64,000 bases of DNA. Origin: Octopus vulgaris (Eukaryota). The stretch is from the NCBI GenBank assembly GCA_951406725.2, contig OX597838.1, positions 7,378,001 to 7,442,000 on the forward strand. Direction: 5' to 3'. The notes below the pieces were generated by a model that saw nothing but the letters and a program-made list of their open reading frames with translations, was not told the DNA's origin and made no database searches. Shown in pieces: positions 1 through 64,000 of this stretch. The translations under genes and the position numbers were made by a program. Within the stretch, counting starts at the first letter, position 1. Each line of letters begins with the position of its first letter.

Positions 1-240
1 TCAGCTTCCTTCTGACTATTCGTTCCATGACCTTGCTGATGTGTGAGGTCAGAGAGATAGGTCTATAGTTCTTGGCTTCCGCTCTGCTACCTCCTTTATG
101 AATGGGGCATATTTTACCTTCCTTCAGTTTTCCTGGAAGTTTGCCAGCTGTAAGGAAGCTCTGAAAGAGGAACTGCTGTGGTCTTGCTAGGACTCTCTTA
201 CATGCTTTTAGGAGGATTGCCGGGAATCCATCGGGGCCAG
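1..240 (-). mobile_element. 5'-truncated CR1/L2-type LINE reverse transcriptase fragment, continuing off the left edge of the window
   Basis: Manual minus-strand translation gives an open frame GPDGFPAILLKACKRVLARP...ICPIHKGGSRAEAKNYRPISLTSHISKVMERIVRRKL. These are the GPDG and NYRPISLTS motifs of non-LTR RT domains 0-1. Confidence 0.85.
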
Positions 241-246
241 TATATG

Positions 247-311
<65 letters not shown>

Positions 312-995
312 ATATATAATGTATATATACGCGTGTGTGTGTGTGTGTGTGTCTAAATTAGGTGGGATGGTACCAGTGCCCATGGCGCGGCTGTCTTGTG
401 AATTTTTTGACAGTTCATTATAGACGGTGAGTAATAACGAGCGACAAAAATAGGGAAATGAAAATAACATTTTTATTACGGTAAACTAGCTAAAAGACAT
501 GATGCTCTGCACAGAAAACAACATCTTTCTATATCCATATATATATATATATATATGCGTGTGTGTGTGTGTGGGTATGTGTATGCATGTATGTATATAT
601 ATATATATATATATAAATATGTATATACGTTCACATATATACAGGGATATACAAACACATATACATGTATATTTATATATATATATATATATATGTGTGT
701 GTGCGTGTGTATATGTACAGAATCATATGTATGTATATACACATATATATGTGTAAGTATATGTGGACATATGTATATATACGTATACATATATATATGA
801 GTATGTATATATATATATATGCTTACGTACATATATGATATGAATATGTATATATGTGTATATATATATACATATACATATATATATATATACACATATA
901 TATATATATGTATATATGTATGTATATGTATGTATATGTATGTATATGTTTATATATGTATGTATATGTATGTATATGTTTATATATGTATATCC
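241..995. repeat. (TA)n/(TG)n/(TATG)n microsatellite cluster
   Basis: Dinucleotide repeats are directly visible and explain the YIYI/CVCV pseudo-ORFs. Confidence 0.9.
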
Positions 996-1135
996 ATAAA
1001 ATAGATCTATAAGGATGTCAAACTTAATAGATGTATCAATTTGTTTTTTTTTGTGTGTATAAATCGCTACATGAAAATGGACTGGATTTATATTTCTTTA
1101 TTTTTGCTACTATTGGTATTAGTGTTACTGTTCGT

Positions 1136-1177
1136 GTTGTCGTTGTTGTTGTTATTATTATTACTATTATTATTATA

Positions 1178-1254
<77 letters not shown>

Positions 1255-1305
1255 CATTATTATTATTATTATTTTCGTTGTTGTTATTTTTGTTATCATT
1301 ATTAT
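1136..1305. repeat. (GTT)n/(ATT)n microsatellite
   Basis: Directly visible trinucleotide repeat. Confidence 0.95.
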
Positions 1306-2029
1306 TGGATATTGAATACTTTGGCCGGCGAATATACATCATGGCTTCCTCCGCCGAGACAGACGCTGTCTCGTAATGCTTTTAGAGTGAAACGACAGGA
1401 CGTTAAAGTAATTATCATTTATCATACTCACATAGACGTGATTGCAAATACTCTTCCGAATAAATTCTAGACATTATTTTTACGAATAGTATCATCAACA
1501 TCGACATTATTGTGACATTGGCTGAAAAGTGGACGTGATATTTTACGCCTCTTGTAACGAACATCATTGCTCATTTTCTTTCATTTTCTTTTTTTTCTTT
1601 TTCTTTTTCTAAGATCTCACCAATCCACTTCGCAGCATCTCAGAGCATTAATTCTCTTTGGAGTTGTAATAGCTATTTGATACGATGTTATGGATGCGAT
1701 CTAGGCCAGCAGATCGAGCGTGCGAGTTGTTTGTTAGTTTTTCTGTTGTTCTGGATATAGTTCTTCGTTTTAAAATCGTACAGGCAATCAAAGAAAGTTG
1801 ATAAATTCATATTCTTCTGAGATTTTCATGAAGCTTTACAAAATAGTTCATAAATCATTCTATATGTATGTAATGTTCAGAAGAGTACAAGATTAGGACT
1901 AAAACTGCCTTCGCGATCAATTGATCGACCTGACAATGTAAATTCCATCGTTTTATGTTCCTAAAGATAACACCCCTATAGGTAGGGTAGCAGGCCAAAA
2001 TTCCTCTTTATTCTGAAGCTTAGTTCTTC

Positions 2030-2145
2030 TCGGAGACACCCATTCACAGCTGAATACACTGCAAAAAAAAAATGAAGCAAAGTGTTTTGCTGAAGAACCA
2101 ACGCGCCGACTACACCGCGAGTCCAAAACACTAAACACTAGACTT
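2030..2145 (-). mobile_element. Degenerate SINE fragment, possibly related to the 39.9-40.3 kb family
   Basis: The minus strand reads cagcaaaacactt...gtgtattcagctgtgaatggg, resembling gagcaagacactt...gtgcattcagctggtaaaaatg in the 40 kb SINE. Confidence 0.35.
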
Positions 2146-2472
2146 GTGTTTCCTAACCTGTTGTCAGTGGACCCCTGGTGCTCGCGAATGTAATATTGTG
2201 GGGTCCGTGAACAATTCGACTTTATTTCTCTTATTTTCGGACATAGATTATGCACACGACACAAATACACATACCATGCACACTCACTTATAAGAATTTT
2301 ACTCCAAAGACAGCAAAGAAAATAAAAACAAGATTGCCTTCTCTATATCACTTCCGTTCTTATACATGACTACCCCGATGCTGTTCAATATCTGATGGAA
2401 AATCCAGGCTTCTGGTTGCAAAATGGTTCTTTCGCTGTTGGTGAGAAATGAGAAAAATAAACCGGAACACAC

Positions 2473-2524
<52 letters not shown>

Positions 2525-2636
2525 ATACATATGTATATATATATATATAAACATACATATAGATATATATATATATATACATATATATATGTATATACAT
2601 ATGTATATATATATATAAACATACATATAGATATAT

Positions 2637-2684
<48 letters not shown>

Positions 2685-3791
2685 GTACACGCATATATCC
2701 ATACGCATATACACACAAATACATGCATGTGTGTATACGCACATATACATATCTACATAAAAGCATACTTATATATTGCTCTATCTCTGTATATATATAT
2801 ATATATGTGTGAATGTGTGTGTATCGACATATATATACACATACTTTTACACATCTTTACGTATGAGTGCGTATGTGTCTTTGTACACATGTATACATAT
2901 GCATATATATAAACATATACATGCCCACACACACACGCACATATATATACACATATTATACACAGACACACACACATTAATACATAGACACACTTACACA
3001 GACACTTACACACACACACACACATACACACGTATATATATATATGCATGTACACATATACGAATGCTGATTTCCGAAGCTTGGAGGAAAACGAAAGTGA
3101 AATTAAATTTAATAAATATTAATAAAATTGATATGCTCGGAGCAATTGTAAAAACAGTTACCATAGTAACAAACATTCATTTTCATTAAACTCGCAAAAA
3201 TACTTTACAACCTTTCCAAACACTGTATTATCATACGTCACGTGATACAGGAAGTCATATGCGATGTTGTTTTATTTTGGAAGTGGATTTTTATGTGCCT
3301 GCATGCAAATGTAATACTGTGAGAGTGTGAGTGTGTGAGGGAGAGAAAGAAAGAGAGAGAGAGAGAAGAAACAGACAGACAGAGTGGGAGAGAAAGGGAC
3401 AGTGTATGTATGTGTGTGTGCTTTGTATAGCAACATGCAAGTATGTGTCATTGTATATATATATATGATAGTGTGTGGTATTGTATGTGTTACTATATCT
3501 GTGTAACGGTTAACTGTGAATGCAGTTCAGTATACACGAGTTTTCATTCTTAAATTTAAATTCCTAAAGAACTCATAGACGTTCACATCCATCGATACAT
3601 ATGCATACATTCACATGCATACTTAAACACATTCACACACACACATACACGTACATTTTTGCGTAAGTTTTCTTCTAAGAACAATCAACCAGATGATTTC
3701 TTTAGGACAGTTTATCAACCGAATGAATGCACGCATCCAACTAACAAACATATACCTTCATATATACATGAAAACATACATACATATACAT

Positions 3792-3826
<35 letters not shown>

Positions 3827-3836
3827 CATATATACA

Positions 3837-3878
<42 letters not shown>

Positions 3879-3948
3879 AATATATAATAATAAATATTAG
3901 GGAATAAATCCAAATTTACAAGGAAAAAATCAGATTTATATATATATG

Positions 3949-4236
3949 TGGAGGGGCAATGGCCCAGTGGTGAGGGCAGCGGCCTCGCGGTCGTAGGATC
4001 GCGGTTTCGATTCCCAGACCGGGCGTTGTGAGTGTTTATTAAGCGAAAACACCTAAAAGCTCCACGAGGGCCCGGCAGGCGAGGTGGTCCATGCGGCACT
4101 CTTTCGCCACAACTTTCTCCCACTCCTTCGTCTGTTGGCCTGCTCACTTTGCCAGCGGGATGGCGTCATTCAAAGGGTAAAACAATTGTGACCAGCGATG
4201 TGTAACTACATCTGATGGACTGGTCGGTCACGTGAT
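3949..4236 (+). mobile_element. tRNA-derived SINE, family C, tail type 1
   Basis: A-box-like TGGCCCAGTGG and B-box-like GGTTTCGATTCC in a tRNA-like head. The head and body are shared with the copy at 59140-59476 and the tail with 63390-63508. Confidence 0.85.
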
Positions 4237-4379
4237 ATATATATACACATATGTGAATGTGTGTATGTATGCATGTATCTATGTATGTATATATGTATGC
4301 ATGTATATGTATGTATGTATTGACCACTAGATTCAAAGGTTTTATTTTTAATTCTCTCTCTGTTTACTTCTTCGTGTTC

Positions 4380-4415
4380 CTTTCTGCTGAAGAGAGTAGG
4401 CTCGAAACGTAAAAG
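4380..4415 (+). ncRNA. Degenerate minimal hammerhead-ribozyme-like motif (Penelope-like repeat context)
   Basis: CTTT-CTGCTGA-AGAG agtagg CTC-GAAACGTA-AAAG, giving stem I CTTT/AAAG, stem II GAG/CTC, then GAAA and palindromic ACGT. Confidence 0.4.
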
Positions 4416-4749
4416 ATTTTCTCACCTCCCTGAACGCTAGCGGTTTGTTTGTTAGTATTTTTGACCTCTCTTCTGGCAGATTTTAGCCATTTCTCACTCT
4501 TTTACGAAGGTCGATTAACACCAAAATACCAAACTATTTTCCTAGATGAAGATTTTTTAAATACTGTGGTATTCACGCAGGTTTTAGGGGTAAAGATGCG
4601 GTAGTGGCAGTCGTGGTTGTTGTGGTTGTGGTGGTAGTGGTGATGGCACTGGCGGTAGTGTAAATGGTGATGAAGGCTGTCGTACTACTAACATTAGTTG
4701 TAGGAGTGCAAATATTAGTAATGGTATGTGTAGAGAGTAGTAATATTAA

Positions 4750-4750
4750 A

Positions 4751-4792
<42 letters not shown>

Positions 4793-4906
4793 CAATAGTA
4801 GTAGTAGTAATGGTGGTGGTGATGGTTGCGATCATGGTGGTGATGTTGGTGGTGGCGTTAGTAGTAGTGTTGGTGCTGGTGATGATGGTGGTAATGGAGC
4901 TTGTAA

Positions 4907-4963
<57 letters not shown>

Positions 4964-5000
4964 GGATGATAGTGATGGTGGTGGTGGTGGTGGTGGTGGT
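4750..5000. repeat. (TAG)n/(GGT)n trinucleotide tract
   Basis: Directly visible. Confidence 0.9.
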
Positions 5001-5356
5001 CGCAGCGGTGGTAATAGTGGTGCCAGTGCAAAAAAAAATATCCCCCGTCATTGACGGATCGGGGGATTGGGATGTGGACGGTGGGGGGAAAGGGTAGTGC
5101 GATGTGGGTGGTTGGGTGGGGGGTAGCCGTTGTGACGGCCTCGTTGCTCTGAAGCAGAGGTTCTCTGGCGGTGATTTTCATGAAACAGTCAAACAATGTT
5201 TAACTGATGGTGGATAATGATGATGATGATGATGATGATGGCAGATCCCCCGTCCCCCCCACCGCGCTCTAAATCCAACCACACACACACACACACACAC
5301 ATCATTGATGTCCATTTTTAGACTTGGCACTTAGCAGATTAAACAAAACAAACAAT

Positions 5357-5395
<39 letters not shown>

Positions 5396-5599
5396 TATAT
5401 ATATATATATATATGTATAAAGTAGAATCAATAATAAAATTTTAAAACAATTTTACTTTATTTTGTTTTTAAATAAAAAAAAAAAAAAAACACAATACAA
5501 ACAAACCGACATCTTGCTCATCCACATATCCCGCTCCCCCTCCCCGTCACCAACCAACGTCCCGCACAACAATTTGCATTTTAATCATTATCGTTTACA

Positions 5600-5885
5600 C
5601 GATAATGCACTTGTTGTTGTTGTTGTTGCTCTTGTCATTTTGTTGTTCTTGCGTTTGTTATTCGTGATGACCCTGGTGATAATGATGATGATGATCATCA
5701 TGGTAGTAGTGATGATGATGATGATGATGATCATGGGGATGATTACGATGGTGATAATGATGATGATGATGATCATGATGATCATGATGATGAGGCTGAT
5801 GATGATGATGATAGTGGTGGTGGTGGTGGAGGAGGAGAAGGTGAAGGAGGGGGAGACCGAATTGGTGTTAGTGGTGATGATGATA

Positions 5886-5917
<32 letters not shown>

Positions 5918-6027
5918 GAGGAGGAGGAGGATGACGATGATGGTGATGATGATCATGCTTTTTGCTGATGATGTTGTCAATGTTATTTTCTGTGTTCTAT
6001 TGTTCTTTTATTCTTTTCTTTATAGTC

Positions 6028-6062
<35 letters not shown>

Positions 6063-6093
6063 GCCCAGTTCATTTTTGGGTTCAAAATCTCAT

Positions 6094-6124
<31 letters not shown>

Positions 6125-6745
6125 TAAACGTCGAATTTTTCTTTCTCTTCATGTTTTTGTTTATTTTGTTATTTGAATTGTTAAATGGTCATTTTTTCGT
6201 TGTTGTTGTTGTTGTTCTTGTTGATGTTGGTATGTGTTCAATTGTTGTTTGAGGGGGTGGGCCGATGATGGTGGGTGGTGGCGGATAACAATGCCCTTGT
6301 TTTTTTGCTCCAGTCTCTTTCCTTACTCGTATAGGCACTGATTGTGATGATGGTGATGGTGATGGTGATGGTAATGACGTTGTTACTGAAGTAGATAAGG
6401 ACGATAAGGATAATGAAGCTGATGATGATGATGATGATGATGAGGAGGAGGAGGAGGAGGAGAAGGAGGTTGTGGATGATGACCAGTGCCACCATCAACG
6501 ACGACATCATCATCATCATCATCATCATCGTCGTGATCCTCATCATTGCCGTCGTCATCGACCTCATCATCATCATTATTTATCGATCGTCGTCGTCATC
6601 GTCAGGAACACCACCACCAACGCCGTCGCCACTACCACTGTCCACGCCACAACCACCATCATCACCGTTATCGACAACATCATCACCATCACCATTATCA
6701 TCGTCATCATCATTAACATCGTCGTCATCATCATCATCACCATCG

Positions 6746-6812
<67 letters not shown>

Positions 6813-6859
6813 TATCATCATCATCATCGTCATCATCATCATTATCATCATCACCATCG

Positions 6860-6890
<31 letters not shown>

Positions 6891-6907
6891 TATCATCATC
6901 ACCATCG

Positions 6908-6938
<31 letters not shown>

Positions 6939-6985
6939 TATCATCATCACCATCGTCATCATCATCATTATCATCATCACCATCG

Positions 6986-7071
<86 letters not shown>

Positions 7072-7077
7072 AGCATT

Positions 7078-7118
<41 letters not shown>

Positions 7119-8708
7119 ATTCACCCTGAAGAAAATGGCGATAGAGAAGGCGGCGTAATGTTGTTGATGATGTTGTTGATGGTCGGCGGTGTTGACGAAC
7201 ACGTCCTCGATATTTTTGTTTATTTTTTTTTGTTTATTTTTTTGTGGTGATGATGAGGACGATGGTGGAACTCCTGTCATTCGTGATGGTCATCAAGATT
7301 GCGGTAATGGTTGTGAGGGTGGTGCGGCTGGCGATGCTGGCGGTGGTGATGAGGAACGAGTTGGTTTTGACGGTAAGTGAATGAAGAGTGTTGCGTTGAA
7401 GTGAATGAGGAGTGTGGCGGTGGTGCAGGGGATGGTGTTGAAATGGTTTGATGGGGTGGAGTTGGAGCAGATGGTGGTGGTAGTGGTGGTGGTGGTGGTC
7501 GTCGTCGTAGTGGTCATGACAGTCGCGCTGCAGACAGTTATGATGGTCTTCATGAGACTTGTGGTGATGGTGATGGTGTGTGTGTGTTTGTATGTGTGTG
7601 TGTGTGTATGTGTGTGTGTATGTGTGTGTGTGTGTGTATGTGTGTGTTTGTGTGTGTGTGTTGTAACGCCGAGTGATTTGGGTGAAATGGGAAGGTTTGC
7701 GAAGGCAATGGTGGTTTTGGTGAAGGTTAATGACTCAGTCACCTTTGATATGATAAGGAAGAGGAGGGAGAGGAGGTGGGAGAGGAATATGAGGTGGAAG
7801 GAGGAAGGGGAGGAGGGACAGGAGGGACAGGATGCGGAGGAGGAGGAGGAGGAGGAGAGAGACGGTGATGGTAAGTGATAATTGTGGCTTTAATTATGAT
7901 CATCATTATGATCATAATGGTGGTGGTGGTGGTGGTGGTGGCGGAGGTGGTTGTGATGACGGTGGTGATGGTAATGGTGATGATGATGATGGTGAGGATG
8001 ATGATAATCACGATAATGATCCTGATGACATTGAAGATGACGATGATAGTGATGTCGATGGAGCCAATAGTCATAGGCTTGTCACCTCCCGTTCGTTTGA
8101 CCCTTTCATGGGGCGGCACCACGCCTCCAATCATTCTCGTTTGGAACTGAACCCCTCCATCTTCCCCAGTCGTTATTAGGTTCCTCACGACCCTTTTTCA
8201 ACCTGCGTGTCTTTCTTCGTCATTCTTGTAATATCCCTTCGTATAAACTCTCCAAGACATTGGATACATTTTCCTTCTAGCAGCTCCTTCTTCCCCTGCC
8301 GTCTTTTTTCCCCCCACAACGCAGCTTCTCAGTTCCCACGTTTCCAGGGTTTCTGATTCTCTCCCCCTCCCCACAAAACACGTCGTTTCCTGCTTTACAC
8401 TTTCACTCTTTTATTCTTATACATATTTCAGTCATTCAACGGCGACCATGCTGGAGCATTGCTGCTGCTAGTGACGATGCTGATAATGATGACGACGTTG
8501 ATGATGATAATGATATTGATGGTGGTCGTGGTCATGGTGATGACGGTATTGATTGTGGAGGTAGCGGTGGTGATGACGATGATGAGCGTCGCCATGGCGA
8601 TGGTGGTGCTGGTGGTCGTCGTCCTGATGGTGATGATGATGATGATGGTGCTGCTGATGATGATTATGATGACGCTAGTAATGGTGATAAGGATGCAGTT
8701 GAAGATGT

Positions 8709-8776
<68 letters not shown>

Positions 8777-8783
8777 GTGTTGT

Positions 8784-8843
<60 letters not shown>

Positions 8844-8845
8844 GT
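5600..8845. repeat. Extended mixed trinucleotide low-complexity zone: (GAT)n, (ATC)n, (GGT)n, (GAG)n, (GTT)n
   Basis: Directly visible. The longest pure tracts are (ATC)n at ~6720-7118 and (GAT)n at ~8708-8842. Confidence 0.9.
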
Positions 8846-9246
8846 GTTGGCGATGATGATTATGAATGCAGAGAATTGTTTGCTGGTGTTCTTTCTTATT
8901 CCGTTTTTGCCCAAAATGAATTAATACAAAAATGTCTGTCCGAACTGTCACTGATGGGCCAACATAACACATTCCATTAAGTAAATGGGTCTCCTCCTCC
9001 CCCACCACTCCACAGCAGCCATCATCGCCCTTCTCCACAAAACATCCTCAAATAAATAACAGTTGCAAGAGGTGAGAGGAGGAGGGAACAGCAACAGTAG
9101 ATTTCATACTTGTGTGTGTCTGTGTGTGTGTGTATATATAAGTGTGTGTGTGCGTGTGTGTGTATATGTACGTATGTATGTATGTATGTATGTATGTATG
9201 TATGTATGTCTGTCTGATGAATGTATGTATATAACTAGCTAGCTAG

Positions 9247-9282
9247 CTAGATAGATAGATAGATAGATAGACAGATATATAC

Positions 9283-9329
<47 letters not shown>

Positions 9330-9405
9330 TATAGATAGATAGATAGATAGATATATAGATAGATAGATGGGTAGATAGATAGATAGATAGATATATAGAT
9401 AGATA
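9247..9405 (+). repeat. (GATA)n microsatellite abutting the 3' end of the LINE
   Basis: Directly visible; ends at ...agatagata|actttcttttattagcc. Confidence 0.95.
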
Positions 9406-9721
9406 ACTTTCTTTTATTAGCCACACAGGGCTGAATACAGAGGGGACAAATACAAATGCAGAGCTTTTCTTTTCGAGGTTGGAAAAAAAAAAAAAAAAAA
9501 AAAAAAAAATGTAAGATTGCGATCAAAAGGGATCGAGAGGAGGAAAAAAAAGGAAAAAAAAGAAAATCGTGTATCACAGAAATAATGGTGTAAACATTGA
9601 TATAACAAGATTGGGTTCATCCGTGGGAAGAAAAGCCTACAGAAAAGACCACGGGAACCCCAGTCAGGGAGGAAATAAACACATGAGGTCAAAAATGCTC
9701 TCTTTCTTTCTTTTTTACGAT

Positions 9722-12700
9722 CTACAGGATCATGCTCAAAATGGTTTCGTTACTAGCACGCACCATCTTTGCAACATTCACCCATCTTTTTTTGAATCTT
9801 TCGCGAGACAAAACTTCCCTCTCCATTCTCACCTTCCTTTTCAAGTGGTACTTGAAAAAGTTGATGAGCGATTGGCCAGAGAGGTAAGTGTTTGTCTCTA
9901 ATCCTTTCGCTCGAGTCCACCACACACATTCTTTCACCATGGCCACCAGTACGATGAAAACTGCCTTGCCTTCCCGGTTGAGGGAAGGGGGCGGAGCAAT
10001 TCTCACGATAGACTCGGCCGATAGGCGGATTCGTCCCACACGTGACAGCAGCCGTTCGGCATAAGCCCACAGGTCGGAAATGGTTGGACATTGCACGAGT
10101 GCGTGCAGAACGGTTTCGTCGCTCTGACCGCATCTCGGGCAAGTCGGTCCAGTGTGTCTGGAACCGTGTCTGTAGAGCTTATCCCGAACAGGTAATGCTT
10201 CTCGATAGCACTGCCAGGCCAGGGATCTTTGATGATTGTTCATAGGTCCCGGCCCGAAAGTTGTCCTGAACAGGCGGGTCAGGTGTTCCTCGTCGACGCC
10301 CAGACTCTGCCCGAGTTCGTCGTCGCACCTCCCCTCCACTAATCCTCTATAGAATGCCTTTGTTGTGATGGAGTCGCACAAGTTCGATCCCGGACGGCAG
10401 AGTTGCTTGAGAGCAACGCGACACTCGCGGTGCCATTCGCCTAGCCTCGGTCTCTGCTTGATCCATGACTGTAGTTCGTCCAAGGAGACGAGCTGCGGGA
10501 AAGCGCGCCGCACAAAAGGCGACCACCCCTGTTCACCGTTGTCTATGAAGCGCCGGAGATGTCGCAGTCTCAGCGCATGTCTGCGCATCATCAACCACGG
10601 CAGGCCCAGCCCTCCATTTAGCGGGTGTTGGCAGCAAATGGATCGCCTAACCATCGGAACGTTTCCCTTCCACAAGAAGCGGAAGAGTATGCGTTCCAGT
10701 TTGGTGATGGTAGGGTCGGGACAAGGCACGACGGTCAGACGATACTCGATGACGGATGCGATGTACGCGTTCGCCACCTCCGCCCGACCTTTTAGGGATA
10801 GCTTTCTCTCAGTCCATTTCTGGGTGAGAGTAGCCACCCTAGTCGTTATCTCGCCCCAGTTCTTCTCCATTTGGAGGTCCGGACCGAACCAGACCCCGAG
10901 CAATTTAACCGGTCCGTCCGTCCAGCGTCCCACGATGGAGACGCTGTTGGACGGCATGGGCTTGCTTCTCCAGGTGCCGAGCCGCAAGCCCACTGACTTT
11001 TCCCGGTTAATTTTTGCTCCCGTTACCGCTTCGTATTCTTTCAGTGTCTCGCCGACCAGCTCGATGTGCTCGTAGCTCGACACTATGACGGTGACGTCAT
11101 CCGCGTATGCAGATACGCTCCTCCCGCATCCCAGCTCTCGTGGGATGCCCCTCAGCGTCGCCAGTTTCCGCAGTAGTGGCTCAAGAGTCAGTACATACAG
11201 CAGCGATGAGAGGGGGCATCCCTGACGAACCGAACGCATGATGTTAAAAGGTCTGGATAGATGACCATTTACGCGAACTACTGAGCGGATGCCGCTGTAT
11301 AAGGCAGCGATCCAACCGCGGAAAACTGGACCGAAACCAGCCGCTTTGAGGACAGCCTCCAAGTAGTGATGGTCTACCCTATCGAAGGCTTTTGATTGAT
11401 CCAAATTGATCAGCGCCCCACCCATGCCAGGATTTTTAACTACCCTGTCTATGATGTAGCGCATCAGATGGAGGTTGTCATGAATACTTCTACCCGGCAC
11501 GGCGCATGTTTGCGCCTTGTCGATTAGTTTCTTGATGACAAGCGCCAACCTCTCGGCTAACACCTTGGCCAAAATTTTCAAATCTGCGTTGAGCAGAGTG
11601 ATGGGCCTGAAATTATCTATGACGTCCCCCTTGTTTGGGTCTTTCTTGATCAGTGCCACTGCTCCTCGCTTTACAAAAGCAGGAATACTCCCGTTCTGCT
11701 GCCAGTTGCAGTAGACAGCTGCCAAGACGCCTCCAAACAAGTCTGGCATATGAAAATAAAATTCGTAGGGCAGACCATCCAAGCCTGGTGACTTATCTCT
11801 CGCGCAGCCTACCATCGCATCCTGTACATCCGCAGCTGTGATAGGCTTTTCACAAGACTCCACCTCCCTTGCTGAGAGTCGTGGCAAGGCATGCAGGTAG
11901 GCACTAAAGTCCACTCTGCTTTCTGACTCACCACTTGTCCCAAACAGTTGGGTGAAGTGTTGTTGAAAAACCCCACACATCCTTTTAGGCTCGAGCAATT
12001 CGCGCCCCTGTTCATCTATAAGAGACTTGATGGTGGATCTGTTGCCTCGTTGCGTCTCCACCACTCGGGCCTCTTGGGCGGCTCCAACTCCTTCGTTCCT
12101 CAGAGCACGCATCTTAGCTCTGACAACGCATCCCTCGTGTTTGGCGTTGAGGTGTTGGTCGAGGGCCAATCTCGCCGCCAGTACGTTGGACGCGATGCCA
12201 GTTCTAAGTGCCTCTTCTAAAACCTTAACTAATTCTCCCTCTATTCTATTTCGGTCTAATGCTAGGGCTCTACTGTATCTGACTGATTCTGCTTTAATCG
12301 CTTTTTTTAGGGCATACCACCATCTGTTGTTGATGATGGTACCCGTCAAAGCTCTCTTAACTAATGTGCTGATCCGGTCCCTGTAAACCTGTCGTGCTGT
12401 AAAAGACGCGTTCAGTTTCCAGTAACCAGGACCCTGCCTATGTGTCTTATCTAAGTCAAGTGTACAAGTCACAAACTTGTGATCTGTGTAACTGACTATA
12501 TGAAATTGTGGACAACCTACACTATTTTTATCTATTGTCCTACAGAATACTCTATCTAAGTATGATCTGGACGACCCGATGCGGTTACTCCATGTCCACA
12601 TTGGCACATTCGGGTGGTCCAGTCGGTACCTGTCAGACAGTTGGAAACGTCTGAGCAGGTCTTTGAGGCATTTGCATCCCCTTCTATTGCTATCTCTGCC

Positions 12701-13159
12701 CACGTAGTCTAGATGCGTGTCCAGGGTGGCATTCCAATCCCCCACTAAAAGTAAAGGACGAGACGTTCCCATGAAAGACTCTAGACGTCGAAAGAAATCT
12801 GGTCGGCCTGTTAAGGACGGAGCATAAACTGCTATCAGTCGAAAAGCACACTCATTGCTGCCATCGACATCCAAAACGACCAGCCTACCCTCCGGGTCTA
12901 GGAAATTTGCTCTTACTTTGAGATCCAGACTCTTCCGGATAAGCACCGCGGTGCCACCTCCGCCCATTCTCGGTAGACACGGAGAAAAATAAATGTTGAA
13001 ATGTGTACCGAAAATGTGCTGGAGTGCCCGCAAGCTGTGGAGTCTGGTCTCACTGATGGCTATGATATTTAGATTTAGTGACTTGATGTCATTTAACAGG
13101 TAGCCTTGTTTCCAAGGCGACCCCAAGCCACGTACATTTATACTACCTATTCTGAGCAT
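9722..13159 (-). CDS. LINE ORF2 polyprotein: APE endonuclease, reverse transcriptase and C-terminal zinc finger (1145 aa from first ATG)
   Basis: APE motifs SINVRGL, ISETR, GDWN, YLDRVF and TDH; RT motifs KSPGLDGLP, NFRPITLLN, LDQSKAFDRVDH, VRQGCPLS, AYADD and LLGVWF; then GGLGLP and the zinc finger CPRCGQSDETVLHALVQC. No internal stops. The ORF track opens at a TTG (13177); the first ATG is at 13159. Confidence 0.95.
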   Translation of the reverse strand: MLRIGSINVRGLGSPWKQGYLLNDIKSLNLNIIAISETRLHSLRALQHIFGTHFNIYFSPCLPRMGGGGTAVLIRKSLDLKVRANFLDPEGRLVVLDVDGSNECAFRLIAVYAPSLTGRPDFFRRLESFMGTSRPLLLVGDWNATLDTHLDYVGRDSNRRGCKCLKDLLRRFQLSDRYRLDHPNVPMWTWSNRIGSSRSYLDRVFCRTIDKNSVGCPQFHIVSYTDHKFVTCTLDLDKTHRQGPGYWKLNASFTARQVYRDRISTLVKRALTGTIINNRWWYALKKAIKAESVRYSRALALDRNRIEGELVKVLEEALRTGIASNVLAARLALDQHLNAKHEGCVVRAKMRALRNEGVGAAQEARVVETQRGNRSTIKSLIDEQGRELLEPKRMCGVFQQHFTQLFGTSGESESRVDFSAYLHALPRLSAREVESCEKPITAADVQDAMVGCARDKSPGLDGLPYEFYFHMPDLFGGVLAAVYCNWQQNGSIPAFVKRGAVALIKKDPNKGDVIDNFRPITLLNADLKILAKVLAERLALVIKKLIDKAQTCAVPGRSIHDNLHLMRYIIDRVVKNPGMGGALINLDQSKAFDRVDHHYLEAVLKAAGFGPVFRGWIAALYSGIRSVVRVNGHLSRPFNIMRSVRQGCPLSSLLYVLTLEPLLRKLATLRGIPRELGCGRSVSAYADDVTVIVSSYEHIELVGETLKEYEAVTGAKINREKSVGLRLGTWRSKPMPSNSVSIVGRWTDGPVKLLGVWFGPDLQMEKNWGEITTRVATLTQKWTERKLSLKGRAEVANAYIASVIEYRLTVVPCPDPTITKLERILFRFLWKGNVPMVRRSICCQHPLNGGLGLPWLMMRRHALRLRHLRRFIDNGEQGWSPFVRRAFPQLVSLDELQSWIKQRPRLGEWHRECRVALKQLCRPGSNLCDSITTKAFYRGLVEGRCDDELGQSLGVDEEHLTRLFRTTFGPGPMNNHQRSLAWQCYREALPVRDKLYRHGSRHTGPTCPRCGQSDETVLHALVQCPTISDLWAYAERLLSRVGRIRLSAESIVRIAPPPSLNREGKAVFIVLVAMVKECVWWTRAKGLETNTYLSGQSLINFFKYHLKRKVRMEREVLSRERFKKRWVNVAKMVRASNETILSMIL

Positions 13160-13201
13160 GTTCCGATAAAAGTGCAAAAAAGGAAAAGGAGAGAGAAAAG
13201 G

Positions 13202-13604
13202 TTACTTGTTTTCCGAAAGTTCTTTGTCTTTCACCTCACGGTCTTCTTCTATGAGGCTTTTATACAGTTTTTTCGATGAGTACTTTTGAAATCTCCCTAC
13301 TGCATCAGGGTAAAGAGATTTCAGGGTGCTGTATGTGTTCTGTGTCACATGTATTATTTTAATGTGTTGTGGTGGTGTTGTGTGTGGGTGGTTACTTGTT
13401 TTTATGTCGTTTTCAGTAATGTTAGTGTTTGACCTAATGTGTTCCATTAGGTCGTGGTTGTTTGTGTTTATGGCTGTCAACATTTTTGGGGGGTTTGATG
13501 ATGGTGTGTTTGTGTTGATGTGTGTGTTTTCTGTGGATGTTTTTGTTTCGGGAGTGGTGTATCTTCCCGCTTTGTTTGTTATTTTTTCTTTTCTTTTTTT
13601 CCCC
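13202..13604 (-). CDS. Probable C-terminal continuation of ORF1 in the -1 frame (alternatively a small third ORF)
   Basis: The open frame overlaps the ORF1 stop across a GGGGAAAAAAAG run and has the same T/N/K-rich composition as ORF1. It ends 42 nt before the ORF2 ATG. Confidence 0.6.
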
Positions 13605-15366
13605 TTTTTCTTCTCCCCCCTGTGGCTATTTGCCAATCTTCCGTGTCTTCTTCGTCTAATGACAGATCAGACGAATCGGAGTCTGGAAGAGGGAAAGTAT
13701 TGGGGTCTATTGTCGACTGTGTTGGTTTTGTTGTTGGTGTTGGTTGGTGAGCGTTTGGTTGTGGTGTATGCGGTTTTGGATGTGGGGTTTGGGTATTTTG
13801 TGTTTGAGTGATTGTGGGTATTGTTGTGTTGTTTAGGGTCTCAATTTTGTGGGGATTTGGAGTTGTAATTGTTTCTTCATTTTTGCTGGGTGTCTTTTTG
13901 GCAGATGTCCTTGGTTTGGGAGTTGGTATATTCTTGGTTGTTGTTGTTGGTGATGCTGCTTCTGTTCTTGGTGCTGCAGTTGGTGTGGTTGTTTGTTTGG
14001 TGAGGTTTGTTCCTGCAAAAAGTGGTGTGGGTAGTAAACCTTGTTTATTTGTTTTTGTTTCCGGCTGCTGTTGTTGTTGCTGTTGTTTTCTTGCGGCAGA
14101 TTTGCAGTCTTTTTTGAGGTGTTGCTCACTGCCGCATATGTAGCAACGTGGTCTTCTGCCATCGACGACCACATATAACTTGTGGTCGTCTGATACACAT
14201 ATCTGGGTGGGTATTTTTTTTATATCTTCATGATGTATATGTAGAAGAAATTCTATTTTTCTTCCCACCCAGTTTTTATGCTCTGTGACTGTGGTTTCCA
14301 AAATAGTATAATTCGCCATATTTACGCATAAGGCCTTTACAAGCCATAGACTATTGTCTATTTTGGGGACATTGTTTAGAGTGATCTTAGTCACTTTCTG
14401 TCCCCGATAGCTTGGTGTAAGTTGGAGTTCATCTGAGTGAAGAGTTAGCGTTGAGAAATGTCTAGCTAACTCTTCGGTGTAGAAAACGACTTGTATGTGG
14501 GCAAATTTGTTCCACCAGGTTACATATTCTTTATGATCCCAGATGGGTTTCAAGCACTTCTCTATTTTGCTTGTGTTGGCCTTCTCTGGGATTTTTGTTT
14601 TTTTGTTAACTATTTTATAAATGATTGTTCGTCTTTTTTCATTTTCCAAAATATCTTCTGGTATGTTTATTTTTACTATACCTTCTGATTCTGTTATTTT
14701 GATGTTCGTGTCCTGTATTTGTTGAGCCGTAAAGTATATTGTTGTTTTTTTTTCTTTAATCGCCTCAGCGAAATTTGTTGTTGTTTTGTTATTGTTGTTG
14801 CTTGTGGTGATGTTGTTGTTGGCCGCAGTTTGTAAAATTGGTGTGTTTGGTTCGATCGTGCAAGTAGGAAGGGGTGGAAAATTGCCTGCGTACTTTAGTC
14901 CTGCACTAGGGCAAAATTCGACATTTCGTTTGCTTGTCGTCGTTATTTTTTCACTTGTTGGTGATGGAGTGAGCAGTGGTTGAAGGGAATTGTTGTTGTC
15001 GTCGTTGTTGTTGTTGTTGTTGTTGTTATTGTCGTTCTTGGTGACGGCGGTGGTGTTGGTAGTATTAGTAGCATTGACGGCACGGCCTTTGGTGGCGGTG
15101 ATGGTGATGTTGGTGTTGTTATTGGTGGCGATATCTTTAGTAGGGATAGCAGTTTCAGTAGCAGATTCTGCCATGGTGTTGGTGGTGGTGGTGGTGGACT
15201 CACTGATGGTGTTGACGGTGCTTGGCCTTGCGACCTTTGTTTTGTATTTGTTGCTGTTGGTGGTGGTGGAGTTGTCAGGTTCGGCGTATGCTAACAGAGC
15301 ATGCTGTTTTTCTGTTTCTGCGTCACGCTTCACTTGCAAACCAGCCTCGTGGTGGCCAGTGGCCAT
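13579..15366 (-). CDS. LINE ORF1 gag-like nucleic-acid-binding protein with CCHC zinc knuckle (595 aa from ATG)
   Basis: ATG at 15366 in good context (AAAATGG). CYICGSEQHLKKDC (C-X2-C-X4-H-X4-C) lies at 14104-14145, with Thr/Asn/Gln-rich low-complexity flanks and an acidic-then-basic end. Confidence 0.88.
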   Translation of the reverse strand: MATGHHEAGLQVKRDAETEKQHALLAYAEPDNSTTTNSNKYKTKVARPSTVNTISESTTTTTNTMAESATETAIPTKDIATNNNTNITITATKGRAVNATNTTNTTAVTKNDNNNNNNNNNDDNNNSLQPLLTPSPTSEKITTTSKRNVEFCPSAGLKYAGNFPPLPTCTIEPNTPILQTAANNNITTSNNNNKTTTNFAEAIKEKKTTIYFTAQQIQDTNIKITESEGIVKINIPEDILENEKRRTIIYKIVNKKTKIPEKANTSKIEKCLKPIWDHKEYVTWWNKFAHIQVVFYTEELARHFSTLTLHSDELQLTPSYRGQKVTKITLNNVPKIDNSLWLVKALCVNMANYTILETTVTEHKNWVGRKIEFLLHIHHEDIKKIPTQICVSDDHKLYVVVDGRRPRCYICGSEQHLKKDCKSAARKQQQQQQQPETKTNKQGLLPTPLFAGTNLTKQTTTPTAAPRTEAASPTTTTKNIPTPKPRTSAKKTPSKNEETITTPNPHKIETLNNTTIPTITQTQNTQTPHPKPHTPQPNAHQPTPTTKPTQSTIDPNTFPLPDSDSSDLSLDEEDTEDWQIATGGRRKRGKKEKKK

Positions 15367-15592
15367 TTTGGAAATAAAATGGCTAAATGAAACCACGAAG
15401 GCTATGAGAATTTTTTCTTTAAAATTTTGCCCACAAGGGGCAAAATTTTGTGTCGATATTTATCAAAGGTTTACAGTGGATGTTGTTGCACAACATTTAA
15501 GCACAAAATGTTTGTCAATATACACTTTTAAATAGTCAAAATAAATGATTACCTTCGGAGCTGAAACGACATCACATCCGTCAATAGAGAAT

Positions 15593-15605
15593 GATAGATA
15601 GATAA

Positions 15606-15653
<48 letters not shown>

Positions 15654-15665
15654 ATAGGTAGATAG
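15593..15665 (+). repeat. (GATA)n microsatellite abutting the 5' end of the LINE
   Basis: Directly visible; same strand orientation as the tract at 9247-9405. Confidence 0.95.
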
Positions 15666-15835
15666 TATGTATATAGGTAGATATAGATATAGCTATATAT
15701 GCACACCAAAACATACACATGCTGATTAATAAAATATAATTTATTTCTTACATGTGTGTGAGTGTAGAGGCATATAATCGTTTTCTCTATATCTATCTCA
15801 CATTCCACAAACACAAATACGTATATGCATGCATA

Positions 15836-15881
<46 letters not shown>

Positions 15882-15882
15882 C

Positions 15883-15925
<43 letters not shown>

Positions 15926-16686
15926 TAGATAGATAGATGCACACACACAAGTGTGTGTGTATGCAAGTGTATGTTTATATACACTTGAAACACTTGTGTA
16001 AATACACGTGAGAGCGTATGCATACATGCATGTACATGCATGAATACAGCTATATGTTTGTTTCTGTACAGACGAAGAAAAACAATCCGCACTAGAAGAC
16101 AATTTCAAGAATTAAAACGCATAAAATTGATTATATTTCCAGCAAAATATGCTAAAATTTCAACGGAGATTGTTGCTTTAATATAATCCAAGTCAATCAT
16201 TCCTTGACCTTCTTTTATCTTTTTACATGAAACATATAACGGAGAATTAGTTCTTAAAGAGATTGGATGTTTAGGAGAGAATATTAGTTGAATATAAATC
16301 GTTAAGTTCTTAATGTTAATTAGTGCTAGAAGACGAACCTCACCATACAGATCTTTGGCGAAACACGTTCCTGATTTGGTATCACGTCTCTTTCTCTGAT
16401 ATATATCAGGAATTTCGTCATCCAATATTTTTTTCGTTTCTTCTAATATTTTTCAATGATAAAACTGCGACCATTCTGGAGTACAACCTAAAAGGACGAG
16501 TCAAAGCATTTCTAATTGCAAAATCAGAAATCCGAAATCTAGAATTATACAGTAATTTTTACTAGTTTCATCTTGTCTCTCTCTGTCTTTTCTGCATGTT
16601 GATATATGAAAACTTAAGGTGATTTTAGAGCCGGTTCATGGCTGCTATTTCAGCATGGGGGTATACAAAATGGCAACAATTTACTC

Positions 16687-16736
<50 letters not shown>

Positions 16737-16764
16737 CATATATATTGATATATATTTATATATT

Positions 16765-16805
<41 letters not shown>

Positions 16806-16817
16806 TTACATATATAT

Positions 16818-16858
<41 letters not shown>

Positions 16859-16867
16859 TGTATACAG

Positions 16868-16971
<104 letters not shown>

Positions 16972-16984
16972 TATAGAAGGACTT

Positions 16985-17059
16985 TACAGACTAGTACTGT
17001 TTCATTCAAGAGAAATCTTCAGATTCCTGAAGATTTCTCTTGAATATACTAGTCCTGTA
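16985..17059. repeat. Inverted repeat/hairpin containing a hammerhead-like core on the minus strand
   Basis: Perfect 19-bp arms ATTCAAGAGAAATCTTCAG / CTGAAGATTTCTCTTGAAT (17004-17022, 17027-17045) plus outer arms. The minus strand reads CTGAAGA-tttctcttgaat-GAAACAGTACTAGTC. Confidence 0.6.
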
Positions 17060-17130
17060 TATATAATAAATTAATTTTACTCTGCTATGTATTGAGTACC
17101 TTACTTACTGTGGTTAACCCGAATAACCGG

Positions 17131-17168
<38 letters not shown>

Positions 17169-17325
17169 TGGGTTGTAGTTTTTTCTTCCTTCTCCAATTG
17201 TTGTGCTCTGATGGAGTTTTGTTAATTTTATCGAACCACCCGAGCATCGAAAGTCAGTCTCTACTTTTTTTCCGTTTCCTCGTTAGCTCCTGTTCTTCAT
17301 AACGAGGTTATTATTTGTTGTTTCT

Positions 17326-17411
17326 TTTCTTCTTCTTCTTCTTCTTCTTCTTCTTCTTCTTCTTCTTCTTCTTCTTCTTCTTCTTCTTCTTCTTCTTCTT
17401 CTTCTTCTTCT
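17326..17411. repeat. (CTT)n microsatellite
   Basis: Directly visible. Confidence 0.95.
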
Positions 17412-18136
17412 TTATTGTTGCTTTTTATTATATTTTTAGTTTTATTTTATTTGGGGTTGAGTGGTGAAATGTAATGTTTGATTTTCTAAGCAAATATTTT
17501 TCCACTTAGCATTTTCCAGTTGTGTTATTTTAACCTTTATCGATACGTTATCGATGTTTGCAATAACGAACATCTCTTTCTCTTTCTATTTCTTTACTTT
17601 CCTCTGTATTTTCCTTTTCCTTCTCTCTAATTCATTCTTTTTCTTTCCTCTTTTTTTTTCTTTCTTTATCTTCCTGTGTGTGGGTTTGCCTTTTATTCTC
17701 AATCTCTTGATTAGCACCAGAATTGAACGCTGTCATTTCCTCTGCGAGATATTGAATAGATGTTTGAGAAACTAAATCGTCGAAATGGAAAATATTGCTG
17801 TTGTTGGAATTCAAGTCGTGTTTGTTTAGCCCCAGGATAGGTTCTACTTAAATTGGCCTATGATCAGGCGTCACTTATCAAAATGTACGTTGATTCGTGT
17901 CCTATCATTTATCATCATATATTCCACAATATGATAAATTTTAACCCCTTAACTTCGAAATTATACTTCATGAGTATTCCTGCAATGATGTGAAACATCT
18001 ACTCACCAATTGAATTGTTATTTTCTACAGGTCAACTTGGTATACTTGAGATAACAAATAATTGTTTTAAACATGACAATACTTCAACAAAATATAAACT
18101 GGGATATAAAATTGCTTTCCACAGGTATGGGTAATG

Positions 18137-18169
<33 letters not shown>

Positions 18170-18172
<3 letters not shown>

Positions 18173-18279
18173 ACGGGATTCTTTCAGTTTCCGTCTACAA
18201 AATCCACTCACACTATAGGAGAAGACACTTGTCCAAGGTGCCATGCAGTGGGAATGAACCCGGAACCATGAGGTTGGTT
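18170..18279 (-). mobile_element. Partial SINE, family B
   Basis: Shares ctttcagtttccgtctac..aaatccactcac and gaagacacttgtccaaggtgcca...gaacccggaaccatg with the other family B copies. Confidence 0.8.
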
Positions 18280-18281
18280 TA

Positions 18282-19455
18282 AATGATTTCGCAGTGGAAA
18301 CCTGAGCGTTGAAGATCGTGACGTCCATCTGTCATCGATGGCGCTAAATTAAATGCCGTTATTGAGAAAGCTTCACGCAAAACTCAGCGAGAACTGGCAA
18401 AAGAACTTCAAGTTAGCCAAAAAAACTGCCCGCACCTATTTGCATGTAATCGAAAAATCAAAGAAAACGCGACAGGCGATATGAATGAAAATCAGAAAAT
18501 GCGCAGATATGAAATTTGCTCGTCGCTTCTTCTCCGTAACCAAGCCAAACCATTTCTCGACGGTTTTTAACTTGAGAAGAAAGGTGGATTCTGTACTATA
18601 ATAAAACGCGTTCTTCGGAATGGTTGGACCACAATGAAGCACCGAAATTATTCCCTAAACCCGAACTCTTCAAAAACGAAGACTGTTTGTGAAAGGTAGG
18701 AGAGTCCAGTTTGCTGGACATTGTTGTAGAGCTGAAAAAGAAGTAATTTCTACTCTTCTCTGGAAGCCATCTACTCGCAATACCAGAGGGCGCACATTCT
18801 CCTACCCAGATGTAATCTCCAGGGATACAGGCATCCAGCAACAGGACCTCCGTAATGCCATAATAGACCGTGAAGTCTGGCGTAGCATGGTAAATTCCAT
18901 TGTCTCGACCACGGTCGAACAATGATGAATGATTATGACTGATGGGCGCATCCACCATAAATTCTTAAAACCCGGAAAAACCATTACTGCAGAATATATT
19001 GCACTGAAATTGCCTAAATGAACGAAAAACTGCTACTCTTCTGTCCCAGACAGGTCAGGAAAAGAAGGCCAATCATTTTTCTTGGCAATGCTCCACCACA
19101 CTTTTCCCTAGTGACGCTCTAGAAGTTGAGGGAACCTGGTTACGAAGTTCTTCCCCGCCCAGCTTATTCCCTACAACTTTCTCCTATCGACTATCACTCC
19201 AAGAAACCTCATGGTTTCGTGCGTGAGAAGGGGTTACAAAGTCAAACCAATGCTGAATGTGCGTTCAAAGAGTTCATCAGCTTCAGAAGTCCAGAGGTTT
19301 ATGTTACCGGAATAGACACACTTGTAAGTCGTTGGCAAAAGTCTGTTGACTGTAATATGGTACGTAATTTGATGAATAAAATGTCCGCGTAGTTGAAATA
19401 TATTGTGATGAATTTGCTCTTCCAAAACGTTACTTACTTTTATTCAGCTTGATAT
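18282..19455 (+). pseudogene. Decayed mariner (Tc1/mariner) transposase element, interrupted by an RTE fragment
   Basis: Frameshifted remnants FRSGNLSVED, RKTQRELAKELQVSQ, NENQKMRRYEICSSLLLRN, EERWILYYN, FLKPGKTITAE, GNAPPH, EVLPRPAYSLQLSPIDYH (YSPDL motif) and GIDTLVSRWQK. A TIR-like end lies near 19425-19455. Confidence 0.85.
18689..18935 (+). mobile_element. 5'-truncated RTE-type LINE 3' end inserted in the mariner remnant
   Basis: The open frame RRVQFAGHCCR...LLWKP...RGR...DREVWRSMV is typical of the RTE ORF C-terminus, and a short (TGA)-type tail follows the stop directly. Confidence 0.75.
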
Positions 19456-19468
19456 GAACGTACACTTT

Positions 19469-19522
<54 letters not shown>

Positions 19523-20600
19523 TCTCACTCTGTCTGTCTGTCTGTATGTCTAACTCTCTCCCTCTCTCTCTCTCTCGATATATATATATGTATACATATA
19601 TATATATACATACGTATACATCCATACATATATTTATATATATACATATACAAACATACACACATACACACATATATATATACATATGCATGATGTATGT
19701 CTGTATGTGCACTGGTTTAGGCGCATATGTATGTGCATGTATGTATCTGTTAAGCAATTTGTACATTATCATTCCGTGTTTCATAGAAATACATCACATA
19801 TCTATCTCCATTTGCATATATAAATATAAATATTTGCATGAGCCTATATGACATGTTTGAACAATTTCTCCACACAGGCACCTATTAAGTAAAAAAAAAA
19901 CGTGAGCATCTTCCTGCGTGTAATTATACGTATTCTCACTTAGGCGTATGTGTGTATTAATTTGCAAGTCTATGCGAACGAATTTGAATAAGATCATACG
20001 TGTACGCACAAGTGTTGAAACATGCGTGCGTTGAGTAGGTTTACGACTACTAAAATATTAATGTTTCTAAATTATCATGTATCTATTCTACAAATTCTAT
20101 AGGTTTCTCTCTTTCTATGCAATCATACGGCGATTATACAGTGATTATTGCACAAGTCTCATTCTCCCCATATCTAAATTAGGTTGTTTTTTTTTCATAT
20201 CTAAAGCATAACTATACATTATAAAATATTATGACTTTTACACATTTCGAATCAGTTATTAAATAATTTTTAGCAACTTTTAAACAAAATATAACTTTTT
20301 ACTATTTATAAACAGCATTCTGGTATCTTTTAAAATACTTATATAAACTATATCTAAAATGTAAGATTTATGTATAGTTTGCATATATTTTCTAATTACT
20401 CTATGTAACTCTGTTGTATATAGTTAGGGGATTTATTTAGTGACTTGATTAAATAATTATTTTTAATGATTAAAATACCTTAAGAAGACGTCATTATGTT
20501 TTGCTTTCAAGCATCTAAATCTTCGTATCTTACGAACTGATAAATAAGTAATTACTGAAGATTATTTATTCCAATACACAGGAATATATATATATGTATA

Positions 20601-20736
<136 letters not shown>

Positions 20737-20791
20737 TATATATATACACCCACACACACACACACATATATATATATACACTCACACACAC

Positions 20792-20845
<54 letters not shown>

Positions 20846-21058
20846 AATATATATATAAATATATATATATATTTATATATATATATATATATGGGGGTGT
20901 GCAAAGCAAATCTTAAACATAATTGTGCGCAAAAACGTTATACATCTATTTATCTATTTACTTACATGCATATGTGTATATATACATATATGTGTGTGTG
21001 TCTGTATGCGTGTGTCTCAGTGTGCATACATTTACACGCACGCACACACAAACACACA

Positions 21059-21115
<57 letters not shown>

Positions 21116-21429
21116 TAATCTTTGTTTCTATATTGACGCTGCTGTAATAAAACAAGCTTTCATTAAATTGAAGGATTATTCAATGGTTTACTTTTTGCTG
21201 AGCAAAATTTATACATTAACAAGAATTATATTCAATGTCTCCGACGTTTCAGCCAGTTTTGCCATTATGGGATCACCAGATGATGGCTTTGCACGGAACA
21301 AGGGGCCATGAAATTTCTGCTGTAATTGCAAATTAAGTGAGAGTACGGTAATCATATTTTTCTTTCTCAAATATGTTATAGGTGCCAAAATATATTGTAA
21401 ATTTTACAAAATACCCGGACAATACCGAG

Positions 21430-21790
21430 CAGCTCTGGCAGTTTATGTATACTTTTACAAACATAAATACAAAAATATGTATATGGTATAGGAGCAATCA
21501 GCTTCTGGTTAGAAAAATATCCAGTAGAGATCTCAGGACGTATCAACCACGTAATCGCAACACTCAAATTCATCCTCCTGAACAACTATTTCACGTTCGA
21601 TACAGTTTACTGTCGACAAAAATGTGGAATTGCAATGGGATCCCGAGCTGCTCTAGTGATTGCGAATTTTCTAAAGAGCTACATAGAACTTAAAATATAC
21701 CAATCATCACTAGAAAAATATGGCACCTCATTTCATTGCTATTAAAAGGAGACCTGGAAGAGGACGATTGGTTTATACTTTCGAAAGACA
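21430..21790 (+). pseudogene. Penelope-like element reverse transcriptase remnant
   Basis: Frame 21485-21670 reads GIGAISFWLEKYPVEISGRINHVIATLKFILLNNYFTFDTVYCRQKCGIAMGSRAALVIANF, matching the PLE RT motif NYFxFxxxxYxQxxGxAMGSxxAPxxAN. It is not in the ORF track. Confidence 0.8.
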
Positions 21791-21918
21791 GCATGGGCAA
21801 ACTCCTAGATTTCAAAATAATGCTTCCTTTTTTGTGTATTTTCGCATTTTTTTCTTCTTACCTTCCCCTTTACATTTCCACGTGTAGTTTCTATTTTCAT
21901 TTGTAACATATTTCTATA

Positions 21919-21993
<75 letters not shown>

Positions 21994-22536
21994 AAAGTCG
22001 TCTTTCAATGTCCGAATACCACATCTGCTGGCAAGCGTTTGGTCGATCCGGAGATATGGCAGAATACAGGAAGACTGAAACCGTATCCATCCGCTCATTA
22101 GGAATTTTTCGTACCACACTGCTACGCCTGAGCCTACCTAATAACAATGTCACGGATGAATGTTGGTCAAAATACCAACGAAATACACCAGAAAGTGCGT
22201 CGTGCCTTGATAGAAAAGGGAAAAGCTCTAGATAATATAATTCGAACGATCAACGAATAAATACGGCGGTTGTTATGCGGACAAAATGCCTTTCATTAGA
22301 CATCTGCTTCATATTGGTCATTCCTGGGGCTAAACAAAAATACCTGCGACAGCAAGAACAAGTACAACACCAGCAGCCTCACGGTAATGGCATCAACAAA
22401 AGGAAAGAAAATATTTATTTACACCTTGTATTGATTTAAATAAAAATCCATTATCTGGATAATATGATTTCCAAGTGAAATACATGCCTAGAAGGATTTT
22501 CCTAGCAGAATTATATTTTTTTAGAATGTCATAAGC

Positions 22537-22985
<449 letters not shown>

Positions 22986-23619
22986 TATTGTTATTATTTT
23001 TCTTATTATTTTTATTATTATCAGTATTAGTTGTATCCTCAACATTATTAAGTGTATTATTATGAAAATAATGATTGCAAGCATATAAGTTATAAATAAC
23101 GTTGTAAAAAGAAAGTGTTCATTATTAATAAAATAAAAATTGCTTCATTTTAATGAGAAATGATAATATAATGGTTTTATAATGCTAAAAATTATTTAAA
23201 CATCGAAACGACAAAAATCAAAACCAAAAATTGATGTAAAAAAATATCAAATTATTAAAACGTATTTATTAAATATTAATTTAAATTGTAATCTTGAATT
23301 TAATAACAGGAATTCTTATTACCTAGAAATTGGAAGTCTAGGTGATACGAGAATAAATAAATTATGCTTTGTTTTAATTGTACACATCGTAATAACTTTG
23401 CATATTTGTAAAATTGTCTTGTAATGTAATATAGATAATCAGATATTATGTAAAACTTCCGAGGTTATACTAAAAGATAGGGTATTTTGTTACCGGGTAA
23501 GGAAAATATGTTGTCCCACACTTGTGTTCTGTATGAACACGAAACACAATGATTATTGAATGTGTAGAATTCATTCACCCCATACATATGGGTAACTCAC
23601 TTTCAACCAATCTATCTAT

Positions 23620-24545
23620 CTTGGACCGCTACTGTTTCTTGTGGTTCTCTCAGATATGCCCTCTGTCGTACAGTCAGCCATTCTCACCAGCTATACCGAC
23701 AGTACAAAATTATCTCCGGTGGTAAATGACCCTTATGACATAGTAAACTGCATGCAATATATAAAATGGTCCTTGACAATAACACGTAGTACAATGCTGA
23801 TAAGATTCAAGCAAACTGTTATTGTCCCACGGACAGCCCTCAGTCGGAATACATAGGACCAGGGGCAGTGCAATTCCAGAGTTAGAATCGAAGCGTGATC
23901 TGGGGATCCACATGAGTAGTGATGCAACATTCCACCTGAGGCAACCTAGCGCCACTACACAAAGAAGATGGATTGGGTGAAACAGATGAACTACTAAGAG
24001 AGGTTACAAGATCTGAAGCGCTACTCCCTGGAGGTAATGAGTCACAGCTTATAAAGTGATACACATATAGAAGCTCCTGGAACCTCTAGCTCCCAACTGG
24101 GCAAATAGAAGCTCTACCAACCACCAAAATGAACGGCACTGTATAATACTAAAGATACTGACTTCTGCATCAAAGATAACGACCCAGTATTCTTTTCTAC
24201 TCTAAGAAAAGGCCTGAAATTTTGGGGGAGGAGGCCTGTCGATTATATCAACCTCACTACTCAACTGGTACTAAATTTATCGACCACGAAAGGATAAAAG
24301 TCAACCTCGGCGGAATACGAACTCAGAACACAAAGACAGACGAAATACCGCTAAGATTTTCTGCCAGCTCGTCGCCTTCGTAAGGTCCCAGTGTTGAAAT
24401 AGCTTGCGTTTCAGGGGACCACAACTGTTTAACAACAGGCCAAGGACTCTAAGAGATTTTGCAAGGTGTAAATGTGGTAGTGTTAAAAAAGCACTTAGAC
24501 AAATTTCTGTCTGAAATGCAATATGTGTCCACATCACGGCAGGAG
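23620..24545 (+). pseudogene. Decayed CR1-like LINE RT / 3' portion, interrupted by a SINE
   Basis: Remnants GPLLFLVVLSDMP...SYTDSTKL (degenerate YADDTK), KRDLGIHMSSD, ERLQDLKRYSLE, NSLRFRGPQLFN and LKKHLDKFLS. Confidence 0.75.
24190..24377 (-). mobile_element. SINE family A, tail type 1, inserted in the CR1-like remnant
   Basis: Head ggcgacgagctggcagaa, body ttcgtattccgccgaggttgacttt and tail cccaaaatttcaggccttt. An imperfect flanking direct repeat reads taacgacccagtatt / taaggtcccagtgtt. Confidence 0.8.
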
Positions 24546-24760
24546 ACCCAGCCTCTAGCTGAAACCCAGCGGGTTGTAGAGGAATATAAGAATATCTATA
24601 TGTATATACATATATCTATGTATGTCTATCTATCTATGTAAGTATATCCATCTCTATGTATCTATCTATCAATCTATCTCTGTCTATGTCTATCTATCTG
24701 TCTATCTATTTATCTATTTATTCATGTATATGTATATATCTATCTATGTCAATCTATCTA

Positions 24761-24836
<76 letters not shown>

Positions 24837-25000
24837 TACACATTTATATATATATGCATATACATATAATATATATACATATATGTAAATATATATACAA
24901 TATATATATATATGTATATAATATATATATATATTATATTATATACATATATATATTATATGTATATGTATATATAAATATATATATATATATGTATATA

Positions 25001-25031
<31 letters not shown>

Positions 25032-25428
25032 GTGATATAGATATATATATATATATATATGCAAATATATATACAATATATATATAATATATGCATATAT
25101 GCACATTTATATAGCTGTGTGCATGTATGTGTGTGTGTGTGTGCGTGTGTGTAAAGGTGTGGTTAGGCGTAAATAATTTTCCAAGCAATGTGAATAATGA
25201 ATGAAATCTAAGAAATATTTTATTTCTTTTTCCTTTGCCCTTCCCATTCATTATGTGTAGATATTTCCTTCATTGCTACAGACAATATCACTCCTGAAAA
25301 TAGCTTCCCTTGAATACGAAGAGCTTAATACGCATGCACAGACTAGTGTCTGTAAGTGTAGATTCATACCAATAGATGCATACATACACATACATATTCA
25401 TGCGTGTTCAGTTGCCTGTGTTTTGCCT

Positions 25429-25513
<85 letters not shown>

Positions 25514-25685
25514 GGAAAAAGAGGCCAAAAAAATTTACATATATACAAATTCATGTTTGCAAATGTGTGTGTATATATTATGTCATGCATAATATGTGAA
25601 TTTACAGACTCACATACACACATACTCACGTGCACACACAAAGGTGTATATGCATATATACGCAGACACACCTATGTATACAAAA

Positions 25686-25735
<50 letters not shown>

Positions 25736-26010
25736 GTACGGATTTGTAGATATGGTGGCATGAATTTATACAGTAATGTATGCGTAAGTATGTATGCATG
25801 CATGTGTATATCCTATTATAACATTGCATGAAATAAAGAAGCGCTAAAAAATCCCAAGTGACATCGCATTCTTTCGCGGATTTCTTTATTTATTATGGAA
25901 CAAGAGAGGTACGTACAGATAAAAATGTTTATATATATATACATGTATATATATATATATATATGTATGTATACATATAAATATATATATATATATATTG
26001 TGTGTGTGTG

Positions 26011-26056
<46 letters not shown>

Positions 26057-26087
26057 TATATAAATATATATATATATATATATGCAC

Positions 26088-26127
<40 letters not shown>

Positions 26128-28116
26128 TTGAATAAGTATACACATTCATGTATGAATATGTATATATATATATATTTATATATATGTGATATTGTATATT
26201 CATGTATATGTATATATATGTGTGTGTGTGTTTGTGTGTGTGTATATATATACATATGTATAAATAAACATATATATATATATATATATGTATATGTATA
26301 TATATATACATATGTAATTCAGCTTTTCGAAACTTATTATGGCTGCGTTTGATTCGCTGCAACTGAAATGCAAGTGGAAGAATTGTAAAAGATGTAAAGA
26401 AACCGAACGAAAAAGAAAGAAAAGATAAGAAAAAAAAACAACACACGGAAAATACAACCAAAAAATAAATACAAACTAACATTTCTTACAGAACTCCATA
26501 TTCTCTGATGATTTCTTCTGTATAATATCAGGGTCTATATTTATCTGTAGATTATAGTCGTAATGAGAATTTTCTGAAGGAAACCTCTGTGGTTAATTGC
26601 TAGTTCTGTTCTCAGATCATGTATTAGACTCCCTCAAATAACAGTGAGTCGTCGACGGCAGCGGTTTCACACTTCCTCACTAAATGATACAAACTATCTC
26701 ACTAAAACGAAGCAAGATTATCTTAAAGGCGACGAGCGTGCGCAATTTGCGGTGAATCTAACCACGTTTAATACATATGTATGAAAAAATAACAAACGTT
26801 ACGAATATCTTTCGTTGATATCATAATTTTATCAATCGTTGATAGCTTAGCCTTCTTTTACTTTTCTCTCTCTCTCTCTTTTTTTTACTAAGATCGATCA
26901 GTAATAGGCATCATACATTCAATGCAATTGATGCCAGCTCCAACATTAATTCCACGTTTTATAGATACACATGAATATCTTTAAAACACGTTGCCTAATT
27001 GTACAACGAAACACGAGGAATGGAAAAAAAAAGACTCCTCGCATATTCAACGGAGTGATATAAGTTATTTGAATAATATGGGACTGTAAATATAAGCAAT
27101 ATTTTGAGGACATTATTTTCTTGAAATATCTACATTTTATTTAGTATTTGAACACGTATTAATTCCTATAAAATTTTGCAAATAGTTCTAGAGTTCTGTT
27201 TAAAAATGTTAAACACGCATTAGTGAATTTTAGCAATATTGCACTTAACTAAATTTCGTTATTTCATTTGAACAAAAGTTGGAATTTCATAATGTAAACG
27301 GTTAGATATTCATTAAAACGGTACTATAAAAAATATCTATTCTTTTCACGTGTTTTTATAATTCTCTACATTAATTTATAGACATAACTATTACATGAAT
27401 TTTATTAAAATTTTATTAAAAATCGCGTATTTCATTGCGCAAATACGTTAGTTTCTGTGTTGCGTAGACCCCAAAACACTAGCGATTATTATTGACTTAA
27501 TGCACGGAATAGCAAACAGCACTAAGTAATGAAATGCATCATCTACCCAGGAATTTCGTCTGGGTAATATATTCCTATTAATTCACTGCATCAATACCTA
27601 CAATAAGCATAAGGACCATGTTTTTTCCTAAACTGCAGAGAAAGGATTTTTTCTTTATGATTATAGCACATGATCAGTTCTATTTTGTTATTTAAATAAA
27701 CACCAGCAATGGTTAGGTTTTATGTCGTATTCATCAGACTTCTGTATTGATATTCCTTAGAATATAGAATTGACGTATTGGTGGTACCGCTCTCTTTCCT
27801 CTTTAACAACGACCCTAAATTGTCTGCAAAATAATCCATAAGGCTGTAGAGGAAACGCAATTTATTATTCGCATTATTACCCTTGCTAGAGGAACGAGAA
27901 AAAATCCTATTCAGTATATGCCTCAGAGTTTGTTTTTTTTTTTATTTTATTTCTAGAAATGTTTTGTTTCTTTTTTTTTACCGAATTTGTTTGTTGCAAG
28001 AAAATCTTTTCATTGTTGTTAACAATCAAGAAGGACATTTTATTCTGTGCAGGGTTAAGTAACGTCGCAAATAGCTCACCTTCCTTTGTTTTATTTCCAT
28101 TTTGCGAAGCATAGAT

Positions 28117-28290
28117 GGTGCGAAATGGCAGAATCATGCCTGCACTGGATAACATGCGTAGTAGCATCCTATCCGTCTTTATGTCTGAGTTCAAATTCTG
28201 CCGTAGTCAACGGTGCATTTAATCTTTTCGGGGTAGAGGAAATAAGTCACAATTGAAAACTCATGTTTTATTCAATCAACCAGCTCCATC
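28117..28290 (+). mobile_element. Degenerate SINE family A copy
   Basis: ggtgcgaaatggcagaatc...ctgagttcaaattctgccgtagtcaac...cttttcggggtaga. Confidence 0.6.
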
Positions 28291-28785
28291 TAGCGTGACA
28301 TCGACACCAAGTTATTTCAATATAATCACTAAGTTTGGGCGGATAATGATGCCCGTATCGATATTCAAATATCTCCTAACTACACATGCATTTCAAGGTA
28401 AACGATATATGCATATGTGTGAGGTGTGAGATTTTAGACACACACATATATACATATATAACTACGAAACCAATCTCTCTATGAAAATGTTTTCAATGCT
28501 CTGTCGACGATTCTCAAGAAGACAATATTTTGCAAATACGAGACGAGATGTATAACATATCAGTACTTTTCCATGGCCGTGATATGTTCATATACATATA
28601 AATACTCTGTGTTTTCGTTGTTTGAAAAAGACCGTTTCCATGTTTTTGTTTTTATGTTTTCGTTTCTCGTTGTGTTCTACGTTTTTCTTTTGGTATCCTG
28701 TACCCATATATGCATGTATATACACATATAGATGTAGGTATGTACATATATGTATGTATGCATATATTTAATTTATTAATTTGTC

Positions 28786-28844
<59 letters not shown>

Positions 28845-29302
28845 ATACATAACTATGTATCTATGTATGTATTTATACATAAATATATATGTATATATAT
28901 GTGTATGTACGTATATATGTATGTATGTATATATGTTGTATATTATATATATACTCTACATATGTTCGCCTGAAGATAGCAACAGTTTTCAACTACACTA
29001 GTCGCTAGACATTGTGATTTTCAGTTTTCATAAATAAAAAAACAGTAACAATAATAATAATGAAAATGATATGCACATGCGTGTATACCTGTGCATATAG
29101 GTGTGTTTTCTTCTACCTGTCTGTAGCATATGATCAAATTATATATATGAGACATAAATTATATATATTTATGCACACCATACATCTGTCTCTGCTTCTG
29201 TCGCTCTCCCTCTCTCTCCCTCTCTCTCCACCTTTCTTTCTATCTTTCTTTCTTTCTTCCTTTCTTTCGTTCTCTCTCTCTCTCTTTATATATATACATA
29301 TA

Positions 29303-29358
<56 letters not shown>

Positions 29359-29359
29359 C

Positions 29360-29410
<51 letters not shown>

Positions 29411-29620
29411 TAAATATGCACACTAATAACTTAGGTATGTATTAACAAAGAAAGTACATAGAACAAGAAAGTGTGAGATAGTGAGCGAGGGAAAGAGGAT
29501 AAGCGAAAGAGAAAGAACGACATAGAGAGAAAGATAGCAGGAATGAAAAATGGTGTAGAAATAGAAGATCAGAATTATAGCAACAGGAGACATATAAATA
29601 ATTCGTAAAACTTACATATA

Positions 29621-29674
<54 letters not shown>

Positions 29675-30042
29675 TATATATATACAGGTATATGTGTATA
29701 TATATTCATAACCATACCTAGAGTTTAATTGTAAACACGTTTCTCTCAATATGTACATAATATAGGTAAACAATGGAAACGAAGCTACGTCAGACGACAA
29801 ATAAAAGTGTAGAAACAACGTATGCTGTATTTTATATTTAGTGTCTATGGTAGAAGATGAATACCTCGCCGTACAAATCATACAAGCCAACACAATATGC
29901 CAATAAAAATAGATTATATATTAAATATTAAATATAATATATATTCTGCAGAGAAATGTCACTTCAACATTTCCGTATATATTTTACGATATTAATGTAT
30001 ATATTAATCAGAAATATGAATATAGTTATGTTAGAAATTAAA

Positions 30043-30121
<79 letters not shown>

Positions 30122-30174
30122 CTATTATCTATCTATCTATCTCTCTCTCTCTATATATATATATAATATACATA

Positions 30175-30240
<66 letters not shown>

Positions 30241-30799
30241 TATATATATATATCATATATATATACATGTGTATATATATATATATATATACTTACATAT
30301 ATATATATATATAACACATTCGTCACACATACAGACCCGTCACACATACAGACCCGTCACACACATAGACAAATATATATTGCTTTAAAACTAAAAGAAT
30401 ACGGAAGAAAGTATCATACATCTTCTAAGCAGTTTTTCTTTCTTCATGCATGGAACCATGTATGAAAATGGTGCGCGTATCAAACAAATATATTTACAAT
30501 AGTCATCCACCGACAGAGAGAAGCGGAACAAAGTACAATAAGTAAACTGTAATATGAGTAAGTAAGTATTAGACATATTACTGTTTTCATATATTTGAAG
30601 AGGAATTTATCTAAACTTCACAGATGTCACCGCATCTACGTATAAATCACCTTTACATTGACATTTTCTGTAGAAACATCAGAGATTTTCAGGAAATCAT
30701 GATATACATGAACGGGCAAATTGGCTGTAGTACTTCTACTATATGTTTCGCATAATTATATCTAGGTATTTACATGGAAATATTTAAACAATAAATCAC

Positions 30800-31091
30800 G
30801 GAAGAATAACGCATAACAACTGATAAATGCATGTATGTATGTATGTATGTATGTATGTATGTATGTATGTATATATATATAAAGTTAATCCAAACAAGAA
30901 AACAAAAGCAAAAAACAACAACGCAAGGACGTGGAACAAATAAAGTATTATTGGACGCTGAGGAAAGAAGGGAAGAAGGAGGGTTTGACGTTTCGAGCGG
31001 AGCTCTTCGTCGGAAACATAGGAGAAGGAAAGATCCCGAGAAGGGAAGACAGGGGAAAAAAATCGCTAGTGATACAGACGAGGTCACATAC

Positions 31092-31095
<4 letters not shown>
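30800..31095 (-). mobile_element. Probable Penelope-like terminal repeat fragment with a hammerhead-like motif at 30983-31017
   Basis: The minus strand reads GTTT-CCGACGA-A-GAGC tcc GCTC-GAAACGTC-AAAC. Confidence 0.5.
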
Positions 31096-31140
<45 letters not shown>

Positions 31141-31596
31141 GTTACCAGGGTAGTAAACATTCTCAAAAATCCCAAGGATATTACCGCCTACTTATTTGAT
31201 ATATATATATATATATCAAATTAAAATGAGGGAGAAAAATTGGATATTAATTTGATAACATCAATTTAACACCAGTGGTCTAGCATATTAAAAACTGAGG
31301 TTCAGTAAATAGTATTACATGCATATAAGAGGCAATTACCACTATGTGGAAACCCTTATGCTAGAAGGAGATCCGCTACTGTCTTACCACTACGAATTGT
31401 TCTCTAGAAAATTTAGCAAACACCAGAAACGGAAGCGAGCAAGATAAATGAAAAGTAACAAACATATAGATTAATCATAACAATGTTTCACTATCAACAA
31501 ATTACATAGGATTACTTACATAATTTAACTGCTTATCTTCAGTATGCTCGTCCATACAAATATAATTTGCAGAACTACACACCAGACATCAACGTA

Positions 31597-31674
31597 AGTA
31601 ATTTATCGACCCCAAAAGGATGAAAGGCAAAGTCGACCTCGGCAGAATTTGAACGTAACGACAGACGAAATACC
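31597..31674 (-). mobile_element. Partial SINE family A body directly downstream of the full copy
   Basis: The minus strand ggtatttcgtctgtcgttacgttcaaattctgccgaggtcgactttgcctttcatcc repeats the body of the adjacent copy. Confidence 0.8.
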
Positions 31675-31905
31675 TATTTCTGTACTACCCACAAGGGGCT
31701 ACACACACACGGGACAAACAAGGACAGATAAACGGATTAATTCGATTATATCGACCCCAGTGTGTAACTGGTACTTAGTTAATCGACCCCGAAAGGATGA
31801 AAGGCAAAGTCGACCTCGGCGGAATTTGAACTCAAAACGTAAAGATAGACGAAATATTGCTAAGCATTTCGCCCGGCGTGCTAACGTTTCTGCCAATTCG
31901 CAGCC
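31675..31905 (-). mobile_element. SINE family A, tail type 2 (LINE-like tail)
   Basis: tRNA-like head, B-box-like GAGTTCAAATTCC, body gtcgactttgcctttcatcctttcggggtcga and tail tctgtccttgtttgtccc...tagccccttgtgggtagtacagaaata. Confidence 0.88.
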
Positions 31906-32672
31906 TTACCGAAGGACCTATTCCAGCACAGGTCTGGTAGTATAATTTTCATCCCAGAATGTATAAAATGCAAAGTTGATGATGTCAGAATATGAACACT
32001 CAGTAACAGAAAGATACACAATTTACCGCATTACTATTTATAGGACACTTTAACGAATCTTTAAGAGGGTTCCCAAATATTTGTGTGTGTGTGTGTTTTA
32101 ATGTGTTCCGTTTTAGTAAATTCAGTTTATGTCTTATTCTTATAACATTGGCATAATTGACATTCTCCCACCCTCGAAATTACTGGCCCACTACCAAAAA
32201 TTCCAAACCATTATTATATCATAGCCGTTAAATTGAATTATTCTTCTCCATTCTGGCACATTTGCGAATGTTTGAGCGAATAAATATTTCCAATAAATTT
32301 ATGAAATATATTTCTAATTTCTATCAGAGAGTCCTTTTCTAAATTTTTTTTTATATTTAATATGAATTTCCACATTTTGAGCATTTACAAATGTAATTAT
32401 TTACACTTAGCAAATATTGAAATTTTTTGAATGACGCTTCCGTATCGCGACTTAGATTTTCGTTCCAATACAAGAGCATTTTGGAAATTCAAGTGCATTT
32501 AAAAAACGCAACACACTTTTGAACACTTCTTCCTCTTTCTTACTCTTCATCTCTCTCTCGTCATATATCTATATTATCTACCTATCAATCTAACTACGTT
32601 TTCGATGCAATTAGGTGTACAGGTAAATTATCTACAAACCGATGCTATAGACATGTACTGGTAAACATTTTA

Positions 32673-32763
<91 letters not shown>

Positions 32764-33067
32764 TACTCCTAGATATTTATAATTATTTTTCTATATGTTT
32801 TCATTATATGATTTATATCGAAATTACACATACGTAAGTATAATATATAAATCACGTGAAATAGATATATATTCTTTATGTATATGTGCGTGTTTGTGTG
32901 TGCTTTCATTTATCTATATATTTGTGTGTAGGTGTGAGTGCGCGCGTATGTAGGTGTTTATACTGAGAGAGGTATGTGAGTGGGGTATGAGCGATGAATA
33001 TAGCATTCAATATATCCATATTTGGTTTTATAGCTAAACTCATATTATATATATATATATATATATG

Positions 33068-33106
<39 letters not shown>

Positions 33107-33320
33107 AGAGAGAGGAAAAGAAAGAGAGAGCGATATATAGGTACATGTGGATATTTTTCTGTGCATGTGTGTGCAAGTGTGTGTTCTTGTGTGCGCGTGC
33201 AATGGGGTTTATATGCATCCTTCGACTCATGGCTCTGATGGACGAAAACAGCTTTACTTGTTGGAGAAGAGCATTGGAACCCAAACTATGATTTCTAGAA
33301 CGAATTTGGGTTCTAGATAT

Positions 33321-33548
33321 GGCGGCGAACTGGCAGAATCCTTAACACGCACGACAAGTTCGGCCCCTTTTTTTCCAGCTCTTTGTGTTCTAAGTTCAAA
33401 ATCTGCCGAGATCAACTTTGCTTTCCATCAATGTAGGGTTTCGATGACATTAAATACCAGTCAAGTACCCGGGTTAAATTAATCGACTTATCCCACCCAC
33501 GCCCGCAAAAAATTGCTGGCCTTGTGTCAAAATATAAAACCAATATTT
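33321..33548 (+). mobile_element. SINE family A, tail type 1
   Basis: ggcggcgaactggcagaatc...aagttcaaaatctgccgagatcaactttgctttccatc...aaaattgctggccttgtg. Confidence 0.75.
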
Positions 33549-34873
33549 GAAATATCACCAGATCTATTATACTTTCTTCTTGTGCAGTATTCTCATTCTT
33601 TCATTTTGCAATTGAGAGTATCACAACTCTCACTTATTCGTCTTATTCGTTTGCGTTTTAATATGTGTTGCCGTTTTTGTAGTATTAAGAACTTGCTTAA
33701 GATAGGCATGGAGATTAACTTTGCCAAAAATATTTTTTCCATCCGTGCGTAGTAGGCCGTCTGCTGTTAAAATTGTAAAGAATTCCGATGTCTGTGCTTG
33801 GATTAATATTGTCATCTCAATTTCTCTAATTAACATGGTATTAATAATTATTTGTTTTTCCTCTCTTGTTTATCATTGTTAATTTAGCGTGTTTTGCAAT
33901 ACTACTAAATATGGCGTAATACTTGAAACACTGTCTGCACTTGTTAACCCTCTGCAGAGAACGCTTTGTTGTTATTCGTAAACAAAAGCCAGATAAATGT
34001 CTTCTCATAGGAATTTTGCATCTGAACTTTACAAGACAAAAAAATGCAGAGAAGGTGAAATAGTTTCGGATATTATTCCTGGTGTATTGGATATAGTTTA
34101 TAGAAAACTTGGTTTAATATGATACAGGTACATCGCAAATTTCAACGTTTCGAGTTACCACTTTTTCCATTTTATGTCATTATTTTTAAAGAATTTAAAT
34201 CGATAAAAAAACTCAACTTCAGCTCAATTATTTTCAACTACACGGCGATGGCAGCGAACTTATTTACAGCACACATATTTAAAAATTTAAAGAAACACAG
34301 ATAGAAACTAATGCTAAACTGGAAGATCAAATCAAAGACATTTTAAAATATTTACAAACCGCCATTTAAATCAGATATAAGCTAAAATGAAATTTCAATA
34401 TCTATTTTCGTGTTACGCCCTATTTGAAGCTACGTCGCATAACTTGGGACAAAATACCGACGTAAGTTGAACAGTCTTTTTATTTCGTTACTTATTCATG
34501 ACTTATTTGCGAACCTTGTTTTATCATCCAAACGGCAAACATTTCCAGAATCAACGAGTGAGGATACATGTAGTCAAAATTCTTCTGCTAATCAATCATT
34601 CTTACATTTGCAATGTTGTATCTTCTAAATATTTTAGCACTGGTTTCGCAGCATCCACTTAGGCCGGGGCGGGGTGGGATCGAGTCAAACTAAGCTTTGT
34701 ATTTTTTTACTTCTTTTTCTATTCCAGTGTGAGAATCGGTGTTGAATATTTCATCAAGAAGTTCAAGATTTTTTTTACTTCATGATGCATGTCACAAATA
34801 TAGTCACCCTCACACACACACTCACACACACACACACATACACGATCACACACACACACATATATATATACAA

Positions 34874-34979
<106 letters not shown>

Positions 34980-35033
34980 GTATATTTACCACCACACACA
35001 AATAAACATATATATATATATATACATACACAC

Positions 35034-35065
<32 letters not shown>

Positions 35066-36122
35066 CTGCATGTGTGTGTCTGTGTCTCCATGTGTGTATG
35101 TTTGTGTTTGTGGCGATTGAGTGTGGGTGAGTGTGTATGTTTATACATTTATAGGAATTGTCTGTTAGATGTGGTGTTTGTTGTTTTGAAAAAATCCTTC
35201 CCCGCCATTCCAGTAATTGAACTGTCCAAACTCTTTTCCAAACGGCATTGCATTGGTATCTATTTCCATCGTGTTTCTTCCCCCCTTCCCCCCCCCCCAA
35301 GGCCCTCCACCAGATTGGCCAAATTCGTTTTGGGCCGTTGTCGAAATATCTATTGCGTTCCATGAAACGTTGTCAGTTTTAATTATTATTGCACTCTTTG
35401 TAATTTATCTAGGATCTCTTGTTTTAAACATTTATTTTCAGAATTTTTTTTTTCTATACTTGCGAGTTTATACGTCTACTGTGCTATTGTATATCTCCTG
35501 CCAACTATTTCTTATTTATGACGTATCGCTTCTTTCAGTTTCTGTCTTTTCTCTCCATAACCTTCGCGTGGAATTTTATATTAATGCAGATTTAGAAAAT
35601 AATATTGAGCCATCAGTCACCGTCCATTTCTGGCTGCGCTGATTGTTGCATAAATTATTTACAACCCTGAGGTGATAAGGATTTTGATATTTATTAGTTT
35701 CTTTTTCGTTTATAAGCTTTGTGTACTGTGTATACTTTTCATTGTATGCCATCTTTACTTACTCCATTTTTTTGTATCTACTTACGTTATTTCATTGCAT
35801 GTAAATCCCCACATTTTATGTCTATTTTGTAGTGTCATTCTCATACTCATCCTTCGCCCTGATGGCAAATAAATGAAACCATTATGTCAGAGTTGACCAT
35901 TCCATGTGTCGGGTTAATTTTCTTTGGAGCTAGTCAGCCTTCTACCTCATAGCTATACATCGCATGGTCTGGTACGGACATATCCGCCGTCCCCCATTAG
36001 ATCATCCTTTCGGGACTTTATTCTTATTCGATGCAGCTAGAAGAAGCCTCGTAACAAGACACGCACCAGCTAGCTGGACGTGATTAGGGGTTTCCGGAGG
36101 CACACTGTCACCTTGAAGGGGA

Positions 36123-36339
36123 GGTGATGAGCTGACAGTATCGTTAGTACGCCGGGCGAAATGCTAAGCCTTATTTCGTCTGTCTTTATGTTCTGAGTTG
36201 AAATTCCGCAGTAGTTGACTTTGCCTTTCATCCTTCCGGGAAAGCGAAATTAAGTACCAGTTGCGTACTGCTGTCGATCAAATCGAGTGTTTCCATCCCA
36301 CCAAAATTCCGGGCCTTGTGCCTAGAGTAGAAAATAATA
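36123..36339 (+). mobile_element. SINE family A, tail type 1, with target-site duplication
   Basis: Family A head and body with tail ccaaaattccgggccttgtgcctagagtagaaaa. Flanking direct repeat TCAC(C/T)TTGAAGG at 36108-36119 and 36340-36351. Confidence 0.85.
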
Positions 36340-36781
36340 TCACTTTGAAGGATAGAATGGGGCTAGCATGACCGTGTCAGAAATGGAGACCATTGGTGGA
36401 TCCGATTGGTTCTATGTTTGGTGACGTCTTTGGAACGAAAAACTTGTGATGGCCTCAGAGACATAGAGCACCAGCATGAATCACACAATCAACAAAGCTA
36501 AGATTTTTGTTGGTCTTTAGCATGTTCTCTTAAATCCATCTGAAGTGTTCTCTGAAACTTAGCTGTTAATTTATAGATATGGCCTTGTATTGCATAGTTT
36601 CCCCTGATAACCAACAACTGAGATATTCGTTTTAAATTTGTCTTTACATGAACATTCAATATATAAAGATTCACGTCGTGAACTAAGACGATATAATGGC
36701 CAAACAGTAATTTCACAGGAAGCATTCTGACAAACCATCTAGCGACTCTGCTAATTCGTCACGTTAAATACAGACACAGAA

Positions 36782-36794
36782 GCTGAAAGAGGCC

Positions 36795-36846
<52 letters not shown>

Positions 36847-37070
36847 TGTGTGTGTATATGTTTTTTTTCTGTGTTTGTACCCCAACATCGCTTGACAAGT
36901 GATAGTGGTGTGTTTATATCTCTGTAACTTCGCGGTTCGACGAAAGGGTCTGATAGAATAAGTACTAGGTTTACAATGAATAAGTCCTGGGGTCGATTTG
37001 CTCGACTAAAGGCGTTGCTCCAGCATGGCCGCAATCAAATGACTGAAACAAGTAAAAGAATAAAAGGAAA
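36782..37070 (+). mobile_element. 5'-truncated SINE family B
   Basis: Matches the 3' half of the 51950-52398 copy (gatagaataagtactagg..., gctcgactaaaggcg.tgctccagcatggccgca, gactgaaacaagtaaaagaataaaag). Confidence 0.85.
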
Positions 37071-37137
37071 GAGTACACACACACACATATATATATATAT
37101 ACATATATATATATACATACATATACGTACATCTATA

Positions 37138-37175
<38 letters not shown>

Positions 37176-38149
37176 AATCCATATATACATATAGCCACTT
37201 ATGTATACATAGTTAGATAACGTAAGATACATTCTTACATGCATAGGTACATACTTACACACACATACTTACATGGACACGCATACATAAATACATACAT
37301 GCGTACATACACATATACATACACATCGTAAAGATCATCACCATCATCTTCATACAGTTATTGACTACGACCTCATCCAGATAGATTTGTTTACCTGCAA
37401 ATATGTGATGTGTTTATGCCATCAGTGAAGAACATGGTCGCCAGTTAAGTTGAACAGCTACCTGAAATATTGTGAAGTATTAGCAGAACTGCGGTAAATA
37501 TTGGACAAACGTCAAAAATAATATATTAGAATGTTGCATCAAGTAAGATGATATGCCAAGATGGTGCTTTTGTTGTACATTATGCATGGGGATAGAGATG
37601 GTGAGAATCCTCCAAGGAAAAAAAAATGGAGACAAATGGCTCTTTGTTATGATTATCTCCTCTTTGCTTTCGCCTGAGATAACTCGTTTTTGTTTTGTCT
37701 TTTGATATTTTTGTTGTTTGTTGTTTTCTTGTGTTTTTTTTTTTAATTCTTCGTCTTTCAAAGATTTCTCCGTATGTTTAGCTCAGAGAAAACAGACAGA
37801 TACACAAACACACACGCATATACACACACACACACACATGTATATATATATATATATATACGTATATATATATATATACATACATATATATATATATACA
37901 TATATATACATACATACACACGTATATATATATATATATATACATACATACATACATACATACATACTTGCATGTACTTACGTATGCATATACACATTTG
38001 CTGTATGCATATATATATATATACATATATGTATATATATATAATCACTGGAAGACTCAGTCCCAGATTTGTCATTATGTGGAAATATAATAAAATAAAA
38101 TAATGAGAAAAATAAAAATAAATATAAATAAACAGATAATGAAAATAAG

Positions 38150-38256
38150 TAAATGATAATAACAACAACAACAGCAATAATAGTAATACTAACAACAACA
38201 ATAATAGTAATAATAATAATAACAATAATAATAATAATAATAATGATAATAATAAC

Positions 38257-38347
<91 letters not shown>

Positions 38348-38370
38348 TAATAATAATAAAAATAATAAAA
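38150..38370. repeat. (AAT)n microsatellite
   Basis: Directly visible. Confidence 0.95.
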
Positions 38371-38573
38371 ATCTTTGTTTCCATAAGAGGATTACTTCTA
38401 AATCTATTTTCGTCTGTATTTTTACCAATTCTTTACTTATCAGAAAAGAATTTCAAAAATATATAAAGAAAAGAACGAAAATAAATACTACAATAGAAGA
38501 GGATAACAAAAGCAAGCACAATGGCAAGAACATCAGCATCGTAACCACCGTCGTCAGCATTGAGAATAACAAG

Positions 38574-38604
<31 letters not shown>

Positions 38605-39417
38605 GCATCAACGACAAAGACTACAATTAAAAGGAGTGAGGAATCTTAAAAGACATCCAACATTCACACACATGTGCGCACTCCTTGAAAATTATATAAT
38701 CTTTTATTGCAGGTATTTTTTGTCTTTGAATTGCTTTGTGTTTTTTTTTTATCACCAACACCATCATCATCATCATCATCATCATTTTCTTCGTGCTTTT
38801 GTTTCAGTTTTTCTATTTTTTTCCCCCTTTTTTCTTTTCTTTTTTTTTTTTTTTTTTTTGAAATCTGCCATAAAAAAAATCTGCCTTAGAGGGCGAAAAA
38901 CCTGAGGCGCTTCTCGTTTCTATTTTGTTTGATTAAATGTGGCTTAGTCACGATTCGATTTCTTGGCTAAGTTCAAATAGAATGTTTAAAACTGGACTAC
39001 TCCTCCTTAACAGATAAACGAAAGATAATAGGAGACCATAAAAAAGTGAAAAAGCACACAACAAAATCTATCGTAAAAAGAAATTAATTTCTTTAAAAAA
39101 AAACATAGATACAAAATGTATGAGATAAAAAAAAATATTAGAAAGGAAACAAAAATTAAAATACGTAAATTGAAAGCATTTTCAGGAGAATTAATTCCAA
39201 GATTATATAAACCATCAATGGCTGTAGCTATCTGAGAAAACAAGTTACAAACCGCCGCGCGAAAATAAATCAAAGAATGAAATGAAGTAATATGAAACTT
39301 CTGGATCGCCATCAAATGCAAAAAAAGAAGAAAAAAAAATCTCAAATCTAACGCCACGGTTTTACATTAGTGTATGCCACCACTATTAGTAGTCGACCAA
39401 ATAAATAAATAAAAAGG

Positions 39418-39457
<40 letters not shown>

Positions 39458-39964
39458 ATACTACTAATACTACTATTGTTGTTGCTATTGCTGCTGCTAT
39501 TAGTGCTGCCGGCGCTATCGCAGTTTTTTATGATGTGTCACATCGTTTCGATTAATATTGCAATTCGAAGCTGTTTCCACATCTATGTGTATGCTTATGC
39601 CTGCTTCTTTCTGTGATTTTACATCCGTCCATCGCACAACGAATTGGAAAGATCGATCGGTGCATTGTCAGAAAGATAAAGGGTTTTATTCGATGTATAT
39701 AGATAGAGAAGAAAATAAACACGAAGCTTTAAAAAGGAATTATGATTCTATACGATCAACAAAATTCATGATGATGGCAGCTTAACCTGGCAGTAACCGA
39801 ATAACGGAAACTAGTATAAAAAAATAATCTCAGGCATATTTTGTTGCTCGGGGCTAAATTTTATTAGTAGCAGCCTAATGCCATATTTAGATTGTCAGAC
39901 GAAACGCCGAGTCACATTCAGTTTCCTGGTATTTTGTTTATCTTGTATGCAGTCGGTTTCTATG

Positions 39965-40289
39965 AACCGGAACTCCGTCGTTTACGACGACGAGGGTTCC
40001 ACATGATTCGATCAATGTAACAGCTTGCCCGTGAAATTAATGTGTAAATCGCTGAGTACACGACAGACACGTGTAGCCTTAATGTAGATCTCAGGTAGAT
40101 TCAGTGTGACACAGAATGTGATAAGACCGACCCTTTGAAGTACGGGTACTTCATTTTTACCAGCTGAATGCACTTCATGAACGTGGAATAAAGTGTCTTG
40201 CTCAACAATACAATACACAGCCCAGAATCGAAGACATAATCATACAAAGGTCAGGCGAATGCCCTAACCATTAAGACTCGTGCCTTCAC
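39965..40289 (-). mobile_element. tRNA-derived SINE, family D
   Basis: Minus-strand head gtgaaggcacgagtcttaatggttagggcattcg...ttcgattct, central ttgagcaagacacttt...cagctggtaaaaatgaagtacc and a distinct tail ending ccctcgtcgtcgtaaacgacggag. Confidence 0.65.
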
Positions 40290-40312
40290 CTCTGACCTAT
40301 GACCTACTTATA

Positions 40313-41500
40313 TACGGGTGGACATATCTAACTGCACACGTCTTACACAAGATCAGTAATTACGTATAGACAATGAGAAAAATGGACAATAATGTTTCAT
40401 TAACACTTATAGGTACATCAAAATGCACATATTGCCTCGTTGCTTACAAACGGTTGTGCTCATCACATTCTCTGCTGCAGCGAAGCATTTGCAGCATTGT
40501 TGAACACAATTATCGAATCTCTGTTGAATGCATCTAATGCTGTACCCACTTCTTCACAGCCAATTCTACTACCATGTATCATGGAATCGAAGACTGCCTT
40601 TCATTGGAACTAGCAGATCGATTTCGTAGGGTAACGATCCGGTGCTCTACTATGCACAGGGGAAAACTGACCAGCTCAAAATGAAGATTAATAGATTTAT
40701 TGCTAAATGTGTGCATGGTGACAAAAATCCTCATGGTAAATATAGATCGCTGTCGGATTCTTGCTCAGTATCCTTCTCCTAACATCTGAGTGCCTCGTTA
40801 TGTGGCTCGATGTTTATTTCTACAGCCATTTTCCAGAATACCAATGGAAGAGGATGACAAAATTATCGGCTTCCAAAACTGTTACCATCATTTTTTCTGC
40901 TGCTCACTGGCTCTTGAACTCTTAGGCTTTGTTCAAACTGTGTTGTTCTGTTTGATGTGAACTGTTTTTGTTTCCGGATTTTTATGATCCGTCCATATTT
41001 CATCCTCTATGACAAGATCGTAAAAAAACATGGCTTCATTTGCTTCAAATGCTTTCAGAAGATCAATATATACGTCCACTTTCTTCTTCCTTCACAATAA
41101 TCACTTTGCGCATATTTTCCGATGCCCAAATACATCCACTATCTTCTGTAATGCATTCGGAGCACAATCCAATTTACAACAAGCTGAAGAACTGTGACTC
41201 GTCCCTTCGCACGTATGAATTCGTTCATTCGCTGTCGATTTGAGTTAGTGATGATACTTTATGATTTCTCACAGCGTCGTTAACCTTCGATGCTAATTTC
41301 ATCTCTAACTTTCTTCATCCCTTGTGATCGTTTCTCTTTTCAATAGTGACATCTCCGTAAGTATCATGTTGCCTCGTGCGGTTATCGGACAGCTTGCATC
41401 CCTTCCTTCGTCAAAAACCCAGTAATGGCACAACTTTAATCGGAACCCGTCGTTTGCCAACAGTGAACAATGACAACAAGATGAGATAGTATAGAAGTAG
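40313..41500 (-). pseudogene. Heavily decayed mariner transposase element
   Basis: Minus-strand remnants LGHRKICAK (cf. LGxRKVCARWVP), LVIEDEIWTDHKNPETK (cf. IVTGDETWVHHYDPETK) and MMVTV. The left end tatacgggtg is TA-flanked and TIR-like; the right boundary is approximate. Confidence 0.65.
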
Positions 41501-42100
41501 CGTTTCTCGCACTATGTGCAACTTGAAATGTCATGCTTGCATGCATATTCCTTTCGCTTCATTATTCGTAAATATTTCCAACTTATTCCAAAACAGGCTA
41601 AGTGAAACTATGATTATATTCAATTTAAATTATTCATAATTATTGAAAGAATCTTTGCCTCTTTAAATGCAGAAAACGACTGAATTCATTAGAATCTCCG
41701 TAATTTGTAAGATATGTAACGTGGCCTTTCATTGGACATTGTCAAATGGCTTGAAGAAATCCAATAATTGATGATTTTTGCTCGAAGAGTTGAAGTCTAT
41801 CTTTAACTGTTCGAAGGATGAATGGTAACAGTACACAGAAATTCTATTAAGGACCAAATATGGGTGGTTTAGTAAGGTTCAGGTTTAGAGTCTAATTTCT
41901 CTAATTTCAAAGTAGGTGCCGTTCAGTTTTCGTTAGAAATGGCAAAATTGAAACCTTTGGTTTGTTTCAATAAATCCCATCGTTGGAGAAGACCAACAGA
42001 TGTTTGTGAATGAACAGTTTCATCTGGGGCGATAACTGGTATGTTCTGTGAACTTGCTGTCATGGTTCGTAATTATTTTAGTCAATGTTGGTTCTATATT

Positions 42101-42380
42101 ATGGTTGTATACTGTCAATCTAACAAGAACGTGACAGTAGGGGGTACACCACCGTTGTATAGCCCTAGGAGGCATCGAACGCCTCCTGACAGCTTCGACA
42201 CATTTTTTCCCTGTGTCTTTATATACATATATGAAGGGGAGACACACAATATATGTATATAAGGACACAGGGAAAAAATGTGTCGAAGCTGTCAGGAGGC
42301 ATTCGATGCCTCCTAGGGCTATACAACGGTGGTGTACCCCCTACTGTCACGTTCTTGTTAGATTGACAGTACACAACCAT
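42101..42380. repeat. Long inverted repeat: 132-bp arms, 16-bp spacer, 3 mismatches
   Basis: 42101-42232 is the reverse complement of 42249-42380 (compared by eye). Confidence 0.95.
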
Positions 42381-42881
42381 TCTATCGCCCCACCACCGTA
42401 CATGTCTCTACGAGAGATTTAGAAAGTCAATATTTCTGGTTCTATATTATTGTGAAGGAAACATTGCAGAGACGAAGGTGGCATTAGAAGACGTAGAATA
42501 TTCAAATCCTTCCTAATAGAACAAAAGTAAGTCCGTCCGGGCCAGTACTAAAGTGCTTTAATGTCCCAGACATGTTGTAACCTAACAAAACAGAATGAGA
42601 ACTGCTCATAACACTACATAGAAAAAAACCGAAGCCGTGCATCATTTATGAGACATTTTGGCAGCCATCAACTTTTTTCCTGGAAAATTATTTATGTGGC
42701 TCGGCAAGGTTTTCAACAGCTTCCGCAATACACAAGTTTAGATTTATCGCAGACTATGGAAGACATGGAACGTACTATACTGAGAATCGTTGCTATTCGT
42801 GCTGATAACATAACTATTAAAGATTTAAATGGATAAACGTAAATGAAAATTACACAGCAGGAATACGAAATTGTTGAAATA

Positions 42882-43020
42882 CTAACAGGACCCGTGAATA
42901 TTTAACGGAATTAATAGTAAACCAATTGTTTCTGAAAACTTTCTCTGAAAACTATATCCAAAAACCTTAAAGTGCAGCCTGTGTTTTGTCTGTATGGAAA
43001 GATACTTGGTCGTCTGCTAC
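42882..43020 (-). mobile_element. Fragment of a Helitron-like repeat (3' end), related to 49229-49360
   Basis: Shares ggacccgtg.atattt.ac.gaattaa..gtaaacc and tgtct.tatggaaag with the 49.2 kb copy. The minus strand ends in a hairpin plus TTAG|T. Confidence 0.45.
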
Positions 43021-43115
43021 TCATTGTAAATAAAAGAAATTGGTATACGATGATTATCTAATGCAATTTATATGTATATTTATTTTATTTTGTGCACAAT
43101 TTTAGAGACTTACTC

Positions 43116-43328
43116 TCTTACTTGTTTCAGTCATTTGACTGCGGCCATGCTGGAGCACCGCCTTTAGGTGAGCAAATCGACCCCCAGGACTTATTCTTTG
43201 TAAGCCTAGTACTTATGGTAAGGGTCTGCTTTGCCGAATCGCTAAGTTACGAGGAAGTAAACACACCAGCATCGGTTGTCAAGCGATATTGGAGAAAAAA
43301 ACACAGAGACACAAACATATACAAACAT

Positions 43329-43397
<69 letters not shown>

Positions 43398-43502
43398 ACG
43401 GGCTTCTTTCAGTTTCCGTCAACAAAATCCACTCACAAGGCCTTGGTCGGCCCAAAGCTATAGTAGAAGACACTTCCCCAATGTGCCATACAGTGGGACT
43501 GA
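43116..43502 (-). mobile_element. SINE family B (head truncated)
   Basis: Reverse complement of the family B body and tail, with internal (TA)n. Confidence 0.88.
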
Positions 43503-44043
43503 ATGTATGTACTTTCAAGCATATAGTTGCATATGTAGACATGTTCATATATATATATATATAAATGTTAAACGTTTGGAAAGAATTACAGATTATGTAG
43601 TTAAAGTGATTTTTTAAATATGTATGTATGTATATATGTATGTATGTATACATATATTTACGTATTTATATTTGGTTGTGTACAGGTATGAACGAGTATG
43701 TGTTAACATTTCCAACTATATCGAATTTTTTATGTTTGTCTCTAGATATGTCCATCTTACAATTTCTTCGTATTATTCTCCTTTAATCAACCTACAATAT
43801 AAACGCCCACATTGATGAAATCTCTCCTTCAGACTACAAAGAATGCACAAAATCTTCAATCCATCCCAGTTATGTTGTTTTTGTCAAATTATTCGCATAG
43901 ATATATCATTTTAAAATATGCGAAAATTACAACATTCCAATAAATGAATGTATGCACCGGTGTGTATATGCACATGTACTTGCATATATGTATGTATATG
44001 TATAAACACACACACATACATATATACACAAACATACGCAAAC

Positions 44044-44080
<37 letters not shown>

Positions 44081-44173
44081 TATAGATATAATAATATTAG
44101 GGAGAATATCCAGACTTACAGGGAAAAATTTATCTCTAATTTAATTTATATATGTATGTATATATATAAATAT

Positions 44174-44579
44174 GTGTGGTAAGTAGCTTGTTTACCAACC
44201 ACATGTTTCCGGGTTCAGTCCTACTGCGTGGCATCTTGGGAAGTGTCTTCTGCTATAGCCCCGGGCAGACCAATGCCTTGTGAGTAGATTTGGTAGACGG
44301 AAACTGAAAGAAGCCTGTCGTATATATATATGTATATATATATATATATATGTGTGTATGTGTGTGTGTGTGTTTGTGTGTCTGTGTTTGTCCCCCTAGC
44401 ATTGCTTGACAACCGATGCTGGTGTGTTTACGTCCCCGTCACCTAGCGGTTCGGCAAAAGAGACCGATAGAATAAGTACTGGGCTTACAAAGAATAAGTC
44501 CCAGGGTCGATTTGCTCGACTAAAGGGGGTGCTCCAGCATGGCTGCAGTCTGAAACAAATGACTGAAACAAGTAAAAGT
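44174..44579 (+). mobile_element. SINE family B
   Basis: gtgtggtaagtagcttg...ccgggttcagtcctactgcgtggcatcttgggaagtgtcttc, internal (TA)n(TG)n and tail gactgaaacaagtaaaag. Confidence 0.9.
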
Positions 44580-45118
44580 GTATACATAAATATATATGTA
44601 TATAGATATGCATATATATTATATATACGTATATATGTGTGTGTGTGTGTGTATGTGTGTATGTGTGTGTGTTGACATACATGCTTACATACATGCTAAT
44701 ATATTGTGTGTGAATAATATATGTCTGCATGGTGTGTTTTGTTTGGGGTGGTTTTGTTAAAATTTACTTGGCGTTTAATCCATTTGCTTTCATTCACGTT
44801 CATGTGTCTCCATGTATGTTAACATCAGTTGCGGATGTGTGTGAGTGTATAAGGTAGGAGCAAAAACTATATTTCATAAATGAATGAAAAACAAGACGGC
44901 ATGAAGTAATCTAACGGTGTAGTGGGGGGGGGTGTATTGATTTCTCTCATTGCTAAGATACGAATTCCTTAGGAATTGTGACAGTAGTTTTCAAATACAA
45001 AAGTTTTAAACAGAAAACTTCTCAAATACGAAAGATAACACAGCACAACTGAACGAAATATGAAGCAAAAACCTGTACATATAATATAGATTTCTGTATA
45101 TGTATATATATACATATG

Positions 45119-45151
<33 letters not shown>

Positions 45152-45177
45152 GCATACATACACACACACACACATAC

Positions 45178-45242
<65 letters not shown>

Positions 45243-45502
45243 TATTTATATATAACATACCTATATGTATTTATATATACATATATGTATACATTTATGT
45301 ATATCAATACATTTATATATATATATTATATATGTATATATACATTTTATTTGCATGTATATCGTATAAACGTAGGCATACACATGCATGTATACACACA
45401 TATATAGATGTGTGTGTATACTCATGTACACGTTGGTATACGAAAAATATATATGTATATATATGTATATATATATATATATATACATATATACATACAT
45501 AC

Positions 45503-45542
<40 letters not shown>

Positions 45543-46012
45543 CTTATAGCCTTTAATCCCAGGGGGTTACGATAGAAAAGAATGAAGATTGAATGAAATA
45601 AAAATAAGAATGGTGTAATGAATTACCCGATGAAGAACTGAACACAAGAATCATAGAAATATATGAGGGACTGACAGAAATAATACCTCTGAGCGAAAGA
45701 TGGGACGTACACAAATAGGGAATGGTGGTAGGATGGAAACACAGGAAGAAAGGCGGGAAGAAAGTGTGAAGGGAGCGAGTAGAGAGAAGAAGAACGAGAG
45801 AACGGAGAAAAGGAATACAGAATGATATTGTCTGAGATATTTTAGATAAAGATATTATAAACTTTAAAAAAATATTAAATTATATTTTTAAACTTAAAGC
45901 AAACAGAAATAAATTCTTCATCTGTACATTAACACAAAATCATGAATATAAATAACTATGGATGTGCTTTGTCTGTATATGTATATTTGTGTATACACGC
46001 TCATAAACACAG

Positions 46013-46064
<52 letters not shown>

Positions 46065-46124
46065 AAATGTATATATAGGAATATATATGTATATATATAT
46101 ATGTATATATATAAACATATATAT

Positions 46125-46178
<54 letters not shown>

Positions 46179-46516
46179 ATGTATATGCATATATATATAT
46201 ACATAGAGATATACACTTAGAGATATAGATTGAAAATCAGATGGAGGGTTAGGTAGTAGGTAGATACGTACCGGATGCACGCGTATATATTCACACCTAC
46301 TCATAAACTCAGGTATACGCACACATATACACACACACACACACACATGTATACTTCAGGGATGGAGAGACACGCGCTATAACAGTACAAGGAAGGTGGT
46401 GTAGAGAATAACATGTATACAATTACATATATCCTAATGTGTGTTCATGAGACTGTGTGTTTCTAGGTACACATAATATATATATGTATATATATATATA
46501 CATATATATGTATATA

Positions 46517-46556
<40 letters not shown>

Positions 46557-46635
46557 TATATATGTATATATATATATATATATATATGTATGTCTATCTA
46601 TCTATCCAGCCTTATACACACACACACACACACAC

Positions 46636-46677
<42 letters not shown>

Positions 46678-46767
46678 TACCTAATTTATAATTCTGATAC
46701 ATAAATATGTGCATGTATAGTCAAGTTGTACATTTATATTTGTAAAAAAATTAACAACTGCTTATAA

Positions 46768-46825
<58 letters not shown>

Positions 46826-46927
46826 ATGTGTGTGTGTGTGTGTGAGTCTTTGTGTATGCAAATATATAAGTCTGCTTGTGTCGGTGTTTGTAAACAAATG
46901 TATGCATGTGTATATACATATATATAA

Positions 46928-46982
<55 letters not shown>

Positions 46983-47524
46983 AGCGTGTGCGTGTGTGTA
47001 TATATGTATACGTATATAAATATATTTGTTTATGCATATTTTTATGAATATATATGCATATATATATATACCTAAATACGTCTATTTACATATATGTGTG
47101 TGTATGTGGTCCGTGTGTGTGTGTGTATGTGTAATTTAATTTCAGCTAATCAAAAAAAAAAAATTGTGTATTACATTCTAAAGTTAGACTAAGTATCATG
47201 CCAGTAAAATTGTCGTGTGAGATTTTCTCGTGAGATATCAAATTTATTATTATACCTGCTGTATTCTTTCGGAAAATAGCAGAATAAAGAAAAAGAGGGA
47301 AAAAAAATCTGTCTTCTATTGATTCACATTTGATAGGAGAATATTAGAGAAAAAGACGTAATGCCGTTAAGCAGTGGATTTGGGGAATTCATCTTTGGAA
47401 AATATTCGCCATTTATATCAAAAGGCAATACAATACGCCATTGCTGAATATGTGTGTTTCTGTGTTTGTTTGTTCGCTGGATGGATTATTTGTTTTGTTT
47501 GTTTGAGTACATATCATTCGAAGG

Positions 47525-47569
47525 AATAATAATAATAATAATAACAATAACAATAAAATAATAATAATT

Positions 47570-47600
<31 letters not shown>

Positions 47601-47646
47601 TAATAATGATAATATCAATAATAATAAAAATAATAATAATAATATA

Positions 47647-47730
<84 letters not shown>

Positions 47731-47750
47731 ATTATTATTATTGATTATTA

Positions 47751-47826
<76 letters not shown>

Positions 47827-48153
47827 GGTAGGAAGAGAAGAAGTGAACAATACTACTATCACAACAACAACAATAATATAACTAATAATAATAATAATAA
47901 TAATTATAATCATTATGATGATGATGGTGGTGGTGCTGGTGATGATAACCATGGTCATGGTAATAATGATAAGATAATGAGGAGGAGAACACTAATGGCG
48001 ATGATGATGGCAAGGATGAGGATGAAGGTATTAATGATAATATTAATACTGCTAAAGATTCCGCTGCTGCTGCTGCTGCTGTTGATGATAACATCAACGA
48101 CATCAAAAATAATTAGGACAGCAGCAATTACAAAAACAAAAGGAACAGAAAGC

Positions 48154-48209
<56 letters not shown>

Positions 48210-48213
48210 TAAT

Positions 48214-48246
<33 letters not shown>

Positions 48247-48277
48247 AATAATACTGATGAAAATGATAAAAATTATA

Positions 48278-48336
<59 letters not shown>

Positions 48337-49087
48337 TCTAAAAGTGATAATATTAATATTAATAAGGTTAATCCGTTAGCAAGAAAACGAAAATGAATAT
48401 AAATTCTCAAATGGGATTTGCAAATATAGAAGTAATGATAGTTTTGATGATGATCATGATGATGATCATCATCATCATCATGATCATGATGTTAGCGATG
48501 ATAACGATGACCAGGAGAAGGAGGAAGGGGGGGCATGGGGAGGGGGAGGAGAGGAAGAGGAGTACGCGATTTTGACAGCAACGGAGATGGCGAACACAAT
48601 GAGTGTGGTAGTGATGATGATATAGAACAGGAGGAGGAGGAGGAGGGCAGGAGGAGGAAGAGACGAGAAAGTAAGGATGGAAGTAAATATTATGATGATA
48701 GTGGTGATGACGCTGATGATGATGATGATGATGAGGAGGAGGAGGAGGAGGAGAATGAAAGTGATGATGATGGTGATATTAATGGTGATAATGACGATGA
48801 TGATGGTAATGTTGGTGATGATGATGCTTATGATGACAATGACGATGATTATAATGATGAGGATGATGAAAGTGATGATGAGGATGAGGATGAGGTGGGG
48901 GAGGAGGAGGCGACTGAAGATGATGATGGTGAAGGTGGTGATGGTGATGATGATGATGTTGATGATGATGATGAGGAGGAGGAGGAGGAGGCGACTGAAA
49001 GTGATGATGGTGAAGGTGGTGATGGTGATGATGATGAGGAGGGTGATGATGATAATGATGACGATTATGATGATGATGATGATGATG

Positions 49088-49152
<65 letters not shown>

Positions 49153-49180
49153 TATTATTATTATTATTATTATTATTATT
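47525..49180. repeat. Compound (AAT)n/(ATT)n/(GAT)n/(GAG)n low-complexity zone
   Basis: Directly visible; includes a local duplication of gaggaggaggcgactgaa..tgatgatggtgaaggtggtgatggtgatgatgatg (~48901 and ~48982). Confidence 0.9.
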
Positions 49181-49228
49181 TATTTACCAAAAGTTTAATC
49201 TGTTGCGCGTTTGAAATAATAATAATAA

Positions 49229-49597
49229 CTAGTGGGACCCGTGGATATTTCACTGAATTAACGGTAAACCTATTGGGTTCCATCAGACAACTTTATCCCA
49301 AACCCCTAAAAGCGTAGCCGGTGTTGTGTCTATATGGAAAGTATTACTATGACCACTTAATGCACTTTATATATACACTTAGTTTACTTTATTTAGAATT
49401 TTATAGACTTAATACACAGCACTCATAAAATAAGTATTCACACGTATTTCTTTCATTTTCCCCGTAAAGAAACAAAAAAATATATCTCGTACATATAATA
49501 CAACTTTTAGCTAAATTGCATCTATCTGTCACATAATTAAGCGTGAATATTTCACGGAATTGCACTCATGAGCATGCGTGACAGGTGATATATAAAA
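49229..49597 (-). mobile_element. Putative non-autonomous Helitron-like element
   Basis: The minus strand ends cagtgaaatatccacgggtcccaCTAG|T, i.e. a subterminal hairpin, CTAG and a following T. A related copy lies at 42882, and the gtgaatatttcacggaatt motif recurs at ~49543. Confidence 0.45.
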
Positions 49598-50110
49598 CTT
49601 AGTTCAATTTTAAAGAAAACAATATAGTTTTCACTATCTGTGCATCACTGCTACCTCCACCACCAAACGTCTCCACCACAATCATCGTCACATCCTTCTC
49701 CCCCCTCAAGTTTTTCACCTTTCTCTCCCTTCTCTTTCTCCCCATATGCTTTTATTTAACCCCCCCCCCCACAACCACCACCATCAGAACATCACCCCTC
49801 TGCTAAAATTATATTTTTAACTTCCTTTTGCCTTCAACTAACTTTTTCTAACCACGAAATAAATATTACGTTCCCCGTTTAACACGTCATGGACGCTCTT
49901 TTATATCTCTCTCTCTCTCTCTCATCCTTCGCCATACTCTACTTTTCTCTCTCCTTTTTCTTCCTCCTCTCTTTTCCCTCAATTAATCACTTGAAAGCGT
50001 TGCAATTACGTTCCGTCCCCCTCACGACACTGCCGCTCCTCCTTCACTTTTTCTCTAATCACATGAGAACGTTACCAATGGGTTAGGTGATGTAATGGCA
50101 CGCAGAAGCA

Positions 50111-50142
<32 letters not shown>

Positions 50143-50619
50143 ATGATAATAAATTTTAAATTCTGGTACGAGTCCAAAATCACTGCGGGTGGCTGCCAAG
50201 CATAATCGAGTACATTCACCCTAGAATTTGATTCGTAACATATTTGATCGAAATGTGACTTTTTGACTTGGGAATTATTGGAAATTAGAACGCAAAGGAC
50301 CGGAGGAACTGCTAAATTTATTGCCTGACACGCAGACGATTCTGACATCGACATTTTATATCTTACATCTTTCCAAAAAAAAAAAAATAATAATAATAAT
50401 AATAATATTGTTCCGTATATCGGCCAGAATTTATTTCTATTCATTTCGAAAGGTCACAGAAAAGACTTCCACTTGTTTCCAAGAAGCATAAGTACCTGGT
50501 TTCAGAATATATTGGACAAGGCCTAAATATCATTTCTGATGAAGTCATGCAATGGAGACCCCAACAGAAACATGCTGGAAAACAAAATCTTTATGTCTCA
50601 TACTATCGATAGATAAATA

Positions 50620-50804
50620 AACGTGCATGAAAGTGTGTGTGTGTGTGTGAGTATGCATGTGTGCGCGTGTATGTGCTTTTGTTTGCGTGAGTTTGTTTAG
50701 CTATTGTTGTGCAAGTTTTCAATTAGGAATAATTTGTACCACAATTTCAAAATCCATAATTACGTTTACTTAGCTTGGGCATTTTGTTTATTGTTTGAGT
50801 ATTT

Positions 50805-50847
<43 letters not shown>

Positions 50848-51217
50848 TGAATATGTGTGTGTGTCTGTGTGTGTATGTGTATGTTTGTTTATGTGTGCGT
50901 GTGAGTGTATGTGTGCGTGTGTCTATGTTTGTGTATGTGTGTTTATGTATGCGTGCGTGTGTTATATGTGCGTGTGTTTGTGCTTATGTGTGCGTGATTG
51001 TGTGTGTGCGTGCGTATGTGTTTGTCTGTGTGTATGCGTGTGCATATGTGTGCGTATGGGTGTTTATGCACGTTTGAGTGTGTGTGTGTGTGTTTATGTG
51101 TAGTGAGTGTGTTTATTTGTGTTTGTATGTGTGCGTGTGTGTGTTTATATCTGTGTATGCCTGTGTATGCGTGCCTGTATTTGCGTACGTGTGAGCGCGT
51201 GTGTGTGTGTGTGTGCT

Positions 51218-51250
<33 letters not shown>

Positions 51251-51290
51251 GTGTATGTGTGTATGTGTGTGTGTACGTGTATGTGTCTGC
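50620..51290. repeat. Degenerate (GT)n microsatellite
   Basis: Directly visible. Confidence 0.9.
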
Positions 51291-51912
51291 TTATGTGAAA
51301 AGTTGCTCCTATCGTTCTTGGCATTGTGGGAGTCTACGAATAAATAATAGTTTCGAATCACAATCTCGACATACGTCACTATTGATATTTTTCTTCTCAT
51401 CTCTTTAAATCGTTCCATTAGTTTCAACGTGTGTCTGCCTCTCTAACTATCTGTCTGTATGTCTGTGTGTCTTGTCTGCAAACGTCTTCTTTCGATTAGG
51501 GAATACGTCTGGTCGCCATTTTGTAATGAAGGTTGGCTAACGGAGATGATATTTTCAAAAATGATATTTCCCTGAAATCAATGTGATACTAAAAAGCAAA
51601 AATGTTTCTAATGAAACTTTGCACGTCATTCATTTTTATTTTATCATGCAACAAGATTTATCTGAGTGTGTGTATGTCGAAGGGAATGAGGTTGTGATTG
51701 TGCGCATGTCTGTGTGTCTACAAGCGAATGCGCGGCGTATTTATATTCCTTATTATATTTAAATATTTCAGGTCATACACACATGCATTCATCTGCACAC
51801 ACACACACACAAACAGAGGGACACACACATATATATGCTTTCAAATATGTATACACAGACATATATATTTATATCAATATACATACACACACACACAAAC
51901 ACACACACACAT

Positions 51913-51949
<37 letters not shown>

Positions 51950-52115
51950 GGCGCAGAGTGGCTGTGTAGTAAGTAGCTAGCTTACCAACCACATGGTCCT
52001 CGGTTCAATCCCACTGCGTGGCACCTTGGGCATGTGCCTTGTACAATAACCTCTTGGCGCCCAAAGCATTGTGAGTGGATTTGGTAGATGGAAACTGAAA
52101 GAAGCCTGTCGTATG

Positions 52116-52176
<61 letters not shown>

Positions 52177-52398
52177 GTGTGTGTATGTTTGTGTGTCTGT
52201 GTTTGTCCCCCCAAGGACGCTTGACAACCGATGCTGGTGTGTTTACGTCCCAGTAACTTGTCGCTTCGGTAAAAGACACCGATAGATTAAATACTGGGCT
52301 TACAAAGAATAAACTCTGGTGTCGATTTGCTCGACTAAAGGCAGTGCTCCAGCATGACCACAGTCAAATGAAAGAAACAAGTAAAAGAATAAAAGAAT
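51950..52398 (+). mobile_element. Full-length tRNA-derived SINE, family B, with CORE-like segment and internal microsatellite
   Basis: Head ggcgcagagtggctgtgtagtaag...ggttcaatccc, then ggcaccttgggcatgtg (resembles the CORE ccttgggcaagt), internal (TA)n(TG)n and an (AAAAGAAT)-type tail. Confidence 0.9.
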
Positions 52399-52754
52399 AT
52401 ATATATGTGCATATATATATATATATATACGCATAAAGCTATATGTATATAAATAAATATATATGTGTGTGTGTATGTATATATGTGTATGTATGTGTAT
52501 GTATGTATAATGATATGCATTGTTTCGATGGTTTATTGTAGATATTAAACACATCTATATAAACACCAGCAACCCACAAAGTCAGCCTACACCACCATCA
52601 CCTCTTCATCATCGTCGTCAGCACCAACGTCAGCAACATCAGCACTAGCAGCACTAGTATTAGTAGCAGCGACAGCCGCAGCGGTAATAGCAGGAGCAGA
52701 ATCAACATCATCATCATCGTCATCATCACCAAGAGCAGCAGCAACGAAGGTATG

Positions 52755-52778
52755 AGTAGTAGTAGTGGTGGTAGTAGC

Positions 52779-52825
<47 letters not shown>

Positions 52826-52845
52826 CAGTAGTGATGGTGGTGGTG

Positions 52846-52888
<43 letters not shown>

Positions 52889-52914
52889 AAGTAGTAGAAG
52901 TAGTAGTAGTAATA

Positions 52915-52946
<32 letters not shown>

Positions 52947-52950
52947 GATG

Positions 52951-52996
<46 letters not shown>

Positions 52997-53013
52997 AAGT
53001 AGTAGTAGTAATA

Positions 53014-53045
<32 letters not shown>

Positions 53046-53052
53046 GATGGTG

Positions 53053-53101
<49 letters not shown>

Positions 53102-53118
53102 AAGTAGTAGTAGTAATA

Positions 53119-53150
<32 letters not shown>

Positions 53151-53154
53151 GATG

Positions 53155-53200
<46 letters not shown>

Positions 53201-53217
53201 AAGTAGTAGTAGTAATA

Positions 53218-53249
<32 letters not shown>

Positions 53250-53315
53250 GATGGTGGTGTTCGTGGTAGTAGTAGCAGTAGTTGTTGTTGTAGTAGTAGT
53301 AGTATTAGTAGTAGT

Positions 53316-53384
<69 letters not shown>

Positions 53385-53385
53385 C
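52755..53385. repeat. (AGT)n microsatellite with a ~100-bp higher-order unit
   Basis: The variant pattern gat(ggt)n...agaagtagtagtagtaatagtagaa recurs four times. Confidence 0.9.
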
Positions 53386-53930
53386 GCGGCGAGAATTCTA
53401 GCTGAGAAAATAAATGCGAAATGTTAACAAGTTTATAACACGTGTTTTGCGTGTTTTACATTCACGGTTATTGGGTTTATTGCATTCAGTCGCAATTCCG
53501 TGAAAATGTGTTAATTAAATAAATTTAAAATTCTTCCTCGTGATACGATTCCGGTTTCCTTTCCAAAGTTCAATGAACTCTTCTGTACTTAAAGGCAACT
53601 CTAGAATTACGTAATGGTTTTTCGTTTTGCGTCTAATTGATTAAGAAAATCTTATTTTGTTTTATGATTTACAACGTCTGGACTTACGACTTATTTCTCT
53701 TTTGTCTTTGGTATTTGGTCTGAAAGATACTTAATGGAAACGTATGAGTTGAGACAGATTTCTTTTAGTTGTAGTTCGGTGGTTGGGGAAACAAGTGTAG
53801 CTGACCCGGATTGGAAGGGGCACAAAAGGCGACGAAATGAGCACAAAATACGACGAAAGGGATTTGACAAATATGGTTGATTTATGATTTATTGCCATGC
53901 AAATTAGATAAGATTCTTTTATATATACTT

Positions 53931-54573
53931 TTCTCTTATTTGTTTCACTCATTTGGCTACGGCTATGCTGGAGCACCGCCTTTAGTCGAACAAATCCACC
54001 CAAGGACATATTCTTTGTAAGCCTAGTTCTTATTCTATCGGTATCTTTTGCCGAAAGGCTAAGTTACTGGTATATAAACACAAAAAGGCGGCGAGCTGGC
54101 AGAACCGTTAGCACGCTGGGTGAAATGCTTAGCGGTATTTCGTCTGCCGTTACGTTCTGAGTTCAAATTCCGCCGAGGTCGACTTTGCCTTTCATCCTTT
54201 CGGGGTCGATAAATTAAGTACCAGTTACGCACTGGGGTCGATGTAATTGACTTAATACCTATGTCTGTCCTTGTTTGTCCCCTCTATGTTTAGCCCCTTG
54301 TGGGTAGTAAAGAAATAGGTATATAAACACACAAACATCGGTTGTGAAGCGACGGTGGAGAGGACAACCGCACACAGAGAAACACATGCACACATGTATA
54401 TACATATATACGACGGGCTTCTGTCAGTTTCCGTTTACCAAAACTATACACAAGGCTTTGGTCAGCTTTGGCGATAGTAGAAGACACTTGTCCAAGGTGC
54501 CAGGCTGTGGGACTGAACCCGGAACCATGTGACTGTGAAACAAGCTTCTTCCCCACGGCCACGCCCTCGCCTG
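53931..54573 (-). mobile_element. SINE family B, interrupted by a nested family A SINE
   Basis: The family B sequence resumes after the insert (...aaacac|acaaacatcggttgt); its head lies at ~54500-54573. Confidence 0.88.
54087..54317 (+). mobile_element. Young SINE family A, tail type 2 (LINE-like tail), with 14-bp target-site duplication
   Basis: Clean head ggcggcgagctggcagaaccgttagcac and B-box-like GAGTTCAAATTCC. TSD GGTATATAAACACA at 54069-54082 and 54318-54331. Confidence 0.92.
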
Positions 54574-55177
54574 ATAGTTAAAATATCTCTATAAGAGATG
54601 AAAACAGTACAATAACTATACTAAGAAGAAAATGTTTATCGCCACTTCAACATGGCTGTTCCGTAGGAAGCGACATTGCTGCCATTTTAACTCCAGGAGG
54701 ATGATTTATTGTTTGACTAAATAGCTAGTGCAACAATCTATTGTTTTTCTGGTTGGATAATTAACCATTTAATGAATAATAAACTATTGATATAGAAGCA
54801 CTGCGTGCGTTTATTACTGGCAGAATGATCCAACCGAGATACAACAAACATATCTTTCTTTTAAATTTTGCCCAAATGTTCTTTACAATTTTGATTAAAT
54901 GTTCCTTGCACACATTAAAAACAACACGAATATTTCGATGGTTGTTCAGTAGAATATCGAAAGATTTTGCCGGGCTTCAAACCAAGGTTGACACAGTTCT
55001 ATGCGTTGATTCTAAATGAGGAGGGCAAAATATTTATTACTTTACAGTGGAATCCAGTTCGATGTTTGATATGGGTCTCAATCCGACAGTTTCGTGCTAC
55101 ATCATACAGGATCTTCCATATGTGTGTAAGTACGCATGTATATATGCATGTATATATGCATATATACACATATATGC

Positions 55178-55219
55178 ATAGATAGATAGATACATACATA
55201 CATACATAGACAGATAGAC

Positions 55220-55280
<61 letters not shown>

Positions 55281-55295
55281 CAGAGAGATAGAGAG
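55178..55295 (+). repeat. (GATA)n microsatellite with no LINE inserted
   Basis: Directly visible. Confidence 0.9.
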
Positions 55296-55344
55296 AGAGA
55301 AAGAAATATTTACATATCCATATGCATATATAGGGTTAGGATTA

Positions 55345-55424
55345 GGGACAGAATAAGTACTAGTCTGAAAAGTAATGCCCTGGCGTCGATTTGTGAGATC
55401 AAAACCGTTCAAGGCGGCGCCCAA
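55345..55424 (+). mobile_element. Short degenerate family B SINE fragment
   Basis: agaataagtactagtct...ccctggcgtcgatttg...aaggcggcgccca. Confidence 0.5.
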
Positions 55425-56646
55425 TACGAATTTGAAGAGAAGGCACGGCTAGTTTGAACAGAGATGTTTCCGAATATCAACTATATAAAATATATATATA
55501 TATATTTGCATCGTTCATTCATCTGAAGTTAAGTTCTTTAATAGTAAAATTCCTGCATTGTTTCACCTACAATATGGTTTTCTGATACTAAAATTCGCCC
55601 CAGTTATGTTGTGTCGTTTATAAACTCAGATACGTTTAAAAAGAAACTTTGGATGTGACATGCAAATGTTTCAGAGAAATACAGTAAATGTAGAAATCTT
55701 GTTATGCAGTTGTTGCAAATATTTATGTGGGTCCAAGTAAAGACAGGCGTGTCAAGGCAACTCACTGAAGTGCCTGATGTGCCGAAAGTTATTAGAATAA
55801 AAGCCACGTCATTATCCTGATTGCATGTCATGCCAGAATGATATTGCTCGGAGAGATATGGAAATGTTATAGATCTTACATGCATATTATTAGGTAAAGT
55901 GTATCAGATTAAGAGAGTGTGTGAGTTAGATGAGAAAGCTCTGAAGAGACCGTTTTAAATTGTCTAACAAAGCATAACATCGAAAATGCTTTTGCGAAGC
56001 GTACAGCGCCTAAATCATACACGCGAGAGAAACAATTTAATTAGTAAAACGACCTCTACTTCTATGTGTTCGATAGTGTGTGTGGAGGGGTTCGTATTCG
56101 TGTGTGTGTGTGTGTGTGTTGTTATTGTTGTTTTTGATGTTGTTAGTCACAGATCATGCATGATCCCGCGAGAAACCTATAATCAGAAGTGAGCTTGTCG
56201 TGTTAAAGCTGCCGATCTTTTCCAGGTATAGATTATCGAGGATTACATTAGCCAATGCGTCCTTCCTTCTTAATGACGCCAAGACATTTTATGAATGCAA
56301 TTTTAGGCTGTAATTTCTGGCAGAATGATCGGGCACCTGAATGTCCACTCTTTGACTCAGACATACTGTGGTGCCACGAAGTGGACTTGGTGAATGAAAG
56401 AGGCATATTTTGTAAATATGACGAAAAAAATACACGACAAGAAATTAACTCGTTTGACTTAGGAAAAAAACATTCTGTATATAGACATAATTAAATCTAT
56501 GCTTGATGATGGGTTTAGACAGTTTGTAGGTATGGATGGTCGCTAACTGAATTAAAGAAGAGAAAACGGAAGATTGGGTGATTGATAGATTGACACATCC
56601 CAATCATATATAGACACGTGCGTGCGTGAATATATATGTGTGTGTA

Positions 56647-56685
<39 letters not shown>

Positions 56686-56732
56686 GTATGCATATATACA
56701 TATACATATATATATGATATATATACATATAT

Positions 56733-56774
<42 letters not shown>

Positions 56775-57033
56775 CATAATAATCAAAGTAAGCAAGAAGA
56801 ATAATTTCGGTAATTTGGTACGGTCGTTTCGCACTACTTCATTTTATTAAATGTTGTAAGTATTACAACAGTTTTAAAATGCTGAGCACTCATCAGCCAT
56901 TAATAGAGGTTTTCCATTAATACATAATTTTCATATCAAGTGATAACATTATAGAAAAGGTAGATATATAGACAAAGGTGTGGATTTAAATTTTAAGAAC
57001 ATTTAAGGTAGTGGAGTTTATTAACTGACTGAA

Positions 57034-57069
<36 letters not shown>

Positions 57070-57073
<4 letters not shown>

Positions 57074-57172
57074 AAATTATAGGTATATGAAAGAATGGAG
57101 TTGAACGACTAGTTAACAAATATCCTTAACTAGTCGTTCAACTCCATTCTTTAATATACTTATAATTTTAAA
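57070..57172. repeat. Inverted repeat: ~47-bp arms, 9-bp spacer
   Basis: tttaaaattataggtatatgaaagaatggagttgaacgactagttaa / ttaactagtcgttcaactccattctttaatatacttataattttaaa, with 2 mismatches. Confidence 0.9.
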
Positions 57173-57479
57173 ATAAACATACAAATTTCCGCACGAAGAC
57201 ACGTAGTCTATGCCCTAGGGACGTAGCTTCAACCGTGTTCTTTCTGATGTGAATTTGCTACCCAGGTATCGGTTATCTTTCGAATTATCCTTAATAAGAT
57301 AACTCATTCAATTACTCAAATATATATATATATATATTTGAATATTTAGAGGAGGTTTCAAATAACAGAGGTGTGTCAAAGCCAACAGTAATCCGCATGC
57401 ATAACCTCAGCTTTGGAGCTGAAACTAGTTAAAGAGATAATGAGTTAATAATTACACACACATCCACATACGCGTACAT

Positions 57480-57568
<89 letters not shown>

Positions 57569-58299
57569 TATATACATATATATATATACGGATAGATAGA
57601 TATATAGATTATATATAGATATATATACATACACACCCACACGCACACACACATACATACACACACACATACACACACACACACACATACACACACATAT
57701 ATATATATATATACGTAGGTCCTACCGCGACATCCTTTGTGTTCTGTTTTTTTATTTCATTTGATGCATGTATATATATATATATATACACACACACATA
57801 GATAGTCAGAGACTGACAATTAGCAGTGACATTACAAAAAGTGCCATATATCATAAACCTCGCATCAGATCTTTCCATTTAATACTTTCTTGGCGAATGC
57901 ATTTTCACGCTAATAGGAATCATTAATAAACTATCAATCACTCAGCCTCTAATATTACGTAACCATTTCTTTCACTTTGTCGCGTTGAATATGTACAACC
58001 TGGAGTAATTTTTTGTGATCTATAGTAATTCATAATCTCTAATTTAGCGTTAATGTGTGTGTTCCTAATACGTTTATTCGACGCTAATAAAATCTATGAA
58101 CTGAGAGTAACTGCTGATGATTAACACTTCTATAGAAACACCTTAATGTAGCTATTTCTTGAAATTATTTTCTCATCTCAAAGTAATCAATTATGTAGTA
58201 AGAGATAAATTTTTAATTAAGCGATTGTGATGGCGTCCAAAAAAACGGAATCGTTTCAACCCCGAACAAATTGAGTAATGGTAATTTTTTTTTCTGGCT

Positions 58300-58374
<75 letters not shown>

Positions 58375-59164
58375 GTGTTTTTTTTCTGCTGTTCCTTCGA
58401 TTTAGCCATGGCAAAAATCGACGAACAGGGCAGAAGCACTGCAAAACAAAGAGGCACCACGTGGCAGTATTACCGCTCCAGAGAAAGCCAGTATTACCGC
58501 TCCAGAGGAGCCCATCAAGTGGCTTCTAGCGAGGAAAGCCGGAAATACAACGTGCTTGTCTCATATAGAACGTTTCCGCTTACTTTTCGGCACCCCCTTG
58601 TTTATATATGAAACCTGAGAGATCTATATGTATCGGGGGTTAGTTGTTTTCAAGAACCATCCAGGTCTTCTTTGATGTATGTTAGGCCGACCGTTTTGGG
58701 GTTGAATGAGAGGTCATCAGGACGAGATGCTTCCCCAAGAACTGGCTACCGACAAGTAGAAAAATGTTTTCTTCACTTTACAGCACTAAGTTAATGTATT
58801 TATTCGAAGGCTTTGTAAACTGAGCTTAAAACTCTATCTCCTTAAGTTCTACGAAAGGCACAGCTATTTGTACGGAGATTTTTAGTTGCTGTCAGTATCC
58901 TGTGGGTTTTAACGTCTATGGAATAGATTTCTTCAACAGATAAGTTTCCCAAATGCTGGAATTAACACTGCTACTGCTGAGGTATTTTGGACACTCTGCT
59001 GTGAGAGGAGATTTCCACCTGTTATATTGTTTCAAGACTGGTATAATATTATCGATTCTTTCAATCTTCATTTCCAGTACCTTCGTATGAGACGTTTTCA
59101 TCAATACCTAGCTAACCTGTATAGTACCTTTCATGGCGGGTGACAGGAGAGATATTGAGACCAT

Positions 59165-59476
59165 TGGTGCTTTGTTTGTTCCTTCTAGCGCCATGCCTGG
59201 CACATAAGGGCCGGTTTCCCGGTTTCCTTGGCGTATAGGTTCCTCACCTGGACGGGACGCCGGTACATCACTGGTGAGCTGCAAGATGCAGGAGGAAAGA
59301 GTGAGAGAAAGTTGTGGCGAAAGAGTCAGCAGAAGTTCGCCATTACCTTCTGCCGGAGCCGCGTGGAGCTTAGTTATTTCGCTCATAAACACACACATCG
59401 CCCGGTCTGAGATTCGAACCCGCGATCCCTCGACCGCGTGTCTGCTGCTCTAACCACTAGGCCATATGCCTCCACA
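59165..59476 (-). mobile_element. tRNA-derived SINE, family C, tail type 2
   Basis: Minus-strand head gtggaggcatatggcctagtggttagagcagc...gggttcgaatctcagaccgggcg. It shares ctctttcgccacaactttctc with the 3949 copy and then diverges. Confidence 0.85.
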
Positions 59477-60125
59477 AGACCATTGACGTACACTGTTAGG
59501 GTTATTGGGACTTATATTACCCGTTCAACAACAAAATATGCACATTTCTTTTGGTTAAATTCGATTACTGTATCAGCTGAAAATGTTTTTTTAACATTAT
59601 TAACCTTTTTAACATAAAACTTAAGCAGATGCAAATCCTAGCATGTAACCATTTGATTTTTGAAGCAGGGCTGATAATCGACTTAATGCCAAAATGAACA
59701 GAATTACAGAATGATTATCTCCTTGGAATATTCCATTTTAAATATTTATAGCATCGGAAAAGTTTGTTCCGCTCTTAGTTTTAAGTGTAAGAATTGTTGC
59801 CCAGGTTTTTACGATTCTCAAAATGGCAGCCTTGAATGTAGCAGTTATTTTCTTTCTATCGTCACCTCATCAGAGAGATTTCCTATTGTCTCTAGATAAT
59901 CATTGTTGCTGATTTGAACCCCTTTCATCAGTCGCATACGACGACCAAAATTGTTATAATATATGATCCAGATTTGACCATTCCATCAAGTGTTTCTTTT
60001 AAAGAATATAACCTTTAATAACCACAGTTAAAATTAATTTGTGAGAAGTTTCAATGCTATTTACATGTTCACCGAAAATGTGAGCTCTCCTTCTTGAACC
60101 GATTCACCAATAAACCATTTTCTCT

Positions 60126-60163
<38 letters not shown>

Positions 60164-61189
60164 TTCTTTCCCTCTTTCTACCTCTCGCTTCCTCTCTCTG
60201 TCCCTCCGTCTCTCTCTCTCTCTTTCTCTCTCTGTCCCTTCCTGTCTCTTGTCTATCTCTCTCCCTTTCTTTCCTTGCTCTTGTTCCTGCAACTTTTGTT
60301 TCCTCCATATTCTAATCTGCTCCTCCTTTTTCAGGCGTTGCTGTAAAGGGCATTTGTATGGTTTCTATGACCGAGGAATTTTCTTCAGAAGCAGGGCAAA
60401 GAATATTAGAGACATCAGTAGCAGGAACCGAAGAATCAACAATTTTTTTTTTTTTTAGAACAAGCCCCAGTTGCGAAGTTCACTTTGCCCTCACTTCCGG
60501 AAACCGACAAACGCGATAGAAGGACATAGCCTTTCTACCTGTAGCGGTTTTACTACGATGTATTGTTGAATCATGCGATTTTTCGAATCTCCATTTTCTG
60601 AATCTCCTCGCGATTTCCTGAATCTTTAAACAATAAACAACAACATTAAATCTGAATAGATACCAGTCATACACGACTTTTCAATTAAATCCTTTATGCA
60701 ATAATTCCAAACTTTTACCCGATGCAAATATAACGTTTTCATTTATACCTTCGTTACAAAAAATATAATTTTTTTATTATTTATCATCGGATTTTCATAT
60801 TTTGAAAAGATGCGTGAGGAGGTATTCTCTAGTTGTTGAAGTTGTCATCCTTATCAAAACTATGCTATTTGTTTATGACAAAAATAAATGGTGATGCAAT
60901 TAAAAATAAAATATTTAAACGCAATGATATTTGAAATATCATAATGGCGGACTCATAGGAATTTCACAAACGGCATAATGGACAAAAATGCCGCGTTGTA
61001 TGTAGTAAGCCCTAGACATTTTTTTTCTTCTAAATATGCACGTCTTGGAAAACATTAGCCAGCCTTTATATAACATCATCTCGCAAGGGAAATGCATACA
61101 ACGCGTTTTATTTACGGGAAAAACAGTGAGAAAATGTATTTTGATTCAGATGACTTTGATATTCTGGATAATGACGCCGGTGATGCTGA

Positions 61190-61208
61190 TGCCGATGATG
61201 CTAGTGGC

Positions 61209-61283
<75 letters not shown>

Positions 61284-61297
61284 GATGATGATGATGG

Positions 61298-61379
<82 letters not shown>

Positions 61380-61387
61380 GGTGGTGG

Positions 61388-61440
<53 letters not shown>

Positions 61441-61475
61441 ATGATGATGATGGTGATGATGATGAGGATGATGAC
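61190..61475. repeat. Alternating (GAT)n/(GGT)n microsatellite
   Basis: Directly visible. Confidence 0.95.
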
Positions 61476-61800
61476 CATTGTTGTTATTGTTGTTGTGGTG
61501 GTGGTGGTAATGGTTGTTATTCTTGCTGACGAGGGTGACGTTGCTGAAGTCAGATGTGAAACCTGTTGGTGTTGTTGTTCTTGTTGTTATTGTTGTATGC
61601 GTTCCTTGGTTTGTTTGTTTTTTATGTTAAGATAGTTCTATTTATCTTTCATCTTTTCTCTATTTTTCTATTGACACTTTCAGAGTTTTTGACGTGTGAA
61701 GTGAATTTTTATTCAAAACAAAACTTTTCACCAAACTATGAGAAAATACACGCCAACACACACAAGCACATACACATACATACATACATACATACATACA

Positions 61801-61836
<36 letters not shown>

Positions 61837-61853
61837 TATGTATATATATATAC

Positions 61854-61900
<47 letters not shown>

Positions 61901-62039
61901 CATACACAAACAAACAAATCAACACAAACACACACTCCATCTCTCACTTTCTACCCCCCTTTCTGTCTAATTCTCTCGTAATGTACATGTGTATGAATGT
62001 CTGTATGCGTATATGGAAGTGCATATTATAAGTGTGTTT

Positions 62040-62072
<33 letters not shown>

Positions 62073-62208
62073 CGTGTGTGAGTGTGTGTGTGTGTGTGTG
62101 TAAGTATGCGTGGATTTATACATACATTTAATAGAAACAGACATATACAGGCATACAAAATACATATATACATATATATATATCCATATACATATATATA
62201 TATATAAT

Positions 62209-62252
<44 letters not shown>

Positions 62253-62312
62253 CACATATATATATATATTTAAAGTTGACTTTGATTGCTTTTATGTACG
62301 TATTTTTTACAC

Positions 62313-62345
<33 letters not shown>

Positions 62346-62803
62346 CAAACACACACACATATATATATACACTAACTCACACACATACACACACAAACAT
62401 ATATAAGAATTGCTATTTTGAGGAATACACAGAATAACGAACGTGTGTGCATGTAAGTTGTACAAACGAGCGTGTACATATATACATATATATGTGTTTA
62501 TATATATATATGTGTGTGTATGTATATATATATATATATGTGTATGTGTGTGTGCGTGTTGCTGTCTGCAGCCAGTGTTTCCATAAATATGTTGTCTTCG
62601 TGTTTGTTTATTTTTGTTTGTACGTGATTCAATGCTTTTGTCGGTTTGTTTGAATAGCCTTTACGCAAATTTAAATAATAATTTTTAATAAGTAAAACAT
62701 GAAAAAAAATTTATGCATACATCCGGAATATACAAACAGAGACGCATTCTTTTATACATACGTACAGATGTATATATTGATATATACGTACACACACACA
62801 GAC

Positions 62804-62897
<94 letters not shown>

Positions 62898-62921
62898 GTG
62901 TATGTATTCACACACACACAT

Positions 62922-63042
<121 letters not shown>

Positions 63043-63084
63043 CATATACATATATATATATATGTATATACTTATATATTGGTC

Positions 63085-63341
63085 TCTTACTCTTTTTCTT
63101 TCATATGGCTGCGGCTATACTGGAGCACCGCCTTTAGTCGAACAGAATCGAGCCCGGGACATATTTCTTGCAAGCCAAGTACTTATTCTATCGGTCTCTT
63201 TCGACGAACCACTAGGTTGCGGTGACGAAAACACACTAACATCGGTTGCCAAACTTACCTAAGGACCAAGGCCGTGGGACTGAACCCGGATCCCATATGG
63301 TTGGGAAGTAAGGTGCTTACCACACCCCCACTCCTGCGCCT
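63085..63341 (-). mobile_element. SINE family B with internal deletion
   Basis: The family B tail and head are present, but the central microsatellite-bearing segment is missing. Confidence 0.8.
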
Positions 63342-63389
63342 ATATATGCACATATTGATATATATATATATATATATATATATTCTTCG

Positions 63390-63508
63390 TGACCTTTTCT
63401 TCGTGTCCGACCAGCCATCAGATGTTGTTACACATCGCTGGTCACAATGTACTTCGCATTGTTTTAGCCTTCAAATGACGCCACCTCGCTGGCTAAGCGA
63501 GCAGGCCA
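63390..63508 (-). mobile_element. 3' fragment of SINE family C (tail type 1)
   Basis: The reverse complement matches 4135-4235 (ttggcctgctc..., tgtgaccagcgatgtgtaac.acatctgatgg.tggtcgg). Confidence 0.8.
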
Positions 63509-63532
63509 ATATATATATATATATATAGATAG

Positions 63533-63624
<92 letters not shown>

Positions 63625-64000
63625 TATGTATATATGCACAAACATATATGTATGTAATTTTGTGTGTCAGTGTGTCTGTGTGTGAAATTGCGTGTTTTTG
63701 TTCTCGTGTGTTGCACTCATGATCGCTTGGACTTGGACTTGGGTTCAGTTCCCGTACAGCCCGGTGCGTTGTGGTCTTATATTCAGATAAACATTGTGTA
63801 GTATGCTGTTGAAAGCCTATTCAAAATATTCGGATTTCTGATGTCAACAGCTGCATCGACTTATATGCCACTGGGTTTACGGGAATTCCTCTGCGTCCGT
63901 AGATTTTAGAGAATATATGAGAGAGACAGAAAATGGAATTCAGGAGATGGCAGCTTAAAGGTCAGACGCGGCATCAACAATTGTCATGCATCATAAATGC

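Follow-up and report, generated by a model that had tools for sequence, protein, structure and literature searches.

A Tx1-type LINE inside a (GATA)n microsatellite of Octopus vulgaris and the possible role of a read-through RNA tail in its targeting

The window analysed here, a 64,000-base stretch of Octopus vulgaris DNA, contains a full-length Tx1-type LINE of 6,187 bp on the minus strand (9406..15592). Both of its ends pass directly into (GATA)n, with one array on the 3' side (9246..9405) and a second one, in the same orientation, on the 5' side (15593..15665). With TRF, AGAT-class repeat extends over 9236-9405 (42.5 units) and over 15593-15683 (23 units), again in one orientation. Read in element sense, the 5' junction is (TATC)n followed by ATTCTCTATTG, while the 3' junction is AATAAAAGAAAGT followed by (TATC)n; the exact boundary could shift by about 1 nt, and a target site duplication is not resolvable within the repeat. 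The flanks are thus (TATC)n and not (TC)n, (TTC)n, (TTCC)n or (TTTC)n, and the 3'-side array is part of a compound microsatellite that continues into (TAGC)n and (CATA)n. The first base of the 226-nt 5' UTR (15367..15592, minus strand) directly adjoins the repeat. The T-rich 3' UTR of 316 nt (9406..9721, minus strand) contains a T27 run (9483-9509) and an AATAAA signal (9413..9418, minus strand) 7 nt from the 3' junction, where no poly(A) tract follows the signal. The direct contact with same-orientation (GATA)n at both ends and the missing poly(A), reported in a first-pass annotation, are therefore confirmed by the TRF arrays and the junction sequence. The 3'-terminal 38 nt (9408..9445, minus strand) are common to two SINE copies of the window and include a 4-bp hairpin (9419-9432) ahead of AATAAA. 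Folding of the 3'-terminal region was no better than that of shuffles (z 0.22), and the same held for the 5' end. No second copy of the LINE was found within the window.

ORF2 (9722..13159, minus strand) is open over 1,145 aa and comprises an APE endonuclease (EN, residues 6-222; Exo_endo_phos, PF03372), a reverse transcriptase (RT, 508-756; RVT_1, PF00078) and a zf-RVT domain (978-1031; PF13966). It carries the expected APE, RT and CCHC motifs. That is, Pfam and motifs bear out the earlier description of an uninterrupted ORF2 with APE, RT and zinc finger. Its best PDB match is L1 ORF2p; it shares 65% identity with a protein of Argonauta hians, and JGI proteins at 77-81% identity exist.

The annotation had also called the element full-length and ORF2-intact. 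This holds for ORF2, but it missed that ORF1 is frameshifted as assembled, so that the copy is not fully intact. The N-terminal part of ORF1 (13579..15366, minus strand, 595 codons) contains a zinc knuckle that scores weakly (Pfam E 0.0022, short of the cut-off), and the C-terminal part lies in a different, 154-aa frame (13202..13610, minus strand); the two are split in purine runs near 13580-13610. ORF1 relatives were named from Octopus bimaculoides, O. sinensis, O. vulgaris and Argonauta. Two relatives with ORF1 in a single frame match the 154-aa frame, which ends at 13202, with their C-termini (43% over 80 aa, E 5e-17, for one and 55% over 93 aa, E 3e-26, for the other), and one relative, P0335, also matches the N-terminal part. 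A third relative matched the downstream frame weakly (E 1e-4) and a fourth not at all; an HMM built from MAG ORF1 C-termini scored this frame no higher than shuffles, and a word-based ORF1 search gave no matches. An X20 contig across the frameshift shows 13 letters in gaps, of which 12 were located elsewhere, a pattern that fits a private 1-nt indel without proving it. The frameshift is either a mutation or a sequencing error.

We placed the element with two RT trees, a FastTree of 131 segments (three short loci left out) and an IQ-TREE of a 51-sequence subset (369 columns, with three unlabelled distant loci as the root). In the latter, the LINE grouped with Argonauta and unnamed relatives of 71-81% identity (UFBoot 94), and this group was sister to cuttlefish proteins and to arrayed LINEs from a MAG (UFBoot 100). 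Next joined three unlabelled long-branch loci (UFBoot 100), a U2-flanked group (91) and a 5S-flanked group (92); Rfam, run on 20 loci, marked a U2 gene at the 3' end of each of L007, L013 and L015 and a 5S gene at both L016 and L021. APE, RT and a C-terminal zinc finger are present in ORF2, and the separate upstream ORF1 with its zinc knuckle, frameshifted in this copy, is homologous to that of the relatives. Thus the LINE likely belongs to a cephalopod Tx1-type lineage; the trees uphold the proposed Tx1 membership by proxy of the U2- and 5S-flanked loci, and not through named Tx1 families.

The element appears to be young and the array old. Compared with the eight longest listed X1 contig pieces (8 of 1,064 matching), the LINE differs at 10 of 3,190 nt (0.31%), or some 0.9 Myr with the rate given in PMC13282606, and this supports the youth that the annotation had suggested. 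The flanks deviate from perfect TATC by 4-6% (3 of 72 nt on the 5' side, 9 of 160 nt on the 3' side). Since the flanks are this degenerate while the LINE differs by about 0.3% from its closest contigs, the (GATA)n array likely predates the insertion. Degenerate flanks and repeat on both sides support insertion into a pre-existing array. We rejected a self-made tail as the origin of the 3' array, since this array is a degenerate, compound repeat and GATA adjoins the 5' end as well. We also discarded the in-phase join of the two arrays as strong evidence, because roughly one in four joins would presumably be in phase anyway.

Most ORF2 words are present in 20 sequencing runs from nine studies. 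Of the X1 contigs matching the LINE, 301 do so at >=99%, 281 at 95-99% and 482 at 90-95%; 151 X20 contigs match as well. Contig depth, which does not equal copy number, declines from the 3' part of ORF2 toward the 5' end, the profile that a multi-copy family with 5' truncation and sister families should give. One collapsed X1 contig of depth 10.2 has 29 unmatched letters beyond 15583; if colinear, it would reach 20 nt beyond the 5' end. In two raw-read runs that carry the same species label as the runs with the ORF2 words, 9 of 12,895,792 reads (X23) and 23 of 12,895,792 (X24) fell on the LINE, none of them over most of ORF2, with the junction repeats (9382-9568 at the 3' end) and three further stretches outside the comparison; these runs therefore lack the LINE family.

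Both joins lie in low-complexity repeat, we saw no read or contig spanning either of them into unique DNA, and a frameshift in homopolymer runs could be a sequencing error. Such observations would suit a secondary union of the two arrays through mis-assembly, segmental duplication or an exchange by recombination between GATA arrays, in which case the flanks would not represent one insertion site. We consider this very improbable. A join within a flank would still leave GATA against both LINE ends, the 5' end included, and the interior of the LINE agrees to about 99.7% with independent contigs.

How surprising is a single landing in GATA? Within the window, an AGAT-class repeat (20 nt) lies on both sides of 212 of 57,813 host positions (0.37%), or of 38 positions (0.07%) when the LINE's own array is left out. 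Since a reader would have flagged any microsatellite, the fair null is the 4,088 host positions (7.1%) with any 1-4-nt microsatellite on both sides; microsatellite makes up 24.6% of the host bases, the AGAT class 1.0%. A guessed prior of 15-20% for microsatellite targeting, combined with one such copy, yields by our estimate a rather high probability of a family-level preference, which we lowered by a step because SINE copies with the LINE tail sit outside GATA (see below). Judging from the flanks of one copy, we thus hold it somewhat probable that the LINE family targets GATA.

The main competitor of such a preference is a weakly specific Tx1 element that landed once in GATA within a microsatellite-rich genome, a reading to which we give a substantial chance, well below even. 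The 7.1% of positions flanked by repeat on both sides favour it, as do the 13 L1-Tx1 families, with 421 insertions, that Table 1 of PMC13282606 lists as recently active in O. vulgaris, since so many insertions offer many opportunities for one GATA landing. The 0.37% of positions with AGAT on both sides speak against it, and so, indirectly, does the collapsed X1 contig that seemingly extends past the 5' end. A junction beginning with G or containing TAT would be an example of a weak motif.

Copies with visible flanks would bear on the matter, and for this family their number is one, versus the criterion of >20% of family copies flanked by the target in PMC4494074. No close copy with flanks was found in the metagenome, GTDB and viral scans or in a search with the 3'-end pattern. 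The metagenome scan, made by distant-relative alignment, gave no close locus among the best 80 of 529; the GTDB scans returned only the MAG arrays and distant loci, and the viral scans had no matches. The 93+6 loci that matched a 16-nt 3'-end pattern were rejected as chance, as none extended past 21-27 nt. Four 12-mers of the 3' UTR had no matches in octopus microsatellite papers.

The window itself holds two further joins. A SINE-like element at 54087..54317 (plus strand) ends in the LINE tail (82% over 38 nt); it lies inside another SINE, outside GATA, and is bounded by a 14-bp duplication (54069-54082 and 54318-54331) beginning with GGTAT. A second copy (31670..31907, minus strand; tail 75% over 36 nt; 88.7% identical to the first) also lies outside GATA and continues into a GGTAT segment in the interior of its own SINE. 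The local score of the tail shared by SINE and LINE is 24, versus a maximum of 15 among 100 shuffled tails, none of which reached 24. Since the copies are 88.7% alike, an older sister LINE may have mobilised them. Both junctions fall on GGTAT, itself also host-target sequence (n=2), and neither of the two lies in GATA. These sites count against a lineage-wide GATA endonuclease and fit short-homology priming (n=2); they also favour a chance landing of the LINE.

Relatives with DNA context came mostly from one source: 41 of 47 GTDB loci derive from 16 contigs (586 kb; 86 matches) of a single MAG, G001, labelled bacterial. Microsatellites and tree position suggest that its array contigs are animal DNA, likely of a cephalopod. 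They carry head-to-tail arrays of 6.4-6.8-kb LINEs with about 41% ORF2 identity to the window LINE. None of the 47 distinct 3' ends has an A-run after AATAAA, and none is followed by GATA. The first non-A base after AATAAA is G in 41 of the 47, with nothing else obvious in common, a finding in favour of a weakly specific element that landed by chance. Instead of a poly(A) tail, the relatives have a short, family-specific spacer after AATAAA, which we sorted by eye into nine classes. It was found at all four array 3' ends examined (17/18, 16/17, 13/17 and 24/29). Upstream of array 5' ends, it was found in two of six cases (C17, with 0 of 500 in the null, and C6, by eye only); three other 5' ends were no better than the null (103, 182 and 191 of 500), and the sixth is truncated at its start. 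Spacer-like targets are therefore not generally used for pairing. In L113, a 5'-truncated unit directly follows the spacer, a pattern that serial retrotransposition would give, and that template jumping or unequal exchange could give as well. Likewise, the arrays as a whole could stem from template jumping or unequal crossing-over. This lineage visibly reuses targets, which argues against a mere chance landing of the window LINE.

In these relatives, near-identical endonucleases go with different reused targets. Of the 16 contig representatives, 15 share 90-100% EN identity, yet they fall into eight spacer classes; ENs that are 100% identical always have the same class, and identity between different classes is 90-96%. 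The EN hairpin loop is identical in 13 of the 15 representatives, covering seven spacer classes. Accordingly, the GATA-specific endonuclease that the first-pass annotation implied is weakened: near-identical ENs reuse unrelated short targets, and the tail-sharing SINEs, of which neither is in GATA, use GGTAT. An endonuclease that itself recognises and nicks (GATA)n in the manner of Kibi and Koshi, with the RNA tail secondary, hence seems unlikely to us. The length of the EN hairpin loop bears on specificity. In the window LINE, the loop aligns gap-free to that of human L1 and is two residues shorter than the Tx1L graft 2v0r; this agrees with weak specificity and speaks against a GATA-specific enzyme, without being decisive. 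On the other side, TATCT opens the 3' flank of the window LINE, follows AATAAA in L081 and comes after G in both U2-flanked junctions that are printed far enough (L007, L015), a recurrence that hints at an inherited cleavage preference; it starts only one of the nine spacer classes. Moreover, Tx1 families for (TC)n, (TTC)n, (TTCC)n and (TTTC)n are known, and the endonuclease is mainly credited for them (PMC4494074).

We tentatively favour a further reading, in which a read-through RNA tail guides targeting together with a loose endonuclease, and place it somewhat short of an even chance. RNA is cleaved 10-30 nt downstream of AAUAAA. With the signal 7 nt from the junction, cleavage of the LINE RNA would fall within the flanking repeat, shortly after AAUAAA, and leave a few UAUC units at the RNA end. 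The loose endonuclease would nick GATA strands, and the (UAUC)n end of the RNA would pair with the nicked strand and prime copying. Each copy landing in GATA would hand the same target to its daughters, and a family-wide GATA preference would follow. The LINE itself displays the anatomy in question, with two GATA junctions, no poly(A), an open ORF2 and degenerate flanks; in the relatives, tail-less 3' ends and one short target reused per family point the same way, as does, indirectly, the depth-10.2 X1 contig. There is precedent for the pairing step, as read-through pairing raised insertion by R2Ol (PMC6530143) and primer-template pairing governs L1 priming (PMC3649969). Against tail guidance stand the flanks of one copy only, the absence of GATA from all 47 relative ends and both SINEs, and the distance of the supporting relatives (about 41% in ORF2).

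The wider generalisation, that cephalopod Tx1 LINEs are RNA-programmed, with 12-29 captured bases past AAUAAA setting the next site, is rather doubtful at present. If it were true, a near-identical endonuclease would build private head-to-tail arrays on many unrelated sequences within one lineage, an octopod family would colonise (GATA)n genome-wide while its partner SINE was moved to GGTAT sites, and a target switch would need just one off-target landing. Should the RNA tail pick the site, the frequent target switching of Tx1 elements would be explained. This would also point to disruption of octopus GATA marker loci by a LINE, and the LINE is a candidate driver of an octopod SINE. The arrays in the relatives are a stronger lead than the single GATA copy; their near-identical endonucleases with different reused targets form a natural test set.

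Since microsatellite-targeting Tx1 elements are known and intact L1-Tx1 copies are expected in octopus, the locus alone would add the GATA motif and the host group; the added value lies in the mechanism, that is, in whether the RNA tail or the endonuclease chooses the site. In the literature we found neither a Tx1 element that targets GATA, nor Tx1 arrays from cephalopods, nor an octopus SINE with a Tx1 partner, a weak absence given that most subscription papers and Repbase Reports lay outside the search. GATA is absent from the microsatellite targets listed in the accessible text of PMC3812793, and that of PMC13282606 states no targets for the O. vulgaris L1-Tx1 families.

The closest counterparts of the window LINE are Kibi in (TC)n, Koshi in (TTC)n and crocodilian Tx1 elements in (TTCC)n and (TTTC)n (PMC4494074, PMC3812793), likewise APE-type Tx1 LINEs in microsatellites, so that tetranucleotide targets are already known. 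Their units are T/C-rich like TATC, assuming that they are written in element sense. The window LINE differs in its unit, TATC/GATA, in its octopod host and in being one copy. As of 2013, microsatellite targeting by APE-type LINEs was described as poorly understood and credited to the endonuclease (PMC3812793).

A second comparison is with elements of the Keno (U2 snRNA) and Mutsu type, as the clade of the window LINE groups with U2- and then with 5S-flanked loci. The target of Mutsu is 5S rRNA. The 3' junctions of the U2-flanked loci contain TATCT, as that of the window LINE does, whereas the U2- and 5S-flanked loci have A-rich tails and an ORF2 identity of about 28-30% to the window LINE. 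Rfam gave no matches, U2 and 5S included, across the 64,000 bases, and the window therefore does not offer the insertion context of Keno or Mutsu.

The shared tail recalls the SINEU/Tx1-Mar pairs, in which a SINE and a Tx1-type LINE have a common terminal segment (PMC4494074), and octopus has the tRNA-derived SINEs OR1 and OR2 (cited in PMC4758252 and PMC4824008). In contrast to these, the window SINE is unmatched to a named family, and its copies lack the flank of the LINE. Finally, the proposed pairing of the RNA 3' end with the nicked target is shared with R2Ol/R1Bm and with the snap-velcro model of L1 (PMC6530143, PMC3649969). In R2Ol and L1, pairing refines a site that the endonuclease has chosen, whereas the window LINE is proposed to depend chiefly on its captured flank for the choice of site.

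The 3' tail of the Tx1-type LINE, comprising its terminal ~38 nt (9408-9445), is common to two SINE-like copies in the window, located at 54087-54317 and 31670-31907. GGTAT is the join site of both copies (n=2); in one the join is with another SINE, and in the other it is with an internal part of the copy's own family. A different tail is carried by related heads at 36129-36286, 24238-24368 and 33321-33490. The LINE tail was not found beside three further GATA-class arrays of the window (24625-24829, 30126-30141 and 55223-55278).

Animal-like DNA was detected in 16 contigs (586 kb) of G001, a GTDB metagenome-assembled genome (MAG) with a bacterial label, and these contigs are contamination. 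LINEs of 6.4-6.8 kb, mostly intact, are arranged head-to-tail on them (contigs C3-C15 and C17-C19; loci L081-L119, L124, L127 and L129-L148). Within these arrays AATAAA leads into family-specific spacers, nine in all, and the LINEs lack poly(A). Such an arrangement might represent a self-targeting LINE system.

At its 5' start (15584-15592), the window element has the 9-mer TTCTCTATT in common with the 5' start of one MAG family (L143, near 6004), reflecting either chance or a conserved initiator. Five reads of the raw-read run X24, with 2 starts, show a 40-nt backward jump in the 5' UTR (15534-15573); most of ORF2 is without coverage in this run.

Three ORF1 relatives (P0329, P0331 and P0345) carry Octopus host-gene annotation, one as 'EPM2A-interacting 1-like'; they are likely transposon ORFs within gene sets.

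Among other Tx1-type loci, the ORF2 of L121 (4939-8391) is flanked on both sides by U1 snRNA genes (3036-3199 and 9961-10137), and the element possibly belongs to a U1-associated family. Weak U2-like matches lie 5' of ORF2 in L001 (701-817), L004 (554-716) and L007 (782-896), possibly as U2-derived 5' heads; these three elements are related to U2-flanked ones.
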